Part shown: in pieces, positions 1-64,000 of the stretch | How the letters are laid out: every line of letters begins with the position of its first letter | How positions within the stretch are numbered: the first letter of the stretch is position 1 | Source of the DNA: Bacillota bacterium | GTDB lineage: Bacteria; Bacillota; Clostridia; Acetivibrionales; JANLFN01 | DNA length: 64,000 bases | Reading direction: 5' to 3' | NCBI GenBank assembly: GCA_023421675.1 | Contig: JAEZTC010000001.1 | Location: 31,388 to 95,387 of the forward strand | Translations under genes and position numbers: made by a program | The notes under the pieces: generated by a model | The model's input: the letters and a program-made list of their open reading frames with translations, nothing else | Told to the model about the DNA's origin: nothing | Database searches by the model: none

Positions 1-384
1 ACCGGAGATCTTGGAGCCGGAAAGACAGCCTTTACAAGGGGAATTGCAGAAGCTTTGGGCATAACCGAGCATATAACAAGTCCGACCTTCACTATTGTAA
101 ATGAGTATGAGGGTACTTTGCCGTTATATCATTTCGATGTTTACAGGACTTCGGGTTCGGATGAAATGTTTGATATAGGCTTTGAGGAATACCTTTACGG
201 TAACGGTGTGACTGTTATCGAATGGGCAGATATGATTTCAGATATACTGCCAAAGGAATATGTTCAAGTTAACATTGAGCAAACTTTTATGGAACCTGAC
301 AGCATTGGAAGAGAAATAAGTTTTGACTTTAAAGGAAAGCGCTACGAAGAATATGAAACCAGGCTTGTTGAAGCGCTTAAGTAA
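1..384 (+). CDS. tsaE: tRNA t6A37 biosynthesis ATPase TsaE (YjeE), 5'-truncated at window edge
   Basis: Frame 1 from nt 1 reads TGDLGAGKTAFTRGIAEALG, the TsaE P-loop. Stop at 384. Followed by tsaB and rimI as in Bacillus ydiB-ydiC-ydiD. Confidence 0.85.
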   Translation, partial: TGDLGAGKTAFTRGIAEALGITEHITSPTFTIVNEYEGTLPLYHFDVYRTSGSDEMFDIGFEEYLYGNGVTVIEWADMISDILPKEYVQVNIEQTFMEPDSIGREISFDFKGKRYEEYETRLVEALK

Positions 385-427
385 ATATTGTTTAAGCCTG
401 CCTGGTTATATGAAAGGGAATCGTAAA

Positions 428-1153
428 ATGAAAGTACTTGCTGTAGATACATCGTCAATGGTTGCGGCAGCTGCTGTTTTAGAAAATGACCGGCTTCTTG
501 GAGAGTATATACTTAATCATAAAAAAACACATTCTCAAAAGCTTATGCCCATGATAGAAAGACTTATGAAGGATCTTGAGCTAAACCCGAGAGACATAGA
601 TGTTTATGCGGCTTCTGTAGGACCAGGCTCATTTACAGGACTTAGAATTGGGGTAACTACAATAAAATCAATTGCTTACGCTGCTGAAAAGCCAGTAGTA
701 AGTGTTCCGACACTAGACGCTCTTGCATATAATATACCTGAAACAGATGCACTGGTTTGCCCAATACTGGATGCAAGGAATAATCAAGTCTATACTGCAA
801 TATATAAAAAAGAGGGAAATCTGATTAAAATTACTGAGTATATGGGAGTCCATATAAGCGAACTTGTACAATTACTTAAAGGAAAGAATCAAAGGGTTGT
901 ATTTCTAGGGGATGCTGTTCCTATTCATCAGGAATTTTTAAAGCAGGAATTAGGTGCTCAATGCTCTTTAGCACCTGCAAACCTGTCACTTCAAAAGGCC
1001 TCATCAGTTGCTTGCCTTGCTCTGCAGAAAGCATCTGTGGGACAGCTTGAGGATTGTTTTGATATGGTTCCGTTTTATCTCAGAAAATCGCAGGCTGAAC
1101 GCGAATATGATAAAAAACTTTGCACAGCTTCCTGCGAGAAAAGCGAGGCTTGA
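428..1153 (+). CDS. tsaB: tRNA t6A37 biosynthesis protein TsaB (YeaZ)
   Basis: Starts MKVLAVDTSS (classic TsaB/YeaZ start) and contains GPGSFTGLRIG. The ATG at 428 lies inside the longer tracked ORF 323..1153; an AGGGAA RBS-like sequence lies upstream. Confidence 0.85.
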   Translation: MKVLAVDTSSMVAAAAVLENDRLLGEYILNHKKTHSQKLMPMIERLMKDLELNPRDIDVYAASVGPGSFTGLRIGVTTIKSIAYAAEKPVVSVPTLDALAYNIPETDALVCPILDARNNQVYTAIYKKEGNLIKITEYMGVHISELVQLLKGKNQRVVFLGDAVPIHQEFLKQELGAQCSLAPANLSLQKASSVACLALQKASVGQLEDCFDMVPFYLRKSQAEREYDKKLCTASCEKSEA

Positions 1154-1182
1154 GAATATTGGCGGCAGTAGAGATAATAAAA

Positions 1183-1608
1183 ATGTTACCTGAACATATA
1201 GACGGAGTTATGACGGTCGAAAATCTCAGTTTTTCTATTCCCTGGTCAAGGGAATCTTTTATAGATGAAGTAACTGTTAATACCTTTGCAAGATATTTCT
1301 GTGCCAAACTAAATGACAATGTTATCGGCTATGCAGGAATGTGGAAGGTTTTTGATGAAGGACATATAACCAACATTGCCGTGCACCCTGAATTCCGTAA
1401 TACAGGGATAGGCAGTCTTTTAATGGAGCATATGATACAAACTGCAAAAAGTGAGGGTATTACAAGCATGACCCTTGAGGTGAGAAAAGGTAATTCAGCA
1501 GCTATCAGGCTATATGAAAAATATAATTTCAGTGTCCAGGGTTTAAGAAAAGGGTATTATGCAGACAACAGGGAAGATGCTTTAATAATGTGGAAGACTG
1601 ATTTGTGA
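1183..1608 (+). CDS. rimI: ribosomal-protein-alanine N-acetyltransferase RimI (GNAT)
   Basis: GNAT motifs (IAVHPEFRNTGIGSLLM, MTLEVRKGNSAAIRLYEKYNF). Lies between tsaB and the t6A genes as in Bacillus. The start codon is uncertain: ATG 1183, TTG 1151 or ATG 1120. Confidence 0.8.
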   Translation: MLPEHIDGVMTVENLSFSIPWSRESFIDEVTVNTFARYFCAKLNDNVIGYAGMWKVFDEGHITNIAVHPEFRNTGIGSLLMEHMIQTAKSEGITSMTLEVRKGNSAAIRLYEKYNFSVQGLRKGYYADNREDALIMWKTDL

Positions 1609-1685
1609 TTAAAAAACTTATATATAATGAAAAAAGCTTTTCACCGATTTAATATTATAGAGGTCACATTTAAGGGGGTCAAAAA

Positions 1686-4094
1686 ATGCCTGAATCCTAT
1701 GAAATCAAGTACAATATGCTGAGTAATGAATGCAAACCCAGCTTTTTTAATTTTAAAGACACTTCACAAATAGAATCACTGGAAGGAATAATAGGCCAGG
1801 ATCGAGCTGTAAAGGCAATGCAGTTCGGACTTAATGTAAAGGTACGGGGATATAACATTTACATGTCAGGCATGTCAGGGACCGGCAAAACCAGTTATGC
1901 TCAAAAGTACATAAAGAAGATTGCAATAAAGAAAAAAGTTCCGTGTGACTGGTGCTATGTCTATAACTTTGATAAGCCCAACCAGCCCATGGCTGTAAAT
2001 CTGCCTTCCGGAACAGGCAAAGTCTTTCAGAAGGACATGGATGACTTTATAAAAATACTTAAGCTGGAGATTTCAAAGGTATTTGACAGTGATGATTATG
2101 AAAAGGAAAAAGCGGAGATTATAAGGGAATTCCAGGATAAGAAGGTTGAACTTGTTCAACAGCTGTCAGAGGATGCTGGAAAGCATGGCTTTAAAGTTAA
2201 AACTACCAGTGCAGGAATTTACTTTATGCCTGTAATAGAGGGAAAAACCCTCAGTGAGCAGGAATACAGCGACCTGGACGAGATGATAAAACACGAAATC
2301 AATGAGAAATCAAGCGCCGTTCAGATTGAAACCCTAGATATTATAAGGAATATAAAGAATATCGAGAAAGAAGCAGAGGAAAAGGTTGCCGTATGGGAAA
2401 ATAGGATTGCACTTTTTGCTGTCGGAATGCATATAAACGATCTTAAGGAAAAATATAGTGACTTTGAAAAAATAACTACATATTTAAGTCGAGTTCAGGA
2501 TGACATTCTTGAGAACTTGTCTGATTTCAGGGAAGAGGAACCGGTTGAGGAGCAGCAGTACATAATTCCTTTTGTAAAAAGCAGCGAATCACCGGCTGAA
2601 AAATATAAAGTTAACCTATTAGTAGATAACAGTACATTGGAAGGTGCACCGGTAATAGTGGATTTTAATCCTACATACTATAATTTACTCGGTAAGCTGG
2701 AATATGAGAACGAATTCGGCACCATGACAACAGATCTCACAATGATTAAGGGAGGCCTGTTGCATCAGGCTAATGGCGGGTATCTCATATTACAGGCAAA
2801 GGATGTTATAAATAATGTCCAATCATGGGAGGCTTTGAAGAGAGTACTCAAAACAAAGAAGATAAATATTGGAAATATGAAGGAGCAATCAGGACTTGTC
2901 GCCGTGTCAAGCCTTAAGCCTGAGCCTATTCCGGTTGAGGTCAAGGTAATACTTGTAGGCAGCGAAGGTCTTTATCAGGCGCTATATGAATATGATGAGG
3001 ATTTCAGCAAGCTGTTCAAAATTAAAGTGGATTTCGATGATGAAATGGAACGAGACCAGGATAATACAATGAAGCTTGCCCAGTTTATAAGCTCTTTCTG
3101 CCGCAGGGAGAACATGCCCCATTTTGATAGATCGGGTGTTGCAAAGGTAGTGGAATATAGCTCACGACTTATTGAAAGCCAGAATAAGCTGAGCACCAGA
3201 TTTAATGATATTGCAGATATACTGTGTGAATCGTGTGCCTGGGCGGAAATTGATGAAAAGAAGCTAGTTACCGCTGAGCATGTAAAAAAGGCGATAGAAG
3301 AAAAGAATCAAAGATCAAATAAATATGATAAAAAGTTGCTTGAAATGCTTGAAGAAGGTACAATAATGATAGATACTCAGGGAGAGGTTGTAGGCCAGAT
3401 AAATGGCTTATCCATCCTTGATATGGGTGACTATGTATTTGGAAAGCCTTCAAGAATTACGGCAACCACATACATGGGTGAAAGAGGAATAGTAAACATC
3501 GAACGTGAAATTGAAATGAGCGGCACGTCACATACTAAAGGCGTACTGATACTTAGTGGTTATATCGGTCAGAAATATGCGCAGGAGATACCGCTTTCAT
3601 TATCTGCAAGCCTTTGCTTTGAACAGCTTTACAGCGGTATTGACGGAGATAGTGCCTCAAGCGCGGAGCTTTATGCGATCCTTTCAAGCCTTGCAGATGC
3701 GCCTATTAAACAGGGTATTGCTGTGACAGGTTCAGTAAACCAAAGAGGAGAAATACAGCCTATTGGCGGAGCAACAAATAAGATTGAAGGATTTTTTGAA
3801 CTTTGTAAGCTTCGTGGATTGGATGGAAAGCAGGGAGTAATAATTCCCCATCAGAATATAAAAAACCTTATGCTTGGGGATGAGGTAATTGAAGCAGTAA
3901 AAAAGCATCAATTTCACATTTATGCTGTAAAGACAATTGATGAAGGCATTCAGATACTTACAGGGCTTAAATCTGGTGAAAAAGATCAAAATGGTAAGTA
4001 TCCAAAAGCGACAATAAATTATAAGGTTTATGAAAAATTGAAAAAATTTGCTCTCAGATCGGTTAGCTTTGGAAAAGAACACAACAACAAATAG
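1686..4094 (+). CDS. Lon-like ATP-dependent protease (COG1067/LonC-type AAA+ plus S16 protease domain)
   Basis: 802 aa. Walker A GMSGTGKTS. C-terminal Lon S16-like catalytic region DGDSASSAELYAILSSL...GSVNQRGEIQPIGG. RBS is AAGGGGG. Confidence 0.8.
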   Translation: MPESYEIKYNMLSNECKPSFFNFKDTSQIESLEGIIGQDRAVKAMQFGLNVKVRGYNIYMSGMSGTGKTSYAQKYIKKIAIKKKVPCDWCYVYNFDKPNQPMAVNLPSGTGKVFQKDMDDFIKILKLEISKVFDSDDYEKEKAEIIREFQDKKVELVQQLSEDAGKHGFKVKTTSAGIYFMPVIEGKTLSEQEYSDLDEMIKHEINEKSSAVQIETLDIIRNIKNIEKEAEEKVAVWENRIALFAVGMHINDLKEKYSDFEKITTYLSRVQDDILENLSDFREEEPVEEQQYIIPFVKSSESPAEKYKVNLLVDNSTLEGAPVIVDFNPTYYNLLGKLEYENEFGTMTTDLTMIKGGLLHQANGGYLILQAKDVINNVQSWEALKRVLKTKKINIGNMKEQSGLVAVSSLKPEPIPVEVKVILVGSEGLYQALYEYDEDFSKLFKIKVDFDDEMERDQDNTMKLAQFISSFCRRENMPHFDRSGVAKVVEYSSRLIESQNKLSTRFNDIADILCESCAWAEIDEKKLVTAEHVKKAIEEKNQRSNKYDKKLLEMLEEGTIMIDTQGEVVGQINGLSILDMGDYVFGKPSRITATTYMGERGIVNIEREIEMSGTSHTKGVLILSGYIGQKYAQEIPLSLSASLCFEQLYSGIDGDSASSAELYAILSSLADAPIKQGIAVTGSVNQRGEIQPIGGATNKIEGFFELCKLRGLDGKQGVIIPHQNIKNLMLGDEVIEAVKKHQFHIYAVKTIDEGIQILTGLKSGEKDQNGKYPKATINYKVYEKLKKFALRSVSFGKEHNNK

Positions 4095-4226
4095 GATACA
4101 TTTTAAATTACATAATAAATCTCAGACATGAAATATTAATATGCGTATAATTAATAAAAAGATAAATTCGCAGCATTTTTATTGTATCCGATGAAGCAAG
4201 TGTTAACTGGTAGAGGGTGAGAATTT

Positions 4227-4781
4227 TTGGAACTTTCGGATTATGAGCTTATACAAAAAATCCTGGCAGGAGATGGGGAACTTTTCTCTGAGCTTGTCAG
4301 CAGATATAAAAAACTTATCTACAGCGTTGTTTTTAATATGATGCATGATAAGGAAGAAGTAACAGATATTTCACAGGAAGTATTTATAAGGATTTATAAA
4401 GCATTGGATAAATATAATCCGGAATATAAGTTCTCTACCTGGTCTGTCAAAATTGCTACAAACTATTGTCTTGACACACTAAGAAAGAAAAAGGTGGAGC
4501 AGGTCCCGATAGATGATATTTCTCATATGCCAAATACCAAAGATACTCCTGAATCTGCTTACCTTCAAAAAGAACAAAGCAGGCTTATTAAAGAAGCTAT
4601 TGATGAACTGCCGGAAAAATATAGGATGCCCATTATACTTTTTCATCAGAATGGGTTATCATATGAAGAGATAACAAAAATATTGAATGAACCAATGACA
4701 ATAATAAAAAATAGACTGTATAGAGCGAGGCTATTACTGAAAGACAAGCTTTCAGGCTGCAGAAAGGAGGAGGTCCTATGA
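4227..4781 (+). CDS. ECF-type RNA polymerase sigma factor (sigma-70 regions 2 and 4)
   Basis: TTG start after an AGAGGGTGA RBS. Region 2 (FSELVSRYKKLIYSVVFNM) and region 4 (LSYEEITKILNEPMTIIKNRLYRAR). Overlaps the downstream anti-sigma gene by ATGA. Confidence 0.85.
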   Translation: MELSDYELIQKILAGDGELFSELVSRYKKLIYSVVFNMMHDKEEVTDISQEVFIRIYKALDKYNPEYKFSTWSVKIATNYCLDTLRKKKVEQVPIDDISHMPNTKDTPESAYLQKEQSRLIKEAIDELPEKYRMPIILFHQNGLSYEEITKILNEPMTIIKNRLYRARLLLKDKLSGCRKEEVL

Positions 4782-5356
4782 ACTGTCAGATTTCAGAAGA
4801 ATATATGATGCGGTATTTCGACAAGGATATAAATGATATTGAACAAGCTCAGCTAAGGCAGCACCTTAAGTCCTGCAAAACCTGCAGCGAAAGCTTTGAA
4901 AGCCTGTCGAATGTTCTTAAAATGGTTGAAGCAGAAGGTTCTGTTGAACCGCCTGAAGATTTTGAAGCCTGTATTATGAAAAAATTATCGACCAATGATA
5001 CTCTTCATAAAAGACGTGTCGAAAGAATACTTTTTGCAATATACTGGCTTGCTACAGTAGCTTTAGGAATATTAATGTTCGTAGTGATTCTCAATGTAAG
5101 GGAAGAATTGTTAAAATCCCTTCAGCCTACAGCAGACAGTTCCGGTGTAATGACTGTATTATACTTTATAGTACAAAAGTTCTATGGAGCTCTTGATTTG
5201 CTTATAAGCGGTTTTGAAAAGGTAAGATCTGTTTTCTCAAACATGTATATTTATCTTGCAGCTGCTCTAACTGTTGCATATTTGATAACTAAACCAAGCA
5301 TTTTCAAATTAAAAAATAAACAAATTAACAGACGGCAAACTGCTCAGGACAGATAA
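4778..5356 (+). CDS. anti-sigma factor (zinc-binding ZAS-like, single TM)
   Basis: HLKSCKTCSESF (H-x3-C-x2-C) near the N-terminus and a central TM helix (ILFAIYWLATVALGILMFVVIL). Translationally coupled to the ECF sigma gene. Confidence 0.7.
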   Translation: MNCQISEEYMMRYFDKDINDIEQAQLRQHLKSCKTCSESFESLSNVLKMVEAEGSVEPPEDFEACIMKKLSTNDTLHKRRVERILFAIYWLATVALGILMFVVILNVREELLKSLQPTADSSGVMTVLYFIVQKFYGALDLLISGFEKVRSVFSNMYIYLAAALTVAYLITKPSIFKLKNKQINRRQTAQDR

Positions 5357-5512
5357 TCAATTTATAAAGTAAACACCATTTATAAAAAAATGGTGTTTTT
5401 TCTTTTACAAAGCATTATAAACCAAGTATTAAAATACTCTGTTTTTTTAGTAAAAATAAGAACGAATATATGTGCTTGTTCAACTAATACTAAAAACACG
5501 GAGGTGATTTAA

Positions 5513-5902
5513 ATGGACGACAATTTTAATAATGATCATGACCAGTTCAAAAATACTGGTCCGACAGAAGATACAGGAACTCCGGACGTAAATGATAACA
5601 ATATAAATAATTTTAAAATGGACGACAGAGGTAATGTACACAGGGATAAAAGCGGTGGTATGGCAGTAACTGCCGCAAGTTCACGTACATTTCTTATAAT
5701 CGGCTGGATTAGCGCAGCTCTGGCAGCATTTGTTTCACCATGGTTTGCTATTGCAGGTATAGTTTTTGGTGTACTCGCCAACAGACAGGCTAGAGGCAGC
5801 GGAACAGCTGTTATTATTACCAACGTAGTACTTGCTGCTATTAACCTCATTTTCGGATTCATTATTATTATGACAATCAGAAGAATGCTGATTGGCTATT
5901 AA
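5513..5902 (+). CDS. small membrane protein (D/N-rich N-terminus, two C-terminal TM helices)
   Basis: GGAGGTGA RBS 7 nt upstream. Hydrophobic C-terminal half. Rho-independent terminator directly downstream. Confidence 0.6.
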   Translation: MDDNFNNDHDQFKNTGPTEDTGTPDVNDNNINNFKMDDRGNVHRDKSGGMAVTAASSRTFLIIGWISAALAAFVSPWFAIAGIVFGVLANRQARGSGTAVIITNVVLAAINLIFGFIIIMTIRRMLIGY

Positions 5903-5924
5903 TCCTTCTTGATAAGCTTAAATC

Positions 5925-5950
5925 AGGGGCTTTCCAGCCCCTTTTTATTT
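5925..5950 (+). terminator. rho-independent terminator
   Basis: AGGGGCT-ttcc-AGCCCCT hairpin followed by TTTTTATTT. Confidence 0.8.
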
Positions 5951-5992
5951 GTGTAATTGTATAAATATTAAGATTATGGGAGGGAGTATACT

Positions 5993-6838
5993 ATGAAGAA
6001 GAACTTCGCTATGATTTTGATAGTAGTACTTTTTCTTGCTGCCATAACAGGGTGTTCCAAGGATTATGTGAAATTTATTACAGAAAATAAAATAAAAAAT
6101 GGGATAAGTATAAATAATATTGATATTGGTGGATTGGAAGAAAAAGATGCAAGAGCTAAGCTTGAAGCTTATGCTAAAAGTATAGATATAGAACCTTTGA
6201 ATGCAAAGCTTGATGCGGATTGGAATATTGCGAGGACAGAAAGGCCCGGGAAAAAAGTTAACATTGATCAAACTTTAAAACTGGCAATGGATGCTAAGGA
6301 AAACAGTAAGGTTGACTTGGTTGTAGAAAAGGCATTGCCCCGAATTACAGCTCAGTCGTTAAAACAGAATATAGTCAAGCTCGCATCTTATTCCACAGAG
6401 CTGCTGGATAGAAGTTGGTCGAGAACTAATAATATAAAGATAGCTTCGTCAAAAATAAACAATAAAATAATAGCTCCAGGCCAAGAGTTCTCTTTAAATA
6501 ACGCTATAGGAAGAAGAACATCATCAAAGGGTTATGAGGAAGCACCTATAATCGTTAACACTGAAAAGGGACCTAAAAAGAAATATGGGGTAGGCGGAGG
6601 TATATGTCAGCTTGCCAGTACGCTATACAATGCAGTTATAAACTCTGGTATGGAAGTTACAGAAAGGCATATGCACTCAAAAACAGTAAAATATGTACCC
6701 AAAGGCAAGGATGCAACTGTTTCTATTAATGTCGATTTTAAATTTAAAAATACAAATGAATATCCCATAAAGATAAAAACTTTTTTAAGTAAAGATTCGC
6801 TGACTGTAAGTATATATGAAAATAGAAATAAAACGTAA
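5993..6838 (+). CDS. VanW-family lipoprotein
   Basis: Signal peptide with lipobox LAAITGC. VanW-domain signature GVGGGICQLASTLYNAVINSGMEVTERHMHS...YVPKGKDATVS. RBS is GGGAGGGAG. Confidence 0.75.
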   Translation: MKKNFAMILIVVLFLAAITGCSKDYVKFITENKIKNGISINNIDIGGLEEKDARAKLEAYAKSIDIEPLNAKLDADWNIARTERPGKKVNIDQTLKLAMDAKENSKVDLVVEKALPRITAQSLKQNIVKLASYSTELLDRSWSRTNNIKIASSKINNKIIAPGQEFSLNNAIGRRTSSKGYEEAPIIVNTEKGPKKKYGVGGGICQLASTLYNAVINSGMEVTERHMHSKTVKYVPKGKDATVSINVDFKFKNTNEYPIKIKTFLSKDSLTVSIYENRNKT

Positions 6839-7047
6839 TTTTCCAAAGGTAAAAATTGATATGTGTATGCCAGAAGACAATACCCTTGCTAATACTGCAT
6901 TATGTGAAGCCTAATAAATGTAGATATTTATTTTATTTGTTATTTCTGTTATAATATCATTTAAGAATAATTTTTATATAACCTGTTTATATACGTAAAT
7001 TAATCAATTGTATATAAGATAGCAAAGGTATTAATAGGAGGATAATA

Positions 7048-7317
7048 ATGATAGTAAAAGAATTGATTATCAATGCAGAAAATGGCTTTGAAGCAAAGCC
7101 TGCCACTCTGTTCATACAAAAGGCATCTAAGTATAAATCCAGCATATGGGTTGAAAAGGGAGAACGTAAGGCTAATGGGAAAAGTCTCTTAGGCTTGATG
7201 TCACTTGGCCTTGCAAATGGACAGCGTATTACAATTATAGCTGATGGTGACGATGAAGAACAGGCAATACAGGATCTTTACAAGTATTTAATGGCGGAAG
7301 CGTCTGTAAAAGAATAA
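7048..7317 (+). CDS. HPr-family phosphocarrier-like protein lacking His15 (Crh-like)
   Basis: Aligns with HPr/Crh. Ser46 is conserved (GKSLLGLMSLG). His15 is replaced by Glu (GFEAKPAT versus GIHARPAT). RBS is TAGGAGGA. Confidence 0.8.
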   Translation: MIVKELIINAENGFEAKPATLFIQKASKYKSSIWVEKGERKANGKSLLGLMSLGLANGQRITIIADGDDEEQAIQDLYKYLMAEASVKE

Positions 7318-7402
7318 TTAAACCATACATAATTGTAACAGCCTGTTTAAGCACATCTTAGCTAATAGAAAAACAATAACAGAAAAGAACTTATAGAAAA
7401 TT

Positions 7403-9247
7403 ATGTTCAATATTAATGAAGAATTAAAAAAACTGCCCGATAAACCGGGCGTTTATATTATGAAGGATGAAAATAATACCATAATTTATGTGGGTAAGGC
7501 TGTTATTCTTAAAAACAGGGTACGGCAATATTTTCAGGCTTCTTCAAATATGAATGCAAAAGTTAGGGCGATGGTATCAAAAATAAGTGAGTTTGAATAT
7601 ATTGTTACCAATTCCGAGCTTGAAGCACTCATCCTTGAATGTAACCTTATAAAAACACATAAACCAAGGTATAACATTCTTTTAAAGGATGATAAGACAT
7701 ACCCTTATATTAAGATTTCCCTGAACGAAGAATACCCAAGAATATTTATGACAAGAAGGGTTGAAAAGGACGGGGCAAAATATTTTGGTCCTTATTCAAG
7801 TGCAATGGCTATTAAGGAAACAATAGACCTTATAAAGAAAACCTTCCCTTTAAAGACTTGTAACAGGATTCTTCCAAGGGATATAGGTAAGGAAAGGCCA
7901 TGCCTTAATTATCATATCTCACAGTGCCTTGGTCCATGTCAGGGAGGAGTGAACAAGGATGCTTACAGGTCGATCATGAAGGATATCTGTCTTTTCCTTG
8001 GCGGCCGTCAGGAGGAAGTTGTTTCAAGACTTGAAGAACAAATGAAGGATGCTGCTGAAAACATGGAGTTTGAAAAGGCGGCAGCGTTAAGAAACAAAAT
8101 TAACAGCCTTAAGCATCTTGCAGAAGAGCAAAAGGTGGTATCGACGACGTCCGATGACCAGGATATTATTGCGTTTGTAAAAGGTCAGACTGATGCTTGT
8201 ATTCAGGTTTTCTTCGTAAGGGGAGGCAAGGTAATAGGAAGAGAACATTTTATCTTTGCCGGCGAAGCCGATACTGATGCAAAAGAACTTGAAGCCTCCT
8301 TTTTGAAACAGTTTTATGCCTCTAGAGATTTTATACCATCTGAAATACTTATACCTGATGAGCTTGATGAGCTTGAAATTCTTGAAAAGTGGCTTACCGA
8401 AAAGAGGGGTCTAAGAGTTCATCTTTTGGTTCCTAAAAGGGGAGAGAAAAAGAATCTCGTAGAAATGGTGCGCCAGAATGCTGTTATATCTCTTAAACAT
8501 TTTGAGGAAAATGCAAATGCAGCAGAAGCTTCCGTTAAGGAAGGGCTTTCAGGACTTTCAGAGGTTCTGGGACTTGAAAATCCTCCAAAACGTATTGAAG
8601 CATACGATATATCAAACACCGGAACAACTGAGATTGTTGCATCTATGATTGTATTTGAAGACGGACTTCCTGCAAAAAAGGAATATCGCAAGTTTAAAAT
8701 CAAGTCCATCAATCAGGACGACTATGCCAGCATGCAGGAAGTAATATACAGAAGGTTCAAGCATGCAGAAAAGGAGCAGACGGAAAGCGGTTCTTCAGAG
8801 ACAAAATTTTCTGTAATGCCAGATATAATATTGCTTGATGGTGGCCTTGGACACGTTAATTCTGTTAAACCGGTTTTACAAAACCTTTCTGTAAACATAC
8901 CTGTCTTTGGAATGGTTAAGGATGACTTCCACAGGACAAGGGGACTGATATCAGACAGCAGAGAGATAGTTCTGTCAAATAACCTTCCGGTTTTAAGGTT
9001 TGTTACATCCATTCAGGATGAGGCCCATAGGTTTGCACTGCAGTATAACAAAAAACTAAGGGAAAAAAGGTATACCAGGTCGGTGCTTGACGAAATACCC
9101 GGGGTTGGGCCAAAAAAGAAGAAAGCCCTGATAAAGCATTTTGGAGGCCTAAACCGTATTAAGACTGCGGGAATTGATGACTTAACTGCGGTTGATGGAA
9201 TAAATGAGCAGCTTGCAAAGACAATTTATGATTATTTACGTAATTAA
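7403..9247 (+). CDS. uvrC: excinuclease ABC subunit C
   Basis: N-terminal GIY-YIG (KLPDKPGVYIMKD...IYVGKA), UvrC-type Cys cluster, C-terminal HhH (LDEIPGVGPKKKKALIKHFG). Confidence 0.95.
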   Translation: MFNINEELKKLPDKPGVYIMKDENNTIIYVGKAVILKNRVRQYFQASSNMNAKVRAMVSKISEFEYIVTNSELEALILECNLIKTHKPRYNILLKDDKTYPYIKISLNEEYPRIFMTRRVEKDGAKYFGPYSSAMAIKETIDLIKKTFPLKTCNRILPRDIGKERPCLNYHISQCLGPCQGGVNKDAYRSIMKDICLFLGGRQEEVVSRLEEQMKDAAENMEFEKAAALRNKINSLKHLAEEQKVVSTTSDDQDIIAFVKGQTDACIQVFFVRGGKVIGREHFIFAGEADTDAKELEASFLKQFYASRDFIPSEILIPDELDELEILEKWLTEKRGLRVHLLVPKRGEKKNLVEMVRQNAVISLKHFEENANAAEASVKEGLSGLSEVLGLENPPKRIEAYDISNTGTTEIVASMIVFEDGLPAKKEYRKFKIKSINQDDYASMQEVIYRRFKHAEKEQTESGSSETKFSVMPDIILLDGGLGHVNSVKPVLQNLSVNIPVFGMVKDDFHRTRGLISDSREIVLSNNLPVLRFVTSIQDEAHRFALQYNKKLREKRYTRSVLDEIPGVGPKKKKALIKHFGGLNRIKTAGIDDLTAVDGINEQLAKTIYDYLRN

Positions 9248-9274
9248 AAATATTAGGTGTTTAAGGAGCAGTAA

Positions 9275-9985
9275 ATGTCCATTTATGCAATTTCCGACCT
9301 GCATCTGGCGTTAAGCATTGACAAACCCATGGATGTCTTTGGTTCCAGGTGGGGTGGGTACATGGAAAAAATAAAAGAATACTGGAACGAGGAAGTTACA
9401 GAGAAAGACTGCGTAATAATTCCTGGTGATATATCGTGGGCAACTTATCTTGAACAGGCTTTTGAGGACTTCAGCTATATTGAAAGCCTTCCTGGGAGAA
9501 AAATCATATCCAAAGGCAATCATGATTACTGGTGGACTACTCTGACTAAGCTGGAAGCCTTTATTTCTCAAAACAATTTTTCTACTATCAGCTTTATGCA
9601 TAATAACAGTTTTGTGATAGACAATACAGTGGTTTGCGGAACAAGAGGCTGGAAGCTGCCTGGTGATGATGGGTTTAGCAGCGAGGACAAAAAAATCTAC
9701 ACAAGAGAACTAAAAAGGCTGGAAATTTCCCTGAATGATTCAACTAAGAGCAATTTTGGCAATATAATAGTTGCGATGCATTATCCTCCTTTTAATTCGA
9801 AGCGGGAGACTTCTGATTTCGTTGACATTATGAAGGCTCACAGTGTTAATACCTGCATATACGGGCATCTGCACGGAGAGGGTCATAGGAATGCTGTTAC
9901 TGGGATAATTGATGGAATAGAATTTAAGTGTGTTGCTGCTGATTATCTTGACTTTAGACCATTAAAACTTAGCAATGGAAAATAA
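9275..9985 (+). CDS. calcineurin-like metallophosphoesterase
   Basis: Motifs DLHL, GDISW, GNHDYWW, GHLH. RBS is AAGGAG. Confidence 0.8.
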   Translation: MSIYAISDLHLALSIDKPMDVFGSRWGGYMEKIKEYWNEEVTEKDCVIIPGDISWATYLEQAFEDFSYIESLPGRKIISKGNHDYWWTTLTKLEAFISQNNFSTISFMHNNSFVIDNTVVCGTRGWKLPGDDGFSSEDKKIYTRELKRLEISLNDSTKSNFGNIIVAMHYPPFNSKRETSDFVDIMKAHSVNTCIYGHLHGEGHRNAVTGIIDGIEFKCVAADYLDFRPLKLSNGK

Positions 9986-10193
9986 GTGTTTTTTTGAGCC
10001 TTTTTGTTGGAATTCACGCAGTTGTATGTTATAATATACAGGTTAAATTAGAAATAGTGTACCCAACTTTTGCATATGACCTTATAACCACAGGTAAATA
10101 AGGCTTTGTGGATAATTGCGTAGTGTGAAAGCACACTATTAGAATATAGAAAAAATTATATTTTTAACTAATTATCAGGAGGAAATACAAAAA

Positions 10194-11483
10194 ATGAACG
10201 TGAAAGTTGAGAATGTTGAAAAGAATGTTGTACAACTCGAGATAGAAGTTGATGCAGCAAAATTCGAAGAAGGCATGAAGCAATCTTTTATAAAAAACGC
10301 AAAGAAATTCAACGTGCCTGGCTTCAGAAGAGGCAAAGCTCCAAGAAGTGTAGTTGAAAGATATTACGGTGAGCAGGCTTTATATGAAGATGCTATAAAC
10401 ATCGTTTGTGCAGATGCATATGATGAAGCAGTTGAAGAAAACGATTTGCATCCTGTTGAAAGACCTGAGCTGGACATAAAACAGATTGGAAGCGGCCAAA
10501 ACCTTATATTTACTGCAAAGGTTACTGTAAAGCCTGAAGTTACTCTTGGAGAGTATAAAGGCCTTGAAATAAAGAAGACAGTAGCCAATGTTACGGATGA
10601 AGAAGTAGATAATGAAATAAAGAAGGCAGCTGAAAAGAATGCCAGACTTGTATCTGTTGAGGACAGGCCTGTACAGAAAGATGACATTACAACCATTGAT
10701 TTCGAAGGCTTTGTTGACGGAGTAGCATTTGAAGGCGGAAAAGGAACCGATTACAGCCTTACAATAGGTTCAGGACAATTTATTCCCGGCTTTGAAGATC
10801 AGTTGATTGGCGCTAAAATAGGTGAAGAAACAGAAGTAAAGGTAACATTCCCGGAAGAATACCACAGTGAGGAGCTTTCCGGAAAACCTGCTACCTTTAA
10901 AGTAACTGTTAAGGAAATAAAGGTTAAGGATATTCCCGCAATTGATGATGAATTTGCTAAAGATGTTAGTGAATTTGATACTTTGGAAGCATATAAGGAA
11001 GATCTCAAAAATAAAATGGTTCATGAAGCTGAACATCAGGCTGAACACAAAAATGAAGACAGCGTAATTGGAAAAGCTGTTGAAAATGCTTCTGTTGATA
11101 TCCCTGAAGTAATGGTTTCAAAGAGAGTAGACGATCTTGTAAGAGATTTTGAAATGAGGATTCAGTACCAAGGACTTGACCTTAATAAATATCTTGAAAT
11201 TATGGGCATGGATTATAATACTTTCAGAGGTCAGTTCGGCAAGAGAGCTGAAGATGAAGTTAAAACACAGCTGATTCTTGAAAAGATATCACAGGTTGAA
11301 GACATCCAGGTAACTGATGAAGATGTTGACAAAGAGATAAAAACCATGGCTGAAAATTATAAGCAGGATGCAGAAGAATTTAAGAAACATTTGAGTGAAG
11401 ACGATATAGAATATATTAAGGAAAGCAACAAGATGAAAAAGACAATTGATTTCCTTGTTGAAAATACTAAGTTTGTTGAATAA
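10194..11483 (+). CDS. tig: trigger factor
   Basis: 429 aa. FKBP-type PPIase core (FEGFVDGVAFEGGKG). Canonical tig-clpP-clpX order. RBS is AGGAGGAAA. Confidence 0.95.
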   Translation: MNVKVENVEKNVVQLEIEVDAAKFEEGMKQSFIKNAKKFNVPGFRRGKAPRSVVERYYGEQALYEDAINIVCADAYDEAVEENDLHPVERPELDIKQIGSGQNLIFTAKVTVKPEVTLGEYKGLEIKKTVANVTDEEVDNEIKKAAEKNARLVSVEDRPVQKDDITTIDFEGFVDGVAFEGGKGTDYSLTIGSGQFIPGFEDQLIGAKIGEETEVKVTFPEEYHSEELSGKPATFKVTVKEIKVKDIPAIDDEFAKDVSEFDTLEAYKEDLKNKMVHEAEHQAEHKNEDSVIGKAVENASVDIPEVMVSKRVDDLVRDFEMRIQYQGLDLNKYLEIMGMDYNTFRGQFGKRAEDEVKTQLILEKISQVEDIQVTDEDVDKEIKTMAENYKQDAEEFKKHLSEDDIEYIKESNKMKKTIDFLVENTKFVE

Positions 11484-11674
11484 TACATTTTAAACTTAAG
11501 TACAATAAGCAGGTTAAGCTACATATTTAATTTTTAAAAAATTGTTTATTGTTATTGGGTTTAAACAGAAATACAAGTTTTAATTTGCGAGATTATCAAA
11601 ATTACTTTGTTTAATTACCACTATAATTGGGCAAGAATAATTGAGATGCTACTCGAAAAGGGAGGTACGAATAA

Positions 11675-12265
11675 ATGAGCAGCTTGGTTCCGGTAGTCGT
11701 TGAACAAACCAACCGTGGAGAACGGTCGTATGATATCTATTCAAGATTGTTAAAGGATAGAATAATTCTTCTCAGTGATGAGGTAAATGATGTAACAGCC
11801 AGCCTGGTAGTAGCGCAGATGCTTTTCCTTGAGGCTGAGGATCCTGATAAGGATATCCTGTTATATATCAACAGCCCTGGAGGTTCTATAACATCAGGTT
11901 TTGCAATTTTTGATACCATGCAGTATGTTAAATGTGATGTATCAACTATATGTATAGGTATGGCTGCAAGTATGGGTTCATTCCTTCTTGCTGCAGGTGC
12001 AAAGGGAAAACGTTTTGCACTGCCTAACAGTGAAATAATGATTCACCAGCCATGGACCGGCGGAATTGGCGGACAGGTAACAGATGTTAAAATCCGTGCA
12101 GAATGGCTGATAAAGACTAAACAGAAATTGAACAGGATTTACAGCGAAAAAACAGGTCAGCCTCTTGAAAAGATAGAAAAGGATATGGAAAGAGATTTCT
12201 TCATGTCAGCTGAAGAAGCAAAGGCTTACGGCCTTGTTGATGAGATTATGACAAGAAGAAGTTAA
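11675..12265 (+). CDS. clpP: ATP-dependent Clp protease proteolytic subunit
   Basis: [25 protein letters not shown] (catalytic Ser), IMIHQP (His). Confidence 0.97.
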
Positions 12266-12277
12266 TGAGGTGTAGGA

Positions 12278-13570
12278 ATGTCCAGATATGATGAAAAGAA
12301 GCAATTAAAGTGTTCTTTTTGCGGCAAGACACAGGAACAGGTCAAAAGATTGGTTGCAGGACCTGGGGTATATATCTGTGACGAGTGTATTGAGCTATGT
12401 TCCGAAATAATTGAGGAAGAGTTTGAGGAAGCAAAAGCAGATACCGAGCTTAATGATATTCCCAAACCAAAGGAAATTAAGGAAATACTGGATCAATACG
12501 TAATAGGTCAGGAAGCTGCAAAAAAGACTCTTGCAGTTGCTGTCTATAACCATTATAAAAGAATCAATTCTGATGTAAAGGTTAACGATATTGAACTCCA
12601 GAAAAGTAATATAGTTATGCTTGGACCTACCGGTTCAGGTAAGACATTGCTGGCACAGACGCTGGCCAAAATCCTTAACGTGCCTTTTGCTATTGCTGAT
12701 GCAACATCTCTTACTGAAGCTGGGTATGTTGGAGAAGATGTTGAAAACATACTTTTAAAGCTTATTCAGGCTGCAGATTATGACATAGAGAAGGCCGAAA
12801 AAGGTATTATATACATTGATGAAGTTGATAAGATTGCCCGTAAGTCTGAGAATCCTTCGATTACCAGGGATGTAAGCGGAGAAGGCGTACAGCAGGCACT
12901 CCTTAAAATTCTTGAAGGAACAGTAGCTTCTGTACCTCCTCAGGGAGGGAGAAAGCATCCTCACCAGGAATTTATACAGATAGATACTACAAACATATTA
13001 TTTATCTGCGGCGGTGCTTTTGACGGTATAGATAAGATAATACAAAACAGAATCGGAAAGAAGGCAATGGGCTTCGGGGCTAAGATAGAAAGCCCGAAAG
13101 AAAGGGATGTTGGGGACATACTGAAAAGTATATTGCCGCAAGACCTTTTAAAGTTTGGACTTATTCCCGAATTTGTAGGAAGACTTCCGATTATTGTAAC
13201 GCTGCATTCACTTGACAGGCAAGCTTTGATACAGATACTTACTGAACCTAAAAATGCACTTGTCAAGCAGTACCAGAAGCTTTTCGAGCTTGACGATGTT
13301 CTGCTTGAGTTCAATGAAGAGGCACTTAATGCAATAGCTGAGAAGGCTATTGAGAGAAATACCGGTGCCAGAGGCTTAAGGGCTATTCTTGAAGAGACTA
13401 TGATGGATGTAATGTTTGATATTCCATCACAGGCAAATGTTGAAAAATGCCTTATAAGTAAGGAAGCAGTCACAAATGGTAATGTACCTGAGCTTGTTTA
13501 CAATGAAAACAAGAAATCAATAAAAAAACCTGTAAAGAAGACAAGAGTTAAACGGGAATCCGTTTCTTAA
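12278..13570 (+). CDS. clpX: ATP-dependent Clp protease ATP-binding subunit ClpX
   Basis: C4 zinc finger CSFCGK...CDEC, Walker A GPTGSGKT, and [11 protein letters not shown]. Confidence 0.97.
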
Positions 13571-13592
13571 AGAAAATAAATCAAAGCCTGTA

Positions 13593-13625
13593 AAGGAAGC
13601 ATAATTATGCTTCCTTTTTGTTTTA
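13593..13625 (+). terminator. rho-independent terminator after clpX
   Basis: AAGGAAGCAT-aatt-ATGCTTCCTT stem followed by TTTTGTTTT. Confidence 0.8.
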
Positions 13626-13756
13626 TATATTGAAATTCCAATTGCCACATTTTACAATATGTTCCTTTCTTGCATATCGGATAAAAAATCATTCACAGCT
13701 AATAATATTACAATAGAGTGTTAATATTGGCTAACTTATGTATAGGAGGAAAAGAA

Positions 13757-15433
13757 ATGCTCACCAATGTTTTTTTCATAATTCAGTTTTTCTTTTCAGT
13801 TATAATTGGAATTTACTTTCTGAATCTTTTAAAAACCCATCAGGGAAATAAAAGTGCCATTGAAAAGGAATCTAAAAAGGAATTGGAAAAGCTCAGACGA
13901 ATGAGGGATATTAAGCTTACAGAACCCTTATCCGAAAAGACTCGTCCAAGTACACTTAACGATATAATAGGTCAGGAACAGGGAATTAAGGCCTTACGGG
14001 CAGCATTATGCGGTCCTAACCCACAGCATGTAATTATTTATGGGCCTCCTGGTATAGGCAAAACTGCAGCAGCCAGAGTAATACTTGAGGAAGCAAAAAA
14101 AATTCCTCTTTCTCCTTTCAGGAAAGAGGCAAAATTTGTTGAAGTAGACGCAACCACCTTGAGATATGATGAAAGAGGAATTGCTGACCCTTTAATTGGT
14201 TCAGTGCATGATCCAATTTATCAGGGTGCAGGCGCATATGGCGTAGCAGGAGTTCCGCAGCCCAAGCCCGGAGCAGTGACAAAGGCTCATGGCGGAATAT
14301 TGTTTATAGATGAAATAGGTGAATTGCATTCCGTTCAAATAAACAAGCTGCTTAAGGTTCTGGAGGATAGGCGTGTATTCCTTGAAAGTGCCTATTACAG
14401 TTCTGAAGACAGCAATATTCCTTCACACATACATGAAATATTTCAGAAGGGGCTGCCTGCGGATTTCAGGCTTGTCGGAGCTACTACCCGTACTGCTGAT
14501 GAAATACCTCCAGCCATAAGATCAAGATGTGTTGAAATATATTTTCGTCCTCTTTTTACGCATGAGATAGCAATAATAGCCAGAAATGCCTCAATTAAAG
14601 GCGGCTTTAAAATTGAAGATGGCGTTGAAGAACTTATTTCAAGATATGCTCAGAATGGCAGAGATGCTGTAAATATTATTCAGATTGCCGGAGGCGTTGC
14701 CCAGGTTGAAGGAAGAGGTTTAATAACCCGTAAGGATATTGAATGGGTTATAGAATTCGGGCATTACAGTCCGCGGCATGATAAAAAGATTAAGGAAGAA
14801 GAGCAGATTGGGTGCATTAACGGACTTGCAGTTTACGGCAATTGTACGGGTATGGTAATGGAAATAGAGGTATCTGCAGTTAAGTCTGCAAGTGGAAAGG
14901 GAAGTATAAAGATAACAGGTATTGTTGAAGAGGAAGAACTCGACGGAAGAGGACAGAAGCTTAAAAGGGTAAGTTCTGCAAAATCATCAGTAGATAATGT
15001 TTTAACGGTACTTAACAGGATTTTGTGTGTAGATACAAAGGAATTTGATATTCACCTTAATTTCCCCGGCGGAATACCCATTGACGGGCCTTCGGCAGGT
15101 ACGGCAATAGCTTGTGCCATATACTCGGCAATAAAAAACATCCCTATAAGTAGTTGTATAGCTATGACAGGAGAAATTTCAATACGTGGTATGGTCAAAC
15201 CTGTAGGCGGGGTGGTTTCCAAAGTTGAAGCAGCTGCTCTTGCAGGAATTAGAAAGGTTCTCATTCCAAGGGAAAACTGGCAGGAGCTTTTCAACGATAT
15301 GGATATAAGTGTGGTTCCCGTAGACGATATCAATGATATAATTAAAATAGTATTCGGCATTGAAAAGGAATACCAGAAGGAAATTTATATAACGAACCCT
15401 TCAATTGGTGTAATTACTGCTTCGGGGGTATAA
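13757..15433 (+). CDS. lonB: sporulation-type Lon protease LonB
   Basis: Position after clpX matches Bacillus tig-clpX-lonB. N-terminal TM helix, Walker A GPPGIGKT, C-terminal Lon protease domain (PIDGPSAGTAIACAI). ATG 13757 follows a TAGGAGGAAAAG RBS, inside the longer tracked ORF that begins at 13718. Confidence 0.85.
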   Translation: MLTNVFFIIQFFFSVIIGIYFLNLLKTHQGNKSAIEKESKKELEKLRRMRDIKLTEPLSEKTRPSTLNDIIGQEQGIKALRAALCGPNPQHVIIYGPPGIGKTAAARVILEEAKKIPLSPFRKEAKFVEVDATTLRYDERGIADPLIGSVHDPIYQGAGAYGVAGVPQPKPGAVTKAHGGILFIDEIGELHSVQINKLLKVLEDRRVFLESAYYSSEDSNIPSHIHEIFQKGLPADFRLVGATTRTADEIPPAIRSRCVEIYFRPLFTHEIAIIARNASIKGGFKIEDGVEELISRYAQNGRDAVNIIQIAGGVAQVEGRGLITRKDIEWVIEFGHYSPRHDKKIKEEEQIGCINGLAVYGNCTGMVMEIEVSAVKSASGKGSIKITGIVEEEELDGRGQKLKRVSSAKSSVDNVLTVLNRILCVDTKEFDIHLNFPGGIPIDGPSAGTAIACAIYSAIKNIPISSCIAMTGEISIRGMVKPVGGVVSKVEAAALAGIRKVLIPRENWQELFNDMDISVVPVDDINDIIKIVFGIEKEYQKEIYITNPSIGVITASGV

Positions 15434-15484
15434 GGCTTTACTCCCGTGCATAAAAATAACTGAAATTTATTTTCGGGGGTCTGC

Positions 15485-16135
15485 ATGAAGAAGCTTGTGG
15501 CGGGGATTATAACTTTAACTGTTGCGGTTAGCGGTTATCTTCTTAATATAGGCAATGTAAGAGAAAAAAATGATATTAAACCTCCTTGGCAAATTGTTAG
15601 TGCACAGGAGGTTCCTTCCGGCATTTTAGATATTACAAAGGAAGGAATTGCACCCTTTAGCTTTATAAATACAACAATAACCAGGGTTACTGATGGAGAC
15701 ACGGTTGAGATGAGTTATAAAGGGAAGGACTATAAGGTCCGTTTACTGGATGTTGATACACCCGAAAGCGTTAAAACAAATCTTGCAGTACAGGAATATG
15801 GTAAAGAGGCATCGGAACTGACTAAAAAAATGCTTCTTAATCAGCCTGTGAAGCTTGTTTTTGAAAAAGGTATTCATGACAGGTACGGAAGGCTTCTTGC
15901 CTATATAATTCTCAAGGATAATTCATTATACAATGCAACTCTTGTACAAAACGGCTATGCAAGAGTTGAAATTGTTTCACCCAACTCTAAGTTTTCAAAA
16001 TATTTTAATAGCCTTCAGGACGAAGCTATTAAAAACAAGGCCGGTTTCTGGGGACTGTCTGAAGATAAACAGCCTTTTGTAAAAAACGCAAAAGGACAGT
16101 ATACACCAAGATACCAAATAAAAAAAGGTGCGTAG
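15485..16135 (+). CDS. thermonuclease (staphylococcal nuclease-like), N-terminal anchor/signal
   Basis: SNase motifs TRVTDGDTV...VRLLDVDTPE...RYGRLLAYI. Confidence 0.8.
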   Translation: MKKLVAGIITLTVAVSGYLLNIGNVREKNDIKPPWQIVSAQEVPSGILDITKEGIAPFSFINTTITRVTDGDTVEMSYKGKDYKVRLLDVDTPESVKTNLAVQEYGKEASELTKKMLLNQPVKLVFEKGIHDRYGRLLAYIILKDNSLYNATLVQNGYARVEIVSPNSKFSKYFNSLQDEAIKNKAGFWGLSEDKQPFVKNAKGQYTPRYQIKKGA

Positions 16136-16233
16136 TTGGAAATAGGAACTTAACATATTTACAATAAGTTTTAAATAGAGTATATTTGTTATGTTAATTA
16201 TCAAGGCATTCTATACGCATTTGGAGGTCAACA

Positions 16234-17037
16234 ATGAGCATATTTGAAGCATTGGTTTATGGAATAGTACAAGGACTCGGAGAGTTTTTGCCTATCTCTA
16301 GCACCGCACATTTAACAATTGTTCCGAAGGTTTTTGGGTGGAATGACCCTGGTCTTGCCTTTGACGTTGCATTACATATCGGAACACTTTTTGCAGTTAT
16401 AATGTTCTTCTGGAAAGATTGGATTAAATTAATAAAAGATGGTTTTACTAACGTAAGGTCAGCAAGTGGTAAGCTTTTCTGGTTTCTTGCAATAGCCTGC
16501 ATACCTGGAGGTATTGCTGGTGTATTATTTGAAGATAAGGTTGCAACCTCATTCAGGTCCATTTGGGCTATAGGTGTAGCACTTATTGTAATGGGTATAG
16601 TCTTATATGCTGCAGATAAACTGGGTAAATCAGTTACAAGTCTTGAGAAAATCAGTTTCGGTAAAAGTATAATAATAGGTATTTCACAAGCTGTTGCAAT
16701 AGTGCCTGGTGTATCCAGATCAGGTATTACCATAGCAGCAGGAAGAGTTCTTGGACTTACCAGAGATGCAGCTGCAAGATTTACTTTCCTTTTATCAACA
16801 CCATTTATTTTTGGAAGTGCCGTTTATAAGCTTAAGGATATCGGTGAAGTTGCAAAGTCAGATATAGGAGCGCTGCCTTTTGCAGTTGCTATAATTACTT
16901 CAGCCATTGTTGGAGCGCTAAGCATTAAATTCCTTTTGGGATATATTAAGAAAAAAGGCTTTGGCATATTTGTTGGATATAGATTTATCCTTGGAGCATT
17001 CCTTATAGCATCGTTTGCTTTTGGCTGGATAAAGTAG
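16234..17037 (+). CDS. uppP: undecaprenyl-diphosphatase
   Basis: BacA/UppP signature (GIVQGLGEFLPISSTAHL, SRSGITIAAG). Polytopic membrane protein. RBS is GGAGG. Confidence 0.92.
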   Translation: MSIFEALVYGIVQGLGEFLPISSTAHLTIVPKVFGWNDPGLAFDVALHIGTLFAVIMFFWKDWIKLIKDGFTNVRSASGKLFWFLAIACIPGGIAGVLFEDKVATSFRSIWAIGVALIVMGIVLYAADKLGKSVTSLEKISFGKSIIIGISQAVAIVPGVSRSGITIAAGRVLGLTRDAAARFTFLLSTPFIFGSAVYKLKDIGEVAKSDIGALPFAVAIITSAIVGALSIKFLLGYIKKKGFGIFVGYRFILGAFLIASFAFGWIK

Positions 17038-17134
17038 GACCAAGGTACTATAAATTTCCAGCCTAAGATACTATATAAAATAAGTAACCGTTATGTTAAT
17101 ATAATAATGAACATTAGCATTTCTCCTTTTGGAG

Positions 17135-17165
17135 ACATGGAGTTTTCACTCCATGTTTTTTATTG
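17135..17165 (+). terminator. rho-independent terminator after uppP
   Basis: ACATGGAGT-tttc-ACTCCATGT stem followed by TTTTTTATT. Confidence 0.8.
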
Positions 17166-17293
17166 TCTTTTTTTAGCTACTCTTATCCATTTTCCAATAG
17201 AAATTATATTAAATTAGGTTATAATATAAAGGGAGTTGACAGTTGACGAGAGGACAGTTGAAAGTTAACAGTTAACAAATAGTTATTCTTAAT

Positions 17294-18346
17294 TTGAGAG
17301 TTTTGGAGTTGAAAACATTGCAAACAAAAAAGGATATAGTTGTTCTTGGGATAGAGACAAGCTGTGATGAAACATCAGCAGCTGTTGTAGTTAATGGAAG
17401 AGAAATGCTGTCTAATGTGATATCTTCACAAATAGACCTTCACAAAAAATATGGCGGAGTGGTTCCTGAAATAGCATCCAGGAAGCATGTTGAACTGGTT
17501 ATGCCTGTTATAAATCAGGCATTGAAGGAAGCGGGCAAAAATCTATGTGATATTGATGTAATAGGAGTTACATACGGTCCGGGGCTTGTAGGAGCTTTAC
17601 TTGTAGGACTGACAGCTGCAAAAGGTCTGGCCTTTACACAGAACAAGCCTTTAGTGGGAATACACCATATAGAAGGACATATAGCTGCAAATTATATTGC
17701 GCATAAGGAGCTTGAACCCCCCTTTATATGTCTTGTAGTTTCAGGAGGACACAGCCATATTGTTTATATAGATGATTATGACAGTTTTGAAATAATGGGG
17801 CAAACCAGGGATGATGCGGCCGGAGAAGCTTTTGACAAGGTTGCGAGGGCAATTGGCCTTGGTTATCCCGGCGGACCATTAATTGATAAGGCTGCAAAAA
17901 AAGGTGATAACAAGGCTATTAATTTCCCAAGAGTTCACTTTGACGACAAAAGTCTTGATTTCAGTTTCAGCGGTCTTAAAACAGCAGTCCTTAATTACCT
18001 TCATAATATGGAACAAAAAGGCGAGAGCTACAGTCTGGAAGATGTTTCTGCAAGCTTTCAGCAGGCAGTTGTAGACATATTAGTTGAAAATACCATTAAA
18101 GCGGCTTCTCTGAAGAATACAGATAAAATAGTTATTGCAGGCGGAGTAGCAGCAAACTCGGCGCTAAGGGATTGTATGACAAATGCAGCGTCAAAACGAA
18201 AAATAGGGGTATATTATCCCGATATTATTCTGTGTACAGATAATGCGGCTATGGTTGCAAGCGCTGCTTATTATGAATTCATTAAAGGAAAAATGTCGGA
18301 CATGCATTTAAATGCTGTTCCTGGTTTGAAAATTGGTGAAAGATAG
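17294..18346 (+). CDS. tsaD: tRNA N6-adenosine threonylcarbamoyltransferase TsaD (Gcp/Kae1)
   Basis: [30 protein letters not shown] and the HxEGH-type metal site (HHIEGHI). Start codon is uncertain (TTG 17294/17312/17321). Confidence 0.9.
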
Positions 18347-18347
18347 C

Positions 18348-18380
18348 TGTGGATAACTAATAATTATCCACATTTTTTTA
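18348..18380 (+). terminator. terminator hairpin built from two inverted consensus DnaA boxes
   Basis: TGTGGATAA (18348-18356) and TTATCCACA (18364-18372) form a 9-bp stem followed by TTTTTTT. Both arms match the DnaA-box consensus TTATNCACA exactly. Confidence 0.7.
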
Positions 18381-18563
18381 TTGTTTAAAAAACATTTACA
18401 TATATGACCATTTTTAGATATTTAAGAGAAATGGTACAAGATGGGAAAAGATGTCGAATGTAATATTATGTTAACGAAAAAGTCAGATGCCAGAATCGCT
18501 TGGGACTGTAGTCCTATAAAATTATTAATTCTGTACTTGTCATATTATGTTGAAGAAATGCAT

Positions 18564-18645
18564 GTGAATAATGTGGAAATTTTGCGGAAACGTAGTATTT
18601 TGTAATATTTGAAACTGTGGATAACAGTGTGGATATTGTGGATTA
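18564..18645. promoter_or_regulatory. DnaA-box cluster in the convergent intergenic region downstream of tsaD
   Basis: Perfect boxes (reverse orientation) at 18564-18572 (TGTGAATAA) and 18616-18624 (TGTGGATAA). One-mismatch boxes at 18628-18636 and 18637-18645. Two-mismatch box at 18573-18581. Confidence 0.6.
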
Positions 18646-18720
18646 ACCTAAAAAAATGCTAGTCCTAAAAGAAATTTCTCCATAATTAACAATGTTAACA
18701 AATAAATTCATCATTTATTA

Positions 18721-19359
18721 TCAAGTTCCTGAGAAAGACCTGTAATATTGCATAACTTTCTTTACATAATCCTGTGTTTCTGCATAAGGAGGAATACCGT
18801 TATATTTTTTGACACTACCCGGACCTGCGTTATAAGCAGCGAGTGCAAGTGAAATGTTACCATTGAATGTATTTAGCTGATCTCTTAAATACTGCGTACC
18901 GCCGTTAATATTCTGACCTATGTCCCAGGCATTTGTAACACCCAGTGCGTCAGCTGTTCCCGGCATTAGCTGCATCAGACCCTGTGCACCTGTGTGCGAC
19001 AGAGAATAAGGATTAAAGCCGGATTCTTGTTGTATTACCGCTTTGATAAGGTTGGAATCTACCCCGTATTTCTGGGACGCTGCAAGTACGTTGGTGTTAA
19101 TTAGGTTCATAAGAGCTGACTTGTTTGAGGGTATGTTTGAGGTGTTTTGTGCGAGTGCAGCTTTTGCGCGCAAGACATCGCTTGTCCTGTCCAGACCTTG
19201 TTTATCTATTGCATTGCTGCTCATAGCATTGTCAAGATATGTATCAAAACTTGAAGTTTCAGGAGTTGTTTCCTGACTTTTTATATTAAATTTGATTGGA
19301 ACTCTTGATTCTATCTCTCTAAGCTTTTGCAGAAATAAGCTGTTAATGTCTATACCCAT
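18721..19359 (-). CDS. lytic transglycosylase (SLT domain) protein
   Basis: SLT motif [37 protein letters not shown] 5 nt upstream on the minus strand. Confidence 0.85.
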
Positions 19360-19489
19360 TTTTTCACCCCGAAATATACCTATGCAGAAATTATAACAAA
19401 TTCTGACTTTGGTGTAAAATCAAAAACAAGCCCTATTAAATTATTCGGATTAAAGGGTTTGTTAGTTAATGAGCAGATTTTGTTAATCT

Positions 19490-19801
19490 TCAGGAAACTT
19501 CCTGTTGCGAGCGGCGAGAAAACTTAGAGCATGCATTCTTCTGCGTACCGTCAAAGGTTCTGACTGAAAACAGTCTGCATAATCCTATAGTAGGATTGGA
19601 TTGAGATGTAGTTATAAAATTTTCACATTGGATACATTTATTCCTTACTTCGGGTTCAAAAAGACTGGAGCTTGGAGCAAAGTGGTGCTTGCGGCACACG
19701 TAATCAGGCGATACTGCACCTTTGTCCCTGCAAAGAAGGTCGCTGTTGACACGTATTGAGGATGAGTGTATGCAATTGCTGCAGCTTTTCTTTTGTTTCA
19801 T
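19490..19801 (-). CDS. Cys-rich small hypothetical protein (12 Cys)
   Basis: 103 aa. GGGGGA RBS 4 nt upstream. Multiple CxxC pairs (CSNC, CIQC). No recognisable family. Confidence 0.45.
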   Translation of the reverse strand: MKQKKSCSNCIHSSSIRVNSDLLCRDKGAVSPDYVCRKHHFAPSSSLFEPEVRNKCIQCENFITTSQSNPTIGLCRLFSVRTFDGTQKNACSKFSRRSQQEVS

Positions 19802-20007
19802 TATGTTCCCCCAAAACTTTTTCTTAAAATGTACAGACGCTATGTCTATTTTAGCATTAAAGACTGCTTAATGGTATATTATGGGAAATATGACGGCTTA
19901 TTTTATGCTTATAATGTGCATAATATATTGATAACAGGGTTAAAGCGGTTACATTATATATCTGATATTGTATAATAAATATAAGAATTAATTTGAAGAG
20001 GTATTAC

Positions 20008-20847
20008 ATGAGCAGAACCATTGATTTACATACACACTCGACAGCATCGGACGGGAGCTTCAGCCCGGGGGAACTTGTAAGGCATGCATGGGAAAATGGA
20101 CTTAGTGCGGTTGCACTTACTGACCATGACACCGTATCGGGTATTGAAGAAGCACTGGAAATGGGCAAAGCCCTTGGAATAGAAGTAATCCCTGGTATTG
20201 AAATAGGACTGGAGTTTAAGCCTGAAATGCATATGCTGGGATATTTCTTTAATAACTCCTATAAAAAAATAGGCAAGGTTCTGGACCGGCTTCTTAATAG
20301 CAGGGAGGAGAGGAACCCCAGAATTATTGCAAAGCTTAATGAGTTGGGCTTTAACATTACAATGGGTGATGTAAGGCACAATGCCGGCGGCAGTATAATA
20401 GGAAGGCCTCACATAGCAAAAGCCCTGGTTGATAAAGGCTATGTCAAGGATAATAATGAGGCATTTGAAAAATACCTGGCAAGTGGTAAACCTGCTTATT
20501 TTCCAAAGGACAAACTGACCCCTGCTGAAGGTATAGGTGAAATACTTGAGGCTGGCGGAATACCTGTTTTAGCCCATCCGATATATCTTGGAATGGATTA
20601 TTCCCGCCTTGACGGATTGCTTGCTGATATGAAGAAAGCAGGTCTAAAGGGAATAGAAGCATATTATACTGAGAATAGGTATGAGGATACAGGAAATCTA
20701 TTAAGATTTGCAATAAAGCATGAACTTATTCCTACAGGAGGAAGCGATTTTCATGGAAGCTTTAAGCCTGATATTGAGATAGGCAAAGGAAGAGGAAATT
20801 TACATGTCCCATATGAGGTGCTTGAAAGTTTGAAAAAAGTTAAATAA
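20008..20847 (+). CDS. PHP-domain phosphoesterase (TrpH/YcdX-like)
   Basis: IDLHTHSTASDGS...ALTDHDT PHP signature. ATG 20008 follows a GAAGAGG RBS; the tracked ORF starts 15 nt earlier at TTG. Confidence 0.85.
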   Translation: MSRTIDLHTHSTASDGSFSPGELVRHAWENGLSAVALTDHDTVSGIEEALEMGKALGIEVIPGIEIGLEFKPEMHMLGYFFNNSYKKIGKVLDRLLNSREERNPRIIAKLNELGFNITMGDVRHNAGGSIIGRPHIAKALVDKGYVKDNNEAFEKYLASGKPAYFPKDKLTPAEGIGEILEAGGIPVLAHPIYLGMDYSRLDGLLADMKKAGLKGIEAYYTENRYEDTGNLLRFAIKHELIPTGGSDFHGSFKPDIEIGKGRGNLHVPYEVLESLKKVK

Positions 20848-20852
20848 GAAGC

Positions 20853-21101
20853 TTAAAACTCAGGGAAAGATAAAACCAGACCTGAGTTGTTTTTTGAAGC
20901 GGCTTTTATAGTGGACATTATGCTCACCATATTATTATTGGATACTTTGATACGCTGGGAATGCAGCATACATCTGTGGGCAATCTTATTGCCGTTCTTA
21001 AGATATATATAAGTAAGCTTTCCGTCCATTGCCAACTGATGCCTTATGTGCTCGTTACAGCTTTTTGAACAATTACCGCAAAGCCCGTTGCATATATCCA
21101 T
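20853..21101 (-). CDS. Cys-rich small hypothetical protein
   Basis: 82 aa. Strong RBS TAGGAGGCAGAC-ATG. N-terminal CNGLCGNCSKSCNEH. Confidence 0.5.
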   Translation of the reverse strand: MDICNGLCGNCSKSCNEHIRHQLAMDGKLTYIYLKNGNKIAHRCMLHSQRIKVSNNNMVSIMSTIKAASKNNSGLVLSFPEF

Positions 21102-21280
21102 ATGTCTGCCTCCTAAAGTCTTTTATCCATACTTATATTTTACTCCTGAGATATTACCCGGAACAATGGACTTTTAGGACTTGTTAAGGTGTGAAAATAG
21201 GCAGGGGATATTATGGGACTTATGTACCATTTCCAATGCAGCAATGAGGCGCATGTACTAGCTTTAAGGCTTGTTCAAGC

Positions 21281-21308
21281 TTGACACCGCATTTTAATAT
21301 GTTATACT
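21281..21308 (+). promoter_or_regulatory. sigma-A-type promoter for smpB
   Basis: TTGACA (21281-21286), 16-nt spacer, TG-extended -10 TGtTATACT (21300-21308). Lies about 90 nt upstream of the smpB ATG. Confidence 0.55.
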
Positions 21309-21395
21309 ATTATAGTAACCGAACAAATGTATTAAACAATGCCCTTTCACAAAGAAGGGTTATTTTTATCCCGGTAAAAGGACGAAGGTAGCGGA

Positions 21396-21860
21396 ATGTC
21401 AGGCGAAGGTATTAAAATAGTTGCTCAAAACAAAAAAGCTAGGCACGATTACTTTATTGAAGATACTCTTGAAGCAGGCATAGTGCTTTCAGGTACCGAG
21501 GTCAAGTCTATAAGACAGGGCAAGGTTAATTTGAAGGATAGCTATGCAATGATAGAAGACGGTGAAGTAATCTTAAGCGGTATGCACATAAGTCCTTATG
21601 AGCAGGGCAACATATTTAACAAGGATCCTTTGAGGGACCGCAAGCTGCTGCTTCATAAGTACGAGATAAACAAGCTTATCGGTTACACACAGCAGAAAGG
21701 CCTCACAATAGTTCCTCTACAGCTGTATTTTACACGAGGAAAGGTAAAACTGCAGCTTGGAATAGCTAAAGGTAAAAAGCTCTACGACAAACGCGACGAC
21801 ATAGCGGAAAGAGATGCGAAGCGCAATATAGACAGAATGATGAAGGAACAGAGTAGGTAA
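21396..21860 (+). CDS. smpB: SsrA-binding protein
   Basis: 154 aa. SmpB signature ([30 protein letters not shown]). Immediately upstream of tmRNA. Confidence 0.95.
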
Positions 21861-21890
21861 TTGAGAATTGAGAATGGAGAATTGAGAATT
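21859..21890. repeat. left 32-nt inverted repeat (tandem GAGAATT heptamers) flanking the four-helix-bundle gene
   Basis: AATTGAGAATTGAGAATGGAGAATTGAGAATT. Complementary at 29/32 positions to 22301-22332. Confidence 0.85.
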
Positions 21891-21937
21891 ATTTTAAATT
21901 CATTTTTAGTTCTAGATTATTTATAAAGGGATGCATA

Positions 21938-22297
21938 ATGAAGGATAATGTTATTGTTACTAAAACCTTCAGGTTTGCAGTAAAAGTTGTAGAATGCTAT
22001 AAGATGTTGTGTAATACAAGTAAGGAGTATGTATTGTCTAAACAACTTCTTAGTTCAGGTACCAGTATAGGGGCAAATGTGAGGGAAGCGGTACAGGCTC
22101 AAAGTAAAAAGGATTTTGTTTCAAAAATGTCTATCTCTCTTAAGGAAGCTTATGAGACTCAATATTGGATTGAGTTGCTGAAAGAGACAGAGTACATTGA
22201 TAACCAAATAGCAAGCGAATTAATTGATCAATTGGATGAGATTATAAGAATTCTTAGTTCTATTATCAAATCATCAAAGGATAATAAGCAGAAGTAG
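21938..22297 (+). CDS. four-helix-bundle protein (TIGR02436 / 23S rRNA intervening-sequence protein family)
   Basis: 119 aa. Family-typical sequence FRFAVKVVECYK...SKQLLSSGTSIGANVREAQ...SKKDFVSKMSISLKEAYETQYWIELL. RBS is AAAGGGA. Confidence 0.8.
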   Translation: MKDNVIVTKTFRFAVKVVECYKMLCNTSKEYVLSKQLLSSGTSIGANVREAVQAQSKKDFVSKMSISLKEAYETQYWIELLKETEYIDNQIASELIDQLDEIIRILSSIIKSSKDNKQK

Positions 22298-22300
22298 TTC

Positions 22301-22332
22301 TAATTCTCAATTCTCAATTGTCAATTTTCAAT
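22301..22332. repeat. right 32-nt inverted repeat (AATTCTC heptamers), partner of 21859-21890
   Basis: AATTCTCAATTCTCAATTGTCAATTTTCAATT. Starts 4 nt after the stop codon and ends 10 nt before the tmRNA 5' end. Confidence 0.85.
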
Positions 22333-22341
22333 TATATTTTT

Positions 22342-22732
22342 GGGGGCGTATTGGTTTCGACGGGATTGTTGAGACTTGGGTAGCGGGTAGAGGATTCTCG
22401 TTGGCCTCTTAAAAAACGAGAAACTAAAATTAAACGCTAAAAATAATAACAATTATTCATTAGCTTTAGCAGCTTAATACTGCTAACCGTCAGTCCAGGG
22501 TTCCTGCACCTTGGGTAGCTGGCGTCATTAAGTCAGGCCTTCGGCATAGGAAGGTTAAATGCTGGAACTTTTGCAGCGGTAGCCTTGAGCTGTAATCGTA
22601 TTTAAAGGATACTGAAAGTGTAATCCTGCCTGTGGGAGTGCACCGTAGGGAATGTAAAAATGCAGGATACACCCGTAGAAGCTCTTGTGGATATGGTTTC
22701 GGACAGGGGTTCGACACCCCTCGCCTCCACCA
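22342..22732 (+). ncRNA. ssrA: transfer-messenger RNA (tmRNA, 10Sa RNA)
   Basis: 5' GGGGGCGTATTGGTTTCGACGGG and 3' GGACAGGGGTTCGACACCCCTCGCCTCCACCA. Internal tag reading frame GCT AAA AAT AAT AAC AAT TAT TCA TTA GCT TTA GCA GCT TAA gives AKNNNNYSLALAA. Follows smpB. Confidence 0.95.
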
Positions 22733-22741
22733 AAATGAAAA

Positions 22742-22770
22742 GTATCACCATCAGGTGATGCTTTTTTATT
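22742..22770 (+). terminator. rho-independent terminator of ssrA
   Basis: GTATCACC-atca-GGTGATGC stem followed by TTTTTTATTTT. Confidence 0.8.
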
Positions 22771-22806
22771 TTGCATAGAATCGGAAGGGGTGTCGAACCT
22801 AGCGGC
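22763..22806. repeat. left boundary direct repeat (DR-L) of the ssrA-adjacent island
   Basis: TTTTTATTTTGCATAGAATCGGAAGGGGTGTCGAACCTAGCGGC. The 3' 28-mer is identical to 34807-34834. Begins in the terminator T-tract. Confidence 0.8.
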
Positions 22807-22813
22807 TTGGAGC

Positions 22814-22929
22814 GTAAAGGAAACGTGCTGAATGCACGTTTTTAGCGACAAGTGAGGAGACAGGACCCGCCAGCGGGTGGCGACTCGGAAGTATGCGAGC
22901 ACAGCGAAGCAGACGGTCGACTCTGAGCC
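22814..22929 (+). repeat. ~115-nt conserved element, copy 1 (possible structured RNA)
   Basis: About 93% identical to 23576-23690. Internal hairpins ACGTGC-tgaat-GCACGT and ACCCGC-ca-GCGGGT. Copy 1 is followed by an AAGCCGCT/AGCGGCTT terminator-like hairpin. Confidence 0.6.
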
Positions 22930-23078
22930 TGAGCCAAATAAAGCCGCTGATGAAGCGGCTTTTGCCATAATGGTTAATATAAGCCTGATTAATGAAAGTA
23001 AGTTTCGTGCAATATGGATTTGTGGTAGTTACTTATTTAGTGGATATAGTTTAGTCAAGGGAATCCTATTTCTTGATA

Positions 23079-23225
23079 TTAATCATCTTCGCCGTAACCA
23101 TATTGAGTATTCTTATATCCGCAATACTTACATCTAACATAAGCATATTCATTATCACCATCTTCCCAGGGAAGGGTCAATTCCCCGCCAGACAATGATT
23201 GTCCACAATTTTCACATGTATCCAT
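23079..23225 (-). CDS. 48-aa zinc-ribbon protein (not in the ORF track, below 60 aa)
   Basis: Minus strand reads MDTCENCGQSLSGGELTLPWEDGDNEYAYVRCKYCGYKNTQYGYGEDD*. Two CxxC pairs. Strong RBS AAGGAGGTG 6 nt upstream. Confidence 0.55.
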   Translation of the reverse strand: MDTCENCGQSLSGGELTLPWEDGDNEYAYVRCKYCGYKNTQYGYGEDD

Positions 23226-23575
23226 TAGTGCACCTCCTTAGCTTATCCATTCTCAACAAAATCAATATTATATTAATGTTATGTTATGGAAACTCATAAG
23301 TCAAGTCGATCAACAAAATAGGCGCTGTCATCAGATATTGGAAATTTTCCTATCAACATTTGAACTATGTAGGATAACAAAGTAGTAATCATAAAAAAGT
23401 AATGCAAGGGAAGGGATGAGAAAGAGCCTTCGAGGGGTAATCGCTAAAAAAATTTGGGTAGACATTAGATAGACAATTCTACTTTAAAACTCCAAAATAG
23501 GACATGATATTGCATAATACTGGAAGGTAAAAGATGGGATACCAATTTCCTTGGGATACCTTGTTTTAAGGGATA

Positions 23576-23690
23576 GTAAGGGAAACGTGCTGAATGCACG
23601 TTTTCAGCGATAAGTGAGGAGCCAGGACCCGCCAGCGGGTGGCGACTCGGAAGTATGCGAGTGAAGCGAGCAGACGGTCGACTCTGAGCC
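23576..23690 (+). repeat. ~115-nt conserved element, copy 2
   Basis: Direct-orientation near-identical copy of 22814-22929. Lies about 340 nt upstream of the HD-GHKL gene. Confidence 0.6.
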
Positions 23691-24032
23691 TCTACCAAGC
23701 AAAACCTCGATAGAAGTATAAGTTGCATACTCCATGGCTTTTGTTATTTGTAATCGCATGATGGGTGTAGGGGACTTCAATCAAATTGGTAAATAAAAAT
23801 ATTATAATTAAAAACTTTTGATATTAGTATATTGAGAAAGTTACCTACCTTATTATGTCAGTAACCATGCTTTATGACATAAGGGTAACTATCGTATAAT
23901 ATTAAATACAGAGATTTTTTCGAAAAGATACAATATTCTTGAAAAACAGGGCGGAAGTTGATAAAAATTGTTATTATATGTATAATTATTGCTAATATTA
24001 CTTTTAACTTATGTGGGGGGAATTATAAAATA

Positions 24033-26876
24033 ATGGATTCCATAGAAATACCTAAACGATTTGAAAAAAAATTAGAGAGTGATCCTGATTATTGTGTTAT
24101 TGTTAAGGAAATAATTCGCAGGTTTTCACCTATTATTAAAGATAATAAATTAGAATTTTTTCCTGAGTACACTGATCATGGGTTCTTACATATAAATAAT
24201 ACTTTACAGCTTGCTGATAGGATAATTCCAGATGAAACATATAATAAATTAAATACTTTAGACATAAGCATGATTATATTATCTGTTTTTTTGCATGACT
24301 TAGGAATGCATATTACATATGAATTTTTTATTGAATTAATTCAAGGAAAGTCTAAAAATTGTATTGATACGAGGGTTGACAATAAAACATGGGATATTTT
24401 ATGGGATGAGTTTTTTGCAGAAGCTAAGCTTTGGAGCGCAAAAAAACGCCAGTCTTTATTTAAGGATGACTTTGAAATTAAGCAACCTCCTATTAAAAGG
24501 GGAGAAGCAACAGAGAATGATAAGAAGTTTATTGGAGAATTTTTGAGGAAATATCACTCAAGACTAGCATACGAAATATGCATTTTTGGATTTCTGCAAG
24601 TTGATGGATCTAGAATGGAGCTTTCTGACAATTTAGACAATAAGCAAAAAGTATTATTAGGACTTATTGCAAGGAGTCATGGCTTAAATTTGTGGGATGT
24701 TTTTCAATACATTGAGAATGAATTTGGAAGGGAACAAATTCGATCACCCAAAAATGTTCATGCAATTTATATTATGGTTGTTTTAAGAATATCAGACTAT
24801 TTTGATATGGATAAAAGTAGGGCTAATACGCCTATTCTGAAATTTAGAAAAATAAATAGTAGTATTTCGGAATTAGAGTGGGAAAAGCATAAGGCAGTTG
24901 ATTATATAGCAATGGAATTTCAAGATGATCCAGAATCAATTTTTGTGTATATTAATGAAATTGCGCAGAGTAAAGTATACTTAGGTATAAATGACTTGTT
25001 GAAAAACATGCAAAGTGAGCTAGATACATGTTGGGCAGTTTTGGGTAAAGTATATGGGGCATATGAGAATTTACAACTTTCTTTTAGGAGAATACATTCA
25101 AATTTGGACAATAAAGATGTGTTCTTAAAGAAAGTAAAATTTGTTCCGGAAAGAATTAAATTTGATTCCAATCCAGATATTTTAAAACTCTTAATACAAC
25201 CTTTATATGGGCATAACCCAGCATATGGAATAAGAGAACTTTTGCAAAATGCTATAGATGCTTGTGTAGAAAAGGAAAAGGTTTATTCTGAAAAGTATAC
25301 ACCTAACATCATAATAACTATTGATCAAGAGTGTTTAACTGTAGAAGATAATGGTATAGGGATGAATAAAGATATATTGATAAATTACTTCCTTGTAGCA
25401 GGAGCTTCATTTAGAAATAGTGATGTATGGAAAAAGACCTATTGTTTAAATGATAAATCTACTATACCAAGAAGTGGAAGATTTGGTGTGGGTGTTTTTG
25501 CTAGTTTTCTTATTGGAAATGAAATTTCAGTTGAAACTTATAGGATGGGTGAAGATATAGGGTATAAATTTGACGCTAATATTGATACAGATCAAATTGA
25601 AGTGATAAAAGTGATTCCTGATGGAAAGAAATCTGGTACCAAAATTAAGATTAAACTAGATAAAATAGTTCTGGAAGAATTGAAAAACCAATTTGAAAAC
25701 AGTACTGATGAAATAAATTGGAGAAATTGGTATTTTGGGGACAACCCAAAACTTATAATAAATGTGCCAGACGGATGGGTGAAGGGGAGGGACAATGATG
25801 AAATAAAGGTTAGTTTATACAATGATAAGCTTGAGTCTTATTGGAAATCAATAAAGCCAGAGGGATATCATAGAGTTGATTGGACGTATAAATCATATAA
25901 TATGCTTATTTGTAATGGGATAATTATTCGAAATGGGTATAGTGCATATAGATTCATGAGATACAGGTTTCCGGAGAGCTTTTTGCAACCTTTAGTTTCA
26001 GTTGTAGACAGTGATGCTAACTTACCTTTAAATCTTGATAGAAATGGCATAAGCAACAATAGGCTTCCTTTCGAAACAGATCTTGTAAAAGACATCTATA
26101 CCGATATTATAGCAAAACTAATAATGTCAAATGATATTACCGAACTAAATGAGGAAAAGTTAATAATAAAAGAAACAAATCTTTTACACCCAGCAATAAG
26201 TCCGAGAGATTATTCGTATCGTGTTTTCGATTCTTCTGATTATCTCTTAACAAAAAAAGGATTTAATTTGTGCCATTACTATAGCTTGGAAAAACTAGAC
26301 GTTAAGCTTATTAATCGAATGTGGGTAAAAAGTGATACTCAACAAATAGATGATAAAGAATTTATCTCTAAGATTGACCATTTGATTGTAACTAAAGGTA
26401 GAATTTCTTCTATACAACAATATAAACAATGCATAGATTTAAATTATGCAATTAATCTTGGGAAGGCATATGATTTATCAAACATTCGGGCCTATATTAA
26501 AAAGGTCGAATTTAATTATATATTTGAAGAAAACAAAAATAGAATGCGTGCTGGATTTGAAAATAATATTGTTATAGAAAGTGAAAGTAACAATTGGTAC
26601 TGTATAACCTATGGAGATGTACCTAGTCCAAAGCTTGATATTGAATATTTGGAAAGGAATAGTAATAATATTAATCTATTTGTAGAATATTATTATAAAC
26701 TTACAACACAAGAGAAACGTCTTCAAGAACAATATTATTATAGATATGATGAAACTACTTTGTTTGAAGAGTTATTGACAAAGTATATGGGGGAAGATAT
26801 TTATATACCATACGATATTGGTACCAGAATGATTAAATATGATAAGCTAGTAAAAGAGATAAATAATGAGGTATAA
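24033..26876 (+). CDS. HD-phosphohydrolase / GHKL (Hsp90-MORC-like HATPase) fusion protein, candidate defence protein
   Basis: N-terminal HD motifs (DHGFLHINN; FLHDLGMH). Central Bergerat ATPase motifs: N-box ELLQNAIDA, G1 VEDNGIGM, G2 GRFGVGVFASF. The reading frame opens at 23958 with an I-rich AT-junk extension. Strikingly AT-rich codon usage. Confidence 0.75.
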   Translation: MDSIEIPKRFEKKLESDPDYCVIVKEIIRRFSPIIKDNKLEFFPEYTDHGFLHINNTLQLADRIIPDETYNKLNTLDISMIILSVFLHDLGMHITYEFFIELIQGKSKNCIDTRVDNKTWDILWDEFFAEAKLWSAKKRQSLFKDDFEIKQPPIKRGEATENDKKFIGEFLRKYHSRLAYEICIFGFLQVDGSRMELSDNLDNKQKVLLGLIARSHGLNLWDVFQYIENEFGREQIRSPKNVHAIYIMVVLRISDYFDMDKSRANTPILKFRKINSSISELEWEKHKAVDYIAMEFQDDPESIFVYINEIAQSKVYLGINDLLKNMQSELDTCWAVLGKVYGAYENLQLSFRRIHSNLDNKDVFLKKVKFVPERIKFDSNPDILKLLIQPLYGHNPAYGIRELLQNAIDACVEKEKVYSEKYTPNIIITIDQECLTVEDNGIGMNKDILINYFLVAGASFRNSDVWKKTYCLNDKSTIPRSGRFGVGVFASFLIGNEISVETYRMGEDIGYKFDANIDTDQIEVIKVIPDGKKSGTKIKIKLDKIVLEELKNQFENSTDEINWRNWYFGDNPKLIINVPDGWVKGRDNDEIKVSLYNDKLESYWKSIKPEGYHRVDWTYKSYNMLICNGIIIRNGYSAYRFMRYRFPESFLQPLVSVVDSDANLPLNLDRNGISNNRLPFETDLVKDIYTDIIAKLIMSNDITELNEEKLIIKETNLLHPAISPRDYSYRVFDSSDYLLTKKGFNLCHYYSLEKLDVKLINRMWVKSDTQQIDDKEFISKIDHLIVTKGRISSIQQYKQCIDLNYAINLGKAYDLSNIRAYIKKVEFNYIFEENKNRMRAGFENNIVIESESNNWYCITYGDVPSPKLDIEYLERNSNNINLFVEYYYKLTTQEKRLQEQYYYRYDETTLFEELLTKYMGEDIYIPYDIGTRMIKYDKLVKEINNEV

Positions 26877-26895
26877 GGAAGGTATATTGCCCCAG

Positions 26896-27110
26896 GTTCC
26901 TCATTATTTTACAGCATCGGCAAGAACCCATTTATAGGGGATAACTTTCACTGCGATTTTGGGAAAAACATATATATTGGTGATAATTTTCACGCCGATT
27001 ATAACTGTACAATGCTGGACGTTTGGGAGATAGCCTGTGACCCACTGTATAGATGCCGACATCCGGCCCAATCAGGCAGTTGTTTCCAATACGAATTTCT
27101 GCAAAAGAGT
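26896..27110. pseudogene. scrambled hexapeptide-repeat acetyltransferase (Maa/LacA-like) remnant
   Basis: Plus strand 26896-27026 encodes NPFIGDNFHCDFGKNIYIGDNFHADYNCTMLDV. The next segment, EIRIGNNCLIGPDVGIYTVGH, is on the minus strand (27100-27038). Local inversion, no intact ORF. Confidence 0.55.
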
Positions 27111-27336
27111 TGCTTGCCTGGTAACAGGTGCATTTCCGTCTTGTATTGGCCGGAAGCAAACCATCAATTATATAAAACAAGCTTGTGAGTTAAAAGGTGC
27201 GAAGATTTGTGGAATAGGAAGTGTGGGATGGTGGAGTTTTAATCGCAGTAGGCAAATCTCGGAAGTAGTTAATCATTTGACAAATTGCTTTAAATAGTTT
27301 TAGGACATAAAATACAAGGGTAACTGTATTCCGCTA

Positions 27337-27366
27337 GGGTTGTGATGATAATCACAACCCTTTTTA
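27337..27366 (+). terminator. rho-independent terminator (plus-strand orientation)
   Basis: GGGTTGTGAT-gata-ATCACAACCC stem followed by TTTTTAATTT. Confidence 0.6.
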
Positions 27367-27384
27367 ATTTAATCTCTAACCTAA

Positions 27385-28365
27385 TCAGTGTCCGCCTGAT
27401 TGAAGGTTCAACTGCCTGCTAATCCGTTCCTTTACCTGCGATAGAAAATTATCTGGTCCCAAAACTTTTACTACTGGTCCAAAACTTAAAATACGAATCA
27501 GTAGTTCGGTTTCATCTGCGGGGTCAAAGTTGATGCGGCAAGTGTAAGTATCTCGGTCTTTATCATACTCTGTCTGCCGTTCAAAAGATGCAAATTGAAG
27601 CATACAACGTTCTAATGCGTTACGTTCTTTTGAAATTTCTAAAACCACAGGTTCATTGTGGAAAGGTTCTTTATAAAGTGCATCCAAATCAACAAAAATA
27701 TCAAATTGGTTTTCTGATGGCATAACAGATTTTATGCGCCCAAGATTTAATGTAATCCGTTCAAGTTTGTTATGATGACGGTTGAATGCAGCGCACATGA
27801 GCCTGAATTTATCGTCGCGCGCCGAATAGCATATTTTATACGGATGATATTGCCGCTTGGTACGGCCACCCTTACTACTGCCATATTCGATAATCAGGGG
27901 CTGATGTGCTTTGCAAGCACCGAGAATAGCTTTAAATCGGGCAATATACCCGTCATCGTTGTAATCATCACCGTCAAGATGCTTGTCATATATATGAAAG
28001 TCATTCTGTTCATATAGTGGTTCGATATTATTCAGCGATTCATCTAATACCGTTAGTTGGCTGTCATTTAAAAACAATTTTATACGCCGATCATTAAGAA
28101 GTGCTTTTAACCATGATTTTTCAAGAGTAGTTAAAGGCCTCTTTGTTTCACTGTTGAATTTTGTGAAATATTTTTTGTCCCTTTCCGCAAGTAAACTCCA
28201 TTCACTGGAAAAGAGTGAAGGCAGCAGATGAAAAGCTGTATCATAAAAGCCGTATCCGGAAACAAGTTGTTCAATCTCGGATTTAGATAAGCCGTTCTGG
28301 GCTTGCTCCAAAATTTTAGCCACAACAGTGAAATAGCATCCATAAATTTCGGAAAACAATTCCAT
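27385..28365 (-). CDS. WYL-domain protein (downstream gene of a tandem pair)
   Basis: WYL-like core PYKICYSARDDKFRLMCAAFNRHHNKLERITLNLGRIKSV. AGGAGGTG RBS 6 nt before ATG 28365. Start overlaps the upstream stop codon (TGATG). Confidence 0.7.
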   Translation of the reverse strand: MELFSEIYGCYFTVVAKILEQAQNGLSKSEIEQLVSGYGFYDTAFHLLPSLFSSEWSLLAERDKKYFTKFNSETKRPLTTLEKSWLKALLNDRRIKLFLNDSQLTVLDESLNNIEPLYEQNDFHIYDKHLDGDDYNDDGYIARFKAILGACKAHQPLIIEYGSSKGGRTKRQYHPYKICYSARDDKFRLMCAAFNRHHNKLERITLNLGRIKSVMPSENQFDIFVDLDALYKEPFHNEPVVLEISKERNALERCMLQFASFERQTEYDKDRDTYTCRINFDPADETELLIRILSFGPVVKVLGPDNFLSQVKERISRQLNLQSGGH

Positions 28366-29600
28366 CACTGCTCACCTCCTATACTATACATCTCTGCCAT
28401 TTGGTTAATATCACTGTAAAAACGGTTGACAACAAGCTCGTTTGTCCCTTCAAGCGCGAGAATGCGGCCGGTGAATGTCTTAATCCATGGCGACATATCT
28501 GATGAGTCAAACATTTCCTTGGTGTATAGAAAAGTATTTGTGTCAAGATGCGTAAGTACACCGCCCTGACCCTCTCTCAAGATACGATGGATGATATATT
28601 GCTCACGTTTTTCATCAATGTACAGCTTCATGCATATAACTTCCTTACGGTGTTCACCGCCAAAGCTGACTCCCCAGACCTTATCTAGATTAGTACTTAG
28701 CTTTTCTTTGATTTCAGGAGCAAAATCAATTACAACATCAGGCACAACCGATTTAATATAATCCAAACGATAATTGAAAAAGCGGCGTTTTCGTAGCGAA
28801 TACATGCATGCATATCGGCGCCCGGTTGTCGCACTGACAAATATTTTCAGCGGCAATGCATGTGTGGTCGTGGTCTTTCCGCTTCTTTCGCTTTGATTTT
28901 CAAATACTACTGATTGATTTTTGTGAATAGCTGTAAGCAATTCAAGCAAAATACCGTCCTCAAGAGTGTATGCGATATAGTGATGTTTAAACGCAAATAG
29001 GTCATTTTCAGCATTTTCGTTATCCAAAATATAACTGCCAACTTCCCCGATTGGAGCAACTCCCTGAAAAAACTTGATTGCATCTAAGAATTCATGTGTT
29101 ATGTTGATAGTTTGCGGGGCGATACCGTAGAAAAATACTTTCCCTTGTTTTTCACAAGTCATCATGCCGATTCTTACATACTCATTGCACTTTCCACGGA
29201 CTGTCTGAGCATCAAAAGTGACACCACTTTTTTCGCAAATATAATCAGTAAGTGCATCCACGGCCATTTTTCTGCTTCTTAATGCGTCCAGAATATAAAA
29301 ATGCAGCATAATATCATTTGAAGTAAAACTTTTAGACTTCCATGCTGCGAACAATGGATTAACAGGAATTTTAGAACTGTCCACTGATATGAAGGAGGTT
29401 TTACTGCCATCTTTGTAATCCCATTTCATATATTTCTTGAGATAACTCTCACATCGACGTTTTTCATTATCATAGGTTCTGGCGGATTTTTTAGTGAAAT
29501 CATTGCGCGACTTGAAGCCATATACATAGAAATCTCGCATATAGTCTCGGATTTTATCAAATCTTTTTATCAGTTCTGAAAACTCTGCCATGCCCCTCAC
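28365..29600 (-). CDS. WYL-domain protein (upstream gene of a tandem pair)
   Basis: WYL-like core PLKIFVSATTGRRYACMYSLRKRRFFNYRLDYIKSV. Start is uncertain (GTG 29600 or ATG 29591). Divergent from rtcB. Confidence 0.65.
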   Translation of the reverse strand: MRGMAEFSELIKRFDKIRDYMRDFYVYGFKSRNDFTKKSARTYDNEKRRCESYLKKYMKWDYKDGSKTSFISVDSSKIPVNPLFAAWKSKSFTSNDIMLHFYILDALRSRKMAVDALTDYICEKSGVTFDAQTVRGKCNEYVRIGMMTCEKQGKVFFYGIAPQTINITHEFLDAIKFFQGVAPIGEVGSYILDNENAENDLFAFKHHYIAYTLEDGILLELLTAIHKNQSVVFENQSERSGKTTTTHALPLKIFVSATTGRRYACMYSLRKRRFFNYRLDYIKSVVPDVVIDFAPEIKEKLSTNLDKVWGVSFGGEHRKEVICMKLYIDEKREQYIIHRILREGQGGVLTHLDTNTFLYTKEMFDSSDMSPWIKTFTGRILALEGTNELVVNRFYSDINQMAEMYSIGGEQ

Positions 29601-29710
29601 CCAATAATATGATAATAATTATTCCTTAAAAAATCAACTTCGCAAACTTTTTTAAATGAAAGCAAAATAAGTTACTGGTAAAATTTAACCATAGAAAGGA
29701 GATGAATACA

Positions 29711-30943
29711 ATGTTTGTAATTTCAAACGAAAACACAAATGTACCTATTAAAATTTGGCTGTCAGATGAAAACAAAATTGAGGAAAGCTGTCTTGAACAG
29801 GCGTACCACCTCGCTAATCTGCCATTTTTACATAAATGGGTTTCATTAATGCCTGATACACATACGGGCATGGGAATGCCAATTGGTGGTGTAATTGCCA
29901 CAACCGGTGTAATAATTCCGAACGCTGTTGGTGTAGATATCGGATGTGGAATGGCTTTTGTCGGAACAGATATTAAGGTCGCTGAAATTCATGAAGTTAT
30001 GACCGGGAACGGTTCACTTCTTCAGGGCATTGTTGGAGACATCCTTCGCAATGTACCAGTCGGCTTTAATCATCATAAGAATATTCAAAGTTGCACCACT
30101 CTTGATGTTGCACTTGATAATATGGATAAATATGAAGCAAATACCGAGCTTGTAGGGCAAATTGATGCTGGCTATTATCAGATTGGGACACTTGGCGGGG
30201 GTAATCACTTTATTGAGTTACAGGAAGATAATGATGGCAATTTTGGTATAATGATTCACTCCGGCAGCCGTAATTTTGGTAAGCAAGTATGTGACTACTT
30301 CCACAAAGCCGCCCGTGATTTAAATCAAAAATGGTATTCAAAGATTCCTGATGAATGGCGGTTGGCATTTTTACCGGTTGATTCAAGTGAGGGTAAACAA
30401 TACATTAACTGGATGAATTTAGCGCTTGATTTTGCTGCTGAAAACCGTTCTAAAATGATGTATGCAGTACGTTCAATCATCGAAAAATGGATTGGCAAAT
30501 ATACGAATATTAGTTTTAACTATGCTGATGAAATAAACTGCCACCATAATTATGCTGCAATTGAACATCATTACGATAAAAATGTATGGGTTCACCGCAA
30601 AGGGGCGACCAGAGCACGACTTGGTGAAATCGCAGTTATTCCAGGTGCAATGGGTTCCTATAGCTATGTGGTTGAAGGTTTAGGGAATGAAATGAGCTTC
30701 TGCTCGTCTTCACACGGGGCAGGTCGTCAATATTCACGCAAAGTTGCAATGCAGAATTTTTCTACTGAACAGGTCATGGTCGATTTGAAAGAGCAGGGTG
30801 TTATTCTCGGGAAGCAAAACAAAGAAGACGTGGCGGAAGAAAGTCGCTTTGCATATAAGGATATAGATGTTGTAATGGAAAATCAACAGGATTTGGTTAA
30901 GCCAATCAAAAAGTTAAAGACTATAGGTGTGGTCAAAGGTTAG
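29711..30943 (+). CDS. rtcB: RNA-splicing ligase RtcB (3'-phosphate/5'-OH RNA ligase)
   Basis: RtcB motifs PDTHTGMGMPIGGV, NAVGVDIGCGM, GGGNHFIEL and the catalytic His in SSHGAGR. AGGAG RBS 9 nt upstream of ATG 29711. Confidence 0.9.
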   Translation: MFVISNENTNVPIKIWLSDENKIEESCLEQAYHLANLPFLHKWVSLMPDTHTGMGMPIGGVIATTGVIIPNAVGVDIGCGMAFVGTDIKVAEIHEVMTGNGSLLQGIVGDILRNVPVGFNHHKNIQSCTTLDVALDNMDKYEANTELVGQIDAGYYQIGTLGGGNHFIELQEDNDGNFGIMIHSGSRNFGKQVCDYFHKAARDLNQKWYSKIPDEWRLAFLPVDSSEGKQYINWMNLALDFAAENRSKMMYAVRSIIEKWIGKYTNISFNYADEINCHHNYAAIEHHYDKNVWVHRKGATRARLGEIAVIPGAMGSYSYVVEGLGNEMSFCSSSHGAGRQYSRKVAMQNFSTEQVMVDLKEQGVILGKQNKEDVAEESRFAYKDIDVVMENQQDLVKPIKKLKTIGVVKG

Positions 30944-31029
30944 GTTTTAGGGTGTTGCAGCCTTATATACAACTGATTTATTCTATGCTAAGGGATCAAA
31001 ATCCTTTGCGGTGCCGTAGCGACTAGCTT

Positions 31030-31094
31030 CACGGTATGCCGGGTAGATCAGAAAAATGACAGACAGTGTCGGAGGTTCGAATCCTCTACCCGTG
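31030..31094 (+). other. tRNA-like element 1 (T-arm GGAGG-TTCGAAT-CCTCT plus enclosing stem), not a canonical tRNA
   Basis: Perfect T-arm at 31071-31087, flanked by CACGG (31030-34) and CCGTG (31090-94). GGGTAGA (31041-31047) is complementary to TCTACCC (31085-31091). No D-arm or anticodon arm can be drawn. Confidence 0.4.
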
Positions 31095-31096
31095 AA

Positions 31097-31197
31097 AGGG
31101 TTAACTCAGTTGGAAGAGTATGTCTAGTTTTAGACTGAAAAGCTAAAACTCAAATGGTAAGCGAGCAGTCGCCTGAGGTTCAAATCCTCAATCAGGG
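31097..31197 (+). other. tRNA-like element 2 (D-arm-like ACTC-AGTTGGAA-GAGT, T-arm TGAGG-TTCAAAT-CCTCA)
   Basis: D-arm-like hairpin at 31104-31119, GTCTA-gttt-TAGAC hairpin, T-arm at 31174-31190, 3' ATCAGGG. No matching 5' acceptor strand. Confidence 0.4.
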
Positions 31198-31453
31198 AAA
31201 AGACCTTTCAAGTCTATTCACAAATGGTAGAAATCAAAAATGTCCGGCAAGAGATGGACTGGAAACCATATCATCTTTTGCAACGATTAGCCAGCCAGTG
31301 GTGAAAAGGATACCGTTTGTTTCAGGATTGTTCCATAACGTTCAAGTGATGAATGTACACCGGACAATGACGGAAAAACTTCAATTTTTACCCCGCAGGA
31401 AAAGCGTGGACATTTTTGATAGAAACCGAAATTAAAAGGAAAGAGGTAATAAA

Positions 31454-32548
31454 ATGAAGATTGTTATTAATGAAAATGAACGCGGCTTTTTATTTAAGAA
31501 TGGTACATATCGTAAATTGCTATTACCTGGAAAACATCATATTTACAGGTGTTTTGGAGAATCATATGCACGAACTGATGTTGCAAAGCATGTGCAGGTT
31601 GCCAATACGGATATCGCTGTACTGTTAAAAGATAAATTATTTGCAGAAAGCGTTACAAGAATTGATGTTCCTGATGGATTTGTCGCCATACGAATGGAGG
31701 ACAGCAGAATTACAAGCACTCTACAGCCTGGAACATATTGTTTCTGGAACTGCTACCGAACTCAAAGTTTCAAATTAATTGATATTTCAAAGCCCGAGGT
31801 AACCGATTTGACACGCGAACAGTTAATGGCTGTGCCACGCAATATGTACGCAAAAATTGAAATACCGGAAGGTGAGACAGGTTTGCTGTTTTTTGACGGC
31901 AAGCTAGAGCGCAAACTTGAAAGTGGCAGCTATTACTTCTGGAATAGTATGACGAAAATTACATGCCAGAACATTGATATGCGTGCACAGCAGCTTGACA
32001 TTGCTGGTCAGGAGATCCTGACAGCAGATAAAGTGTCGCTGAGGCTTAACTTTGTATGCACCTACAGAATCACTGATGCAGTCAAAATCGTCAGCGATAT
32101 CAGGGACTACAAAGCACAGATTTATACTATGACACAGCTTGCTCTGCGTGAATATGTCGGCAAGTTTCGTTTCGACGAATTGTTGGAGCAAAAGGACTCC
32201 ATCGCCGCTTTTGTTCTGGAACAATTAAGGGCTAAACAGGACGCGTTGTTTGTGGAATTTTTCGATGCTGGTTTGAAGGATATTATTTTGCCTGGAGAAA
32301 TCCGTGACATTATGAACACTGTGTTGATCGCCGAAAAAAATGCACAGGCTAATGTGATTGCTCGCCGCGAGGAGGTTGCATCTACCAGAAGCTTACTGAA
32401 TACTGCTAAGTTGATGGAGGAAAATGCTACACTTTATAAACTGAAAGAGATGGAATATCTTGAAAAAATCTGCGACAGGGTTGGAAACATTTCAGTTGGT
32501 GGAGGAAACTTACTGACCGAACTGCGTGGGATTTTGAGTTCAAAATAA
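31454..32548 (+). CDS. SPFH/band-7 (stomatin-prohibitin-like) domain protein
   Basis: C-terminal half aligns with the SPFH domain (VSLRLNFVCTYRITDAVKIV...AQANVIARREEVASTRSL). RBS is AAAGGAAAGAGG. Confidence 0.7.
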   Translation: MKIVINENERGFLFKNGTYRKLLLPGKHHIYRCFGESYARTDVAKHVQVANTDIAVLLKDKLFAESVTRIDVPDGFVAIRMEDSRITSTLQPGTYCFWNCYRTQSFKLIDISKPEVTDLTREQLMAVPRNMYAKIEIPEGETGLLFFDGKLERKLESGSYYFWNSMTKITCQNIDMRAQQLDIAGQEILTADKVSLRLNFVCTYRITDAVKIVSDIRDYKAQIYTMTQLALREYVGKFRFDELLEQKDSIAAFVLEQLRAKQDALFVEFFDAGLKDIILPGEIRDIMNTVLIAEKNAQANVIARREEVASTRSLLNTAKLMEENATLYKLKEMEYLEKICDRVGNISVGGGNLLTELRGILSSK

Positions 32549-32578
32549 ATGTCTAAAGTGATAACAACAATTCAAAAT

Positions 32579-32625
32579 AACAGGACTGTTTCTTTACTAT
32601 TGATGGCAAAGTGAACAGTCCTGTT
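32579..32625 (+). terminator. long hairpin (possible terminator) after the SPFH gene
   Basis: AACAGGACTGTT and AACAGTCCTGTT (12-bp stem, 23-nt loop). Weak T-tract. Confidence 0.35.
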
Positions 32626-32836
32626 TAATTGGAAATGTATGTTAATAACTTTGGAATTGGTTATTTTTTGTTGATTTTTAATCTATATAATATATTCCAC
32701 AATATTAACAAATGTATCAAGAGTGTAATATTAATATATCCGTTTACATCAAGTTCTTCCCTGTCGGTTATACCCTTATTAAGAGTACAAAGTAGTACGG
32801 CACATTCTTAAAAATTTACATTTTTTAGATAAACAC

Positions 32837-32867
32837 TTGACACTTACCTTACGTAAGATGTTACGAT
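32837..32867 (+). promoter_or_regulatory. MerR-type promoter with 19-bp spacer and operator palindrome
   Basis: TTGACA (32837-42), 19-nt spacer containing the perfect palindrome CTTACGTAAG (32848-57), -10-like TACGAT (32862-67). Lies 25 nt upstream of the MerR gene. Confidence 0.55.
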
Positions 32868-32891
32868 TAACGCGGAAGGCAGGTAATTATT

Positions 32892-33614
32892 ATGAAAATT
32901 AAGCAGGTATGCGATAGTACAGGTCTGTCTGAACGCACGATACGCTTTTATATTGAGAAAGGGCTTATACAGCCTCAAAGCTGTGAACAGAATCGGCGTA
33001 CATACTATGAGTTTGGAGAAGATGATGTTCGACAAACCGAGCAGATTGCAATACTACGGAAAATAGGCTTTTCCATTGCCGAAATTCTAACTATGAAAAA
33101 TGAACCTGAGTGCATTGGTTCCATTATAGAAGAACACCTGATTTCGTTGGAGGAGAGTGCAAGAAAACAGGCTGAAGCCTTGACAGCAGTACAAAATGCT
33201 GTTGGCAGTCAATACCCCAGCCTGTCAGCGCTATGTGCCGTACTTACTGAAAGCGCTGAACATCTTGAATTACCGCAACGTGATGTATGGCCGCATTTCG
33301 CTCAATTTGATGAGGAAACACCCGAGGAGCGCGAAAAATCCTACCAGAGTTTTTTAGACCGGCATAACCGGAAGGAGAAAAGACTCAAGTGGCTGAAACC
33401 CGCTCTGCTTTCCCTGTGCGCGGCTGCACTTATTTTCGGGGTAGTCATTGGTGTCAGCTACATACCTCGCCATATTCAAAGAGAGTTTTTGGGAAGTGAG
33501 TTGGAGATGGCGGTGAAGGTTCAAAACTACTTAAAAAAACGGATATTCATATCGAAGGATGGTTATATGGAGGATTGTTTACAACGCCAAGCTTCAAGGG
33601 GGTATTTGAACTGA
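32892..33614 (+). CDS. MerR-family transcriptional regulator with C-terminal transmembrane anchor
   Basis: N-terminal MerR HTH (MKIKQVCDSTGLSERTIRFYIEKGLI). Predicted TM helix LKPALLSLCAAALIFGVVIGV. Confidence 0.8.
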   Translation: MKIKQVCDSTGLSERTIRFYIEKGLIQPQSCEQNRRTYYEFGEDDVRQTEQIAILRKIGFSIAEILTMKNEPECIGSIIEEHLISLEESARKQAEALTAVQNAVGSQYPSLSALCAVLTESAEHLELPQRDVWPHFAQFDEETPEEREKSYQSFLDRHNRKEKRLKWLKPALLSLCAAALIFGVVIGVSYIPRHIQREFLGSELEMAVKVQNYLKKRIFISKDGYMEDCLQRQASRGYLN

Positions 33615-33940
33615 GCACATATCCGTTTACACACGATACTCAGGTTGAAATACCCTTTCTACATGATAAAGGGGATGTATGTCCAATTGTTTATTGTTAT
33701 TATAAGGATGGTTTACCGCATACAAGTAGTTTGGGAATGCTTTATACCGATAGCAATTTTCGTTCAGTAGCTATCCAGCTATTCGATAAGAAGAAAAACG
33801 GTGACGGAATCGAAAGCGGCTCAATAGGAAACCGTGTCATTGCTGCTCCGGCAAGTGATTTGCAAATGGCTTCTTCAGTCTTGGATGAACGTAATATCTA
33901 CTGGATGGATTTCAAAGGCGTATACCATTATCCAAGATAA
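33575..33940 (+). CDS. hypothetical protein (overlaps the MerR gene 3' end; start uncertain)
   Basis: 121-aa tracked ORF. No recognisable motifs and no clear RBS. Confidence 0.3.
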   Translation: MFTTPSFKGVFELSTYPFTHDTQVEIPFLHDKGDVCPIVYCYYKDGLPHTSSLGMLYTDSNFRSVAIQLFDKKKNGDGIESGSIGNRVIAAPASDLQMASSVLDERNIYWMDFKGVYHYPR

Positions 33941-34061
33941 CAGAATCTCAAAATAAATTCAAAAATGCAATTATTATTTGCATATACACCATATTTGATG
34001 TAAAATATAATTGTGAATACATCAAAAGTGGTGTATAAACATGTAATACAGGAGAAATACT

Positions 34062-34409
34062 ATGAATGTACATCATTATGAAACAAGGGGAGGCAAAGAC
34101 ATAATCCTTGAGTATATTGACGAGCTTCCCAAAAATGAAAAAGCAGAGGGGTTAACAATTCTTGAAAAACTTGAGGATGAAGGATTCGCAGCACTTGATG
34201 TACTAAATACGAGACAACTCAGGGCAAAGCTCTGGGAAATCAAGTTTTATGATAATAATAGGATTATGTATGTTATAGCAGACGGGGAAAATATGTATTT
34301 GGTTCATGTTTGTAAAAAGCAGAAGGGTAAAGCTGAAAGGTTTGAATTGGATAAAGCAATAAAAAGAGTCAGGGAACTGGAAACGGAACTGGGCAAGAGA
34401 TTTATTTGA
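34062..34409 (+). CDS. type II toxin, RelE/ParE superfamily (HigB / Gp49-like, DUF891-type)
   Basis: LRAKLWEIKFYDNNRIMYVIADGENMYLVHVCKKQKGKAE matches the Gp49/HigB-like killer fold pattern. Followed 22 nt later by an XRE-HTH gene. RBS is CAGGAGAAA. Confidence 0.65.
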   Translation: MNVHHYETRGGKDIILEYIDELPKNEKAEGLTILEKLEDEGFAALDVLNTRQLRAKLWEIKFYDNNRIMYVIADGENMYLVHVCKKQKGKAERFELDKAIKRVRELETELGKRFI

Positions 34410-34430
34410 ATGAATGAGAGGTGAATACCC

Positions 34431-34745
34431 ATGCCGTTTAAAAAAGTCAATGTTAAGGAAGAAATCAACAAAAGGCTGGAAAATGACGTAGAACTTAAGA
34501 AAGCATATGCTAATGCACAGCATGAGTATGAAGTTATCAAGCAGCTTGTAAAAATAAGAAATGAAATGGGTTTTTCCCAAAGTGATGTTGCAAGGCAGTC
34601 CGGATTGACACAGCAGATGGTTTCCAGGATTGAAACCGTAGATAACTCCCCCACGCTCAGGAACTTTATAAAGTATGTAGACAGCCTGGGCTTGGAAATC
34701 AGGATTGAGAAAAAGGATGCAAAAATGGAGTGCGGAAAGGTGTAG
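34431..34745 (+). CDS. HTH XRE-family antitoxin (HigA-like)
   Basis: HTH segment LVKIRNEMGFSQSDVARQSGLTQQMVSRIE. RBS is GAGAGGTGA. Confidence 0.7.
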   Translation: MPFKKVNVKEEINKRLENDVELKKAYANAQHEYEVIKQLVKIRNEMGFSQSDVARQSGLTQQMVSRIETVDNSPTLRNFIKYVDSLGLEIRIEKKDAKMECGKV

Positions 34746-34768
34746 GTTTGGAGAGGGCGGAAAGGATG

Positions 34769-34800
34769 GAACAGGGTGAACCTGTTCTCTTTTTATTTTG
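34769..34800 (+). terminator. rho-independent terminator after the TA pair
   Basis: GAACAGG-gtgaa-CCTGTTC stem followed by TCTTTTTATTTT. Confidence 0.8.
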
Positions 34801-34834
34801 TATGGAAATCGGAAGGGGTGTCGAACCTAGCGGC
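34787..34834. repeat. right boundary direct repeat (DR-R) of the island
   Basis: CTCTTTTTATTTTGTATGGAAATCGGAAGGGGTGTCGAACCTAGCGGC. The 28-mer is identical to DR-L. Also begins in a terminator T-tract. Confidence 0.8.
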
Positions 34835-35066
34835 AAGAAAAGAATTTTAAGCTTTTAAACAATAAAGTCATGAAACAGAGTCTTATAAATAACCTTTATC
34901 ATTATGTTAAAAATAAATAGCTTTACCGTTATATGGTGAAAAGTTGTATCTTTTAGAGCGAATGGGCAAAAAATGAATAAAATCATTCTAAAATAGTCCA
35001 TATTAATCCTTGAATCATACTCGAGTATGGAATAGTATATATATAACCATTTAATGGGAGGGCGCT

Positions 35067-35192
35067 ATGCAACAAATTACATTTTTAATAGCTTATATTC
35101 TGGGTCTTGCCTTAAATATTGCAATTGTATATTTTATTGTTAAACTTATTATACGTTACCTAGAGAAGGTAAGAAGTAGTAAAGCAAAATAA
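35067..35192 (+). CDS. 41-aa hydrophobic peptide (type-I-toxin-like; not in the ORF track)
   Basis: MQQITFLIAYILGLALNIAIVYFIVKLIIRYLEKVRSSKAK. One TM helix plus a basic tail. Strong RBS GGGAGGG 5 nt upstream. Confidence 0.45.
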   Translation: MQQITFLIAYILGLALNIAIVYFIVKLIIRYLEKVRSSKAK

Positions 35193-35256
35193 TACTTTAT
35201 TCTGTAAATATTGACATTATTTGCTTATGGGTGTATTATATTTACAAAAAGCAGAA

Positions 35257-35302
35257 ACCTCCTAGATTAAAATTCTTTTGCGGAGATCCCTTAATCTAGG
35301 AG
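35257..35302. repeat. perfect 13-bp inverted repeat with 20-nt spacer
   Basis: CCTCCTAGATTAA (35257-69) and TTAATCTAGGAGG (35290-302). No T-tract follows. Confidence 0.7.
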
Positions 35303-35902
35303 GTAACACCCCTTCCAATAATTGAAAGGTAATTCTATTATATACCTTATTTTTGGCAAATTTTAATCATGCTTTTTGGCAAATAAGATTCCCTAGAAGA
35401 TTAATAATAACACACAATGGTCAAAACATTTAGGTCTTAGGGGTCTTCCACCCCCCAAACCCCTGGAAAACCAATACAAGGCATTAAAGAAAATCATTTA
35501 ATATCTTTGTTTAAATTAATTGCCAGTTTTATAACGAAAGTTATTTACCAAACCGATGAACTTCCTGTCTCATTTGAAAAACGGGAACCCCGACGACTTA
35601 GAATACAGAAAGCTACTTGTTATAGCGTCTATATTTACATCAACGATAATGGAGGCCATAATGCAACCGTAATATTCAATGTGGGCAACCAGCCGCCCAT
35701 ACATGTGGATGTGTCTCTATTGGATGAAATACAGGGCAATAGTGGTTCTTATGCGTCCCTGTTGCCTCCACAATACTAGAAAACCAAGTGCTTCAGATAA
35801 ACTGAGATGCTTGGTTTCTTATTTTGTCCGGTTTTAAAGGAATATAGATTCGAATATAAATTAAGGTCTGAACCCGTGCCCGGAATCAGACCTTTGATAA
35901 CA

Positions 35903-36661
35903 TTAAACAGATGTATATCCCCCATCAACTTTTATATTCTGACCGGTAATATAGGAAGCTTCATCACTTGCAAGGAAAATAGCGGCAGGGTTTAATTCGC
36001 CCTCATTGCCATAACGCCCAAGCGGGACAGATGATTTCATGAAATTGGTAAATGCCTCGGTTTTTAATGTATCAATTGTCAATTCTGTTTCGAAGTATCC
36101 GGGGCTAATAGCATTGCAGGTAATATTATATCTGGCTAATTCAGCTGCTACAGCTCTGGTAAAATTAATAACGCCGCCTTTGGATGAATGATATGCGACC
36201 GTATCCATGACAGTATTACCAACCTGTCCATATATGGAAGCGATATTAATAATTCGGCCATACTTGTTTTCAACCATATTTTTTGAGAACGCTCTTGTTA
36301 CTTTGAATACGCTGGTTAAATCTGCATCGATGGTGAATTTCCAGTCATCATCGGTCATATCCAGTATGCCCGCGTTTTTTGCGGCTCCTGCATTATTGAC
36401 CAGAATATCTACTTTCCCGTACTCTTTAATTGCAGCTTCAGCTGCTTTGTTTACATCTTCCGTTTTTGTAACATCACATTGTATGGGGAGGCACCTGACT
36501 CCTTTAGACCTGAAATCAGCAGCTATTGCCTCCAGTCTTTCAATTCTTCTGGCCATGAGAACCAAATCGGCACCCTGCCCCGCAAAACCATGCGCCATCT
36601 GAAGACCTAAACCTGAAGAAGCCCCTGTCACTACAACTACGCGATTTTTTAGCGAAAACAT
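35903..36661 (-). CDS. SDR-family oxidoreductase (FabG-like)
   Basis: VVVVTGASSGLG, NNAG and YHSSKGG motifs. AGGAGGG RBS before ATG 36661; the tracked ORF extends 7 codons further upstream. Confidence 0.85.
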   Translation of the reverse strand: MFSLKNRVVVVTGASSGLGLQMAHGFAGQGADLVLMARRIERLEAIAADFRSKGVRCLPIQCDVTKTEDVNKAAEAAIKEYGKVDILVNNAGAAKNAGILDMTDDDWKFTIDADLTSVFKVTRAFSKNMVENKYGRIINIASIYGQVGNTVMDTVAYHSSKGGVINFTRAVAAELARYNITCNAISPGYFETELTIDTLKTEAFTNFMKSSVPLGRYGNEGELNPAAIFLASDEASYITGQNIKVDGGYTSV

Positions 36662-36868
36662 AATATCCCTCCTAAAACACAAACGATTATAATTACTATT
36701 CGTTCAATGAATACTAATTATTAATACCCATTTAGTTAAAATTTATATCATGATAATAACCTTGTCACTCAACATTAATTTGAACATGCTGATAAAACAA
36801 TGTATGATAAAGACTAGATTACTTTGGAAAAGATAATAGTTGAAATACATTTAAAAAAGGGGAATATA

Positions 36869-37606
36869 ATGAAAAACTACAAGCTAATTGTCCAATATGA
36901 TGGGAGCAGGTATAAAGGCTGGCAAAAGTTTAAAGATAGTGATCTTTCAATCCAGGAAAAGATAGAAACAGTACTTGCTAAGATGGCAGGAGAAGAAATT
37001 CATGTAATAGGTTGCGGAAGTACAGATGCAGGCACTCATGCCGAAAGTTACGTAGCAAATTTTCACACAAATTCAACATTGTCACCTAAACTTATATTAA
37101 ACTACCTTTATGAATTTTTACCCGAGGATATTGTAGTAAAATCAGTAGAAGAAGTGGATGAAAGATTCCACGCACAACACAATATGAAATCAAAAACTTA
37201 TGTATATAGCATTACTAAGGGGAAATTTAGAAATGTATTTAATAGAAAGTATTCTTTTCACTCAGATGAGAGGCTTGATCTTACTCAAATGAGAAATGCA
37301 TCTGAATATTTAATTGGAACCCATGATTTTCAAAGCTTTACCAGCCTAAAAGAGAGCTCAAAATCCACAGTAAAAACTATAAATTCTTTAGATATTATTG
37401 AAAATGGTATGTTAATTGAGATTGTAATAAATAGTAATGACTTTTTGCTTCATATGGCAAGGTTGATTGCCGGAGCTCTTATAGAGGTTGGCAAAAATAA
37501 AATAAAAGCTGCAGATATCCAAAAAATATTAGCTGAGAAAAAACGTACAGAAGCAATACCAATGGCTCAGCCAAAGGGTCTTTGCTTAAGAGAGGTTCAA
37601 TATTAA
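36869..37606 (+). CDS. truA: tRNA pseudouridine(38-40) synthase
   Basis: MKNYKLIVQYDGSRYKGWQ TruA signature. RBS is AAAAGGGGAA. Confidence 0.85.
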   Translation: MKNYKLIVQYDGSRYKGWQKFKDSDLSIQEKIETVLAKMAGEEIHVIGCGSTDAGTHAESYVANFHTNSTLSPKLILNYLYEFLPEDIVVKSVEEVDERFHAQHNMKSKTYVYSITKGKFRNVFNRKYSFHSDERLDLTQMRNASEYLIGTHDFQSFTSLKESSKSTVKTINSLDIIENGMLIEIVINSNDFLLHMARLIAGALIEVGKNKIKAADIQKILAEKKRTEAIPMAQPKGLCLREVQY

Positions 37607-37644
37607 GCCGCAGTTGACGGCAACTGTAAAGGAAAACATGACAT

Positions 37645-38343
37645 ATGCAAATACCTTCAAACCTTGTTAATGAACATTTTGATGACCGTTATTTTGACGT
37701 GGTTAGCGCGCTGGACGAAGCTCAGCAGATATATTTCAGGAATAATAATCTGATTGAACGGATTAGAATGGGGCTGCAATCAGAAACCCCTTTTATAATT
37801 GGTGAAACGGGCTTTGGCGCCGGCCGCGTGGTAGTTGCGCTTATGGAGTTCATCAGAAAAAGTGGTATGCAAAATGTTTCTATAGAATATAACACAGTTG
37901 AATTGTATCCTTTGGATCCTGATAGAATGCTGGATATCCTTAGCGGATTTAAAGAGCGAGCCGGTGAGGAGATAAGTACACTCGTGGAAGCATACCGAAG
38001 TATCGATATAACTGTGCCTGGTTGGCATTCAGTGAAAATACAGCAATCATTTGGTACGATACAGCTGAATCTATGGATAGGAGAAGCCCTTGAAATGGTG
38101 AGTTCTCTGGAAAAACCCTGTGATGTCTGGTTTCTTGATGGACATAGTCCCAAAAAGAACCCTTCAATTTGGCGGCCTGAGTTACTTATGGCAATCGGAA
38201 ACAAGACAAAAACCGGAGGCACTTGTGCTACTTTTACTGTAGCGGGTGTTGTAAAAAGTGCCCTCGTAGAAGCTGGCTTTACACTTAATAAATACCCTGG
38301 ATGTGGCGGAAAAAAACATGTGCTGCAAGGGGAAAAGTGTTGA
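37645..38343 (+). CDS. MnmC-like tRNA methyltransferase domain protein (DUF752)
   Basis: GETGFGAGRVVV...VWFLDGHSPKKNPSIWRPELL matches the DGF(S/A)P-KNP-W motif of the MnmC SAM-dependent methyltransferase domain. Confidence 0.7.
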   Translation: MQIPSNLVNEHFDDRYFDVVSALDEAQQIYFRNNNLIERIRMGLQSETPFIIGETGFGAGRVVVALMEFIRKSGMQNVSIEYNTVELYPLDPDRMLDILSGFKERAGEEISTLVEAYRSIDITVPGWHSVKIQQSFGTIQLNLWIGEALEMVSSLEKPCDVWFLDGHSPKKNPSIWRPELLMAIGNKTKTGGTCATFTVAGVVKSALVEAGFTLNKYPGCGGKKHVLQGEKC

Positions 38344-38649
38344 TTTTGCTTAATAATATGATTTTAACCAGTATAAGAATGTAGTGCCATTGCGTATTAA
38401 TGGTGCTTTTTATTACTTTGGGTAGATTTGGTGGTATTTCCAGTTTCCCTGATGGTATAGCAGGAAATATTGTAATTATGATCTGGAATTTGATACAATA
38501 AATTTACATAAACGGAAATAAAAGTTGACAAATAAGGAGGTGATATATTAAAAACTGATATTGTTCACAAACATACTGAATGTGGCTTTTTTAGGTACAT
38601 CAAAGGTGTGGAAGTAAACAATTGGATAGTTTGGAAAGGAGAATTAACA

Positions 38650-39249
38650 ATGAAGAAATCAGTAAAAATGTTCTCGCTTTTTATGGTTTTAACATTTATT
38701 TTCTCGGCTTTCTGTGCAAATGTATGGGCGCAGAACTACAGTGATCTTCTTACACAAAGCCTGACGGTTCCGCTCGGACAACTGACATATTATATTGATA
38801 GTTCCGCATCAGGGAGTTCAACCCAGATTAAAGCTGCAATGAATGCATGGTCAACAGCATCAGGCGGAAGGATTAATTTTACATCAAGCTCGGCAAGTTC
38901 AGCCACAATTGTTTTCAAGAAGCAATCAACTTTTCCTTCTGCAATTAGTACTGCCAATGGGTATGTACTGTATTACAGCAGCGGAACATCGTTGAATACA
39001 CCGGGAGGTTATCCTTCACAAGATTGGACAAAATGTGAAGTCTATATAAAGTCCGGATTGACAAGTGCGCAGACTCAGCGTACAGCTTGCCATGAAATCG
39101 GACATTGCCTTGGTTTGGACCATCCGTTTAATGATGGTCTGACAAGCAGTATCATGTATGTAAGCGGACATGCAAAAGCCTCAAACACTCCCACCCAAGA
39201 GGATATCGCCAACCTGGAAGAAAAGTATACCGAACCATGGCATTGGTAG
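38650..39249 (+). CDS. secreted zinc metalloprotease (metzincin/matrixin-like)
   Basis: Signal peptide. HEIGHCLGLDH (HExxHxxGxxH) followed by a Met-turn (SIMYV). RBS is AAAGGAG. Confidence 0.8.
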   Translation: MKKSVKMFSLFMVLTFIFSAFCANVWAQNYSDLLTQSLTVPLGQLTYYIDSSASGSSTQIKAAMNAWSTASGGRINFTSSSASSATIVFKKQSTFPSAISTANGYVLYYSSGTSLNTPGGYPSQDWTKCEVYIKSGLTSAQTQRTACHEIGHCLGLDHPFNDGLTSSIMYVSGHAKASNTPTQEDIANLEEKYTEPWHW

Positions 39250-39320
39250 GTTGTCCTTGCTTTTCCTGGAACAAGGATGGGTGATTTAAATAATAACATC
39301 ATAAAATGAAGAAATTTCCC

Positions 39321-39365
39321 AAAGCAAGACTTTGTTGTTAAAAGCAGAGTCTTGCTTTGTTTTAT
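39321..39365 (+). terminator. rho-independent terminator
   Basis: AAAGCAAGACT and AGTCTTGCTTT stem followed by GTTTT. Confidence 0.75.
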
Positions 39366-39681
39366 GAAGAGGTCGTACTGTCATTGACTGCTGTTGAGGG
39401 AGGGAACAGGCATATTACTTCACCATGAAACAGCTTGAATGCAAAGCGTTCAACGGGTATTTACATTGGGAGAGTGTTTATAAATGTTATATCTTCAATG
39501 TTTCGTCTTTGTTAATCCGGGAAATAAGGGGTGTTAGGGGACTTTTAACTTGCGGGAATATTATTGCATTTATACAAAAAAGTGGAAGTTGTTGACTGCA
39601 TAAAAAATGATTAAAAACTTACTTTTCTTATTTATTATAATGTATAATATGTTTAAATCATATGTTCAGATGAGGAATTAT

Positions 39682-40935
39682 ATGAAAAAAGTACTATTAT
39701 TATTTATTGTAGTTTGTTCAATTTCTATTATAGTTGGCTGTTCAAAGAATGCACCTATGCAAACACAACAACTAACATCACAGAAAGCAGCACCCACACT
39801 TACACAGGCTAAACTGCCGACATCTAGTAATGTAACACCTAAACTAACACAGACTAAACAATCCACATTTAGTGATGTACAGACGGAATTTGCCAATGAT
39901 GTGAAAATAGGCAGTAATCGTGTTGAAAAGATATATTGCTGGGAAGATTTTATTCATGATGATTCAAAAGGTGCAAATGAGCAAAAACAGACGACAGTTA
40001 TTTACGATCCTAGCGATCAACTTTTTGATGACAGTCAGAAGGCGTCTTTTATAAAAACCTATCTGCAAGGACAGGGGCAATATAAGGAAGTACCGGATGG
40101 CGTGACTTTAGATAATGAAGGAAGGCCCTTGGTGGAATATTATTTTAACCAAGATAAAAGCAAGCTCAGTTTCGTAGTTCATATGTGGGGAAATTATCTC
40201 ACAGATTTTGATGCGGGTACTCGTGTTAAAACTGATGCAATATATTGTACTACACTTCATTTGGATGACTTAAATAAAGTAGGAAATCTCATCTCAAAAT
40301 ATGAACCAGAAAAGAATGTGACAGAAGAAAAATTATATGATGCGCAAGGTAAGCATATGGCAAGTATTTCCTATCAGTATATTAAAGGAGTTCCATTTCC
40401 ATTTATTACGAACTCTTGGAATTTAAACACTTGCCCTGAATTGATTCGAGACGGGTTATGCAGAAATCAGAAGATCTGGTTTTATAAGGAACAGTCTCAA
40501 TTTGATGATTCGGGTAAATGGATCGGATACAATGGCTATAAAAATGAATACGATACAAAAGAGTATTTTAAATACCCAAGTAGTAGCTCTTATAACTCGT
40601 CTGAACTCAAAAAAATTACTGAAGAACGGCAAGATTGTGATTCAAATGAGTTTACCAAAGATTCTTCTGGTGAAATGAAATTGAATTATCATGATGGTAT
40701 GCTTAATAGCATTGATTATTGGCGTTCTTCAAGTGTTCATGGTACATGGGATTCCAGTGGGAAAATATATTATGATAAAAAAGGAAGAATGATAGATAAT
40801 GATTACTATGTAACAAGTGGTGGTCAGGATAAAATTTTTCTTTATCAAGGTGAATCAAGAATGCCATGGGCTTGCATTTACTGGGATAGTTTTATAAATA
40901 ACTTTGAGAAAATTTATCTATTCATTCCTGCTTAA
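39682..40935 (+). CDS. lipoprotein, hypothetical
   Basis: MKKVLLLFIVVCSISIIVGCSKN (signal peptide plus lipobox). 417 aa, no recognised domain. Confidence 0.7.
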   Translation: MKKVLLLFIVVCSISIIVGCSKNAPMQTQQLTSQKAAPTLTQAKLPTSSNVTPKLTQTKQSTFSDVQTEFANDVKIGSNRVEKIYCWEDFIHDDSKGANEQKQTTVIYDPSDQLFDDSQKASFIKTYLQGQGQYKEVPDGVTLDNEGRPLVEYYFNQDKSKLSFVVHMWGNYLTDFDAGTRVKTDAIYCTTLHLDDLNKVGNLISKYEPEKNVTEEKLYDAQGKHMASISYQYIKGVPFPFITNSWNLNTCPELIRDGLCRNQKIWFYKEQSQFDDSGKWIGYNGYKNEYDTKEYFKYPSSSSYNSSELKKITEERQDCDSNEFTKDSSGEMKLNYHDGMLNSIDYWRSSSVHGTWDSSGKIYYDKKGRMIDNDYYVTSGGQDKIFLYQGESRMPWACIYWDSFINNFEKIYLFIPA

Positions 40936-41020
40936 AACTGAGGATATTTTGTGAATGTTTACTTTATTAAGTTGGAATTAAAACAAAACTGAATAACATA
41001 GCAGCTTGGTGCAAAACTTA

Positions 41021-41218
41021 TTAGCCCTTCAATATCCCTAAATACCTATCCAGCCTTTCCTCAACATACCCTCCCACAAGAAGTGCCATTTGTTCGCGGC
41101 TGCCGGTCTCATAATAAGAGGAAAAGCAGTCATAATATTTCTTGCGGTCACTAAACTTAATATTGACTGCCGGAAAGCCTGCTGAGTTTAACTCAAACTT
41201 AAGAAGTATACCGGACAA
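41021..41218 (-). CDS. small ORF / possible gene remnant downstream of the MBL hydrolase
   Basis: 65 aa. Starts 2 nt after the MBL-hydrolase stop codon. No motif. Confidence 0.25.
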   Translation of the reverse strand: MSGILLKFELNSAGFPAVNIKFSDRKKYYDCFSSYYETGSREQMALLVGGYVEERLDRYLGILKG

Positions 41219-41220
41219 TG

Positions 41221-41919
41221 TTATCCTTGTCTTTTATATATTCCTCCATGGTAGCAAATGTAAGTTTCAGCATCATAGTCCAATATCTTTGAAATGCTTT
41301 TCTTTGCATTTTCCATATCTAACGTAAACTCTGGGTTTGCAACGACCAATTGACTGTTTTGTAATGCAGCAGCATCGCCTGTTATGAGAATTCTTTTATT
41401 TTTAAAATATAAAGATATATGCCCTGGTGTATGTCCGGGAGTGCTAATGATCTCGCATCCGCCGCACCAGTTCATAACTTCGCCGTCATGCACTAATATA
41501 TCTACCTCAACAGGTTTAACACTTTTTAGAACTTTACAAAAAGCCAATCCAAATGACTTCTGCTCTTCACTTAAGGTATTTTGAAGTAACTCTGCCTGTT
41601 CTAGCCTTAATGATTTCTTCTCTCCCGCAATATAGGGAGCTTCAATTTCACTTGAAATAATTTTTATCTGAGGATATTTTTGTTTAAAATCTGCTAAGGC
41701 ACCCATGTGGTCATGGTCATGATGTGTAATAAGGATTTTAGTCAGATGGCTGCAATCCAGGTTTTCAGATTTAATGGCATCTTCTATAACAGACATAAAG
41801 CCTATATATCCACAATCAATCAGTATCATTTCATTGTCATCTTTTAAAACAACAGGGTGAATAGTACCCTCCATATCTCCAAATTTATACTTTACATTTA
41901 AGATAATAATATTTTCCAT
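41221..41919 (-). CDS. MBL-fold metallo-hydrolase
   Basis: HHDHDHMG (HxHxDH) motif. AAGGA RBS. Confidence 0.85.
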   Translation of the reverse strand: MENIIILNVKYKFGDMEGTIHPVVLKDDNEMILIDCGYIGFMSVIEDAIKSENLDCSHLTKILITHHDHDHMGALADFKQKYPQIKIISSEIEAPYIAGEKKSLRLEQAELLQNTLSEEQKSFGLAFCKVLKSVKPVEVDILVHDGEVMNWCGGCEIISTPGHTPGHISLYFKNKRILITGDAAALQNSQLVVANPEFTLDMENAKKSISKILDYDAETYICYHGGIYKRQG

Positions 41920-42307
41920 AAGGTGTCCTTTGGGTTAATCATCATTAATGCTCATAATTTTACCATGGCACATTTATGATATCAAGATTTTTCCATATGG
42001 TTAAATGATTAATGAAGATCTATATAATGAGGAATTACTTTTAGTGCTGTTTTTCTTGATATGTTTTTATCACTTATTCATTATATTCAATTCATCCACT
42101 TATCTCAGTACCTGATGTTCCATGGGCTTTTCTTATAATTATTGTTAGAAAAACGACTCAAAGCTCTTTAAATATCTGTATCCTCTTGAACGTATGTAAA
42201 AGTTAATTGTAGACTTCCATTTGAAGAACGAAGCAAGGAAGTGTTCCAGAATATTTCTCGATACATATGATAAAGAAGAATCATGTTTACTGGGTAGGAA
42301 CACTTGG

Positions 42308-43075
42308 ATGAACATCGATAATAACAATAAAATCCCCTGTACAGAGATATTATGCGATACAAGGACGATAGCAGAGGTTCAGAGTGAAACAGTGTCGCCG
42401 ACTGGCTATTATGGTCCGTTAATTGCCCAGATTCCGGTGCTTGTTTCAAAAAACAAAGTACAAATTCACGTTGAAGCTAACATCAACCTCAAATGTTCTT
42501 TGACAGCCATCCGTAACTGCACTAGGGATGTTTTTATAACGCAATGCAAGCTCTTGGATCTTAATAATCAAAAAAATGGCAAGCTATATTTAAACGGTTA
42601 TGTAAGAGAAAGTATTGAATATGCTGCCACTAATTACATAAGGGATATGAAATCCAGTGGAGATATCCGATATACAGTAGTAAAAATCCCATTTGAATGC
42701 ACTGCAAAAATTAGCTATTATACAGCTCCTACAATAAAAACAAAGAATCGCTTTGTCAATATCGCGCTCTCTGCCATGTGCAATACACCTGAAAATCGGT
42801 GTAATGCTTCGACAGCACAAAACTTGGAGTGCTATGTCACAGCATCCGGCTATGGTTCAGCAAACATGTTCTGTGAATTGGATGAGGTAATTATTCTGGA
42901 ATTGGGTGAGCAATGCGAAACTGCTTTATCTGAAAAAAAAACGCCAGATAAGCATACCTTTGCTGAGCATATTATCATTTCCATTACTTTTACGCTTGCA
43001 CAGTGGCAATGGGTAAATATTCCCAAATTTCCTACCTATCCTACCTATAACGGGCAATATAAATCGTTAAGGTAA
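42308..43075 (+). CDS. hypothetical protein, paralogue A of a tandem pair
   Basis: Shares IPVL...VQ(I/V)xVE...VF(I/V)xQC...GKL(Y/F)L(N/S)G(Y/F)V...IE(Y/F)A...IR(Y/H)T(V/T)V..PF.C..KI with the next gene. Start chosen by analogy (MNIDNNN versus MNNDNS). Confidence 0.55.
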   Translation: MNIDNNNKIPCTEILCDTRTIAEVQSETVSPTGYYGPLIAQIPVLVSKNKVQIHVEANINLKCSLTAIRNCTRDVFITQCKLLDLNNQKNGKLYLNGYVRESIEYAATNYIRDMKSSGDIRYTVVKIPFECTAKISYYTAPTIKTKNRFVNIALSAMCNTPENRCNASTAQNLECYVTASGYGSANMFCELDEVIILELGEQCETALSEKKTPDKHTFAEHIIISITFTLAQWQWVNIPKFPTYPTYNGQYKSLR

Positions 43076-43254
43076 TGTAAAAAAAATCTGAAACTGCAAT
43101 CCTTAACATAAGATTATTATTTTTTTATTTCATGCTTCGACAATAATTGCTTAAAAATTGGTTTACATAATGAACATTATTGTAAACGTATTCATATAAT
43201 AGGACTATATAGTATTGAAGATAGCAGATCGATTTTGTAATAGGAGGAATAATT

Positions 43255-43992
43255 ATGAACAATGATAATAGTTGCAAAGCCGGTATAATTAAATCCCATA
43301 CCGTCCCTGAATGCTCCAGTGAAGAATTAATACCTAAAGGATATGAATGTCCTGTGGTAGGGAAAATACCTGTAGTACTTGCCGAGCCTGTTGTTCAGGT
43401 TGATGTAGAGTCGATAATTCAGCTGGAAGAACCTGCATTTGAAATTAAAAGAATTAAAAAAAATGTTTTTGTTAACCAATGTACAATAGTTGATACTGGA
43501 TGTGGCAAAAGCGGAAAACTATTTTTGAGCGGTTTTGTTAAAAAGAATATTGAGTTTGCTACAGCTGATTGCAGCAGTGAAGACAACAAAAGCGTAAGCG
43601 GTAGAATACGCCACACAACAGTAAATGTACCCTTTAGCTGTGTAACCAAGATACATTTCATTACCCCACCACAGCTAAGCAAGAAGGGAAATACAGAAGA
43701 AACTGCGTCCTTTTTTAAAGAAATAAAAGAGGATGAATTCTGTTGTCAAAAGATTATGGGACGTGACCCATGCGAGATGGCCTTTGAGCACACTGAATTC
43801 TTCAATGAGAAAATATTCTGTGAACTGGTTGAAGCAAAGATTTTTGAAGATGATGTCCCGAAAGATCAAAAGCCATTTGGATGCGAATGCAGAAACGATT
43901 TCATCTTTGATAAAATTGAAGAAAAAATGGTAGTTCTTATAAGATTAAAGATTTTACAGAAACAGCAGGTAAGAATTTCGGAACACAAATAA
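43255..43992 (+). CDS. hypothetical protein, paralogue B
   Basis: Strong RBS TAGGAGGAATAATT-ATG. Paralogous to 42308-43075. Confidence 0.65.
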   Translation: MNNDNSCKAGIIKSHTVPECSSEELIPKGYECPVVGKIPVVLAEPVVQVDVESIIQLEEPAFEIKRIKKNVFVNQCTIVDTGCGKSGKLFLSGFVKKNIEFATADCSSEDNKSVSGRIRHTTVNVPFSCVTKIHFITPPQLSKKGNTEETASFFKEIKEDEFCCQKIMGRDPCEMAFEHTEFFNEKIFCELVEAKIFEDDVPKDQKPFGCECRNDFIFDKIEEKMVVLIRLKILQKQQVRISEHK

Positions 43993-44252
43993 TCTCTTGG
44001 GGGCATAATAGTGCAAATGTTGCAAGTATAAGAAAAACATATGGGATTAAAAGTGGTACAGAAGGTTTGACAATATAATAAAATATGCAAAGAATATCCC
44101 ATAGGACATTTAATACTTATGGGATATTTTTTCGATTATTTTATTGCCGGAAAGCTTCTGAAGAAACTATATTATGTTTTAAAAGATTTAAAAATGGTAA
44201 TATATCACTAATGGATTATCCAACGTTTTATTTATAGAAGGGAATTGAAAAG

Positions 44253-45095
44253 ATGAGTGAATTAAGGACAGTGAAAAAAATTACCCAAGGCAAGCATACG
44301 GTTGATGGTGCGGGTGTTAAGCTGGTGCGGGTAATAGGATACCATGACACGAAGGATTATGACCCATTTCTAATGTTGGATGCTTTTGATTCCGAAAATC
44401 AGGATGATTACACCAAAGGGTTTCCATGGCATCCCCATAGAGGAATTGAAACGATAACATACCTGATACAAGGTGATATCGAGCATGGTGACAGCCTCGG
44501 TAACACTGGGAGTATAAGGGATGGAGATTGTCAGTGGATGACGGCCGGATCCGGAATCATTCATCAGGAGATGCCCCAGCCATCAGTACGAATGCTGGGG
44601 ACACAGCTTTGGCTTAACTTGCCGGCAAAGGAAAAGATGACGGCTCCAAGTTATGGGGACATTAAAAAAGAAAAAATTCCTGTAATTGTTGAGGGCGGGA
44701 ATAGAATACATATTATTGCAGGAGACTATCTGGGGACAAAGGGCGCATTTGAAGGCAGCCATGTAAAAGCTACTTATCTGGATGTCGAAATAGAGGAAGG
44801 CAGTGAATGGCACTTTGATAGTGAGGAGAGTTCAACGCTGTTTATATACATTGTCCAGGGCAAAGGTAGATTTGAACCTGAAAGCAATACAACAATAACA
44901 GAAAGACAGGCTGTTTTGTTTAACACAGGGCGTAGATTTTGGGTGCATGCATCGGATAGTGGTATAAGATTTCTGCTTTTTTCAGCGAGACCACTTAATG
45001 AGCCAATCGCCTGGGGAGGTCCTATTGTGATGAATACAAAGGAGGAGCTTGATTTGGCCTTCAAGGAACTTGAGGAGAATAAATTTATTAAATAG
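44253..45095 (+). CDS. pirin-family protein
   Basis: HPHRGIETITY signature and a bicupin layout. Confidence 0.9.
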   Translation: MSELRTVKKITQGKHTVDGAGVKLVRVIGYHDTKDYDPFLMLDAFDSENQDDYTKGFPWHPHRGIETITYLIQGDIEHGDSLGNTGSIRDGDCQWMTAGSGIIHQEMPQPSVRMLGTQLWLNLPAKEKMTAPSYGDIKKEKIPVIVEGGNRIHIIAGDYLGTKGAFEGSHVKATYLDVEIEEGSEWHFDSEESSTLFIYIVQGKGRFEPESNTTITERQAVLFNTGRRFWVHASDSGIRFLLFSARPLNEPIAWGGPIVMNTKEELDLAFKELEENKFIK

Positions 45096-45316
45096 TAAAC
45101 AAACAATTCTCATTTTAGATAGAATTCTTTATATGTTAAATCAGGAGGCCCTTCATGGGAAAGCATAAGGACGGACACAGCTACATGAGTTGTGTTGGCT
45201 TAATAAGAAAAATTGATGATATTCCAGAATTCCCAAGGATTTAGATGCAGTTAAGAAGGAAAGAGAGATTCAAATAGAATTGATGAAGAGTGTTTAGTTT
45301 GAGGAGGTACAATCCT

Positions 45317-45682
45317 ATGTTTAAATATACAGGGGAAGAACTGGCAGAGGCACTGCTGGTTGTAATTTCTACTATTAGTAAATGCGAAAAAATACAGCCC
45401 AAATTTGCTGAGGGCACTTCACAACAGACACTTCTAAAGAACAGGATAAAAGCGCTATATATTTCAAAATCATTGATGACAGATGAAAATGTTTTGGGCA
45501 CATATACAAAAGAAGAATTGATGGAAGCACTACCCCCCATAGCTTCAATTATAAACAAATGTGAAAAAGCACAGCTGAAAGCTACAGAGGGTACGGTCCA
45601 TCACACTCGCCTTAAAAATATAATAAAAGCGATGTATATATCAAAAACATTAATAACAGATGAAATTAGTAAAAGGGATTAA
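45317..45682 (+). CDS. hypothetical protein with internal tandem duplication
   Basis: Two ~55-aa repeats (YTGEELAEAL...CEKIQPKFAEGT...LKNRIKALYISKSLMTDE versus YTKEELMEAL...CEKAQLKATEGT...LKNIIKAMYISKTLITDE). RBS is GAGGAGG. Confidence 0.6.
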   Translation: MFKYTGEELAEALLVVISTISKCEKIQPKFAEGTSQQTLLKNRIKALYISKSLMTDENVLGTYTKEELMEALPPIASIINKCEKAQLKATEGTVHHTRLKNIIKAMYISKTLITDEISKRD

Positions 45683-45721
45683 TGTTCATTACAATATTTT
45701 TATATATTGAATATCTATGGA

Positions 45722-46138
45722 TTAATCGTATATTACATTTTTTCCTTCATCACTTAACTTTTTTAAAGATGCTAGCATATTATTTATCTCTTCATCGGAA
45801 TGTCTTTCCCATGAACCTAATTCGGCTATTATTTTCAAAGGAAATTTAGACCTATATGAACGCGTTGGGTTTCCAGGGAATTTTTTGTCAGTTAAGTTTG
45901 GGTCATTTTCAAATTCACCTAATGGTTCTACAATATAAATTCTTTCTTTTGATTCAGATGTCGCTAATTCAGCACCCCATTTTGCAGCATTCAATGTTGC
46001 AGTAAAATAAATGTAGTTGGATTTTTTATTTTGGTAATTTGATAAGTGTTGTGGTTCCAATAAATCTCCAATTTTGAGTTCTGCTTTAGTACCATGAAAA
46101 AAAGGACCATTATCTAAAACATCTTTTTTGTCATTCAT
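45722..46138 (-). CDS. arr: NAD(+)--rifampin ADP-ribosyltransferase
   Basis: 138 aa. Aligns along its length with the Arr family: GPFFHGTKAELKIGDLL, IYFTA, WGAELA, YIVEPLGEFENDPNLTDKKFPGNPTRSYRS. Confidence 0.85.
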   Translation of the reverse strand: MNDKKDVLDNGPFFHGTKAELKIGDLLEPQHLSNYQNKKSNYIYFTATLNAAKWGAELATSESKERIYIVEPLGEFENDPNLTDKKFPGNPTRSYRSKFPLKIIAELGSWERHSDEEINNMLASLKKLSDEGKNVIYD

Positions 46139-46545
46139 GCGCAGTCTCCAATCTATTAATTTTATTAATCATATTTTAATGGCAGAGTGAAAGAAATAAT
46201 AGTCTGCATCTTAACTTTTATATATGATATAATTAAACTGGAGATAAAAAGTTATGCGTATAAGAAATAGATTTTAAGAGCCAATAACATTCTGCATATA
46301 TCCTCTGATAGAAAATAAAACAGTGCTAGCATTTAGCACTGTTTCTTAACTTATCTCAGATCCTTTTCTTCTTTCTAAACAGTATAGCTTTGATTCCAAA
46401 TGACCCCCGGAGGTAAGGGGGATTGTTCTATTGATTACATTCTTTCCATATGATAAGATTTGAAAATGGAAGGCGTTGCCATACCAAGGTCTGAAAAGTT
46501 ATGCTTGGTGACCGTCCCCATATTTTTTCTAAAGGATATTTTGAT

Positions 46546-47673
46546 ATGATTTGTAAAAATAATAGAGCTAAAGAAAAAGTGCACATAAAGTTATTGGCAT
46601 TGGTATCGGTAATTGTTGTTATGTTCTTTACAGCAAACTTTTACACCTATGCATGTACAATATTTACAAAAGAACAGGATGGAAAGGTATTAGTCGGAAA
46701 CAATGAGGATTATCTTTATCACATTAATTCCAGCATGACAGTCAAAGCTGCTGATAAAGATTCATATGGAATGGTGTTTTTCTCTAATTCCTCGTATGTT
46801 CAGGGAGGCATGAACGAAAAGGGATTGTTTTATGATGGAGCGGCTTGCCCCTCAACAAATGTGCCATATTCCAAAGATAAGCAAATCCTAGGCATGAATT
46901 TTGGAGAAGAGGTTCTTTCCAAATGTTCAAATGTGGACGAAGCAGTCGATTTTCTCAAAAAATATAATATCCCTAAGAGTTTTGGAGACCATTTACTGCT
47001 GGCAGATGCAACAGGTAAATCGGCAATTGTCGAATGGGTTCAGGATGAGATGAGAATAATACCGAAAGAGAAGGATTATCAGGTTGTAACTAATTTTTTC
47101 ATTTCCAACCCCGAATTAGGAGGGTATCCATGTAACAGGTATGAGACAGCCGAAGCAATGCTAAAAGGTTTTGATAATATCTCGTTGGCAAACTTTAAGG
47201 ATGTCCTTTCTAATGTCAAACAGGATTGGGGTGATGGAGGGACAAAATATTCAAACATTTACGACTTGAGAAACAAAATAGTGTATGTATTTAAAAAAGC
47301 AGATTTCGGCAGTGCTGCAAGCATTAATCTTTCCATAGAACTTGGAAAACTGAAACATGGTGAAAAAGAAAACTATAAAATAGAAGAGCTGTACTATGAG
47401 AAATTTGAGGATAATTCATTCAACCCAGTGGTTGACAGTTCAAGAATTGGTGACGCAAATGAAGAAAGTTCAGCTAATTCAGAAGTTAAAAATAAAATTA
47501 AATCAGATCAAACAGGAACAAATTTAAAGAATAAAAATGAATTATACAAAAACACAACCGAGAACGATTCGGCACTCATTTTGTGGGGTTCAATTTTGGG
47601 TATATTGGTAGTTGGTGGTGTGATTATCTTTCTTTTAAAGCACAAGAGCAAACATACAATAAAGAGTGAATAA
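46546..47673 (+). CDS. Ntn-hydrolase family protein (choloylglycine hydrolase/linear amide C-N hydrolase-like) with C-terminal TM anchor
   Basis: Signal peptide ending in the nucleophile Cys (FYTYA-CTIFT). S/N-rich linker and a C-terminal TM helix. Confidence 0.6.
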   Translation: MICKNNRAKEKVHIKLLALVSVIVVMFFTANFYTYACTIFTKEQDGKVLVGNNEDYLYHINSSMTVKAADKDSYGMVFFSNSSYVQGGMNEKGLFYDGAACPSTNVPYSKDKQILGMNFGEEVLSKCSNVDEAVDFLKKYNIPKSFGDHLLLADATGKSAIVEWVQDEMRIIPKEKDYQVVTNFFISNPELGGYPCNRYETAEAMLKGFDNISLANFKDVLSNVKQDWGDGGTKYSNIYDLRNKIVYVFKKADFGSAASINLSIELGKLKHGEKENYKIEELYYEKFEDNSFNPVVDSSRIGDANEESSANSEVKNKIKSDQTGTNLKNKNELYKNTTENDSALILWGSILGILVVGGVIIFLLKHKSKHTIKSE

Positions 47674-47792
47674 AACTCGTCCCCTTGATTTCAAAGGTAT
47701 ACGCGTGTTGTTAATATTTTCTCTATAAGTATTTTCTAATGTTATGAGTAATAATATTCATTGTACTAAAGGATCGAATTGAGGTGCGGCCA

Positions 47793-48377
47793 ATGACAAA
47801 AATGAATCCCAAGGTTGATGAATACCTTAATAAACTCACAAAATGGAAGCAGGAAATGGAAAAACTGAGAATGATACTTCTTGACTGTGAGCTGAACGAG
47901 GAATTCAAGTGGGGTAAACCCTGTTACACATTAGGTAAAGACAACATCGCTTTAATACATGGATTCAAAGAATACTGTGCACTTCTCTTTTTCAAAGGTG
48001 CCTTATTGAAGGACGCCAAGGGCATTCTGACTCAGCAGACCGAGAATGTCCAAGCTGGGCGTCAGGTACGGTTCACAGATGTTAATAAAATTGTTGAGAT
48101 GGAAGGTACCTTGAAAGACTATATAAATGAAGCCATTGATATAGAAAAAGCGGGGTTACAGGTGGATTTAAAAAAGAGTATTGAAGCCATCCCGGAAGAA
48201 TTGCAAAATAAGTTCAATGAAAACTCTGATTTGAAAGCTGCATTCGGAAAATTAACACCAGGACGCCAAAGAGCATATGTCCTTTACTTTTCACAGCCCA
48301 AACAATCAAAAACCCGGGAGTCAAGGATTGGAAAATATGTGCAGCAAATCCTTAATGGAAAGGGACTGAATGATTAG
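47793..48377 (+). CDS. DUF1801/YdeI-family protein
   Basis: KVDEYLNKL...WGKPCY...ALIHGFKEYCALLFFKGALL pattern. GAGGTG RBS. Confidence 0.55.
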   Translation: MTKMNPKVDEYLNKLTKWKQEMEKLRMILLDCELNEEFKWGKPCYTLGKDNIALIHGFKEYCALLFFKGALLKDAKGILTQQTENVQAGRQVRFTDVNKIVEMEGTLKDYINEAIDIEKAGLQVDLKKSIEAIPEELQNKFNENSDLKAAFGKLTPGRQRAYVLYFSQPKQSKTRESRIGKYVQQILNGKGLND

Positions 48378-48590
48378 TGTATTTTAATAATGCCCATTCA
48401 GACCGTAACTTATTAAATCACAAATTATGCTCTATCCATCCTTATCTTTTTTCTTCTCTTTTCATAATTAGATTAACCTTTTCTTGACGTTATCCATTTG
48501 AGAAAATAATCTGCAAGCTATTCAGATTTAACCCAAACTGGTCGAATGTGTGATATGCTTAAATGGTAAGTTTTGAGAGGAGAGATCGTC

Positions 48591-49259
48591 ATGAAAATCA
48601 TTAATAAACCTGAATTTTTGAAAAGAAGTGTTGAAACGCTTGAAGAAATATTTGATATGCTAACAAAGCTTCCGGCTATACAGCTGAAAGATTTACAGGG
48701 GAAGCAAACAGCGCTTGTTATAGTTGATATGATAAACGGGTTTGCCAGGGAAGGTGCATTAATGAGTCCAAGAGTGGAAGGATTGATTCCTGGAATAGTA
48801 AAATTGTCAGAGGACTGTGACCAATTGAATATTACAAAGCTTGCATTCGCAGACTGCCATACAAAGGCTTCACCGGAATTTGATGCTTATCCGGTACATT
48901 GTATGGAAGGAACAAATGAAGGGAAAATCGTTGATGAACTTATAGAAGTCGGGGGTTATAACCTTATTCCAAAAAACTCTACAAATGGCTTTATAGAAGA
49001 AGAATTTCAGAAGTGGTTAAAGAAAAACGAACATATAAATAACTTCATAATTGTCGGTGACTGTACCGATATCTGTGTACAGCAATTTGCAATAACACTA
49101 AAGACTTGGTTCAATATGCAAAATAAAAAGGTAAGAGTGATAGTTCCTTTAAATGCAGTTGAAACTTATGATCTCGGGATACACAATGGCGATTTAATGA
49201 ATGTAATGGCACTGTACAATATGATAATTAATGGGGTAGAAGTGGTTCGGAACGTATGA
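48591..49259 (+). CDS. isochorismatase-family hydrolase, putative nicotinamidase
   Basis: ALVIVDMINGF and GDCTDICV motifs. Adjacent to pncB. RBS is GAGAGGAGAG. Confidence 0.75.
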   Translation: MKIINKPEFLKRSVETLEEIFDMLTKLPAIQLKDLQGKQTALVIVDMINGFAREGALMSPRVEGLIPGIVKLSEDCDQLNITKLAFADCHTKASPEFDAYPVHCMEGTNEGKIVDELIEVGGYNLIPKNSTNGFIEEEFQKWLKKNEHINNFIIVGDCTDICVQQFAITLKTWFNMQNKKVRVIVPLNAVETYDLGIHNGDLMNVMALYNMIINGVEVVRNV

Positions 49260-49341
49260 TAAGAATCACTCTGCGGCGTCAGATTTTACTTGTGCGCTGC
49301 TCATATATAAAAAATAAACCCCGTTGAAGGGAGACATTAAA

Positions 49342-50784
49342 ATGAACAAGATGAATTTAACTATGCTGACAGATTTTTATGAGTTAACTATGGCAAATGG
49401 ATATTTTCAGAATAATTTGAAAGAAAAACAAGCCTATTTCGATATGTTTTTCAGAAAGGTCCCGGATAACGGCGGCTATGCGATAATGGCTGGAGTTGAG
49501 CAGCTTATACAGTATCTTAAAAACCTTAAGTTTGATGATAAAGATATAGAATACCTCAGAAGTAAAAAAATGTTTAGTGAAGAATTTTTGCAGTACCTCA
49601 GAACTTTTAAGTTCAGCTGTGATGTTTGGGCTATACCTGAAGGTACTCCTATATTTCCAAATGAGCCGGTCGTAACTGTGAGAGGACCTGTAATTGAAGC
49701 CCAGTTTATTGAAACGATGATTCTGCTAACAATAAACCATCAAAGTCTGATAGCAACAAAGGCAAACCGTATTGTCAGAGCTGCGCAAGGAAGAAATGTT
49801 ATGGAGTTTGGCTCAAGAAGGGCGCAGGGCTATGACGGGGCTATCTATGGTGCAAGGGCTGCATACATAGGTGGGTGTGTTGGTACTGCATGCACCATTG
49901 CAGAGAGAGAATATGATATTCCGGCTATTGGTACAATGGCGCATAGCTGGATTCAGATGTTTCCAACCGAATTGGAGGCTTTCCGTGCTTATGCTTTGAC
50001 ATATCCCGATAGTTGTACGCTTCTTGTAGATACCTATAGTGTATTAAAATCGGGTGTTCCTAACGCAATAAAAGTATTTAGCGAGGAAATAGTTCCAAGG
50101 GGATTCAGACCCAAGGGAATAAGGATTGATAGCGGTGACATTACATATCTTTCAAGGGAAGCAAGAAAAATGCTGGATGAAGCTGGGTTCAGTGACTGTA
50201 AAATCGTTGCATCAAACTCACTCGACGAATTTATTATAAGAGATATTCTTGTCCAAGGTGCACAGGTGGATTTATTCGGTGTTGGGGAACGCTTAATCAC
50301 TTCAAAGTCAGAGCCTGTATTTGGTGGGGTTTACAAGCTGGTGGCAGTTGAAGAAAATAGTGTAATGATTCCTAAAATAAAGCTTAGTGAAAATGTAGGG
50401 AAAATAACCAATCCGGGATTTAAACAGGCTTGGAGGCTATTTGACAAGGTGAGCGGAAAAGCAATTGCAGACGTACTTACAACTAATGAAGAGATTATAG
50501 ATGAAAACAAGCCTTATGAACTATTTGATCCAGAATATACATGGAAAAGAAAGACTATTACCAACTTTTCTGCAAAAAGACTTCTAACCAGGATTTTTGA
50601 TAAGGGAGCATGTGTATATGAAAATCCGAGGTTAAGCGAAATTAAAAGCTACTGCAAAGAGCAGATTGATACATTGTGGGATGAGGTAAAAAGATTTGAA
50701 AACCCTCACAAATACTATGTAGATTTGTCAAAGAAATTGTGGGAGATGAAGGAAAGGCTATTACAGGAGTATTCGGTGAAATAG
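49342..50784 (+). CDS. pncB: nicotinate phosphoribosyltransferase
   Basis: LTMLTDFYELTMANGYF start, GTMAHSWIQMF, and the length are all typical of NAPRTase. Confidence 0.9.
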   Translation: MNKMNLTMLTDFYELTMANGYFQNNLKEKQAYFDMFFRKVPDNGGYAIMAGVEQLIQYLKNLKFDDKDIEYLRSKKMFSEEFLQYLRTFKFSCDVWAIPEGTPIFPNEPVVTVRGPVIEAQFIETMILLTINHQSLIATKANRIVRAAQGRNVMEFGSRRAQGYDGAIYGARAAYIGGCVGTACTIAEREYDIPAIGTMAHSWIQMFPTELEAFRAYALTYPDSCTLLVDTYSVLKSGVPNAIKVFSEEIVPRGFRPKGIRIDSGDITYLSREARKMLDEAGFSDCKIVASNSLDEFIIRDILVQGAQVDLFGVGERLITSKSEPVFGGVYKLVAVEENSVMIPKIKLSENVGKITNPGFKQAWRLFDKVSGKAIADVLTTNEEIIDENKPYELFDPEYTWKRKTITNFSAKRLLTRIFDKGACVYENPRLSEIKSYCKEQIDTLWDEVKRFENPHKYYVDLSKKLWEMKERLLQEYSVK

Positions 50785-50942
50785 AATAATAGAGTGAGAT
50801 AATATCATGAATAACCTGTTATTGAGAAGACCAACGGTTAATTATAAGAGTACATTATTGTTGAAAAGAGAATACAATATCAAAGTTTGAAAGTAATTCA
50901 AATTGAATAATTTTCTTAAAAAAGAAGGGGAGATATACAGTG

Positions 50943-51287
50943 ATGAAAGATTTTCCTGAATTTATGAAGAATCCAAAGAACCGTGTGCCCGGGAGTGCAC
51001 AGAACACAGAGGACATTGAAGGGTATTACTATGAAGGACCGGGAGGCGGGCAGATGGCTTTCTGGACCTGTAATTCTGATAGAGTATCCAAAAAGCACAA
51101 GCACGATTTTGACGAGTACACAGTCGTAGTGTCAGGACAGTATGTTGCATGCTTTGAAGACAAGGAAATAATCCTTAATCCTGGTGATGAGCTGTTCGTC
51201 CCGGCAGGTACTCTGCAGTGGGGCAGATGCATAGCCGGAACAAGAACAATTCATGCTTTTGGTGGTAAAAGAATAAAAACAGAGTAA
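50943..51287 (+). CDS. cupin-domain protein
   Basis: Small single-cupin pattern (HKHDFDEYTVVVSGQY...PGDELFVPAG). Confidence 0.6.
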   Translation: MKDFPEFMKNPKNRVPGSAQNTEDIEGYYYEGPGGGQMAFWTCNSDRVSKKHKHDFDEYTVVVSGQYVACFEDKEIILNPGDELFVPAGTLQWGRCIAGTRTIHAFGGKRIKTE

Positions 51288-51494
51288 ATTATTTATTTTT
51301 TCTAATACAGAACAACAAATAATGATTTGTAAATTTTAGAGGGCACAGATACCATTCTGTTGCTCTTTTCTTTTAAAATCGCCTTTAGACATGTTAATAA
51401 CTCCTATTTTAGATAGTTTGAATAAAATAGCAATTATCGAAATATAATATATTTCAGAGTATGACCATTCTTTTTTCATTAAAGGAGAAGAAGT

Positions 51495-52085
51495 ATGGAG
51501 TTAAGAGGAAGTAAAACCTATGAGAATTTAATGAGGGCATTCGCTGGAGAGAGCCAAGCAAGAAATAGATATAACATTGCTGCATCTGCAGCGAAGAAGG
51601 AAGGGTTTCAAGTCATTGAGGCAGTATTTAATTATACTGCAGATCAGGAAAGAGCTCATACTAAGGTATTCTATCAAAAGCTAAAGGAATTTGCGGGAGA
51701 TACTATAAGCATATGCGGAGGATACCCTATCGACCTTTATGATAACACTGTGAAGGCCCTAAGGGCTGCCCAACATAATGAACTGGAGGAATGGGATAAA
51801 GTATATAAGGGTTTTGGTAAAGAAGCAAGGGACGAAGGATTTACATCCATCGCTTATATCTTCGAAGCTATTGCAGCAATTGAAAAGACTCATGCAGACC
51901 GATTTGGCAGAATTGCGGATGAACTGGAAGGAGGTAACTTCTTCAGAAAAAATGAGGAAATTGCCTGGATATGTACCAATTGCGGGCATATCCATATAGG
52001 GAAGGAAGCTCCGGAGGTTTGCAGTGTTTGTCAACATCCACAAGGATTTTTCATGCCATTTGCAGAATCTTTTGCAGAAAAATAA
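51495..52085 (+). CDS. rbr: rubrerythrin
   Basis: Ferritin-like diiron ExxH motifs plus a C-terminal rubredoxin domain (CTNCGH...CSVCQHP). Confidence 0.9.
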   Translation: MELRGSKTYENLMRAFAGESQARNRYNIAASAAKKEGFQVIEAVFNYTADQERAHTKVFYQKLKEFAGDTISICGGYPIDLYDNTVKALRAAQHNELEEWDKVYKGFGKEARDEGFTSIAYIFEAIAAIEKTHADRFGRIADELEGGNFFRKNEEIAWICTNCGHIHIGKEAPEVCSVCQHPQGFFMPFAESFAEK

Positions 52086-52137
52086 TATCATTCGCCAGAT
52101 ATATGGAAATAAATAAAAAATTTTATCAGAAAGGTAT

Positions 52138-52941
52138 TTACTCCTGCTTTTTTAGGCTGTTTCTGAATTCGGTAGGGGTCATTCCACTGTATGTTTTAAA
52201 TACACGGTTAAAGTTCCTGATGCTTTCGAAGCCGCATTCTAAAGCTATTGTGGCTATATTTGAATCTGTTGTTACTAATAAGCTCTGCGCCATATTTATA
52301 CGAAGCTTATTTATATAATCATTAAACTGTTCGCCTATTTTGTGGTTAAATATGCGTGATATATGAAATTTACTGAATCCTAAATCCTTTGCTGTGTTTT
52401 CGAGAGTTATATTCTCATAGAAACGGCTGCCTATATATCTTAAAAGCTTCTGAATTGTAGTATCATGAAGCTGTTTACCGTCTTTAAAAACAAAAATCTT
52501 ATCCAGTTTGCCGAAAATAGAATACAAAAGACCTTTAATCACATATTGATTCCTGTCCTTTAAATCTTCAGCCAAAAGCATATTAAGCAGATAATTAATT
52601 TCTTCATCAAAGGAATCTTTCTTAAAAAACGGGTCAGCCAGGGTTTTACCCAAGCACTTGCTGAAATAACTCCTGACAATATCCGGAGAAAAGACAATTA
52701 TCATAAGTTTACAGTCGGATATACTGCTGTAACTATGGACATCGTTCGGAAAGCATAAGACCATATCCCCTTTTTTTAGTTCCTTCTTGTTATAGTTTAC
52801 CGATATGATTGTTTCACCTTCTACAATATATGCAAGCTCCATATGTGAATGAAGGTGAAGAGGAAAGTTGAAATTTTCTACAATTTGCAGCCTGAAATCG
52901 AAAGGCTCATTTGTGATTGCTGTCTCGTAATAGGGATACAT
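52138..52941 (-). CDS. AraC-family transcriptional regulator (cupin sensor plus AraC HTH)
   Basis: C-terminal AraC HTH signature (IATIALECGFESIRNFNRVFKTYSGMTPTEFR). Confidence 0.85.
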   Translation of the reverse strand: MYPYYETAITNEPFDFRLQIVENFNFPLHLHSHMELAYIVEGETIISVNYNKKELKKGDMVLCFPNDVHSYSSISDCKLMIIVFSPDIVRSYFSKCLGKTLADPFFKKDSFDEEINYLLNMLLAEDLKDRNQYVIKGLLYSIFGKLDKIFVFKDGKQLHDTTIQKLLRYIGSRFYENITLENTAKDLGFSKFHISRIFNHKIGEQFNDYINKLRINMAQSLLVTTDSNIATIALECGFESIRNFNRVFKTYSGMTPTEFRNSLKKQE

Positions 52942-53058
52942 GACTTATCTCCATAGTTTTAATAGACTTGCACTGTTTATTTTAATATACCATCACACAG
53001 CAATGTATGTCCATATTCAAAAGCATCACCCAAGCTGGGACATATATTTAGTTGCCTT

Positions 53059-54003
53059 TTAATAAAGGCATTTGTCACAAATAAGGACTTTTTTATCAGT
53101 AGCGTCGAGTTCCACTTCGACGCCTATTGGCAGTATGATTGATGGGCATGTATGGCTGCAATCGAACTCTGATAATACTGGGATATCTGTATCGCCTAAA
53201 ACCTCCAGTAAAATATCGTGAGGCATTTTACCGCACCCCTCGTCATTAAATGCATTATGTTTACCCAATATAATTCCGCTTATCTTATCGAAAACATTGT
53301 TAAGTTTAAGAAAAGAAAAACTTCTTTCTACAATAGAAGCAGTCTTATCAGTATCTTCAATAAAGAGAATGTCACCTTCCCTAATTTCCGGCATATATTT
53401 GCTGCCCCAAATTCCTGTAATAGTATTTAAATTTCCACCAATCAGTCTGCCCCTTGATTTTCCTTTACGGGCTGTTATCCATTTATCTGATTGTAAGGAT
53501 GGAAGCAAGCATGAGTATGGAATTTTTGGGATATCGAGAAACATGTTTTTGAAATACTCATACCTAAGGTCGGATAGTCCAACATTGCCAAATGATAGAA
53601 AATCAAGACCATAAAAGGTTGTAATGCCTGTCATAGCATAAATGCCTAACAAAATTGCGGTAATATCTGAAAATCCAATAACTATTTTGGGATTATTCAA
53701 AAGTGACTTGTAATCAATATAAGGAAGAATAGAATTTGATACCCAGCCTCCACAGGATGACATAATACAGTTTATATTTTTGTTTTGTACCAAGGAATTA
53801 AACTCTTCAACCCTTTCTTTGATTGAACCGGATCTGTAATGATCGTATTTCCCGGTAAGCTTTCCTTCACATATATGAAATCCTTTATTCTGAAAATATA
53901 TCTTTGAATTCTCATACTCTTCTGCATATGTAAATGTTGCCGGGGATGATGCAGAAAATACCCCGATTGTGTCACCTTCGTTCAATTTTCTTAAAAAGTT
54001 CAT
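53059..54003 (-). CDS. LD-carboxypeptidase (S66 family, LdcA/MccF-like)
   Basis: N-terminal GDTIGVFSASSPA, the family catalytic Ser region, and the length. RBS is AGGAGTG. Confidence 0.75.
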   Translation of the reverse strand: MNFLRKLNEGDTIGVFSASSPATFTYAEEYENSKIYFQNKGFHICEGKLTGKYDHYRSGSIKERVEEFNSLVQNKNINCIMSSCGGWVSNSILPYIDYKSLLNNPKIVIGFSDITAILLGIYAMTGITTFYGLDFLSFGNVGLSDLRYEYFKNMFLDIPKIPYSCLLPSLQSDKWITARKGKSRGRLIGGNLNTITGIWGSKYMPEIREGDILFIEDTDKTASIVERSFSFLKLNNVFDKISGIILGKHNAFNDEGCGKMPHDILLEVLGDTDIPVLSEFDCSHTCPSIILPIGVEVELDATDKKVLICDKCLY

Positions 54004-54094
54004 TGTTTTATCACTCCTAATCTAAATGAATGCGCTGCTTTTAGACTGAATTTATTTATAAAGGTTATACGGTTTTGATGTGTGAGGTCAATTC

Positions 54095-55030
54095 TTAAAC
54101 CATTTTTGTTGAGTGAAGTAGCAGTTTATGAAGCTTTGCTCCAAAATTAAAAATTATCATTCCGGTTAAAATAACCAGGCCGCCTACAATTGTCGGAAGA
54201 TCTGGTTGTTCCCCTGTAAAAACAAATCCCAGCAGAGATGTTAATAACGGAGTAATAAACATATAGTTACTGACAAGAGATGCTTGTTTTGCCTTTTTAA
54301 AAGCTAGAGCCCATGCAACATAAGCCATTGCACTTGAAAAAGCCCCGAGGATTACTATGTAAAGCAGCTGGATAGGTGGGGCAGTGCTTACTTCTTGGAC
54401 GGATGCAGGGAGAAATACAGCAAGCATAACTGCTCCAGCGAAAATACTGAATGCAGAAACCTGCAGCCCTGAATAGGCTTTTGTGAGCTTGCGTTGTAGT
54501 ATATTATAAATTCCTAGAGAGATAGCTGCAAGAAGCAGCCAAAGAATTCCATGATTTAGCGAAAAATTATGATTCATCTGTGTCATCACAACAACACCTG
54601 AAAATTCTATTAAGCTTGCTGCCCATTGAAAACTGCTTAATTTTTCCTTATAAAAAATCCTGGCTAACAGTGCTGTAATGACCGGCACAGTTGCGATAAT
54701 AACGCTGCTGGTGGCAGCTGTCACTGTTTCACACCCTTTATTAAAAGCAATCATATAAAGAAAGAATCCAAAAAAGCCTGCTGCAAAAAACCATTTCATG
54801 TCAGCCCTTTTAGGTATTTTAATTTTTGCAGTAATTGCTATGGTAAGCAATACACAGGATGCGGTAAAATAGCGAAGAAAGCCCAGGGAAAATGGTGAAA
54901 AGTATTCCAGGCTCAGCCGTGTAAGAACATAAGCCAGTGACCAGAAGAGAATGGTAACGCTTGCGTACGGGTGAAAACTGTTGCTGAATTTCATAGTATT
55001 TTTGCCCCATTTACAAAATTTATTATTCAT
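54095..55030 (-). CDS. DMT-superfamily (EamA) transporter
   Basis: About 10 TM helices and a two-EamA-repeat layout. Start uncertain. Confidence 0.75.
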   Translation of the reverse strand: MNNKFCKWGKNTMKFSNSFHPYASVTILFWSLAYVLTRLSLEYFSPFSLGFLRYFTASCVLLTIAITAKIKIPKRADMKWFFAAGFFGFFLYMIAFNKGCETVTAATSSVIIATVPVITALLARIFYKEKLSSFQWAASLIEFSGVVVMTQMNHNFSLNHGILWLLLAAISLGIYNILQRKLTKAYSGLQVSAFSIFAGAVMLAVFLPASVQEVSTAPPIQLLYIVILGAFSSAMAYVAWALAFKKAKQASLVSNYMFITPLLTSLLGFVFTGEQPDLPTIVGGLVILTGMIIFNFGAKLHKLLLHSTKMV

Positions 55031-55072
55031 TTATAATAAAACCATAAACTACTGGCTCATAAAAGTACCAAT

Positions 55073-56509
55073 TTGAAACACACTTTATTGAGCCGGTTTT
55101 TAATGTGGGGTGTGGTTATACTATTTATTGAGATTGATAAAGACCAGAAACGTTCTATAGCAAACCAAATTTATCTGCAGGTACGGAAAAAAATTCTATT
55201 CGGAGAACTAAAATCTGGGGAACGTCTTCCTTCTACAAGAGAACTGTCCAATGAGCTCCATGTATCAAGGAATACAGTTTTGACAGCCTATGATATGCTT
55301 GTATCCGAAGGTTTTGTAGATAGCTTGCCTGGCTCAGGAAATTATGTTAGCGAGGGTACGTCTAAACAACTGCCGGAGCCGCCTGTATCTGACTTATATA
55401 CAGCCTCTCTTTCTGCTGAAAGGATATCAAATGATGTAATCAATTTTGACAGTGGAATCCCTGCACTGGATTTATTCCCTAGAAGCAGATGGGAGCGTTT
55501 TGTTATGCGTTCGTTTATGGAAGCTCCTATATCAGCCCTTGGATACGATGATCCGCAGGGTAGACCAGAGATGCGGGAGGTGCTGGCTGCCTATCTTGAG
55601 AAATCGAGAGGAATTCACTGCAGCCCGGATCAAATCATTATCACGTCAGGTGCAAAGCAGGGTTTGACGCTTCTCGCAAAATGCCTTCTTGATCAGGAAA
55701 GCGAGGTTTGGCTGGAAGAACCGTGCAATGCCAATGTAAGGCAAATTTTTTCCTATCATACAAAACACATTATGCCAATTGAGGTTGACAGAGAGGGTAT
55801 CCGGACAGAACAATTGCTGCATGGTGGGAAACCTACGCTCATCTTCGCCACACCTTCCCATCAGTTTCCCTTGGGGGGAATAATGTCAATTCAAAGAAGG
55901 TTGGAGCTTACACGGTTTGCACAGCGGTGCGGGTGCTTTATAGTGGAGGATGACTATGACAGTGAATTCAGATATGACAATATTCCTGTCCGTTCTTTAT
56001 TTGAGCTTGACAGTGAGCATGTCATTTATGTCGGAACATTCAGCAAAGTAATGTTCCCATCCCTGCGGTTAGGCTATCTTGTACTGCCATATTCTCTTAT
56101 TAAGCAATGTCTTGAGTGGAAGCGCCTTGCAGATCATCACTCCAATTCCATTAACCAACTGGCTTTGATGCGCTTTATTGAAAGTGGGGAATTGGAGAGA
56201 CACATTTCGCGAATGAAAAAGATTTATTACACACGGCGATGTGCTCTGCTGGAATTATTGAGTTTCTACTTTCAGGGACAGGTAAGCATTTATGGTGAAT
56301 CGGCAGGAATGCACATTACAGCTGGGTTTGAGGGGACCACTTTTTCTCCGAACCTTATTGAACGTATAACAGATAAGGGCGTCTATATTGTACCGGTAGA
56401 GAAACATTCTATGTTAGGCGGGCATATTGATAAGGTAATTATGGGATATGCACAGCTTAAGCCTGAAGAAATGGAGAAGGGCCTTTTAAGACTTAAACAA
56501 TGTATCTAG
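55073..56509 (+). CDS. MocR/GntR-family regulator with PLP-dependent aminotransferase domain
   Basis: GntR HTH (GERLPSTRELSNELHVSRNTV) plus an aminotransferase-fold body (SKVMFPSLRLGY). Divergent from the EamA transporter, a classic pairing. Start uncertain. Confidence 0.8.
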   Translation: MKHTLLSRFLMWGVVILFIEIDKDQKRSIANQIYLQVRKKILFGELKSGERLPSTRELSNELHVSRNTVLTAYDMLVSEGFVDSLPGSGNYVSEGTSKQLPEPPVSDLYTASLSAERISNDVINFDSGIPALDLFPRSRWERFVMRSFMEAPISALGYDDPQGRPEMREVLAAYLEKSRGIHCSPDQIIITSGAKQGLTLLAKCLLDQESEVWLEEPCNANVRQIFSYHTKHIMPIEVDREGIRTEQLLHGGKPTLIFATPSHQFPLGGIMSIQRRLELTRFAQRCGCFIVEDDYDSEFRYDNIPVRSLFELDSEHVIYVGTFSKVMFPSLRLGYLVLPYSLIKQCLEWKRLADHHSNSINQLALMRFIESGELERHISRMKKIYYTRRCALLELLSFYFQGQVSIYGESAGMHITAGFEGTTFSPNLIERITDKGVYIVPVEKHSMLGGHIDKVIMGYAQLKPEEMEKGLLRLKQCI

Positions 56510-56624
56510 AAATCCGTCCCTTTCTCACCTATTTAAACTGCAAATACATTAATGTATAATAAATATAAAATTTAAGGCACAAGCAATATAATTTAAGTTA
56601 TTTTAATTAATGGGGGAATTTTAT

Positions 56625-58106
56625 ATGAACAATATTCCAAAAGTAAAGCTTGGAATTGTAGCTGTAAGCAGAGACTGCTTTCCGGTAGAACTGAGCAAGG
56701 AGAGAAGAAAGGCTGTTGCAAAAACTTGTTCCGGTAAAGGGATTGAAATATTTCAGGCAGATACAGTTGTAGAGAATGAAAAGGATATGCTTAAAGCTCT
56801 TGAAGAAATAAATACTGCAGGGGTTAATGCATTGGTAGTATACTTGGGTAACTTTGGACCTGAAGGACCTGAAACGTTATTGGCACAAAAGTTTTCCGGA
56901 CCTTCAATGTTTGTAGCTGCTGCTGAAGAGACTGAAACCAATCTTGTAAGCGGACGCGGAGACGCTTACTGCGGTATGCTCAATGCTTCTTATAATCTGG
57001 GTCTAAGAAATATGAACCCATATATCCCGGAATATCCTGTAGGTACGCCGGATGATATTACAGAAATGATTATGGATTTTGAAAATATCGCAAGAGTTAT
57101 GCTGGGTATTTCAAAGTTAAAAATATTCAGTTTCGGGCCAAGACCACAGGACTTTCTGGCGTGTAATGCTCCTATCAAGCCTTTATTTGATTTGGGAGTA
57201 GAAATTATGGAGAATTCTGAACTTGATTTGTTTGAAGCTTTCAATAACCATGCAAATGACCCGAGAATACCTGCGGTTGTAAAAGAAATGGAAGCCGAAC
57301 TGGGCAGCGGAAACGGTTATCCGGGAATTCTGCCAAAGCTTGCGCAGTATGAACTTACATTGAGGGATTGGGCTGAAAATAACAAGGGTGCATCAGAATA
57401 TGTCGCATTTGCAAATAAATGCTGGCCTGCATTCCAGACCCAGTTTGGTTTTGTTCCGTGCTATGTGAATTCAAGGCTTGCATCAGTTGGAATACCTGTA
57501 GCTTGCGAAACCGATATTTATGGTGCGTTAAGCGAGTACATAATTACATGCGCAACTCAGCTTCCTGCCACTCTTCTTGATATAAACAATACTGTTCCAA
57601 AGGACATGTATGAAAACAATAAGGATAAATTTGAAGGTTATACGCTTAAAGACCTGTTTATGGGCTTCCACTGCGGGAATACTCCTTCAAGCTGCATGAA
57701 GAACTGTGCAATGAAGTACCAGCTTATAATGCACAGACTGCTTGAGCCTGATAAGGAACCTGACATATCCAGAGGAACCCTGGAAGGTACCATAAAACCA
57801 GGAGAGATAACATTTTTCAGATTACAGACCACAGCAGACTGCAAACTGAAAAGCTATGTGGCAGAAGGGGAAATAATTGATGTTGATCCTAAATCATTTG
57901 GAGCTATAGGTGTATTTGCAATTAAAGAAATGGCAAGGTTCTACAGACATGTACTTATTGCTAAAAGGTATCCTCACCATGGCGGTGTTGCATTCAAACA
58001 TATCGGAAAGGTACTGTTCGCTGTTATGAAACTTCTGAAGATAGAAGACGTAGCCTTTAACCAGCCGACAGCAATGCTTTATAAGGATGAAAACCCGTTT
58101 AAATAA
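56625..58106 (+). CDS. L-fucose/L-arabinose isomerase-family protein
   Basis: 493 aa. The FucI-like layout is an inference from length and N-terminal pattern. Confidence 0.55.
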   Translation: MNNIPKVKLGIVAVSRDCFPVELSKERRKAVAKTCSGKGIEIFQADTVVENEKDMLKALEEINTAGVNALVVYLGNFGPEGPETLLAQKFSGPSMFVAAAEETETNLVSGRGDAYCGMLNASYNLGLRNMNPYIPEYPVGTPDDITEMIMDFENIARVMLGISKLKIFSFGPRPQDFLACNAPIKPLFDLGVEIMENSELDLFEAFNNHANDPRIPAVVKEMEAELGSGNGYPGILPKLAQYELTLRDWAENNKGASEYVAFANKCWPAFQTQFGFVPCYVNSRLASVGIPVACETDIYGALSEYIITCATQLPATLLDINNTVPKDMYENNKDKFEGYTLKDLFMGFHCGNTPSSCMKNCAMKYQLIMHRLLEPDKEPDISRGTLEGTIKPGEITFFRLQTTADCKLKSYVAEGEIIDVDPKSFGAIGVFAIKEMARFYRHVLIAKRYPHHGGVAFKHIGKVLFAVMKLLKIEDVAFNQPTAMLYKDENPFK

Positions 58107-58144
58107 GGATTTAAATTAAATAAAAGGCTTTAAAAACTGTAAAA

Positions 58145-58178
58145 AGGGTTGTGTTTATAAGAGCACAACCCTTTTTTA
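58145..58178 (+). terminator. rho-independent terminator
   Basis: AGGGTTGTG-tttataagag-CACAACCCT stem followed by TTTTTTAT. Confidence 0.8.
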
Positions 58179-58366
58179 TGCCTTTGCAAGAATGTGGTAA
58201 TAAATATTACTTTATTCTAACCTTTTTTCTAAAAACAAATATGTTCTGAATCGTAAAACATTGTAACTTTACAAAAATTTAATCAATTGTTATGTCCATT
58301 TAATAGTTTTATAATAAATATATCTCTTTAAAGTATCGGCAAAAATTAAGAATATGGGGGTTAACA

Positions 58367-59371
58367 ATGAAAAGGCTTGTAAAGTTTTCAGCTTGTATCA
58401 TTTTGCTATTTTTATTAGCATCTTCAATCTCCTGTTCAACGCAAAAAAGCAGCACTGTCGACAGTACTACGCTTGAGAAAACAACCCAGAAAAAAATCGT
58501 TCTAGGTTTTTCACAGCTGGGAGACGAAAGTGATTGGCGTGCTGCAAATACAGAATCTATAAAGTCAGCAGCAAAAAAAGCAGGTATTGAACTAAAGTTT
58601 TCAAATGCTTATCAAAAGCAGGATGAACAGATAAAAGCAATCAGATCATTTATTGCTCAGCAGGTTGATGTAATAGCTTTTTCACCTTTCGTGGAGAGTG
58701 GATGGGACTCGGTATTAAAGGAAGCAAAAGTTGCAAATATTCCTGTAGTCATACTGGACAGAAGTATTGAGATAACGGATGAATCACTTTATGTTACTTA
58801 TATAGGCTCCGATTTTGAGGAAGAAGGAAGGAAAGCCGGAAGATGGCTTCTTGAGAAAACAAAGGGTTTAAAAGGAGACATTAATGTAGTTGAGATAGAG
58901 GGAAATGCCGGCTCAACGCCGGCAATAGGGCGTAAAAAAGGCTTTGAGGAAACCATAAAAGAAAATCCGAATATAAAAATCTTATTATCCCAGTCGGGAG
59001 ATTTCATGGAATCTAAAGGAAAGGAAGTAATGGAATTCTTCCTCAAAATGAAGGGTAACAATATTAATTATCTTTTTGCTCATAATGATGATATGGCTCT
59101 GGGCGCTGTTGAAGCCATACAGGAGTATGGGCTGAAACCCGGAAATGATATAAAAATCGTATCAGTTGACGCAAATAGGGCAGCTTTTGAAGCTATGGTT
59201 GCAGGAAAAATCAATTGTACGGTAGAATGCAACCCACTTCAGGGACCTCAGCTTATGGAAACTGTTAAGGATATTATTAATGGTAAAGCTGTTCCCAAAA
59301 GAATACTTATTGACGAAGGTATATTCCCGGAAGAATCTGCAGCAGTTGAGCTTCTTAACCGCAAATATTAA
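58367..59371 (+). CDS. periplasmic sugar-binding lipoprotein (LacI/RbsB-type fold)
   Basis: Lipobox ASSISC. ESDWRAANTESIKSAAKKAG is shared with the second binding protein at 63012. RBS is GGGGG. Confidence 0.8.
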   Translation: MKRLVKFSACIILLFLLASSISCSTQKSSTVDSTTLEKTTQKKIVLGFSQLGDESDWRAANTESIKSAAKKAGIELKFSNAYQKQDEQIKAIRSFIAQQVDVIAFSPFVESGWDSVLKEAKVANIPVVILDRSIEITDESLYVTYIGSDFEEEGRKAGRWLLEKTKGLKGDINVVEIEGNAGSTPAIGRKKGFEETIKENPNIKILLSQSGDFMESKGKEVMEFFLKMKGNNINYLFAHNDDMALGAVEAIQEYGLKPGNDIKIVSVDANRAAFEAMVAGKINCTVECNPLQGPQLMETVKDIINGKAVPKRILIDEGIFPEESAAVELLNRKY

Positions 59372-59406
59372 ACTGTTAAATCTAGGTACCAGCCTTTTAA
59401 ATCATC

Positions 59407-60924
59407 ATGGACGGGGGAAACGCTGTGCGGTTAAAATCCATTATACATGCATTCAAAAAATTTAAGCTTATTGATACTATTACTTCTGCAAATTTGTCTA
59501 TAAGAAATAAGATTATTATTGCATTTATTATTGTAATACTGCTTATGGGAATCCTTAATATTGCTATGCTTTATAGCTCTCTAAAGTATAGTGAACAATA
59601 CAATACAGTAGTTTTGAACATTACCAATGCAAACAGCATCAATGGCATAGTAAAAACCAGAATAGACAGTGAAATGTGGGATATAGTCAAAGGTAAGGTC
59701 AAGTTCGAAGAAGGAAAGCAATATGAAATAATCAGGGAAATAAACACAAATATCAAGAATATAATGAAAAATGTTAGTAATCCGGACAATAGAACAAGAC
59801 TTGATGTAACACTTCGTACCATGAAGACCCTTACCAGCTATGTTGATACCATGGGTCAGCAAATCAGAGATAAAAGGCGTGTTGCTGAGAATGAGAAAGT
59901 TCTGGAGGAGATAAGAGGAGTATCCTCCCTTGTAGAAGAAAACATACAGGAGTTCATTCTGTATGAGCTTCAGGATTCTGCAGAAATAAATACCAAGATA
60001 CAGAACAATATAAAAAGCTGGGTTTTGACTAATATTATAGTTTTGGGCCTGGTATTTGTTTTTTCAGGTTTTGCAGCTTGGGTCATCGGAGAAAGCATTT
60101 CCAAGCCCATACGCGTATTGCACAAAATGACAAAATCCATATCCGAAGGTAATCTTGACGTAAGAGTCGAGAATAAAAATGTCGATGAGATTACCAGCCT
60201 CGGCAGAAGCTTTAACATAATGACACAAAAAATAAAAGAATTGTTTGAGAAAAGTATCAAGGAGCAGGAGGAACTGAAAAAGGCTGAATTAAAGGTTATG
60301 CAGGCTCAGATTAATCCTCATTTTTTATATAATACGCTTGATACCATCATATGGATGGCTGAAGCCAACAAAAGTGAGCAGGTAATTGAAATTGTACGCG
60401 CACTTTCAAACTTTTTCAGAATTACCCTCAGCAAGGGAAACGACTGGATAACAATTAGAGATGAAGTAGCACACATCAGAAGCTATCTTATAATTCAGAA
60501 AATAAGGTACAGGGATATATTGGACTTTGATATAGATATTGACGAAAAAATCATGGACTATACAATCTTAAAACTTACATTGCAGCCTATTGTGGAAAAT
60601 GCTCTTTACCATGGAATTAAGAACAAAAGAAAGGGAGGGGTAATAACCATAAGCGGTTACAAGACTGAGGATGGTAAAATAGTTTTTAAAATTAATGATA
60701 ATGGGGCGGGAATGACCGAGGAACGCTATAAGGAAGTACAAGCGGAGCTTGAAGACGACTCGAAGGAAATGGTTATAAAGGACAGGGGCTTCGGCCTGAG
60801 TAATGTTCATAAGAGGATAAAGCTCTACTATGGAGAACAATATGGGCTGAGCATCAGCACTGAGAATGAAATAGGTACAGAAGTATCAGTAGTTATACCT
60901 ATAAGAGGTGAATTGGGTGTATAA
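59407..60924 (+). CDS. sensor histidine kinase (LytS/YesM-type: TM, HAMP, His_kinase, HATPase)
   Basis: HAMP region, INPHFLYNTL histidine box, ATPase motifs (NALYHG, DNGAGM, GFGL). Confidence 0.85.
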   Translation: MDGGNAVRLKSIIHAFKKFKLIDTITSANLSIRNKIIIAFIIVILLMGILNIAMLYSSLKYSEQYNTVVLNITNANSINGIVKTRIDSEMWDIVKGKVKFEEGKQYEIIREINTNIKNIMKNVSNPDNRTRLDVTLRTMKTLTSYVDTMGQQIRDKRRVAENEKVLEEIRGVSSLVEENIQEFILYELQDSAEINTKIQNNIKSWVLTNIIVLGLVFVFSGFAAWVIGESISKPIRVLHKMTKSISEGNLDVRVENKNVDEITSLGRSFNIMTQKIKELFEKSIKEQEELKKAELKVMQAQINPHFLYNTLDTIIWMAEANKSEQVIEIVRALSNFFRITLSKGNDWITIRDEVAHIRSYLIIQKIRYRDILDFDIDIDEKIMDYTILKLTLQPIVENALYHGIKNKRKGGVITISGYKTEDGKIVFKINDNGAGMTEERYKEVQAELEDDSKEMVIKDRGFGLSNVHKRIKLYYGEQYGLSISTENEIGTEVSVVIPIRGELGV

Positions 60925-62515
60925 GGTATTTATTGTTGATGATGAGATTGTAACACGTGAAGGGATAAGGGATAACATTAAATGGGAGAACACTAACTTT
61001 GTGTTAGCTGGAGAAGCTCCGGATGGTGAAATTGCAATTCCCATGATACAGGAAATTAAACCGGATATAGTTGTTACAGACATAAAAATGCCTTTCATGG
61101 ATGGCTTGCAGTTAAGCAGGATAATCAAAAAAAGCATACCCTGGATAAAGATAATAATCCTCAGTGGTCATGATGAATTTGATTATGCCAGAGAAGCCAT
61201 ACGTATAGGTATTAATGAATTTATGCTAAAGCCGGTCAGTTCGTCTGATTTAATTGAGGTCTTGAATAAGGTGGCTCTCCAGATAGAACAGGAAAAGAAG
61301 GAACGGGAAAATACTGAAAAACTAAAAAGGCAGATAGAAAGCAATGTACCTCTGTTCAGAAACGAGTTCCTGAACAAGCTTGTGCTGGGTTTGGTCCCAC
61401 CGCTGGAAGTAATCGATGGGTGTTCTCGCTATGACATCAATATAATAGCTAAGTTCTATCTGACTTTGATTATTGAATTTGAAATACCTGATGTTAATGA
61501 GCATGAATATGACTATTCCGAGTACTTAAAGTCTGAGGCGTTAGTTGACACTATGTTTGCCGATAACAGCGACTATATCATATTTAAAATGAACCACAAT
61601 CAGAAGGTAGTGATTATTAAAGGTGATAAGCCCATGGCACTGGAAGAAACTGCGTACAGCATGGCTCAGGCTATAAAATATGAGGTTGAAAGGAATACAC
61701 CATTCCGGATTGCAATAAGTATCGGAAGTGTAAGGGAAAGGCTTCAGGGTATTCCTCTTTCCTATAAAGATGCACAGATGGTCCAAAGTTACAAATATAT
61801 GTACGGAAGCAATAAAATCATTGGAATAAATGATATCAAAATAGACTCTGCGAGTAAAAAAGAATATATCAAAATTGATAAAAATGATATCCGTGACTTT
61901 TTGAAGTGCGGTTCAAAGGCAGACATAGAAAAGTACATTGATGGATACGTGAAGAACCTTAGTGTAACAGGAATGAAATCACTTATCTATATTTATTATG
62001 TTTTTATGGATATAGTTATGAACACCTCAAAATTTATATTCGACCTTGGAGGAGATATCGAAAGTTTGATTCCGGAGGTGGCCAATCTTGAAATGATAGT
62101 TTCTAATATAGATTCTATAATGAAGTTTAAGGAGCAAGCTGTAAAACTTCTTACAAAGGTTTTTGAATACAGGGACAGCAGAGTTGAGAATAAGTATAAC
62201 GGTATAATCAGTAAAGCAAAGGAATATATAAAAAATAATTTTTATGACCCGAATATTTCCCTTAATATGGTTGCATCGGCAGTAAACTTGAGTCCCAGCC
62301 ATTTCAGTACTGTTTTCAGCCAGGAAACAGGTGAAAATTTTATTGAATACTTGACAAGGATGAGAATGAAAAAAGCCATGGAACTTCTTAAGACAACTAC
62401 GCAAAAGTCCTCCGAAATAGCCTATAATATAGGCTACAACGATCCTCATTATTTCAGTTATATTTTTAAAAAGACAGCCGGAGTGACACCAAAGGAATTT
62501 AGAAACGAGAAATAA
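60917..62515 (+). CDS. response regulator with AraC-type HTH output (YesN-like)
   Basis: REC domain (FIVDDE...DIVVTDIKMPFMDG) and C-terminal AraC HTH (IAYNIGYNDPHYFSYIFKKTAGVTPKEFR). GTG start after an AGAGGTG RBS. Overlaps the histidine-kinase gene 3' end. Confidence 0.85.
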   Translation: MYKVFIVDDEIVTREGIRDNIKWENTNFVLAGEAPDGEIAIPMIQEIKPDIVVTDIKMPFMDGLQLSRIIKKSIPWIKIIILSGHDEFDYAREAIRIGINEFMLKPVSSSDLIEVLNKVALQIEQEKKERENTEKLKRQIESNVPLFRNEFLNKLVLGLVPPLEVIDGCSRYDINIIAKFYLTLIIEFEIPDVNEHEYDYSEYLKSEALVDTMFADNSDYIIFKMNHNQKVVIIKGDKPMALEETAYSMAQAIKYEVERNTPFRIAISIGSVRERLQGIPLSYKDAQMVQSYKYMYGSNKIIGINDIKIDSASKKEYIKIDKNDIRDFLKCGSKADIEKYIDGYVKNLSVTGMKSLIYIYYVFMDIVMNTSKFIFDLGGDIESLIPEVANLEMIVSNIDSIMKFKEQAVKLLTKVFEYRDSRVENKYNGIISKAKEYIKNNFYDPNISLNMVASAVNLSPSHFSTVFSQETGENFIEYLTRMRMKKAMELLKTTTQKSSEIAYNIGYNDPHYFSYIFKKTAGVTPKEFRNEK

Positions 62516-62823
62516 CTATTGTAATATATAGGATGAAGTAAATTTCTTATACATTATTTGCATTTCTAAAGCCAAATGCAAATGGGTATCAAATCAGAAT
62601 TTACTTTATCCTATTACAGATGTAATAAGTTGAATTAAACTCATTTATCATACCATTATGGCCGGCATTAAGGACATGATGCATATTAAATATTTAATTC
62701 AACTTATATTGTCCGTAAAAAAATGAACTTTCAAAATAAAAACGTATCATTTCCAATACTTTTTTTGGAAAATTCAAGTAGCCTAATAAAACTTAATAAA
62801 AAAATAAACATATCGAATAAAAA

Positions 62824-62860
62824 AACCAACATTTTACCAAATGATGGTTTTTTTGTTTTT
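62824..62860 (+). terminator. terminator-like hairpin plus T-tract
   Basis: AACCAACATT and AATGATGGTT stem (1 mismatch) followed by TTTTTTTGTTTTTT. Confidence 0.45.
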
Positions 62861-63011
62861 TAAAATTAGATAAATTAATCTACCTATGCCCAAAGCAATT
62901 GCATTGAGTAAACATACTACCCAAAATATAATGAAGGTGTATTAAACGAGGCATACTCTTCCGCGGAGAGAATGCGGGAAACTAATTATTAATTAATTAG
63001 GAGGAAAAATA

Positions 63012-64000
63012 ATGAGAAGGTTTTCAAAAGTTATCGGTTTGTTAGTTGCAATGATTATGACATTTTCATTGGCAGCATGTGGTAGTTCAAGCAGTTCAAG
63101 CAGTACTGATTCCAACAACACAGCATCAACAGTAAGTTCCGATTCTAAAGCAAAATCAGATAAGAAAGTTACTGTAGGTGTTGTGCAGACAAATGCGAAC
63201 GAGTCAGACTGGCGTACTGCAAACACAAAGTCTTTCAAAGAAGCATTTGGTAAAGCAGGTTTTGATCTGAAAATAGTTTATGGTGAAGGCGACCATGCAA
63301 AACAGATCTCACAGGCACAACAGCTTATCCAGGAAGAAGTTGACTATCTTGTAGTTTTAGGACTTCAGGCAGCAGGTTGGGAAGACGTAGCAAAGGCTGC
63401 TAAGCAAGCTGGAATTCCATTTATTATGGCTGACCGTAAACTTGACTTGGCAGAGGATCTTTACACGGCAATGGTATGCTCCGATTTCGAAGCTGAAGGT
63501 AAGAAGGCTGTTGAATGGCTGAAAAATCAAAAACTCAGTGAGAACAATATTGTTGTACTTGGCGGTGACACAGGTTCTTCCGCTCAGATTGGACGTTCAA
63601 AAGCTATTGATGACGGCGCAAAGGCAAATAACTGGAAAATCGTATTCAATCAGAATATGAAGGGTTGGGACGAAACACTTGCAAAGCAGGCTGTTGCTGA
63701 TCTTATAGCTAAAGGAACCAAATTCAACGTTGTATACGCTGAAAACGACAATATGGCTCGTGGTGCTTGCGCTGCTATGGATGCTGCAGGTATTAAATAC
63801 GGAAAGAGCGGCAATGTAAAGGTTATTGCTTTTGATGCAAACAAGTGGGCTCTTAAGAATGTTCTTGAAGGTAAATTTAACCTTGACGTTGAGTGCAATC
63901 CTCTCCATGGTCCTCGTATTGTTGAATTAATTAATAAGCTTGAGGCTGGAGAAAAAGTTGAAAAGAATGCATATGTTACTGAAGAAGTGTTTGATACTGC
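63012..64000 (+). CDS. periplasmic sugar-binding lipoprotein (ABC transporter substrate-binding), 3'-truncated at window edge
   Basis: RBS TAGGAGGAAAAATA-ATG. Lipobox LAACGSSSS. Reading frame stays open to the window end. Paralogous to 58367-59371. Confidence 0.8.
   Translation, partial: MRRFSKVIGLLVAMIMTFSLAACGSSSSSSSTDSNNTASTVSSDSKAKSDKKVTVGVVQTNANESDWRTANTKSFKEAFGKAGFDLKIVYGEGDHAKQISQAQQLIQEEVDYLVVLGLQAAGWEDVAKAAKQAGIPFIMADRKLDLAEDLYTAMVCSDFEAEGKKAVEWLKNQKLSENNIVVLGGDTGSSAQIGRSKAIDDGAKANNWKIVFNQNMKGWDETLAKQAVADLIAKGTKFNVVYAENDNMARGACAAMDAAGIKYGKSGNVKVIAFDANKWALKNVLEGKFNLDVECNPLHGPRIVELINKLEAGEKVEKNAYVTEEVFDT

Follow-up and report, generated by a model that had tools for sequence, protein, structure and literature searches.

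What is a long, AT-rich gene that joins an HD domain to a GHKL ATPase doing beside ssrA, and does it encode a single-gene defense system of a kind that has not been described, as an earlier note on this DNA proposed? We addressed this within the whole 64,000-nt stretch in which the gene lies (the window), which comes from a relative of Acetivibrio/Ruminiclostridium.

An HD-CE domain and an ATPase are fused in one intact gene

The open reading frame spans 23958-26876 on the + strand and would encode 972 aa from a TTG codon or 947 aa from ATG 24033. The ATG is the likely start, since a GGGGGG run lies at 24015-24020, a promoter-like site overlaps the TTG, and homologs begin at the equivalent Met; the TTG of the longer version falls inside the -35 box of that site. 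By consensus match only, this is the top-scoring promoter-like site across 22700-27500. An NCBI assembly records a protein identical to the fusion protein (P0001). The features of the gene are as follows.

23958..23986, + strand: promoter-like TTGATA-17-TATAAT, 11/12 consensus matches, 47 nt 5' of the start codon
24015..24020, + strand: GGGGGG run resembling a ribosome-binding site, 12 nt 5' of ATG 24033, read off the sequence
24033..26876, + strand: coding sequence of the HD-CE/Hsp90-like fusion, 947 aa, stop codon included
24159..25025, + strand: HD-CE domain, residues 43-331, Pfam PF24391, with invariant H49, H53, H88, D89, H175, H216 and D255
25143..25712, + strand: Hsp90-type N-terminal ATPase, about residues 371-560, borders approximate
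25713..26132, + strand: transducer-like middle region, residues ~561-700; N628, G629, D659, L668 and R670 are invariant
26133..26873, + strand: alpha/beta region at the C-terminus, residues ~701-947, whose last helices are conserved (I925, P926, R932, L943)

The proposed fusion of HD and GHKL modules was borne out, as Pfam HD-CE and HATPase_c_3 both occur in the one polypeptide. PF24391 matches at E 7.2e-43 (147.6 bits versus a cut-off of 27) over profile positions 1-262 of 263, and HATPase_c_3 (PF13589) matches residues 400-525 at E 2.8e-10. Every HD and GHKL motif that had been quoted was found, with catalytic residues invariant or nearly so in 113 homologs that share 34-74% identity with the query. 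The HD motifs in this comparison are EYTDHGFLHI (H49, H53) and LHDLGMH (H88, D89), and those of the ATPase are RELLQNAIDA (E402, N406, D409), DNGIGM (D439, G441, G443; D439 conserved in at least 90% of the homologs) and GRFGVGV (G482, G485, G487). Invariant across the set, besides the seven HD-CE residues listed above, are E402, N406, D409, G441, G443, R480, G482, G485, G487, G535 and T536 in the ATPase and N628, G629, D659 and R670 in the middle region. The H...HD...D metal ligands are present, with H53, H88, D89 and D255 invariant in the 113 sequences. As judged from this alignment, residue conservation shows both modules to be intact and under constraint.

Fold comparison places the HD domain nearest to the GppA/PPX C-terminal domain and to cyclic-nucleotide phosphodiesterases. 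Neither a Cas3-type HD nuclease nor an HD dNTPase of the SAMHD1-Dgt type was retained as an identity, the domain not being structurally closest to either. The HD nuclease that had been suggested is unsupported, given the HD-CE match and a structure that is not closest to the Cas3-type HD. The nearest folds also give no specific pointer to dNTPs, an observation that counts against dNTP depletion.

The ATPase and the region beyond it resemble Hsp90

The ATPase domain comprises an N-terminal strand and helix, the N-box (E402/N406/D409), DNGIGM, GRFGVGV and G535-T536. In profile searches it matches the HtpG model at 1e-18 versus 1e-8 for the MORC-type BbrUII model, and the N-domains of Hsp90, GRP94 and HtpG in the PDB match it at E ~1e-19. 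Profile alignment with HtpG by hhalign gave a probability of 98.85% (E 4e-17). The 50 best structures in a Foldseek search all belong to the Hsp90 family, and alignments with full-length Hsp90 chains span 520-750 columns. Profiles and fold searches thus place the ATPase in the Hsp90 family, and the description of it as MORC-like has to be dropped. Housekeeping HtpG was likewise rejected as an identity: model NF003555 scores 67 bits versus a cut-off of 371, matching only profile positions 11-176 of 614.

These comparisons bear on a rival explanation in which the HD domain is a nuclease and the GHKL body uses ATP to clamp DNA or RNA, in the manner of MORC, SMCHD1, MutL or type II topoisomerases, the outcome being cleavage of foreign nucleic acid instead of a loss of nucleotide pools. 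Prokaryotic MORC/paraMORC GHKL ATPases do occur in restriction contexts (Iyer, Abhiman & Aravind 2008), and paraMORC-HEPN fusions have been reported (PMC3710099). A MORC/paraMORC identity was rejected here, as BbrUII reaches 33.9 bits versus a 550-bit cut-off and Hsp90-family matches are consistently stronger, and the fold of the HD domain has been described above. We consider the nuclease explanation unlikely.

Approximately 400 aa toward the C-terminus had been thought to carry no recognizable motif. By predicted fold, this stretch corresponds to the middle and C-terminal regions of Hsp90, in a structure with pLDDT mostly >85. The middle-region motif VVDSDANLPLNLDRN is similar to the Hsp90 catalytic loop DLPLN(V/L)SRE. 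Residues ~701-947 probably correspond to what remains of the Hsp90 middle domain together with the dimerization domain at its C-terminus, and by analogy we infer a role in dimerization. The Hsp90 assignment of the middle and C-terminal regions comes from fold comparison, the sequence aligning in the N domain only: phmmer of residues 590-722 against the PDB gave no match, and when both regions were aligned with HtpG profile to profile, LPLN..R was the sole motif recovered (E 0.04-0.06, not significant alone). Because an Hsp90-like ATPase is followed by ~400 aa of Hsp90 fold, the fusion protein is, on its predicted structure, an HD-CE domain joined to a diverged full-length Hsp90 paralog.

The gene lies in a variable slot next to ssrA

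The surroundings of the gene contain the following features.

21396-21860: smpB
22342..22732, + strand: ssrA, the tmRNA gene, which anchors the variable slot on its left (ARAGORN; Rfam RF00023, 184 bits)
22779..22806, + strand: left copy of a 28-nt perfect direct repeat, AATCGGAAGGGGTGTCGAACCTAGCGGC
27336..27361, + strand: terminator-like hairpin, AGGGTTGTGATGATAATCACAACCCT, then a T run
27385-29600, - strand: two WYL genes
34807..34834, + strand: the 28-nt repeat again, as its right-hand copy, identical to 22779..22806

Comparison with sister strains, whose core genes (TsaD included) are 95-99% identical, shows a variable region here and confirms the ssrA-adjacent island; these strains lack the fusion gene at the ssrA slot, which is empty or holds other cargo. 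In sister strain L103 the hairpin's 31 nt, 100% identical, lie directly 3' of ssrA, which means that 4.6 kb with the fusion gene sit between ssrA and the hairpin in our window. In L103 and L104 the variable region has the 28-nt repeat sequence at its right-hand boundary, and near-identity with L104 starts again from ~34846. Among the nine larger ORFs scanned at 26.9-33.6 kb of the 12-kb variable segment, none encodes an integrase domain. A 137-nt repeat matched no Rfam family, and JGI metagenome contigs held no exact copy of it.

The gene was said to be AT-rich, and computed values agree. Its GC of 0.298 is the minimum of the 56 window ORFs and its GC3 is 0.229, compared to 0.388 +/- 0.035 and 0.352 +/- 0.061 in the other 55 ORFs of at least 100 aa. 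The ortholog in C. perfringens ATCC 13124 (ABG82602.1) has 74% protein identity, and the gene together with 75 nt upstream shares 78% DNA identity with C. perfringens over 2.9 kb, in a block that begins exactly at 23958. In the same comparison smpB and ssrA align over only 226 and 159 nt, at 73-74%, and the flanks are unalignable. Orthologs at 58-74% identity, the close Clostridium ones included, occupy four unrelated genomic contexts.

Homologs are widely scattered. The family comprises ~2,300 clusters at 50% identity, with 2,310 representatives matching at E <= 1e-30, and almost all of the best 150 of these match end to end. Every full-length match of ~900-1050 aa carries both PF24391 and PF13589; one 624-aa fragment has PF13589 only. 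Pattern scans of one-genome-per-species representatives of 185,579 species gave 226 matches (~0.1%) in many phyla, a sparse and patchy distribution. A core, syntenic housekeeping gene is excluded by this rarity among species representatives together with the absence at the locus in sister strains. The C. botulinum cluster contains split copies of the gene, which are presumably inactivated. Distant HD-CE + HATPase relatives with the same two domains (~24% identity) occur on plasmids; the plasmid collection holds no full-length orthologs, only these distant relatives, and the phage collection holds none either, only Hsp90-domain matches. From its sparse spread, varied contexts, DNA identity with C. 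perfringens, low GC, the alternative cargo of sister strains and the split copies, we conclude that the fusion gene is horizontally acquired, accessory and mobile.

Defense genes are moderately enriched near homologs

All-against-all clustering of the +/-5 neighbors at 82 loci found no conserved partner, the largest cluster covering 7 loci at scattered positions. With no fixed-position partner and no conserved neighbor, the gene is a single-gene unit, as had been claimed. The WYL regulators were dismissed as partners: they are divergent from RtcB, no neighbor family recurs beside homologs, and WYL is not among the recurrent neighbor families listed for them. The WYL genes probably regulate RtcB. 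A toxin-antitoxin pair, also reported at this locus, was not recovered, as none of the small ORFs tested at 19.4-31.5 kb has a Pfam match at E <= 0.01.

Among the matches listed, we estimate that roughly 26-28 of 247 neighbors within +/-2 genes of homologs match PADLOC at E <= 1e-10 (~10%). The matched families are AbiE, type I and IIG R-M, PifA, MADS, DRT8, QatCD, Ppl, MzaA, ShosA, PsyrA and PDC candidates. For genes >6.5 kb from homologs the corresponding estimate, again among the matches listed, is roughly 8-10 of 148 (~6%), and one of 54 window ORFs serving as a control matches (2%), a small set from one genome rather than random loci from the homologs' genomes, which makes the enrichment indicative only. 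Neighbor enrichment in defense genes is therefore moderate. Individual neighbors include an nSTAND3 NTPase, and the plasmid relatives adjoin TIR, type I R-M, AbiEii and Shedu genes.

Other findings weigh against a defense role. No PADLOC-recognized defense gene was seen among the 54 window ORFs tested, many homologs sit among ordinary metabolic genes, and phages seldom carry the family (4 contigs in IMG/VR). A scan of the fusion protein against PADLOC-DB v2.0.0 matched 0 families at E <= 1; with the family absent from PADLOC v2, its members escape annotation by that tool. The defense role first proposed stays plausible, in light of the defense-rich neighborhoods and a Pfam name that denotes a conflict effector, but the enrichment is moderate and PADLOC offers no match.

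The gene could instead encode an accessory stress or signaling enzyme outside immunity, a specialized Hsp90-type chaperone with a phosphohydrolase that acts on (p)ppGpp, polyphosphate or cyclic nucleotides under proteotoxic or nutritional stress. Its nearest HD folds, an ATPase that is a true Hsp90 relative, and the RtcB RNA-repair gene and SPFH gene near the fusion gene all fit such an enzyme, as do the many homologs with metabolic or regulatory neighbors only (e.g., sigma/anti-sigma, MarR and ABC transporters, C. botulinum). It is harder to reconcile with a very sparse, patchy distribution, close orthologs in unrelated contexts, sister strains that lack the gene at the locus, foreign base composition, decayed copies, defense genes nearby in excess of the control, and a score far below the HtpG equivalog cut-off (67 versus 371 bits). 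We therefore hold a stress enzyme to be improbable.

We see a slimmer chance still that the gene is a selfish, toxin-like element, its toxic enzyme being maintained through addiction or used as a weapon against rival mobile elements, with no specific anti-phage role. The mobility of a lone gene at a hotspot of recombination adjoining ssrA would suit such an element, and so would the recombinases, transposases and TA-like AbiE genes that flank plasmid relatives and the split copies. However, no antitoxin or immunity gene recurs adjacent to it at the 82 loci, the homologs' neighbors show no secretion-system context, and strong purifying constraint on all domains across many phyla fits a regulated function better than a bare toxin.

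A proposed model for infection sensing by an Hsp90-like body

With somewhat better than even confidence, we favor the view that the gene encodes a self-contained mobile conflict protein, most likely acting in anti-phage abortive infection, in which a diverged full-length Hsp90 paralog, as ATP-driven sensor and switch, governs a metal-dependent HD-CE phosphohydrolase effector. HD-CE immediately precedes the strand and helix with which the Hsp90 N-terminus begins. By analogy to Hsp90, the protein would be a constitutive dimer held by its C-terminal helices. An infection cue, either a phage protein as 'client' or another infection-specific ligand, may bind the Hsp90-like body and then permit or block ATP-dependent N-terminal closure. 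Closure could re-juxtapose the two HD-CE domains and so switch hydrolysis on. The substrate, following the published classification of the family, would most likely be free nucleotides (dNTP/NTP or a related phosphoester), the depletion of which would halt phage replication and host growth. In this scheme the position of HD-CE comes from data, and the trigger, the dimer and the coupling of ATPase to HD are carried over from Hsp90 biology.

More tentatively, the conflict protein may represent the Hsp90 chaperone cycle itself repurposed as an innate-immune sensor, with a phage 'client' or proteotoxic load leading to closure and then to nucleotide destruction by HD-CE, all in one polypeptide; we regard this as possible but doubtful. 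If shown, it would give the first example, grounded in experiment, of a prokaryotic defense protein whose pattern-recognition module is a chaperone fold. The Hsp90-like body would then play the role that STAND NTPases have in Avs/NLR proteins, with parallels to eukaryotic Hsp90-NLR cooperation and to sacsin. Should the prediction hold, the gene would provide a compact one-gene model for a chaperone-type ATPase as infection sensor and for the phosphoester target of HD-CE. The locus is a clean natural example, partnerless, with its own promoter-like site, in a defined ssrA slot and with sister strains that lack the gene, and the C. perfringens ATCC 13124 ortholog offers a cultivable source.

Relation to known systems

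The abstract of the Nicastro survey of 2023 reportedly describes HSP90- and HSP70-related modules, analogs of STAND and GTPase domains, coupled to effectors in predicted nucleotide-targeting immune systems. The suggestion that the system had not been described is unsupported, HD-CE being a Pfam family and HSP90-coupled systems reportedly being described in that survey. The 'CE' of HD-CE (PF24391) denotes a 'conflict effector'; the survey is the source of the family and is cited for predicted nucleotide-targeting effectors (Nicastro, Burroughs, Iyer & Aravind 2023, Nucleic Acids Res 51:11479). Our full-text literature search found no paper on an HD-CE/Hsp90-like fusion and no experimental report on any family member, and later papers citing Nicastro et al. 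2023 do not mention HSP90 or HD-CE. The fusion protein is a solid member of a kind already predicted computationally, apparently without experimental validation. It shares with the predicted HD-CE/HSP90 systems a full-length HD-CE match, an Hsp90-type ATPase, a stand-alone mobile gene and defense genes often nearby; we detected no architectural difference from the systems that the abstract reportedly describes.

With Hsp90 chaperones (HtpG, TRAP1, GRP94 and Hsp82), the protein shares a Bergerat N-domain, its strand and helix included, in which every residue for ATP binding and catalysis is kept, and the fold continues through its middle and C-terminal regions; its LPLNLDR weakly resembles their LPLN(L/V)SRE catalytic loop. 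Unlike these core chaperones, it is accessory, patchy, horizontally moved and equipped with a ~350-aa N-terminal HD-CE region. Sacsin offers an analogy of architecture only, being eukaryotic and giant, with three Hsp90-like ATPase repeats plus DnaJ and a HEPN effector but no HD domain; we know of no immune role for it. HD-domain dNTPases of the bacterial dGTPase/SAMHD1-like type are said to have been described as defense proteins by Tal and colleagues in 2022, and they too are metal-dependent HD phosphohydrolases proposed to starve phage of nucleotides.

Calcineurin-CE, a sister 'CE' family, depletes dNTPs in an anti-phage system and aborts infection (PMC12871103). That system, PUA-Calcineurin-CE-HAD (bioRxiv 2026, PMC12871103), likewise couples a conflict-effector phosphoesterase from the 2023 survey to a sensor, but its effector is calcineurin-like, its PUA-like sensor binds m6-dAMP, and its two genes form a filament. 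Of the experimental precedents for the action of a -CE effector, this system is the best.

The fusion gene and its composition

The gene lies within a longer open reading frame that begins at a promoter-like site:

23958-26876, plus strand: open reading frame enclosing the fusion gene, as read from the sequence
23958 (first base), plus strand: promoter-like site TTGATA-17-TATAAT, 11 of 12 matches, the best in the region
12 nt before ATG 24033, plus strand: GGGGGG run, as read from the sequence

Because the upstream TTG (23958) opens the promoter-like site, the GGGGGG run precedes the ATG, and the equivalent methionine is the start in aligned homologues, translation almost certainly begins at ATG 24033 and yields a product of 947 aa. 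The AT-richness noted earlier was confirmed. The gene has a G+C content of 0.298 and a GC3 of 0.229, compared with means of 0.388 +/- 0.035 and 0.352 +/- 0.061 for the other 55 window ORFs of at least 100 aa, and its G+C is the lowest among them. Immediately 3' of the gene, a short ORF on the minus strand (26932-27180) has a weak match to hexapeptide-repeat acetyltransferases (E 0.008) and may be the remnant of a gene broken at an insertion boundary. A toxin-antitoxin pair proposed beside the gene found no support among the small ORFs tested against Pfam.

An HD-CE domain fused to an Hsp90-like ATPase

A Pfam search of the fusion protein identified an HD-type conflict effector domain (HD-CE, PF24391) at residues 43-331 (E 7.2e-43) and a Bergerat-fold ATPase domain (HATPase_c_3, PF13589) at residues 400-525 (E 2.8e-10), in agreement with the HD and GHKL calls of the earlier note, whose quoted motifs are all present. 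We scored residue conservation in an alignment of 113 homologues with 34-74% identity to the query. The HD ligands (H49, H53, H88, D89, H175, H216, D255) and the Bergerat residues (E402, N406, D409, G441, G443, R480, G482, G485, G487, G535, T536) are invariant, and both catalytic modules are intact and constrained.

The ATPase is a relative of Hsp90 and not of MORC, as had been suggested. Its top NCBIfam model is HtpG (E 1e-18), with the MORC-type BbrUII model at 1e-8; all NCBIfam matches, these two included, are far under family cut-offs. Searched against the PDB, the family profile matched the N-domains of Hsp90, GRP94 and HtpG at ~1e-19, with the alignment opening at the Hsp90-specific N-terminal strand and helix, and profile-profile comparison with four HtpG sequences gave 98.85% probability across the ATPase N-domain. 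We used the 113-sequence alignment to build an AlphaFold2 model; it was confident (mean pLDDT 89.1, pTM 0.78), and all of its top 50 Foldseek matches were Hsp90-family structures.

Fold comparison of the fusion-protein model, with the two comparison values for each structure
TRAP1: 19.7; 362
SMCHD1 ATPase module: 19.2; 320
GRP94: 18.6; 374
ParE, Topo II, MORC, MutL: 14-16; 235-316

The C-terminal ~400 aa had been described as lacking any motif. Since Foldseek alignments to full-length Hsp90 chains span 520-750 columns, and the ~600 aa beyond the HD domain are the size of bacterial HtpG, this region is best read, from the predicted fold, as the middle and C-terminal parts of a diverged Hsp90. 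An invariant segment, VVDSDANLPLNLDRN (containing R670), is similar to the DLPLN(V/L)SRE catalytic loop of Hsp90 and is the best local profile match to HtpG thereabouts, at an E of 0.04-0.06 that is not significant alone; phmmer against the PDB gave no match in the putative middle region. Overall, the protein has an Hsp90-type architecture.

A widespread, single-gene family

The fusion protein has matches in more than 1,495 clusters at 90% identity, and 119 of the best 120 are ~820-1000 aa long with both Pfam domains. An HMM search of 1.84 billion representatives returned 2,310 at E <= 1e-30, with end-to-end matches in almost all of the best 150. A pattern scan across 185,579 species, each represented by a single genome, turned up 226 relatives; these belong to Bacillota, Bacteroidota, Acidobacteriota, Pseudomonadota, Verrucomicrobiota, Planctomycetota, Chloroflexota and other phyla. 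Clustering of five genes on each side at 82 loci revealed no fixed-position partner, and a Pfam tally of immediate neighbours was highly mixed. The fusion gene is therefore a single-gene unit, as the earlier note had it. In the Clostridium botulinum/C. cagae orthologue cluster, several genomes carry the gene split into pieces of 586-595 and 364-372 aa; these look like frameshifted copies or copies in decay.

A strain-variable slot 3' of ssrA

The placement of the gene in an ssrA-adjacent island held up in the sister strains L103 and L104, which carry other cargo there:

22342-22732: tmRNA gene (ssrA), with smpB just upstream
22779-22806 and 34807-34834: perfect 28-nt direct repeat AATCGGAAGGGGTGTCGAACCTAGCGGC, ~45 nt with imperfect bases
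L104:15240-20817: DUF4238-like gene (faint Pfam match) and 842-aa SEC-C protein
L103:15734-19763: SLH-domain protein and nitroreductase-like gene

DUF4238 proteins have been reported as candidates for single-gene defence. Both strains (TsaD 99% identical to the window's in L104 and 95% in L103; flanking DNA 98.7-99.7% and 86-90%) are syntenic with the window as far as ssrA, beyond which the cargo differs; near-identity with L104 picks up again at ~34846. The repeat copies enclose the window's 12.0-kb strain-variable segment, and in L103 and L104 the same 28-nt sequence lies at the variable region's right edge. Those larger ORFs of the window's segment that were scanned contained no integrase domain. 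The hairpin immediately 3' of ssrA in L103 corresponds to window 27336-27366, just beyond the fusion gene. Because of the sister cargo, the repeats and this hairpin, we conclude that the gene occupies a strain-variable slot 3' of ssrA; its deviant G+C within that slot makes it look like a separate acquisition.

Clostridium orthologues, at 58-74% identity, occupy unrelated contexts, four including the window. The C. perfringens copy also lies 0.9 kb downstream of ssrA with flanks that differ from the window's; the C. botulinum copy is flanked by a sigma/anti-sigma pair and a VTT-domain gene; and that of Clostridium sp. CTA-1 by a glycine-cleavage operon and an nSTAND3 NTPase. The window's host is an uncultured Acetivibrio/Ruminiclostridium relative whose TsaD is 73-74% identical to those of named genera. 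Against C. perfringens DNA, the gene and 75 nt upstream align at 78% identity across 2,917 nt, while smpB and ssrA are alignable over only 226 and 159 nt at 73-74%, with unalignable flanks. The fusion gene is thus stand-alone and mobile. That it is simply a selfish, toxin-like element, which would also be stand-alone and mobile, we consider highly improbable.

Several further elements were observed at the locus and in the sister strains:

After 22715, in ssrA: window site matching the tmRNA inserts of the sister strains; the window's ssrA is uninterrupted
L104:14927-15225 and L103:15446-15719: ~275-300-nt insert splitting the tmRNA gene in the T-loop, followed by the 3' exon CCTCGCCTCCACCA
22809-22945 and 23571-23706: G+C-rich ~137-nt repeat, copies ~90% identical, between ssrA and the fusion gene
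L103:16261-16340 and 19813-19852: partial copies of this repeat in the ssrA-adjacent region
23080-23230, minus strand: small cysteine-rich, zinc-ribbon-like ORF between the repeat copies, by sequence reading
21938-22297: '23S rRNA intervening sequence protein' gene (PF05635) between smpB and ssrA, within an indel at 21833-22340
27385-30943: two tandem WYL-domain genes on the minus strand, one with WCX, divergent from an RtcB RNA ligase gene

Despite an end-to-end match to the Rfam group I intron model, with core AAGATATAGTC, the tmRNA insert scores just 23.9 bits (E 4.8e-4), under the gathering score of 50. ARAGORN called no tmRNA in L103 or L104. The ~137-nt repeat contains hairpins (fold z-score -2.7) and matched no Rfam family and, exactly, no JGI metagenome contig. 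A plus-strand ORF (22877-23137) overlapping the zinc-ribbon-like ORF had no Pfam match. The PF05635 gene is present in the window and L103; L104 has 31 nt in place of 508 nt, between flanks 99% identical. This family accounts for 2 of 124 neighbours of homologues elsewhere. The WYL and RtcB genes lie inside the strain-variable segment, and the WYL genes resemble a PafBC-style pair of regulators acting on RtcB; their proposed linkage to the fusion gene falls away given this arrangement and the 82 partnerless loci.

Defence genes near homologues

We scored neighbours as defence genes by PADLOC matches at E <= 1e-10, with counts estimated from per-family tables among the matches listed.

PADLOC-positive genes
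Two genes each side of homologues: about 26-28 of 247 (estimate, among matches listed)
Genes more than 6.5 kb off, same loci: about 8-10 of 148 (estimate, among matches listed)
Control, other window ORFs: 1 of 54 (SNase)

Among the matches listed, near-neighbour families include AbiEi/Eii, type I and IIG R-M, PifA, MADS, DRT8, QatC/D, Ppl, MzaA, ShosA, PsyrA, DpdB and PDC candidates; those of the distant genes are Septu, R-M, AbiEi and PDC-S05. This enrichment near homologues is indicative rather than proven, the control being small and from one genome. The sole control match, an SNase-domain protein (15485-16132, plus strand; model C3a212 'SNc+LTD', E 5e-26), probably reflects generic similarity to thermonucleases. 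Distant relatives (~24% identity) with the same HD-CE and HATPase architecture are carried on plasmids, where they adjoin a TIR protein, a type I R-M system, AbiEii, Shedu, recombinases and transposases. Set beside these neighbourhoods, an accessory stress or signalling enzyme seems a distinctly unlikely identity for the fusion protein, and we lean modestly towards a conflict system.

A possible mechanism and its relation to known effectors

As a conflict system, the protein would dimerize through its C-terminal region, as Hsp90 does, and an infection cue would act on the Hsp90-like body. Closure of the N-termini, driven by ATP, could then reposition the two HD-CE domains, which directly precede the predicted swapping N-terminal strand, switching on hydrolysis of phosphoesters, with free nucleotides the likeliest substrate, and leading to abortive infection. 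We hold free nucleotides as the specific substrate less firmly than the conflict-system reading itself. The earlier assumption that the HD domain is a nuclease is not supported, and a version of the mechanism built on a nuclease or DNA clamp is unlikely.

Nicastro et al. (2023) reportedly name Calcineurin-CE, HD-CE and PRTase-CE, and are reported to describe HSP90- and HSP70-related modules, analogous to STAND and GTPase domains, that are coupled to those effectors. On that basis, the HD-CE and Hsp90-like architecture has already been described computationally; with HD-CE also in Pfam, the system can no longer be called undescribed. PADLOC v2 is without a model for the fusion protein, and a full-text literature search found no experimental work on an HD-CE/Hsp90 fusion. 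The finding is real and, at the level of sequence, well characterized. The protein belongs to a kind known from prediction and, in the literature we found, never tested, which makes it a reasonable experimental target, not a discovery. The 'CE' of the Pfam name stands for 'conflict effector' (PMC12871103). A passage of the same source credits Nicastro, Burroughs, Iyer & Aravind 2023 (NAR 51:11479) with identifying Calcineurin-CE as a predicted nucleotide-targeting immune effector family, and in the PUA-Calcineurin-CE-HAD system, Calcineurin-CE aborts infection via dNTP depletion (2026 preprint, PMC12871103).

Follow-up and report, generated by a model that had tools for sequence, protein, structure and literature searches.

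Paired WYL-domain proteins as candidate activators of a divergent operon of rtcB, a large tRNA-like RNA and an SPFH gene in Clostridia

Genes and features of the locus

The 64-kb stretch of DNA analysed here (the window) carries two neighbouring minus-strand genes, wylA and wylB, divergent from rtcB, which is followed on its own strand by a large structured RNA and a gene for an SPFH/Band-7 protein (Table 1). An initial annotation made from the sequence alone had described the two minus-strand ORFs (28365..29600, 411 aa, and 27385..28365, 326 aa), their TGATG overlap and the identity of the facing gene as rtcB, and all of these are confirmed, the last by a Pfam match of 380 bits. The maximal wylA frame begins at a GTG at 29600. 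The two genes meet in the coding-strand sequence GGAGGTGAGCAGTGATGGAA, where base 28365 belongs both to the TGA of wylA and to the ATG of wylB, and GGAGG lies just 5' of the latter. For rtcB, the ATG at 29711 is preferred to an alternative at 29702 by gene callers and by comparison with homologues; the encoded ligase is intact, with complete catalytic motifs (DIGCG, GNHFIEL, HSGSRNFG, CHHNY and SSHGAGR) that include the catalytic Cys and His.

Table 1. Coordinates of the genes, RNA domains and promoter features within the window
Feature	Position	Strand	Description and basis
wylB	27385..28365	-	326-aa wHTH-WYL protein with candidate WCX domain; ORF and Pfam
wylA	28365..29591	-	408 aa from conserved ATG start at 29591; ORF and alignment
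Asymmetric motif TTCGCAAACTTTTTTAAATGA	29639..29659	+	Candidate WYL-A/B site; 57/57 intergenic regions
Core rtcB promoter	29656..29684	+	-35-like, 17-nt spacer, TG, -10; promoter scan
Near-palindrome GGTAAAATTTAACC	29677..29690	.	6/7 palindromic pairs; overlaps -10 hexamer
rtcB, RNA 3'-phosphate/5'-OH ligase	29711..30943	+	410 aa; Pfam RtcB 380 bits
Structured ncRNA, ~450 nt	30973..31418	+	Fills rtcB-SPFH gap; MFE, RNAalifold, covariation
ncRNA 5' domain	30973-31051	+	Part of structured ncRNA
Permuted tRNA-like (YrlA-like) domain	31057..31128	+	Own covariance model R1, covariation
ncRNA second T-arm	31175-31189	+	Part of structured ncRNA
ncRNA 3' domain, long-range helices	31235-31418	+	Part of structured ncRNA
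SPFH/Band-7 gene	31454..32548	+	364 aa; Pfam Band_7 120.5 bits

That both minus-strand genes encode WYL-domain regulators, as had been proposed, is borne out by Pfam profile search and structure prediction, which give each protein a wHTH-WYL fold with a candidate WCX domain. The Pfam WYL profile (PF13280) scores 27.5 bits in WYL-A and 22.6 bits in WYL-B, in both cases above the 21.8-bit gathering threshold; the core motifs had been assigned in reverse order of the protein sizes, for it is the 411-aa protein that contains PLKIFVS...RLDYIKSV and the 326-aa protein that contains PYKICYS...LGRIKSV. The Pfam WCX profile has a weak match in WYL-B (19 bits, below the 23.9 cut-off) and none in WYL-A; the Foldseek fold matches of both proteins run on through the C-terminus. 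WYL-A is laid out as a conserved N-terminal extension of ~95 aa, a wHTH (residues ~94-160), the WYL domain (217-285) and a WCX-like C-terminus, and in the models the wHTH consists of three helices and a beta-hairpin (94-160 in WYL-A, 2-68 in WYL-B). Confidence in the WYL-A model is low to moderate (pLDDT 63.5, pTM 0.37), and the AlphaFold model of WYL-B has a pLDDT of 76.4. Alignments of ~350 columns, covering nearly the whole of the matched proteins, were obtained against DriD, PafBC, BrxR and CapW (E 1e-7 to 5e-12), the matches of WYL-A being led by DriD (8tpk) and including PafBC (9fnd), BrxR and CapW, those of WYL-B being best with PafBC (9fnd_Y, E 5e-12) and DriD; the Cas13d-associated WYL1 (6oaw) is also among the fold matches of the pair. 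At the sequence level, a search of the PDB yielded no more than a weak match to PafBC, limited to the WYL core (E 0.33), NCBIfam holds no family for either protein, and neither BLASTP nor hhalign detected homology between WYL-A and WYL-B beyond that core. In alignment, WYL-A retains R261, R262, C265, R273 and R278, in keeping with the combination of basic residues and a cysteine described for the WYL family in PMC4012209. Its N-terminal domain is basic, highly conserved and, in a search of representative proteins that gave no pointer to function, restricted to the WYL-A family.

The initial annotation caught rtcB and the WYL pair and overlooked the tRNA-like RNA and SPFH gene downstream, which define the module. 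The RNA has an MFE z-score of -4.07 and a consensus fold of 71 pairs (RNAalifold), in which the paired fraction of cells is 92% and both sides have changed in 55 of the 71 pairs, values matched by none of 500 shuffles. Its tRNA-like domain, comprising in order a closing stem, a 5-nt variable loop, a T-arm, a capped acceptor hairpin, UA and a D-arm, is likewise supported by covariation (94.7% of cells paired; 17/19 pairs changed on both sides). A covariance model of our own, R1, scores this domain at 72.9 bits and returned 63 matches at E<=0.01, of which about 60 map to the ncRNA region, 3' of the promoter motif described below, and 3, all weak, on ordinary tRNA genes. R1 matches fall on the operon strand, upstream of the SPFH gene or of the DUF2828/vWA protein that stands in its place at one locus (L066), and none was found in the 8 RtcB-only loci having room downstream. 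Rfam gives the ncRNA only sub-threshold YrlA and tRNA matches (YrlA at 27.5 bits against a gathering score of 69). An ordinary tRNA in the rtcB-SPFH gap was considered and rejected: ARAGORN called none in the window, and its calls at four related loci were all odd ones.

The SPFH gene comes after RtcB in 43 loci, and in 7 it is preceded by the ncRNA only; in loci with RtcB and no SPFH gene, no conserved genes were found downstream of RtcB. Inspection of the SPFH protein sequence by eye revealed no obvious hydrophobic membrane segment.

Conservation of the pair and of a shared promoter motif

A co-occurrence survey of 80 genomes establishes that the adjacency of WYL genes and rtcB is widely conserved, occurring in many Clostridia, rather than unique to this genome. 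WYL-B comes after WYL-A in all 80, usually overlapping it or a few nucleotides away; the pairing is obligate, with natural fusions, a single fused A-B ORF occurring in 3 of the 80 loci and A+B fusions of 728-855 aa forming six independent representative protein clusters. Some of the fused ORFs that derive from metagenome data could be assembly errors. The pair faces an RtcB and/or SPFH gene in 63 of the 77 loci having upstream sequence: RtcB is divergent from it within 600 bp in 56, and in seven further loci this position is taken by the ncRNA and SPFH gene. About 10 of the 77 have the WYL pair with no motif, RtcB or SPFH gene nearby.

The suggestion that the module belongs to a defence island found no support beyond the window and was rejected. 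The five module proteins match no PADLOC system model, WYL-B matching only the generic Cas-associated WYL models; the WYL family was not found among IMG/VR viral contigs; and the flanking genes vary between genomes, being elsewhere unrelated housekeeping genes.

A 21-nt asymmetric motif is present between the WYL pair and its proposed target in every one of the 57 intergenic regions examined, as a single copy or tandem pair per locus, with one match in the 64-kb window and no further match in 1.19 Mb. Where RtcB is separated by several kb from the WYL genes (L046, L049, L054 and L070), the motif still lies upstream of RtcB, and it precedes the ncRNA in loci without RtcB. Of 53 metagenome loci in which an exact copy of the motif precedes RtcB or SPFH, 46 have WYL-A upstream. 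At rtcB the motif spans about -52 to -32, relative to a predicted transcription start near 29691, and is followed, always 19 nt downstream, by an extended -10. These promoter elements (-35-like ATGAAA at 29656-29661, TG at 29676-29677, -10 TAAAAT at 29679-29684) are, as read from sequence, of the sigma-A extended -10 type. Their spacing from the motif is fixed, the offset of TAnnnT, counted from where the motif begins, being 41 or 42 in 57/57 regions, and the distance from motif to wylA start is variable (12 to 456 nt).

The initial annotation had instead singled out the near-palindrome GGTAAAATTTAACC, 18 nt downstream of the conserved motif, as a candidate operator. The element is indeed present in the intergenic region just 5' of rtcB, with 6 of its 7 pairs palindromic; however, its frequency is at chance level, such 14-mers numbering 143 in the window (2.2 per kb) and arising in 23% of the sequences obtained by shuffling the 110-bp spacer. 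Moreover, a palindrome of any kind at that place was found in 4 of 56 related intergenic regions and was absent from the other 52, and the sequence coincides with the TGnTAAAAT extended -10. A role as operator, bound by a symmetric WYL dimer, was rejected on these grounds, and we regard it as very improbable.

Proposed regulation of the operon and competing explanations

The back-to-back arrangement of the genes, together with a strictly conserved promoter motif between them, argues that the pair most likely turns on RNA repair upon nucleic-acid damage. In the scheme we favour, with a probability of roughly 0.55, WYL-A and WYL-B would form a heteromeric, nucleic-acid-sensing transcription factor of the PafBC/DriD type, and this complex would bind the asymmetric motif TTCGCAAnnTTTTTTA(A/T)ATGA, which abuts and partly overlaps a weak -35 in a predicted promoter of the sigma-A, extended -10 type. 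Upon engagement of a nucleic-acid fragment by the WYL domains, the complex would activate the operon of rtcB, the large tRNA-like ncRNA and the SPFH gene. Binding, direction of effect, heterodimer formation and ligand are all points that we infer; the fragment sensed would be damaged single-stranded RNA. In regard to the division of labour, WYL-A is probably the DNA reader; the helix predicted to mediate recognition carries invariant Q132, R135 and K137 in the alignment and model. In WYL-B no basic residue is conserved in the corresponding helix (residues 44-53), and this protein would more plausibly touch WYL-A or RNA polymerase. The pair is probably also autoregulatory, as the motif lies in or beside the wylA leader.

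Most prominent among the alternatives is a ligand-released repressor, in which the WYL pair would sit on the flank of the -35 and hold the operon off until fragments bind the WYL domains. BrxR and CapW, which are repressors, are close fold matches of the pair; the 3' end of the motif overlaps the -35-like hexamer; and the extended -10 is well conserved (TG in 42/57 regions), so the promoter may work unaided. Several features of the promoter speak against such a role, however. The conserved block is situated mainly 5' of the -35, at -52 to -36, which is the position of the DriD activator site, and in 53 of 57 regions the -35-like hexamer begins with A rather than T, as expected of a promoter that depends on an activator. 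In addition, the motif is asymmetric, whereas BrxR and CapW operators are palindromic. We consider repression unlikely on balance, while giving it appreciable weight. A separate consideration weighing against activation is that a reasonable extended -10 might fire without an activator and hence need repression. Also counting against the favoured scheme are the roughly 10 loci whose pair has no motif, RtcB or SPFH gene nearby, the few loci with motif and RtcB that lack a neighbouring pair, and the limited confidence of the WYL-A model.

It is also conceivable, at a distinctly lower level of probability, that a different factor recognizes the motif, for instance a global regulator or an alternative sigma, with the WYL pair serving a non-transcriptional role, for example as an RNA-binding cofactor in the manner of the Cas13d WYL1. 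The presence of WYL1 among the fold matches, the N-terminal domain of WYL-A without assigned function, and seven metagenome loci in which motif and RtcB occur with no adjacent pair all accord with this idea. Against it, both proteins possess a wHTH, and in that of WYL-A the helix predicted to mediate recognition bears the invariant Q, R and K; the divergent layout places the motif between the genes in 57/57 cases; and the WYL-RtcB loci have no conserved gene for a sigma factor or another regulator.

A more specific version of the activator scheme, which we advance only tentatively and would not expect to prove correct as readily as the general one, is that WYL-A/B represents the first WYL activator to sense damaged RNA (e.g. 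2',3'-cyclic phosphate/5'-OH ends), switching on an RtcB-RNA-SPFH repair particle; it would then be a Clostridial counterpart of both RtcR and Ro60/Y-RNA. Weighing against an RNA ligand is the nature of the ligands of PafBC, DriD and CapW, which are single-stranded DNA: this is indicated by the PDB entries of DriD and CapW and, for PafBC, by PMC11804915.

Relation to known systems and wider implications

Of the characterized WYL regulators, PafBC of Actinobacteria (PDB 6SJ9, 7P5X, 9FND) offers a close parallel in organization, having adjacent paralogous genes for wHTH-WYL proteins with natural fusions, and an asymmetric promoter element at fixed distance from the -10. In the PafBC heterodimer only one HTH reads DNA, and the promoter is bipartite, comprising the -10 and a specific upstream element (PMC8635444); the same asymmetry between the two HTHs is likely for WYL-A/B. 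On the other hand, the sequence relationship is only weak and confined to the WYL core (the E 0.33 match noted above), and the organisms are Actinobacteria in one case and Clostridia in the other. The element lies at -52 to -32 for WYL-A/B as opposed to -26 for PafBC, the predicted target is one RNA-repair operon (the only one found) as opposed to a DNA-damage regulon of ~150 genes, and WYL-A, unlike PafBC, has the extra N-terminal domain of ~95 aa. DriD of Caulobacter crescentus (8TPK, 8TP8, 9PFQ), the top fold match of WYL-A, activates a sigma-70-type promoter, that of didA, through a 20-bp site that ends at -36, one nucleotide short of the -35 (PMC9186387), which is the geometry of the motif at rtcB. 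A DriD site at its own promoter, near the start codon, suggests autoregulation (PMC9186387). The likeness does not extend to the site, which for DriD is drawn with inverted repeats, nor to its signal and targets, single-stranded DNA and DNA-damage genes, respectively; we also take DriD to be a homodimer, the deposited 8tp8 and 8tpk complexes containing DriD chains only.

The RtcR-RtcA-RtcB system of E. coli and Salmonella resembles this locus in that an RtcB operon faces a divergent regulator whose domains sense, or in the WYL pair are predicted to sense, nucleic-acid fragments. To our knowledge, the sigma-54 activator RtcR is the only characterized regulator of RtcB, and the literature searched provided no account of rtcB control in Clostridia. 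A Pfam scan of the neighbouring proteins found no RtcR-type (CARF-AAA+ sigma-54 activator) regulator and no RtcA cyclase, and the proposal that the WYL pair replaces RtcR is therefore a reasonable one. The parts themselves differ, the putative sensor here being a WYL domain (an Sm-like SH3 barrel) at a putative sigma-A extended -10 promoter, in contrast to the CARF sensor of the Rtc system. WYL control of RNA repair is not new as an idea, the regulation of RNA-repair pathways by WYL transcription factors having already been stated (PMC9503650). The present locus provides a precise and cheaply testable case, in which a protein pair, a single 21-nt site and a single promoter are conserved in at least 60 genomes. 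If the proposed activation is correct, the PafBC/DriD class of WYL activators would be widened from DNA-damage responses to RNA repair, and the locus would constitute a natural system in which to ask whether WYL domains read RNA ends.

By its gene content, the rtcB-ncRNA-SPFH operon is the repair system of RtcB, Band-7 and a tRNA-like RNA that Burroughs and Aravind (2016) predicted, quoted in bioRxiv 10.1101/312249 as an RtcB-Band-7 (SPFH)-b7a-tRNA repair system. It shares with the quoted description RtcB, SPFH/Band-7 and a tRNA-like ncRNA between them, and departs from it in the RNA, which here is ~450 nt long with its tRNA-like part in a permuted YrlA layout, versus an ordinary cloverleaf. 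This large, covariation-supported RNA has no Rfam family beyond the weak match over its tRNA-like part. The SPFH partner has been proposed to act as a scaffold for RNA ligation, and a three-part particle might be envisaged, comprising the RtcB ligase, an undescribed, ornate ~450-nt RNA and a cytosolic SPFH cage. The tRNA-like domain is also reminiscent of the YrlA Y RNA (RF02553, found with Ro60/Rsr), with which it has in common a permuted order of T-arm, capped acceptor stem and D-arm and a location beside rtcB. Besides its sub-threshold Rfam score, it differs from YrlA in being embedded in a far larger RNA and in having SPFH rather than Ro60 as its partner.

The WYL-A/WYL-B pair

The two minus-strand genes wylA and wylB lie side by side with overlapping stop and start codons, as the initial annotation had described; one base is common to both codons at the junction (GGAGGTGAGCAGTGATGGAA on the coding strand), and a Shine-Dalgarno sequence lies just upstream. 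Since all homologues begin at the fourth residue of the maximal WYL-A ORF (MAEFSEL), an ATG at that point is the likely start. Both products pass the Pfam WYL cut-off of 21.8 bits (27.5 for WYL-A, 22.6 for WYL-B), WYL-B showing in addition a sub-threshold WCX match, and the WYL domains read earlier from the sequence are borne out by structural comparison. In the AlphaFold models (pLDDT 63.5 for WYL-A, 76.4 for WYL-B), computed from 20 and 21 aligned homologues, each protein has a winged helix and a helical linker, then an SH3-like WYL barrel and, at the C-terminus, an alpha/beta domain. Foldseek returned one common set of PDB matches for both proteins, aligned over approximately 350 columns with E-values from 5e-12 to about 1e-4 and comprising DriD (8tpk, 8tp8), PafBC (9fnd, 6sj9), BrxR (7qfz, 7t8k), CapW (7tb5, 9c5g) and the Cas13d accessory protein WYL1 (6oaw). 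This kinship of fold is barely visible from sequence: the WYL-A profile aligns with PafBC chains at E 0.33 over the WYL core only, and alignment of WYL-A with WYL-B is likewise confined to the core. The best-conserved portion of WYL-A is an additional N-terminal stretch of about 95 residues in which many basic and aromatic positions are invariant; among 1.84 billion representative proteins, this region matches only the N-terminus of the WYL-A family. In the helix of WYL-A at the recognition position (131-143), Q132, R135 and K137 are invariant, while alignment and model revealed no conserved basic residue in the equivalent WYL-B helix (44-53, AFHLLPSLFS).

The two proteins travel as a unit. 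The WYL-A profile gathered 80 genome loci, almost all from Clostridia (including Lachnospiraceae, Clostridiaceae, Oscillospiraceae and Christensenellaceae), and WYL-B directly follows WYL-A in every one, its start falling within a few nt of the WYL-A stop in most and sharing one base with it, as in the window, in 17. A single ORF of 790-803 aa spans both genes in three loci (L051, L061, L074), and full WYL-A followed by full WYL-B occurs in six independent representative protein clusters of 728-855 aa (P0243, P0249, P0267, P0277, P0305, P0382), the linkers of these natural fusions measuring roughly 0 to 55 residues. Gene fusion is classic evidence for two proteins working in one complex. A parallel is offered by PafBC, an actinobacterial heterodimer that is also naturally fused in Arthrobacter (6sj9, chains of 642 residues).

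Features of the module and its surroundings in the window
Feature	Position	Strand	Remarks
23S rRNA intervening sequence family protein gene	21938-22297
ssrA (tmRNA)	22342-22732		184 bits; tag peptide AKNNNNYSLALAA
Direct repeat, about 137 nt	22809-22945 and 23571-23706		copies 762 bp apart
HD-CE + HATPase_c_3 (GHKL ATPase) protein gene	23958-26876		972 aa
WYL-B	27385..28365	minus	ORF, 326 aa
WYL-A	28365..29600	minus	maximal ORF from GTG, 411 aa
WYL-A, likely start	29591	minus	ATG, giving 408 aa
Promoter element, 21 nt	29639-29659
Near-palindrome GGTAAAATTTAACC	29677-29690		6 of 7 pairs
Predicted transcription start and first leader bases	~29690-29700
rtcB, likely start	29711		ATG, 9 nt past AAAGGAG
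Gap RNA, putative	30973-31418		about 450 nt
5' domain	30973-31051		RNAalifold
Permuted tRNA-like domain	31057-31128		covariance model and RNAalifold
YrlA match, sub-threshold	31063-31123		Rfam
Second T-arm	31175-31189		RNAalifold
3' domain, long-range helices	31235-31418		RNAalifold
SPFH/Band-7 gene	31454-32548
Gp49-family toxin-like and HTH antitoxin-like genes	34062-34745		115 aa and 104 aa

The divergent operon and its promoter element

The divergently transcribed gene encodes RtcB, as first proposed (Pfam, 380 bits; 410 aa according to gene callers), and keeps the motifs DIGCG, GNHFIEL, HSGSRNFG, CHHNY and SSHGAGR, which in RtcB carry the metal-binding Cys/His residues and the GMP-accepting His. 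Its adjacency to the WYL pair extends beyond a single genome: among the 77 loci with sequence upstream of WYL-A, RtcB is divergent within 600 bp in 56. An SPFH/Band-7 gene follows after a gap of 340-1070 bp in 43 of those 56, is missing despite room in eight, and cannot be judged in five on account of short contigs. Elsewhere, SPFH follows a non-coding stretch of 500-1050 bp with no RtcB (seven loci), RtcB lies a few kb away (four), or neither gene is present (ten). The window has the full arrangement, with 510 nt between rtcB and the SPFH gene.

Alignment of 57 wylA-rtcB intergenic regions exposed one ungapped conserved block, TTCGCAAACTTTTTTAAATGA, in which positions 2-6 (TCGCA), 10-16 (TTTTTTA) and 18-21 (ATGA) are nearly invariant and positions 8, 9 and 17 vary. 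In all 57 regions a TAnnnT hexamer follows this motif at 19 or 20 nt, preceded by TG in 42; the promoter so delimited in the window (ATGAAA, a 17-nt spacer and TGGTAAAAT) is the same site that a promoter scan selected. With the motif weight matrix, each locus yields a single site or two in tandem, 41 bp apart; no additional site turned up in 1.13 Mb of loci or the 64-kb window. Where RtcB is several kb from the pair (L046, L049, L054, L070) the motif stands upstream of RtcB, and where RtcB is absent it precedes the non-coding RNA. It lies between 12 and 456 nt from the start of wylA. Because it stays with RtcB or the RNA while the distance to wylA varies, we assign the motif to the target promoter, as an element predicted to span about -52 to -32. 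The reverse search, in which metagenome contigs were scanned for exact motif matches, returned 80 loci; WYL-A is divergent upstream in 56 of these. Where RtcB or SPFH lies downstream and there is space on the upstream side (53 loci), WYL-A is present in 46. Approximately 10 of the matches have no -10 at the expected offset, some falling visibly within coding sequence, and look like chance matches.

The 14-bp near-palindrome proposed earlier as the operator of the pair is present, yet it fails in that role. Comparable 14-mers number 143 in the window, such a palindrome occurs in 23% of shuffled copies of the spacer, and a palindrome of any kind is found at that place in only 4 of 56 related intergenic regions; the sequence itself consists of the -10 region and the bases after it. 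In several other loci the -10 region does lie within a true palindrome (ATGCTAATATCATAGCAT), which could create back-to-back divergent promoters. Positions 52-56 after the motif start, corresponding to the predicted transcription start and first leader bases, are moderately conserved in the window and at the same offset in relatives (CATAA or CATAG, often CATAGCAAACA). In one locus (L025:5881-7524, minus strand) the gene after the motif encodes a protein of 547 aa that matches nothing in Pfam and is similar to the N-terminus of RtcB over roughly its first 25 residues but not beyond.

The structured RNA upstream of the SPFH gene

The whole stretch separating rtcB from the SPFH gene appears to form a single large structured RNA. 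Its predicted fold beats all 100 shuffles (z-score -4.07), and it contains two T-loop motifs (GGTTCRAWTCC), of which related gaps hold one to four. Rfam yields a sub-threshold YrlA match (27.5 bits, threshold 69 bits) and a weak tRNA match; no family in Rfam 15 matches the gap RNA beyond the weak YrlA similarity. We built a covariance model of the tRNA-like module, comprising a closing stem, 5-nt variable loop, T-arm, capped acceptor hairpin, UA and D-arm, which scores 72.9 bits on the window. Of its 63 matches, about 60 fall in the non-coding stretch downstream of the promoter motif, all on the operon strand: upstream of SPFH in full or SPFH-only arrangements, upstream of a substitute gene in one locus (L066), and, in two truncated loci, where the contig ends. 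The remaining three are weak and lie on ordinary tRNA genes, and no match was found in the eight RtcB-only loci with room downstream. Over the model matches, 94.7% of cells in the tRNA-like domain are paired, versus 63% in shuffles, with both-sided changes at 17 of 19 pairs. Applied to 15 whole gaps, RNAalifold predicts a four-part structure of 71 pairs, with conserved single-stranded blocks GGAUACCG, CCAUA, CCGGAUAA and CCCGCA. These pairs are 92% paired versus 74% in shuffles, with both-sided changes at 55 against 35 expected (attained by 0 of 500 shuffles) and an observed score of 0.592 (slid controls at most 0.154), the structure in this whole-gap test being derived from the same alignment in which changes were counted.

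In L066 (5952-7421, minus strand), a DUF2828+DUF7788/vWA protein stands after the WYL pair, motif and tRNA-like RNA, in place of RtcB and SPFH; its architecture is similar to that of Ro60 (TROVE plus vWA). The protein partners of the regulator and the RNA therefore differ between loci. The window operon unites RtcB with a Band-7 protein and a tRNA-like RNA, the set of components for which Burroughs and Aravind (2016) predicted a role in RNA repair as one system, as cited in bioRxiv 10.1101/312249; according to that source, YrlA is also an occasional neighbour of the Band-7 protein.

Mode of regulation and chromosomal setting

The geometry of the promoter element matches that of the characterised WYL activators DriD and PafBC. 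DriD activates didA from a 20-bp site whose last position is -36, one nt upstream of the -35, and the site at its own promoter, 10 nt from the start codon, suggests autoregulation (PMC9186387). In the PafBC heterodimer the PafB HTH alone reads DNA and the PafC HTH contacts RNA polymerase, at promoters with a canonical -10 and a specific upstream element at fixed distance (PMC8635444). The window locus shares with these systems an asymmetric site rigidly spaced from the -10 and a -35-like hexamer whose first base deviates from consensus, being A in 53 of 57 regions, and shares with PafBC a recognition helix intact in one partner, WYL-A, and degenerate in the other, WYL-B. The extended -10 might support transcription unaided, and the pair may instead be a ligand-released repressor like BrxR or CapW; the asymmetric site, rigid spacing, non-consensus -35 and helix difference, taken with the DriD and PafBC geometry, nonetheless lead us to favour activation, in which WYL-A/B would form a ligand-activated heteromeric activator of rtcB, the RNA and the SPFH gene, and might also bind in or beside their own leader.

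With regard to ligands, WYL1 binds single-stranded RNA, and tRNA fragments activate the RtcR regulator. PafBC has been shown to bind single-stranded DNA (PMC11804915), which is also the ligand of DriD and CapW in PDB entries; RtcR carries a CARF domain (PMC7790460). A proposal from the Aravind group has cyclic-phosphate-ended RNAs sensed by WYL transcription factors, which would thereby control RNA repair (PMC9503650). The literature already covers WYL transcription factors, the RtcB-Band-7-tRNA-like system and, as an idea, WYL regulation of RNA repair. Among the papers covered by our search, none describes the obligate WYL-A/B pair or the fusions of the two, the 21-nt element in the promoter or the full size of the gap RNA. 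The pair is immediately testable, and could show a WYL sensor acting on RNA damage.

The initial annotation had suggested that the module may lie within a defence island. None of its five proteins matched a PADLOC system model (WYL-B matches only generic Cas-associated WYL models), the WYL-A family was not found in viral contigs, and the flanking genes in other genomes are unrelated housekeeping genes; for these reasons we see it as a chromosomal stress-response module rather than a defence-island component. It lies about 4.6 kb downstream of ssrA, just upstream of which smpB is found in a matching contig; a member of the "23S rRNA intervening sequence" protein family is also encoded nearby. 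Just downstream of the tmRNA gene is a GC-rich direct repeat (91% and 84% identity over two segments), hairpin-forming by eye and with no Rfam match, which may represent either a repeated RNA element or the termini of an insertion at ssrA. Adjoining the module is the gene for the HD-CE protein, which has no PADLOC match; at 29-31% GC, markedly below its surroundings, the gene was possibly acquired horizontally. A Gp49-family toxin-like gene, followed by an HTH antitoxin-like gene, lies 1.5 kb downstream of the SPFH gene. Gp49-type toxins are RelE-like mRNA endonucleases, and if this one is RelE-like, an RNA-cutting toxin would be encoded close to the RNA-repair operon.

Follow-up and report, generated by a model that had tools for sequence, protein, structure and literature searches.

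The region between rtcB and an SPFH/Band-7 gene, in the 64,000-nucleotide stretch of Bacillota DNA that we analysed (hereafter the window), probably holds the tRNA-mimicking core of a structured non-coding RNA of about 430 nucleotides, one that would belong to a Band-7-associated class and whose ribonucleoprotein partner may be the SPFH protein. Judged from its sequence and that of its relatives, this RNA spans about 30990 to 31417 on the + strand, the strand of all RNA features given below, and contains a tRNA mimic (E1), a second tRNA-like element (E2), an anticodon-like hairpin and conserved 5′ and 3′ domains. Its 5′ and 3′ ends were placed where conservation stops. The RNA is not of a new kind, but a good new example of a predicted class.

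A sequence-only reading of the locus had described two tRNA-like elements immediately downstream of rtcB, and had proposed either a YrlA-like RNA that mimics tRNA and goes with the RtcB module or tRNA fragments left at attachment sites. Its primary observations were reproduced. Both T-arms, GGAGG-UUCGAAU-CCUCU (31071-31087) and UGAGG-UUCAAAU-CCUCA (31174-31190), the D-arm ACUC-AGUUGGAA-GAGU (31104-31119) and the hairpin GUCUA-GUUU-UAGAC (31122-31135) are found where it had placed them, and the AUCAGGG sequence 3′ of the second T-arm indeed has no complementary 5′ strand before the D-arm. The motif GGTTCRANTCC occurs exactly twice in the 64-kb window when both strands are searched, both times at this locus, while 0.12 occurrences are expected and 0 of 100 shuffles reach two. 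The locus was also correctly described as tRNA-like but not a canonical tRNA: ARAGORN, which had been suggested as a check, calls zero tRNAs here, and the Rfam tRNA and YrlA models score below their gathering scores. The proposal of a tRNA mimic linked to RtcB was essentially right about the mimic, and needed three corrections, which concern the number of elements, the family and the partner gene. As for the first, instead of two separate tRNA-like elements we find one full permuted mimic, made of the first T-arm and the D-arm, one partial elbow and one anticodon-like hairpin.

A circularly permuted tRNA mimic

E1 (31061-31125) is predicted to be a circularly permuted, acceptor-closed tRNA mimic of the YrlA type. 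From 5′ to 3′ it consists of an anticodon-stem strand (AGACA, 31061-31065), a variable loop (GUGUC, 31066-31070), the T-arm (31071-31087), a closed acceptor hairpin (ACCC-GUGAAA-GGGU, 31088-31101), U8 and A9 (31102-31103), the D-arm (31104-31119), A26 (31120) and the opposite anticodon-stem strand (UGUCU, 31121-31125), which pairs with the first. All tRNA arms and tertiary positions are present, in permuted order. Because the acceptor stem is closed by a loop and the anticodon loop is opened, aminoacylation of such an RNA would not be possible.

A covariance model built from relatives (R1) matches E1 with 69.0 bits (E 2.4e-22), which is its only full match in the window. Among 40 homologous E1 modules, 96% of the positions concerned are paired, as against 39-47% in slid controls, and 15 of 18 pairs show compensatory changes; taking the seed and the 40-hit alignments together, the figures are 96-97% paired, 35-50% in slid controls and 14-15 of 18 pairs compensatory, where the pairing percentages are somewhat inflated because we selected the seed modules by eye, already knowing the structure sought, and because the 40-hit alignment was fitted to the R1 model. 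Compensatory changes occur in all four helices. The tertiary positions are also conserved, with U8:A14 in 38 of 40 modules and A9 in 39 of 40, and the Levitt pair covaries, being G15:C48 in 31 copies and A15:U48 in five. The predicted permuted fold of T-arm, closed acceptor and D-arm is thus strongly supported by covariation in relatives.

At gathering thresholds, no Rfam family is found at the locus. In E-value mode, up to E=10 and over positions 30400-31900, Rfam returned only YrlA, tRNA and one chance match. The YrlA search, proposed in the sequence-only reading, did detect the tRNA-like domain of that model (31063-31123, model positions 23-85 of 114), although with 27.5 bits it did not reach the gathering score of 69. 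The tRNA model matched 31099-31193 with 18.4 bits (gathering score 29), via the D-arm and the second T-arm.

Several other pairings compete with this fold. A single-sequence MFE fold picks the local hairpin at 31122-31135, which is mutually exclusive with the closing helix of E1. The nearest relative (L001) has no equivalent of this hairpin, and the closing helix covaries in the 40 modules; the hairpin is probably not the functional pairing, or is an alternative conformer. Similarly, the pairing of GGGUAGA (31042-31048) with UCUACCC (31085-31091), suggested earlier as acceptor-like, exists in the sequence, but only L001 and L002, the two closest relatives, have an equivalent, and the pairing competes with the universally conserved T-arm. 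It is a possible alternative conformer. An enclosure of the first T-arm by CACGG and CCGUG had been suggested as well. These strands do exist, but the relatives lack the pairing, which leaves it no comparative support, and we rejected it: CACGG is a strand of the conserved 5′-domain helix, and CCGUG belongs to the acceptor hairpin.

A second elbow and an anticodon-like hairpin

E2 (31152-31190), which we also call the T′ unit, resembles a second tRNA elbow, with AAUGGUAA, a small hairpin and T-arm 2 in an order that is kept in relatives. Its D-loop-like segment AAAUGGUAA (31152-31160) is stemless and is followed by the hairpin GCGA-GCAG-UCGC (31161-31172) and by T-arm 2 (31174-31190). A scripted search recovered the order of WGGYAA, 4-bp hairpin and T-arm in eight loci (the window, L001, L004, L006, L007, L011, L014 and L017), and the stem sequences of the hairpin differ among all eight. 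By eye, the same order can be seen in three more loci with register shifts, and in group-B loci with a longer hairpin. As the small hairpins are out of register in the MAFFT alignment, their support comes from the scripted hairpin search and not from a pair count.

Downstream of E2 lies a hairpin resembling an anticodon arm, AAGAC-CUUUCAA-GUCU(A) (31200-31216), whose 7-nt loop has U33 and A37 and would present UUC as its ‘anticodon’. Hairpins with a 7-nt loop of the form YUNNNRN are enriched in these loci, at 2.05 per locus versus 0.23 in shuffles, T-arms being counted in both. In the loops that do not belong to T-arms, the ‘anticodon’ varies (GUC 13, GUA 6, GUU 4, and UUU, UUC and GAU 3 each). 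Among species this anticodon-like loop is variable, with GUN (queuosine-family) triplets, UUU and UUC over-represented.

Conserved 5′ and 3′ domains

The 5′ domain begins with the P1 hairpin, AAGGGAU-CAAA-AUCCUUU (30990-31007). Relatives have a hairpin of other sequence in the same place, before GCGGUGCC; P1 is misaligned by MAFFT, and its support is this position in relatives and not a formal pair score. The core of the domain (31008-31042) consists of GCGGUGCC, an inner hairpin and GGUAUGCCGG, and includes a helix formed by GUGCCGU (31011-31017) and ACGGUAU (31031-31037). In 17 aligned loci the blocks GGUGCC and GGUAU.CC are invariant, and the inner hairpin has compensatory changes in three of nine predicted pairs. 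The motif pair GGUGC...GUAUGCC is located around 420-440 nt upstream of the SPFH gene in most loci.

The 3′ domain (31236-31417) is predicted to form a conserved rod, as judged from motif spacing, MFE folds and RNAalifold. An outer helix, AAAAAUGUCC (31236-31245) with GGACAUUUUU (31408-31417), encloses a hairpin (31247-31281) and a further helix, GGUGAAAA (31300-31307) with UUUUUACC (31385-31392). The latter flanks an internal loop composed of GGAUACCG (31308-31315) and CUUCAA (31379-31384), beyond which the rod continues with an inner helix, a CCAUAA/ACCGG loop and a terminal hairpin (31338-31356). GGAUACCG is found around 137 nt before the SPFH start codon in 55 of 79 loci. When 14 loci were folded separately, their MFE structures had the same rod architecture with differing helix sequences, and RNAalifold found compensatory changes in 19 of 20 predicted pairs in a trimmed set of 27 loci, the 48-locus MAFFT alignment being too noisy. 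The GGUAU of the 5′ domain is complementary to the AUACC within GGAUACCG and could pair with it over a long range; both blocks are invariant, so that such a pairing would show no covariation.

A 93-aa ORF (31154-31435, + strand) overlaps this RNA, and had previously been judged to be probably non-coding. We agree that it is not a gene, because the RNA that it overlaps is large and structured, with conserved 5′ and 3′ domains. In addition, it matches no Pfam family, tblastn against 80 homologous loci detected no conservation (best E 5.9), and it overlaps covarying RNA helices.

Association with SPFH genes

Upstream of the RNA and co-oriented with it is rtcB (29702-30943, + strand; Pfam RtcB, E 2.3e-113), which encodes an RNA 3′-phosphate ligase. 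Downstream, around 37 nt after the end of the RNA, is the start codon of the SPFH/Band-7 gene, which is of the slipin family (31454-32548, + strand; Pfam Band_7, E 1e-34). Two adjacent genes for WYL-domain proteins of 327 and 411 aa (27385-29600, − strand; Pfam WYL, E 1e-4 and 3e-6) are divergent from rtcB and presumably encode regulators of the operon; no relatives of solved structure were found for these two proteins by sequence. Together with MerR, these are the neighbours recognized by Pfam. Promoter-like sites near the operon are present only in the divergent region, 29585-29712.

The gene with which the RNA is invariably associated is not rtcB, as had been supposed, but the SPFH gene. 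Without exception among 80 species-level loci, an SPFH gene directly follows the RNA in the same orientation. Two of these loci come from cultured relatives, L004 from Anaerocolumna xylanovorans DSM 12503 and L027 from [Clostridium] symbiosum ATCC 14940. A T-loop motif precedes the SPFH gene in 69 of 79 loci, and R1 matches at E<=1e-3 occur in 58 of the 80 loci as well as in the window, almost all of them 250-700 nt upstream of the SPFH gene and on its strand. An RtcB homologue, on the other hand, adjoins the RNA and SPFH gene in 54 of 80 loci; it can lie upstream, like rtcB in the window, or downstream, where it belongs to a second RtcB clade of around 29% identity. The RNA and SPFH gene also occur as a pair without RtcB, alone among housekeeping genes, in L003, L008 and L018. 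WYL homologues are found in 57 of 80 loci, and the pairing of WYL genes is also seen in relatives. No Rfam family covers these loci. The RNA had no useful match to plasmids in a blastn search, nor had the SPFH protein to phages in tblastn. We also considered a known anti-phage defence system and rejected it, as PADLOC was negative for the components of the locus: it returned only a generic WYL match for one of the regulators, and none for RtcB, the SPFH protein or the second WYL protein.

The SPFH protein, which has 7990 homologues, is predicted to have three beta repeats at its N terminus, an SPFH domain and a long helix. No transmembrane segment is present, and the protein is predicted to be soluble. 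In a Foldseek search with its AF2 model (pLDDT 81.7), stomatin and HflKC were matched, as was the major vault protein over the full length, and stomatin and HflKC score better than the major vault protein over the SPFH part. These relatives in fold all build large rings or cages.

Relationship to known RNAs

The locus fits the Band-7-associated tRNA-like RNA class of Burroughs and Aravind (2016), which we know through the description by Wang et al. (bioRxiv 10.1101/312249). According to that description, RtcB was predicted to occur beside a Band-7 protein and a tRNA-like non-coding RNA, a prediction reported there without experimental validation, and YrlA RNAs occasionally adjoin Band-7 genes. 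The predicted RNA, as Wang et al. characterize it, is ‘strongly resembling an authentic tRNA’, whereas the copy in the window is permuted, has a closed acceptor and is not called by ARAGORN.

YrlA (RF02553), a tRNA-mimicking Y RNA that is encoded in the Salmonella rsr-yrlBA-rtcBA operon and occurs in many other bacteria, is the best Rfam match. It shares with E1 the variable loop, T-arm, loop-closed acceptor, U8-A9, D-arm and an anticodon-like stem built from the flanking strands, and in both the same tertiary positions are conserved, among them a Levitt pair 15:48 that covaries. Both RNAs are also encoded inside an RtcB RNA-repair operon. On the strength of these similarities one might take the RNA for a true Y RNA that tethers an Rsr/Ro60 protein whose gene lies in another part of the genome. 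We consider this very unlikely, and membership in the YrlA family did not hold up. The tRNA-like domain scores 27.5 bits in the window and 29-39 bits in homologous loci, far below gathering, and neither in the window nor in five homologous matches does anything align to model positions 1-22 and 90-114, which leaves the Rsr-binding stem without a counterpart. The motif GNCGAAN0-1G is absent from 30944-31453. Moreover, rsr lies no more than 4 kb from YrlA genes and shares their strand, whereas no TROVE domain is found among the neighbours here or in 10 of 11 window ORFs of about 430 aa or more. Finally, the mimic in the window is set in a far larger RNA with its own 5′ and 3′ domains, second elbow and anticodon-like hairpin, and its partner gene encodes an SPFH/Band-7 protein.

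Other RNAs likewise imitate tRNAs, including viral tRNA-like structures (TLS) and the thrS operator. With these and with the tRNA-like domain of tmRNA, the RNA in the window shares a T-arm with a canonical T-loop, and a tRNA shape that could engage tRNA-binding proteins. However, the acceptor end of tmRNA and viral TLS stays open and can be charged, and that of the mimic in the window is closed. A genuine tmRNA is encoded 8 kb upstream (22342-22732) and is unrelated to the RNA described here.

The vault particle, a eukaryotic complex, is made of major vault protein, vault RNA and the TROVE-domain protein TEP1. The predicted structure of the SPFH protein, with its beta repeats, SPFH-like shoulder and long helix, can be aligned with major vault protein along its entire length, and a small structured RNA is an obligatory genomic neighbour of the SPFH gene. 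Unlike major vault protein, the SPFH protein has only three repeats, and it is no more than a putative cage former and RNA binder. We thus regard the vault resemblance, which comes from a structural model, as a lead and not as a test.

Alternative explanations

We considered whether the T-arms could be functionless tRNA 3′ ends duplicated by earlier integrations of genomic islands, which was the other proposal of the sequence-only reading. The locus is around 8 kb downstream of ssrA (tmRNA), a classic integration hot spot, and a 12-kb segment that contains it is bounded by 45-nt direct repeats bearing a 14-mer like the T-arm of tmRNA. However, these repeats lie at 22.8 and 34.8 kb, not at the RNA, and ARAGORN finds no tRNA genes in the window that could be the parents. 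A T-arm followed by a closed hairpin and then a D-arm is a permuted order that no integration leaves, and this order recurs at the same position relative to SPFH in dozens of distant genomes belonging to several phyla, where the helices show compensatory changes and the Levitt pair covaries. SPFH identities of 48-77% make it unlikely that these loci are recent horizontal copies of one island. We therefore give virtually no credence to attachment-site relics. It is also extremely improbable that the locus is a genuine but unusual tRNA gene or pseudogene, such as a class-II-like tRNA at 31099-31193, the span of the weak Rfam tRNA match, in which the variable arm would be long. ARAGORN does draw a cloverleaf in 7 of 79 homologous upstream regions, and in L007 and L003 the Rfam tRNA model even passes its gathering score, with 40.3 and 36.1 bits, where it spans the junctions between tandem modules. 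Yet the seven ‘anticodons’ differ (Thr, Glu, Asp, Asn, Lys, His), which is unlike a decoding orthologue, and the pairing that is conserved is the permuted one. In the window, ARAGORN is silent, the tRNA match stays below gathering, AUCAGGG has no 5′ partner, and the closed acceptor hairpin of E1 leaves no 3′ end that could be charged.

A cis-acting 5′ leader of the SPFH mRNA is a lesser, though real, possibility. Such a leader would control translation or stability, for example through autoregulatory binding by the SPFH protein or binding by a tRNA-binding factor. Since no terminator-like site was found between the RNA and the SPFH ORF in the four loci examined (the window, L007, L031 and L027), the RNA could be simply a 5′ leader. 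Its constant place immediately upstream of the co-oriented SPFH ORF, the nearly fixed distance of the 3′-domain motif from the start codon in most loci, and the survival of the pair without RtcB would all agree with this. On the other hand, the predicted folds contain neither a terminator/antiterminator pair nor a pairing that sequesters the RBS, and L007, L017, L031, L047, L048 and L072 have an unconserved spacer of 100-270 nt before the start codon, which argues against a fixed geometry between RNA and RBS. Known leaders make do with less than a 180-nt rod and one to four tRNA-like modules in tandem, and the closest analogues, YrlA and YrlB, are processed from the rsr-yrlBA-rtcBA operon transcript.

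Proposed function

Under the reading that we prefer, a Band-7-associated RNA that acts in a ribonucleoprotein, the RNA would be co-transcribed with rtcB and the SPFH gene from the divergent promoter controlled by the WYL proteins. By analogy with Y RNA and its partner Ro60/Rsr, it could be the partner of a soluble, cage- or ring-forming SPFH protein. The conserved rod may serve as a protein-binding platform, while the tRNA-like modules would offer a tRNA shape to factors that recognize tRNAs, which might be RtcB itself or anticodon nucleases whose damage RtcB repairs. The RNA could thereby be a scaffold, a decoy or a sensor. In this regard, YrlA's tRNA-like domain has been suggested as a possible inhibitor of an anticodon nuclease (Hughes et al. 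2020, PMC7790460).

A more elaborate version, which we regard as unlikely, is that the three-domain RNA is of an undescribed kind and is the obligate partner of a cage of the SPFH protein that resembles major vault protein, in effect a bacterial ‘vault-like’ ribonucleoprotein. The mimics and the anticodon-like loop would then bait or sense anticodon nucleases, with RtcB repairing the damage and the two WYL proteins reading out the signal.

RtcB repair operons are widespread, with Y RNAs and the predicted Band-7-associated tRNA as their non-coding RNA partners. The window provides a clean example, for which a covariance model that works and 80 loci for comparison are available; its structural map distinguishes the full tRNA mimic from a second elbow, an anticodon-like loop that varies and a rod resembling a protein platform. 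The example is also of value for annotation, as a spurious 93-aa ORF is predicted here and relatives hold sequences above the threshold of the tRNA model. It makes several ideas testable: that the SPFH protein forms a cage to which the RNA binds, that anticodon nucleases cut the RNA and RtcB religates it, and that the WYL proteins sense the products.

Genomic context of the tRNA-like elements

The two tRNA-like elements lie in a 510-nt gap between rtcB (29702-30943; Pfam E 2.3e-113) and an SPFH/Band-7 gene (31454-32548; Pfam E 1e-34), and every string quoted for them in the sequence-only reading is present where that reading placed it. When both strands of the 64 kb were searched, the motif GGTTCRANTCC was found in exactly two copies, both in this gap (chance expectation 0.12; 0 of 100 shuffles reached two). 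The rtcB gene is divergent from an adjacent pair of minus-strand genes encoding WYL-domain proteins (27385-29600), and beyond the SPFH gene follow a MerR regulator and then a Gp49/HTH toxin-antitoxin pair. Further upstream are smpB (21396-21860) and tmRNA (22342-22732; ARAGORN and Rfam). A gene between the tmRNA and the WYL genes (23958-26876) encodes a 972-aa protein that combines an HD-CE domain (E 7.6e-43) with a GHKL/HATPase_c_3 domain. This uncharacterised protein looks as though it belongs to a conflict system; it has no match in PADLOC, which also lists no defence system at the RNA/RtcB/SPFH locus.

Two 45-nt direct repeats (22763-22806 and 34790-34834; 93% identical) enclose a ~12-kb segment directly downstream of the tmRNA gene, comprising the HD-CE/HATPase gene, the WYL pair, rtcB, the RNA, the SPFH gene, the MerR gene and the Gp49/HTH pair. 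Each repeat is preceded by a terminator-like hairpin and shares with the tmRNA T-arm, on the minus strand, an identical stretch of 14 nt (GGTTCGACACCCCT). The repeats may be island borders at an ssrA hot spot; no integrase was found among the window ORFs examined.

Homologues of the SPFH protein number in the thousands in Clostridia and are annotated as slipin-family. When one genome per species was scanned with 14 aligned SPFH homologues, 80 loci with SPFH identities of 48-77% were obtained. Clostridia supplied most of them, and Treponema, Fretibacterium and Lentisphaerae one each. Their synteny follows three patterns: that of the window, with a divergent WYL pair, rtcB, a gap of ~500 nt and the SPFH gene; one with a co-oriented WYL pair, a gap, the SPFH gene and an RtcB of another clade; and one from which RtcB is absent. 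RtcB is found in 54 of the 80 loci and WYL in 57. In three loci (L003, L008 and L018, with the SPFH gene at 5001 in each), the RNA and the SPFH gene are found without RtcB or WYL in housekeeping surroundings, with cinA-recA upstream in L008 and gltX downstream in L003; RNA plus SPFH is therefore the minimal conserved unit. Of the 79 loci with usable upstream sequence, 69 have a T-loop motif 240-450 nt upstream of the SPFH start, or up to ~690 nt where there is extra spacer, frequently in two to four copies.

A permuted tRNA mimic

A recurring unit was read by eye in the homologues. It consists of one strand of a 5-bp helix, a ‘variable loop’ of 4-5 nt (often GUGUC), a T-arm, a hairpin that varies in length and sequence, UA, a D-arm, one purine and the complementary helix strand. 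As judged from these sequences, element 1, which carries the first T-arm, and the D-arm are together one permuted tRNA mimic: a loop closes its acceptor stem, and its anticodon loop is opened, as has been described for YrlA (Y RNA-like A, a tRNA-mimicking Y RNA). In the window copy (31061-31125), the anticodon-like helix is AGACA paired with UGUCU, and the closed acceptor is ACCC-GUGAAA-GGGU.

In a seed alignment of 18 sequences, picked by eye for the presumed fold, pairing reaches 96.9%, against 35-50% in slid controls, and 14 of the 18 pairs have compensatory changes. The covariance model built from this seed (R1) scores 69.0 bits on the window (E 2.4e-22), with no further full copy found in the 64 kb, and gives 98 matches in the loci, nearly all upstream of the SPFH gene and on its strand. 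The best 40 of these 98 matches (22 outside the seed), in an alignment fitted to the model, are 96.0% paired, compared with 39-47% in slid controls, and 15 of 18 pairs have double changes, in 223 cells. The Levitt pair covaries among the 40 (G15:C48 in 31 copies, A15:U48 in 5), and other tRNA tertiary positions are kept: U8:A14 in 38, A9 in 39 and a purine at 26 in 38. The number and variety of compensatory changes are far beyond the biases of seed choice and model fitting.

Other pairings are available to parts of this unit. The hairpin GUCUA-GUUU-UAGAC (31122-31135) and the conserved helix that closes element 1 are competing pairings; the hairpin has no counterpart in the nearest relative. 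GGGUAGA (31042-31048) is complementary to UCUACCC (31085-31091), which comprises the 3′ strand of the first T-arm and the 5′ strand of the acceptor. Comparable pairing with changed bases is seen in the two closest relatives (GGUGAGG/CCUCGCC in L002; GGCGAGG/CCUCACC, with one mismatch, in L001) and is missing from more distant loci; it may be an alternative conformer within the window's clade. In some loci of a second architecture, L020 and L045 among them, the strand that follows the T-arm (e.g. CGUACGU; region about -385 to -305 relative to the SPFH start) can pair either with a downstream strand, giving a closed acceptor hairpin, or with the conserved GUGUAUG of the 5′ domain upstream, giving the open cloverleaf called by ARAGORN. 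Loci such as L053, L060 and L061 are compatible with the closed hairpin only.

A second elbow and an anticodon-like hairpin

The second T-arm (31174-31190) is part of a second elbow. No acceptor hairpin and D-arm come after it; before it are AAAUGGUAA (31152-31160) and a 4-bp hairpin, GCGA-GCAG-UCGC (31161-31172). In 8 loci including the window, WGGYAA directly adjoins a small hairpin that is followed by the T-arm, and the stems vary by locus (GCAA/UUGC, GAUU/GAUC, UGCC/GGCA, GGUC/GACC, GGUU/GACC, GCUC/GAGC). By eye, the same order is present, register-shifted, in 3 further loci, and second-architecture loci have UGGCAA, a longer hairpin and GGUUCAACUCC. The hairpins are out of register in the MAFFT alignment, which gave no usable formal count of pairs. 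We infer that the GG-containing stretch before this T-arm is a stemless D-loop substitute for its T-loop.

Ten nucleotides after the second T-arm is an anticodon-arm look-alike, AAGAC-CUUUCAA-GUCU (31200-31216), which has U33 and A37 and, in its loop (31205-31211), the triplet UUC. Such hairpins with 7-nt loops, T-arms included, number 2.05 per locus versus 0.23 in shuffles (~9-fold). Across the upstream regions of the 80 loci the anticodon-like loop has the consensus CUNNNAA, and its triplets differ between species, with GUN in excess (GUC 13, GUA 6, GUU 4, GUG 2), plus UUU and UUC (3 each); GAU occurs 3 times. GUN triplets are the anticodons of the queuosine family.

A larger structured RNA

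The tRNA-like elements are predicted to be embedded in a larger structured RNA, roughly 30990-31417. Its 5′ domain has a hairpin (30990-31007) and a core (31008-31042) made up of GCGGUGCC, an inner hairpin with compensatory changes, and GGUAUGCCGG, both blocks being invariant across 17 aligned loci. In the 3′ domain, GGAUACCG (31308-31315) lies ~137 nt ahead of the start codon in 55 of 79 loci, of both architectures. Minimum free energy folds of 14 loci, computed independently, all yield the same long rod, whose helix sequences vary among loci. The rod comprises an outer helix (in the window, AAAAAUGUCC at 31236-31245 with GGACAUUUUU at 31408-31417), a side hairpin, two internal loops (GGAUACC/CUYAA, which a helix flanks, and CCAUR/AACCGG) and a terminal hairpin. 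RNAalifold predicted 20 pairs from 27 loci, 19 of them with compensatory changes. Since the structured RNA spans this region, the overlapping 93-aa ORF (31154-31435) can be dismissed; it belongs to no family and is not conserved, and the sequence-only reading had already taken it as probably non-coding.

ACGGUAU (31031-31037) of the 5′ domain and AUACCGU (31310-31316) of the 3′ domain, the latter part of the invariant GGAUACCG region, are perfect complements. They may make a long-range contact, or the pairing may compete with the local GUGCCGU/ACGGUAU helix; both blocks are invariant and hence give no covariation signal.

Relationship to known RNAs

The tmRNA is the sole ARAGORN call in the window and the only Rfam match at gathering thresholds. 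Below those thresholds, YrlA matches 31063-31123 with 27.5 bits (gathering score 69). The Rfam tRNA model reaches 18.4 bits at 31099-31193 (gathering score 29), weaker than the YrlA match, so the elements were accurately described as tRNA-like and not foldable into a canonical tRNA. A decoding tRNA is rejected: the acceptor is closed, no tRNA finder makes a call for it in the window, and the few calls that ARAGORN makes in relatives carry six different anticodons. In loci with tandem modules, the tRNA model scores 40.3 bits (L007, 4429-4491) and 36.1 bits (L003, 4655-4717), above the gathering score, with matches that span the junction between modules, from one D-arm to the following module's T-arm. 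At such loci, annotation pipelines may call spurious tRNAs or pseudo-tRNAs.

The sequence-only reading had offered relic attachment-site tRNA fragments or a tRNA-mimic ncRNA associated with the RtcB module, with YrlA as precedent. Relics are ruled out by the covariation, by the permuted order and by a position that is fixed relative to SPFH in distant genomes; att-like repeats were found only elsewhere, at the borders of the ~12-kb segment. The second proposal holds in that the RNA is a tRNA mimic with a covarying YrlA-type fold, but it falls outside the YrlA family: it lacks the Rsr-binding stem or motif and scores 27-39 bits versus a gathering score of 69. No TROVE protein, the partner of YrlA, was found among the neighbours or in 10 of the 11 window ORFs of ~430 aa or more.

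According to the account in Wang et al. (bioRxiv 10.1101/312249), Burroughs and Aravind (2016) reported that RtcB in some bacteria adjoins a Band-7 protein and a predicted tRNA-like ncRNA, ‘b7a-tRNA’, and that YrlA sometimes adjoins Band-7; in that account, no part of this was validated at the time. A full-text literature search found no later paper using the term, and Rfam has no b7a-tRNA family. A 2026 paper includes an SPFH gene in the Pseudomonas aeruginosa rtc locus and does not mention an RNA. The window element fits this predicted class, which is without experimental study, as a new, well-delimited member; the wider RNA architecture may or may not be novel.

Possible function

The comparisons of homologous loci show that the RNA is conserved, covaries, has several domains and carries genuine determinants of tRNA shape, that its adjacency to a soluble SPFH protein is obligatory, and that RtcB and WYL regulators frequently accompany it. 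The SPFH protein has no transmembrane segment. At its N terminus are three beta repeats in tandem, each of ~60 aa (internal blastp E 9e-9 and 7e-5), and these are followed by the SPFH domain and a long C-terminal helix. In Foldseek, its model (pLDDT 81.7) matches the ring- or cage-forming stomatin, HflK/C, prohibitin and erlin; stomatin and HflKC align over 220-260 columns, and major vault protein chains over 402-417, the whole protein, so that its predicted architecture is vault-protein-like. These structural matches would fit a scaffold or cage.

As the main rival, a purely cis-acting leader of the SPFH gene would account for the fixed distance to the start codon and for the lack of a terminator between the RNA and the SPFH ORF in the four loci examined, but some loci carry 100-270 nt of unconserved spacer, and an RBS-sequestering or terminator switch is absent. 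In the mechanism that we propose, a single transcript from the divergent WYL/rtcB promoter region would cover rtcB, the RNA and the SPFH gene; a promoter scan found promoter-like sites only there (29585-29712) and a terminator scan found no terminator-like site through 32000. The rod, with its invariant internal loops, could serve as a protein-binding platform, and the tRNA mimics would engage factors that recognise tRNA: RtcB, modification enzymes, or those anticodon nucleases that make the products religated by RtcB. The anticodons favoured by the loop are targets of known nucleases (colicin E5 and PrrC specificities). The variability of the loop and its bias to nuclease-targeted anticodons, together with the suggestion of Hughes et al. 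(PMC7790460) that YrlA's tRNA-like domain might inhibit an anticodon nuclease, suggest that the anticodon-like loop is a decoy or sensor.
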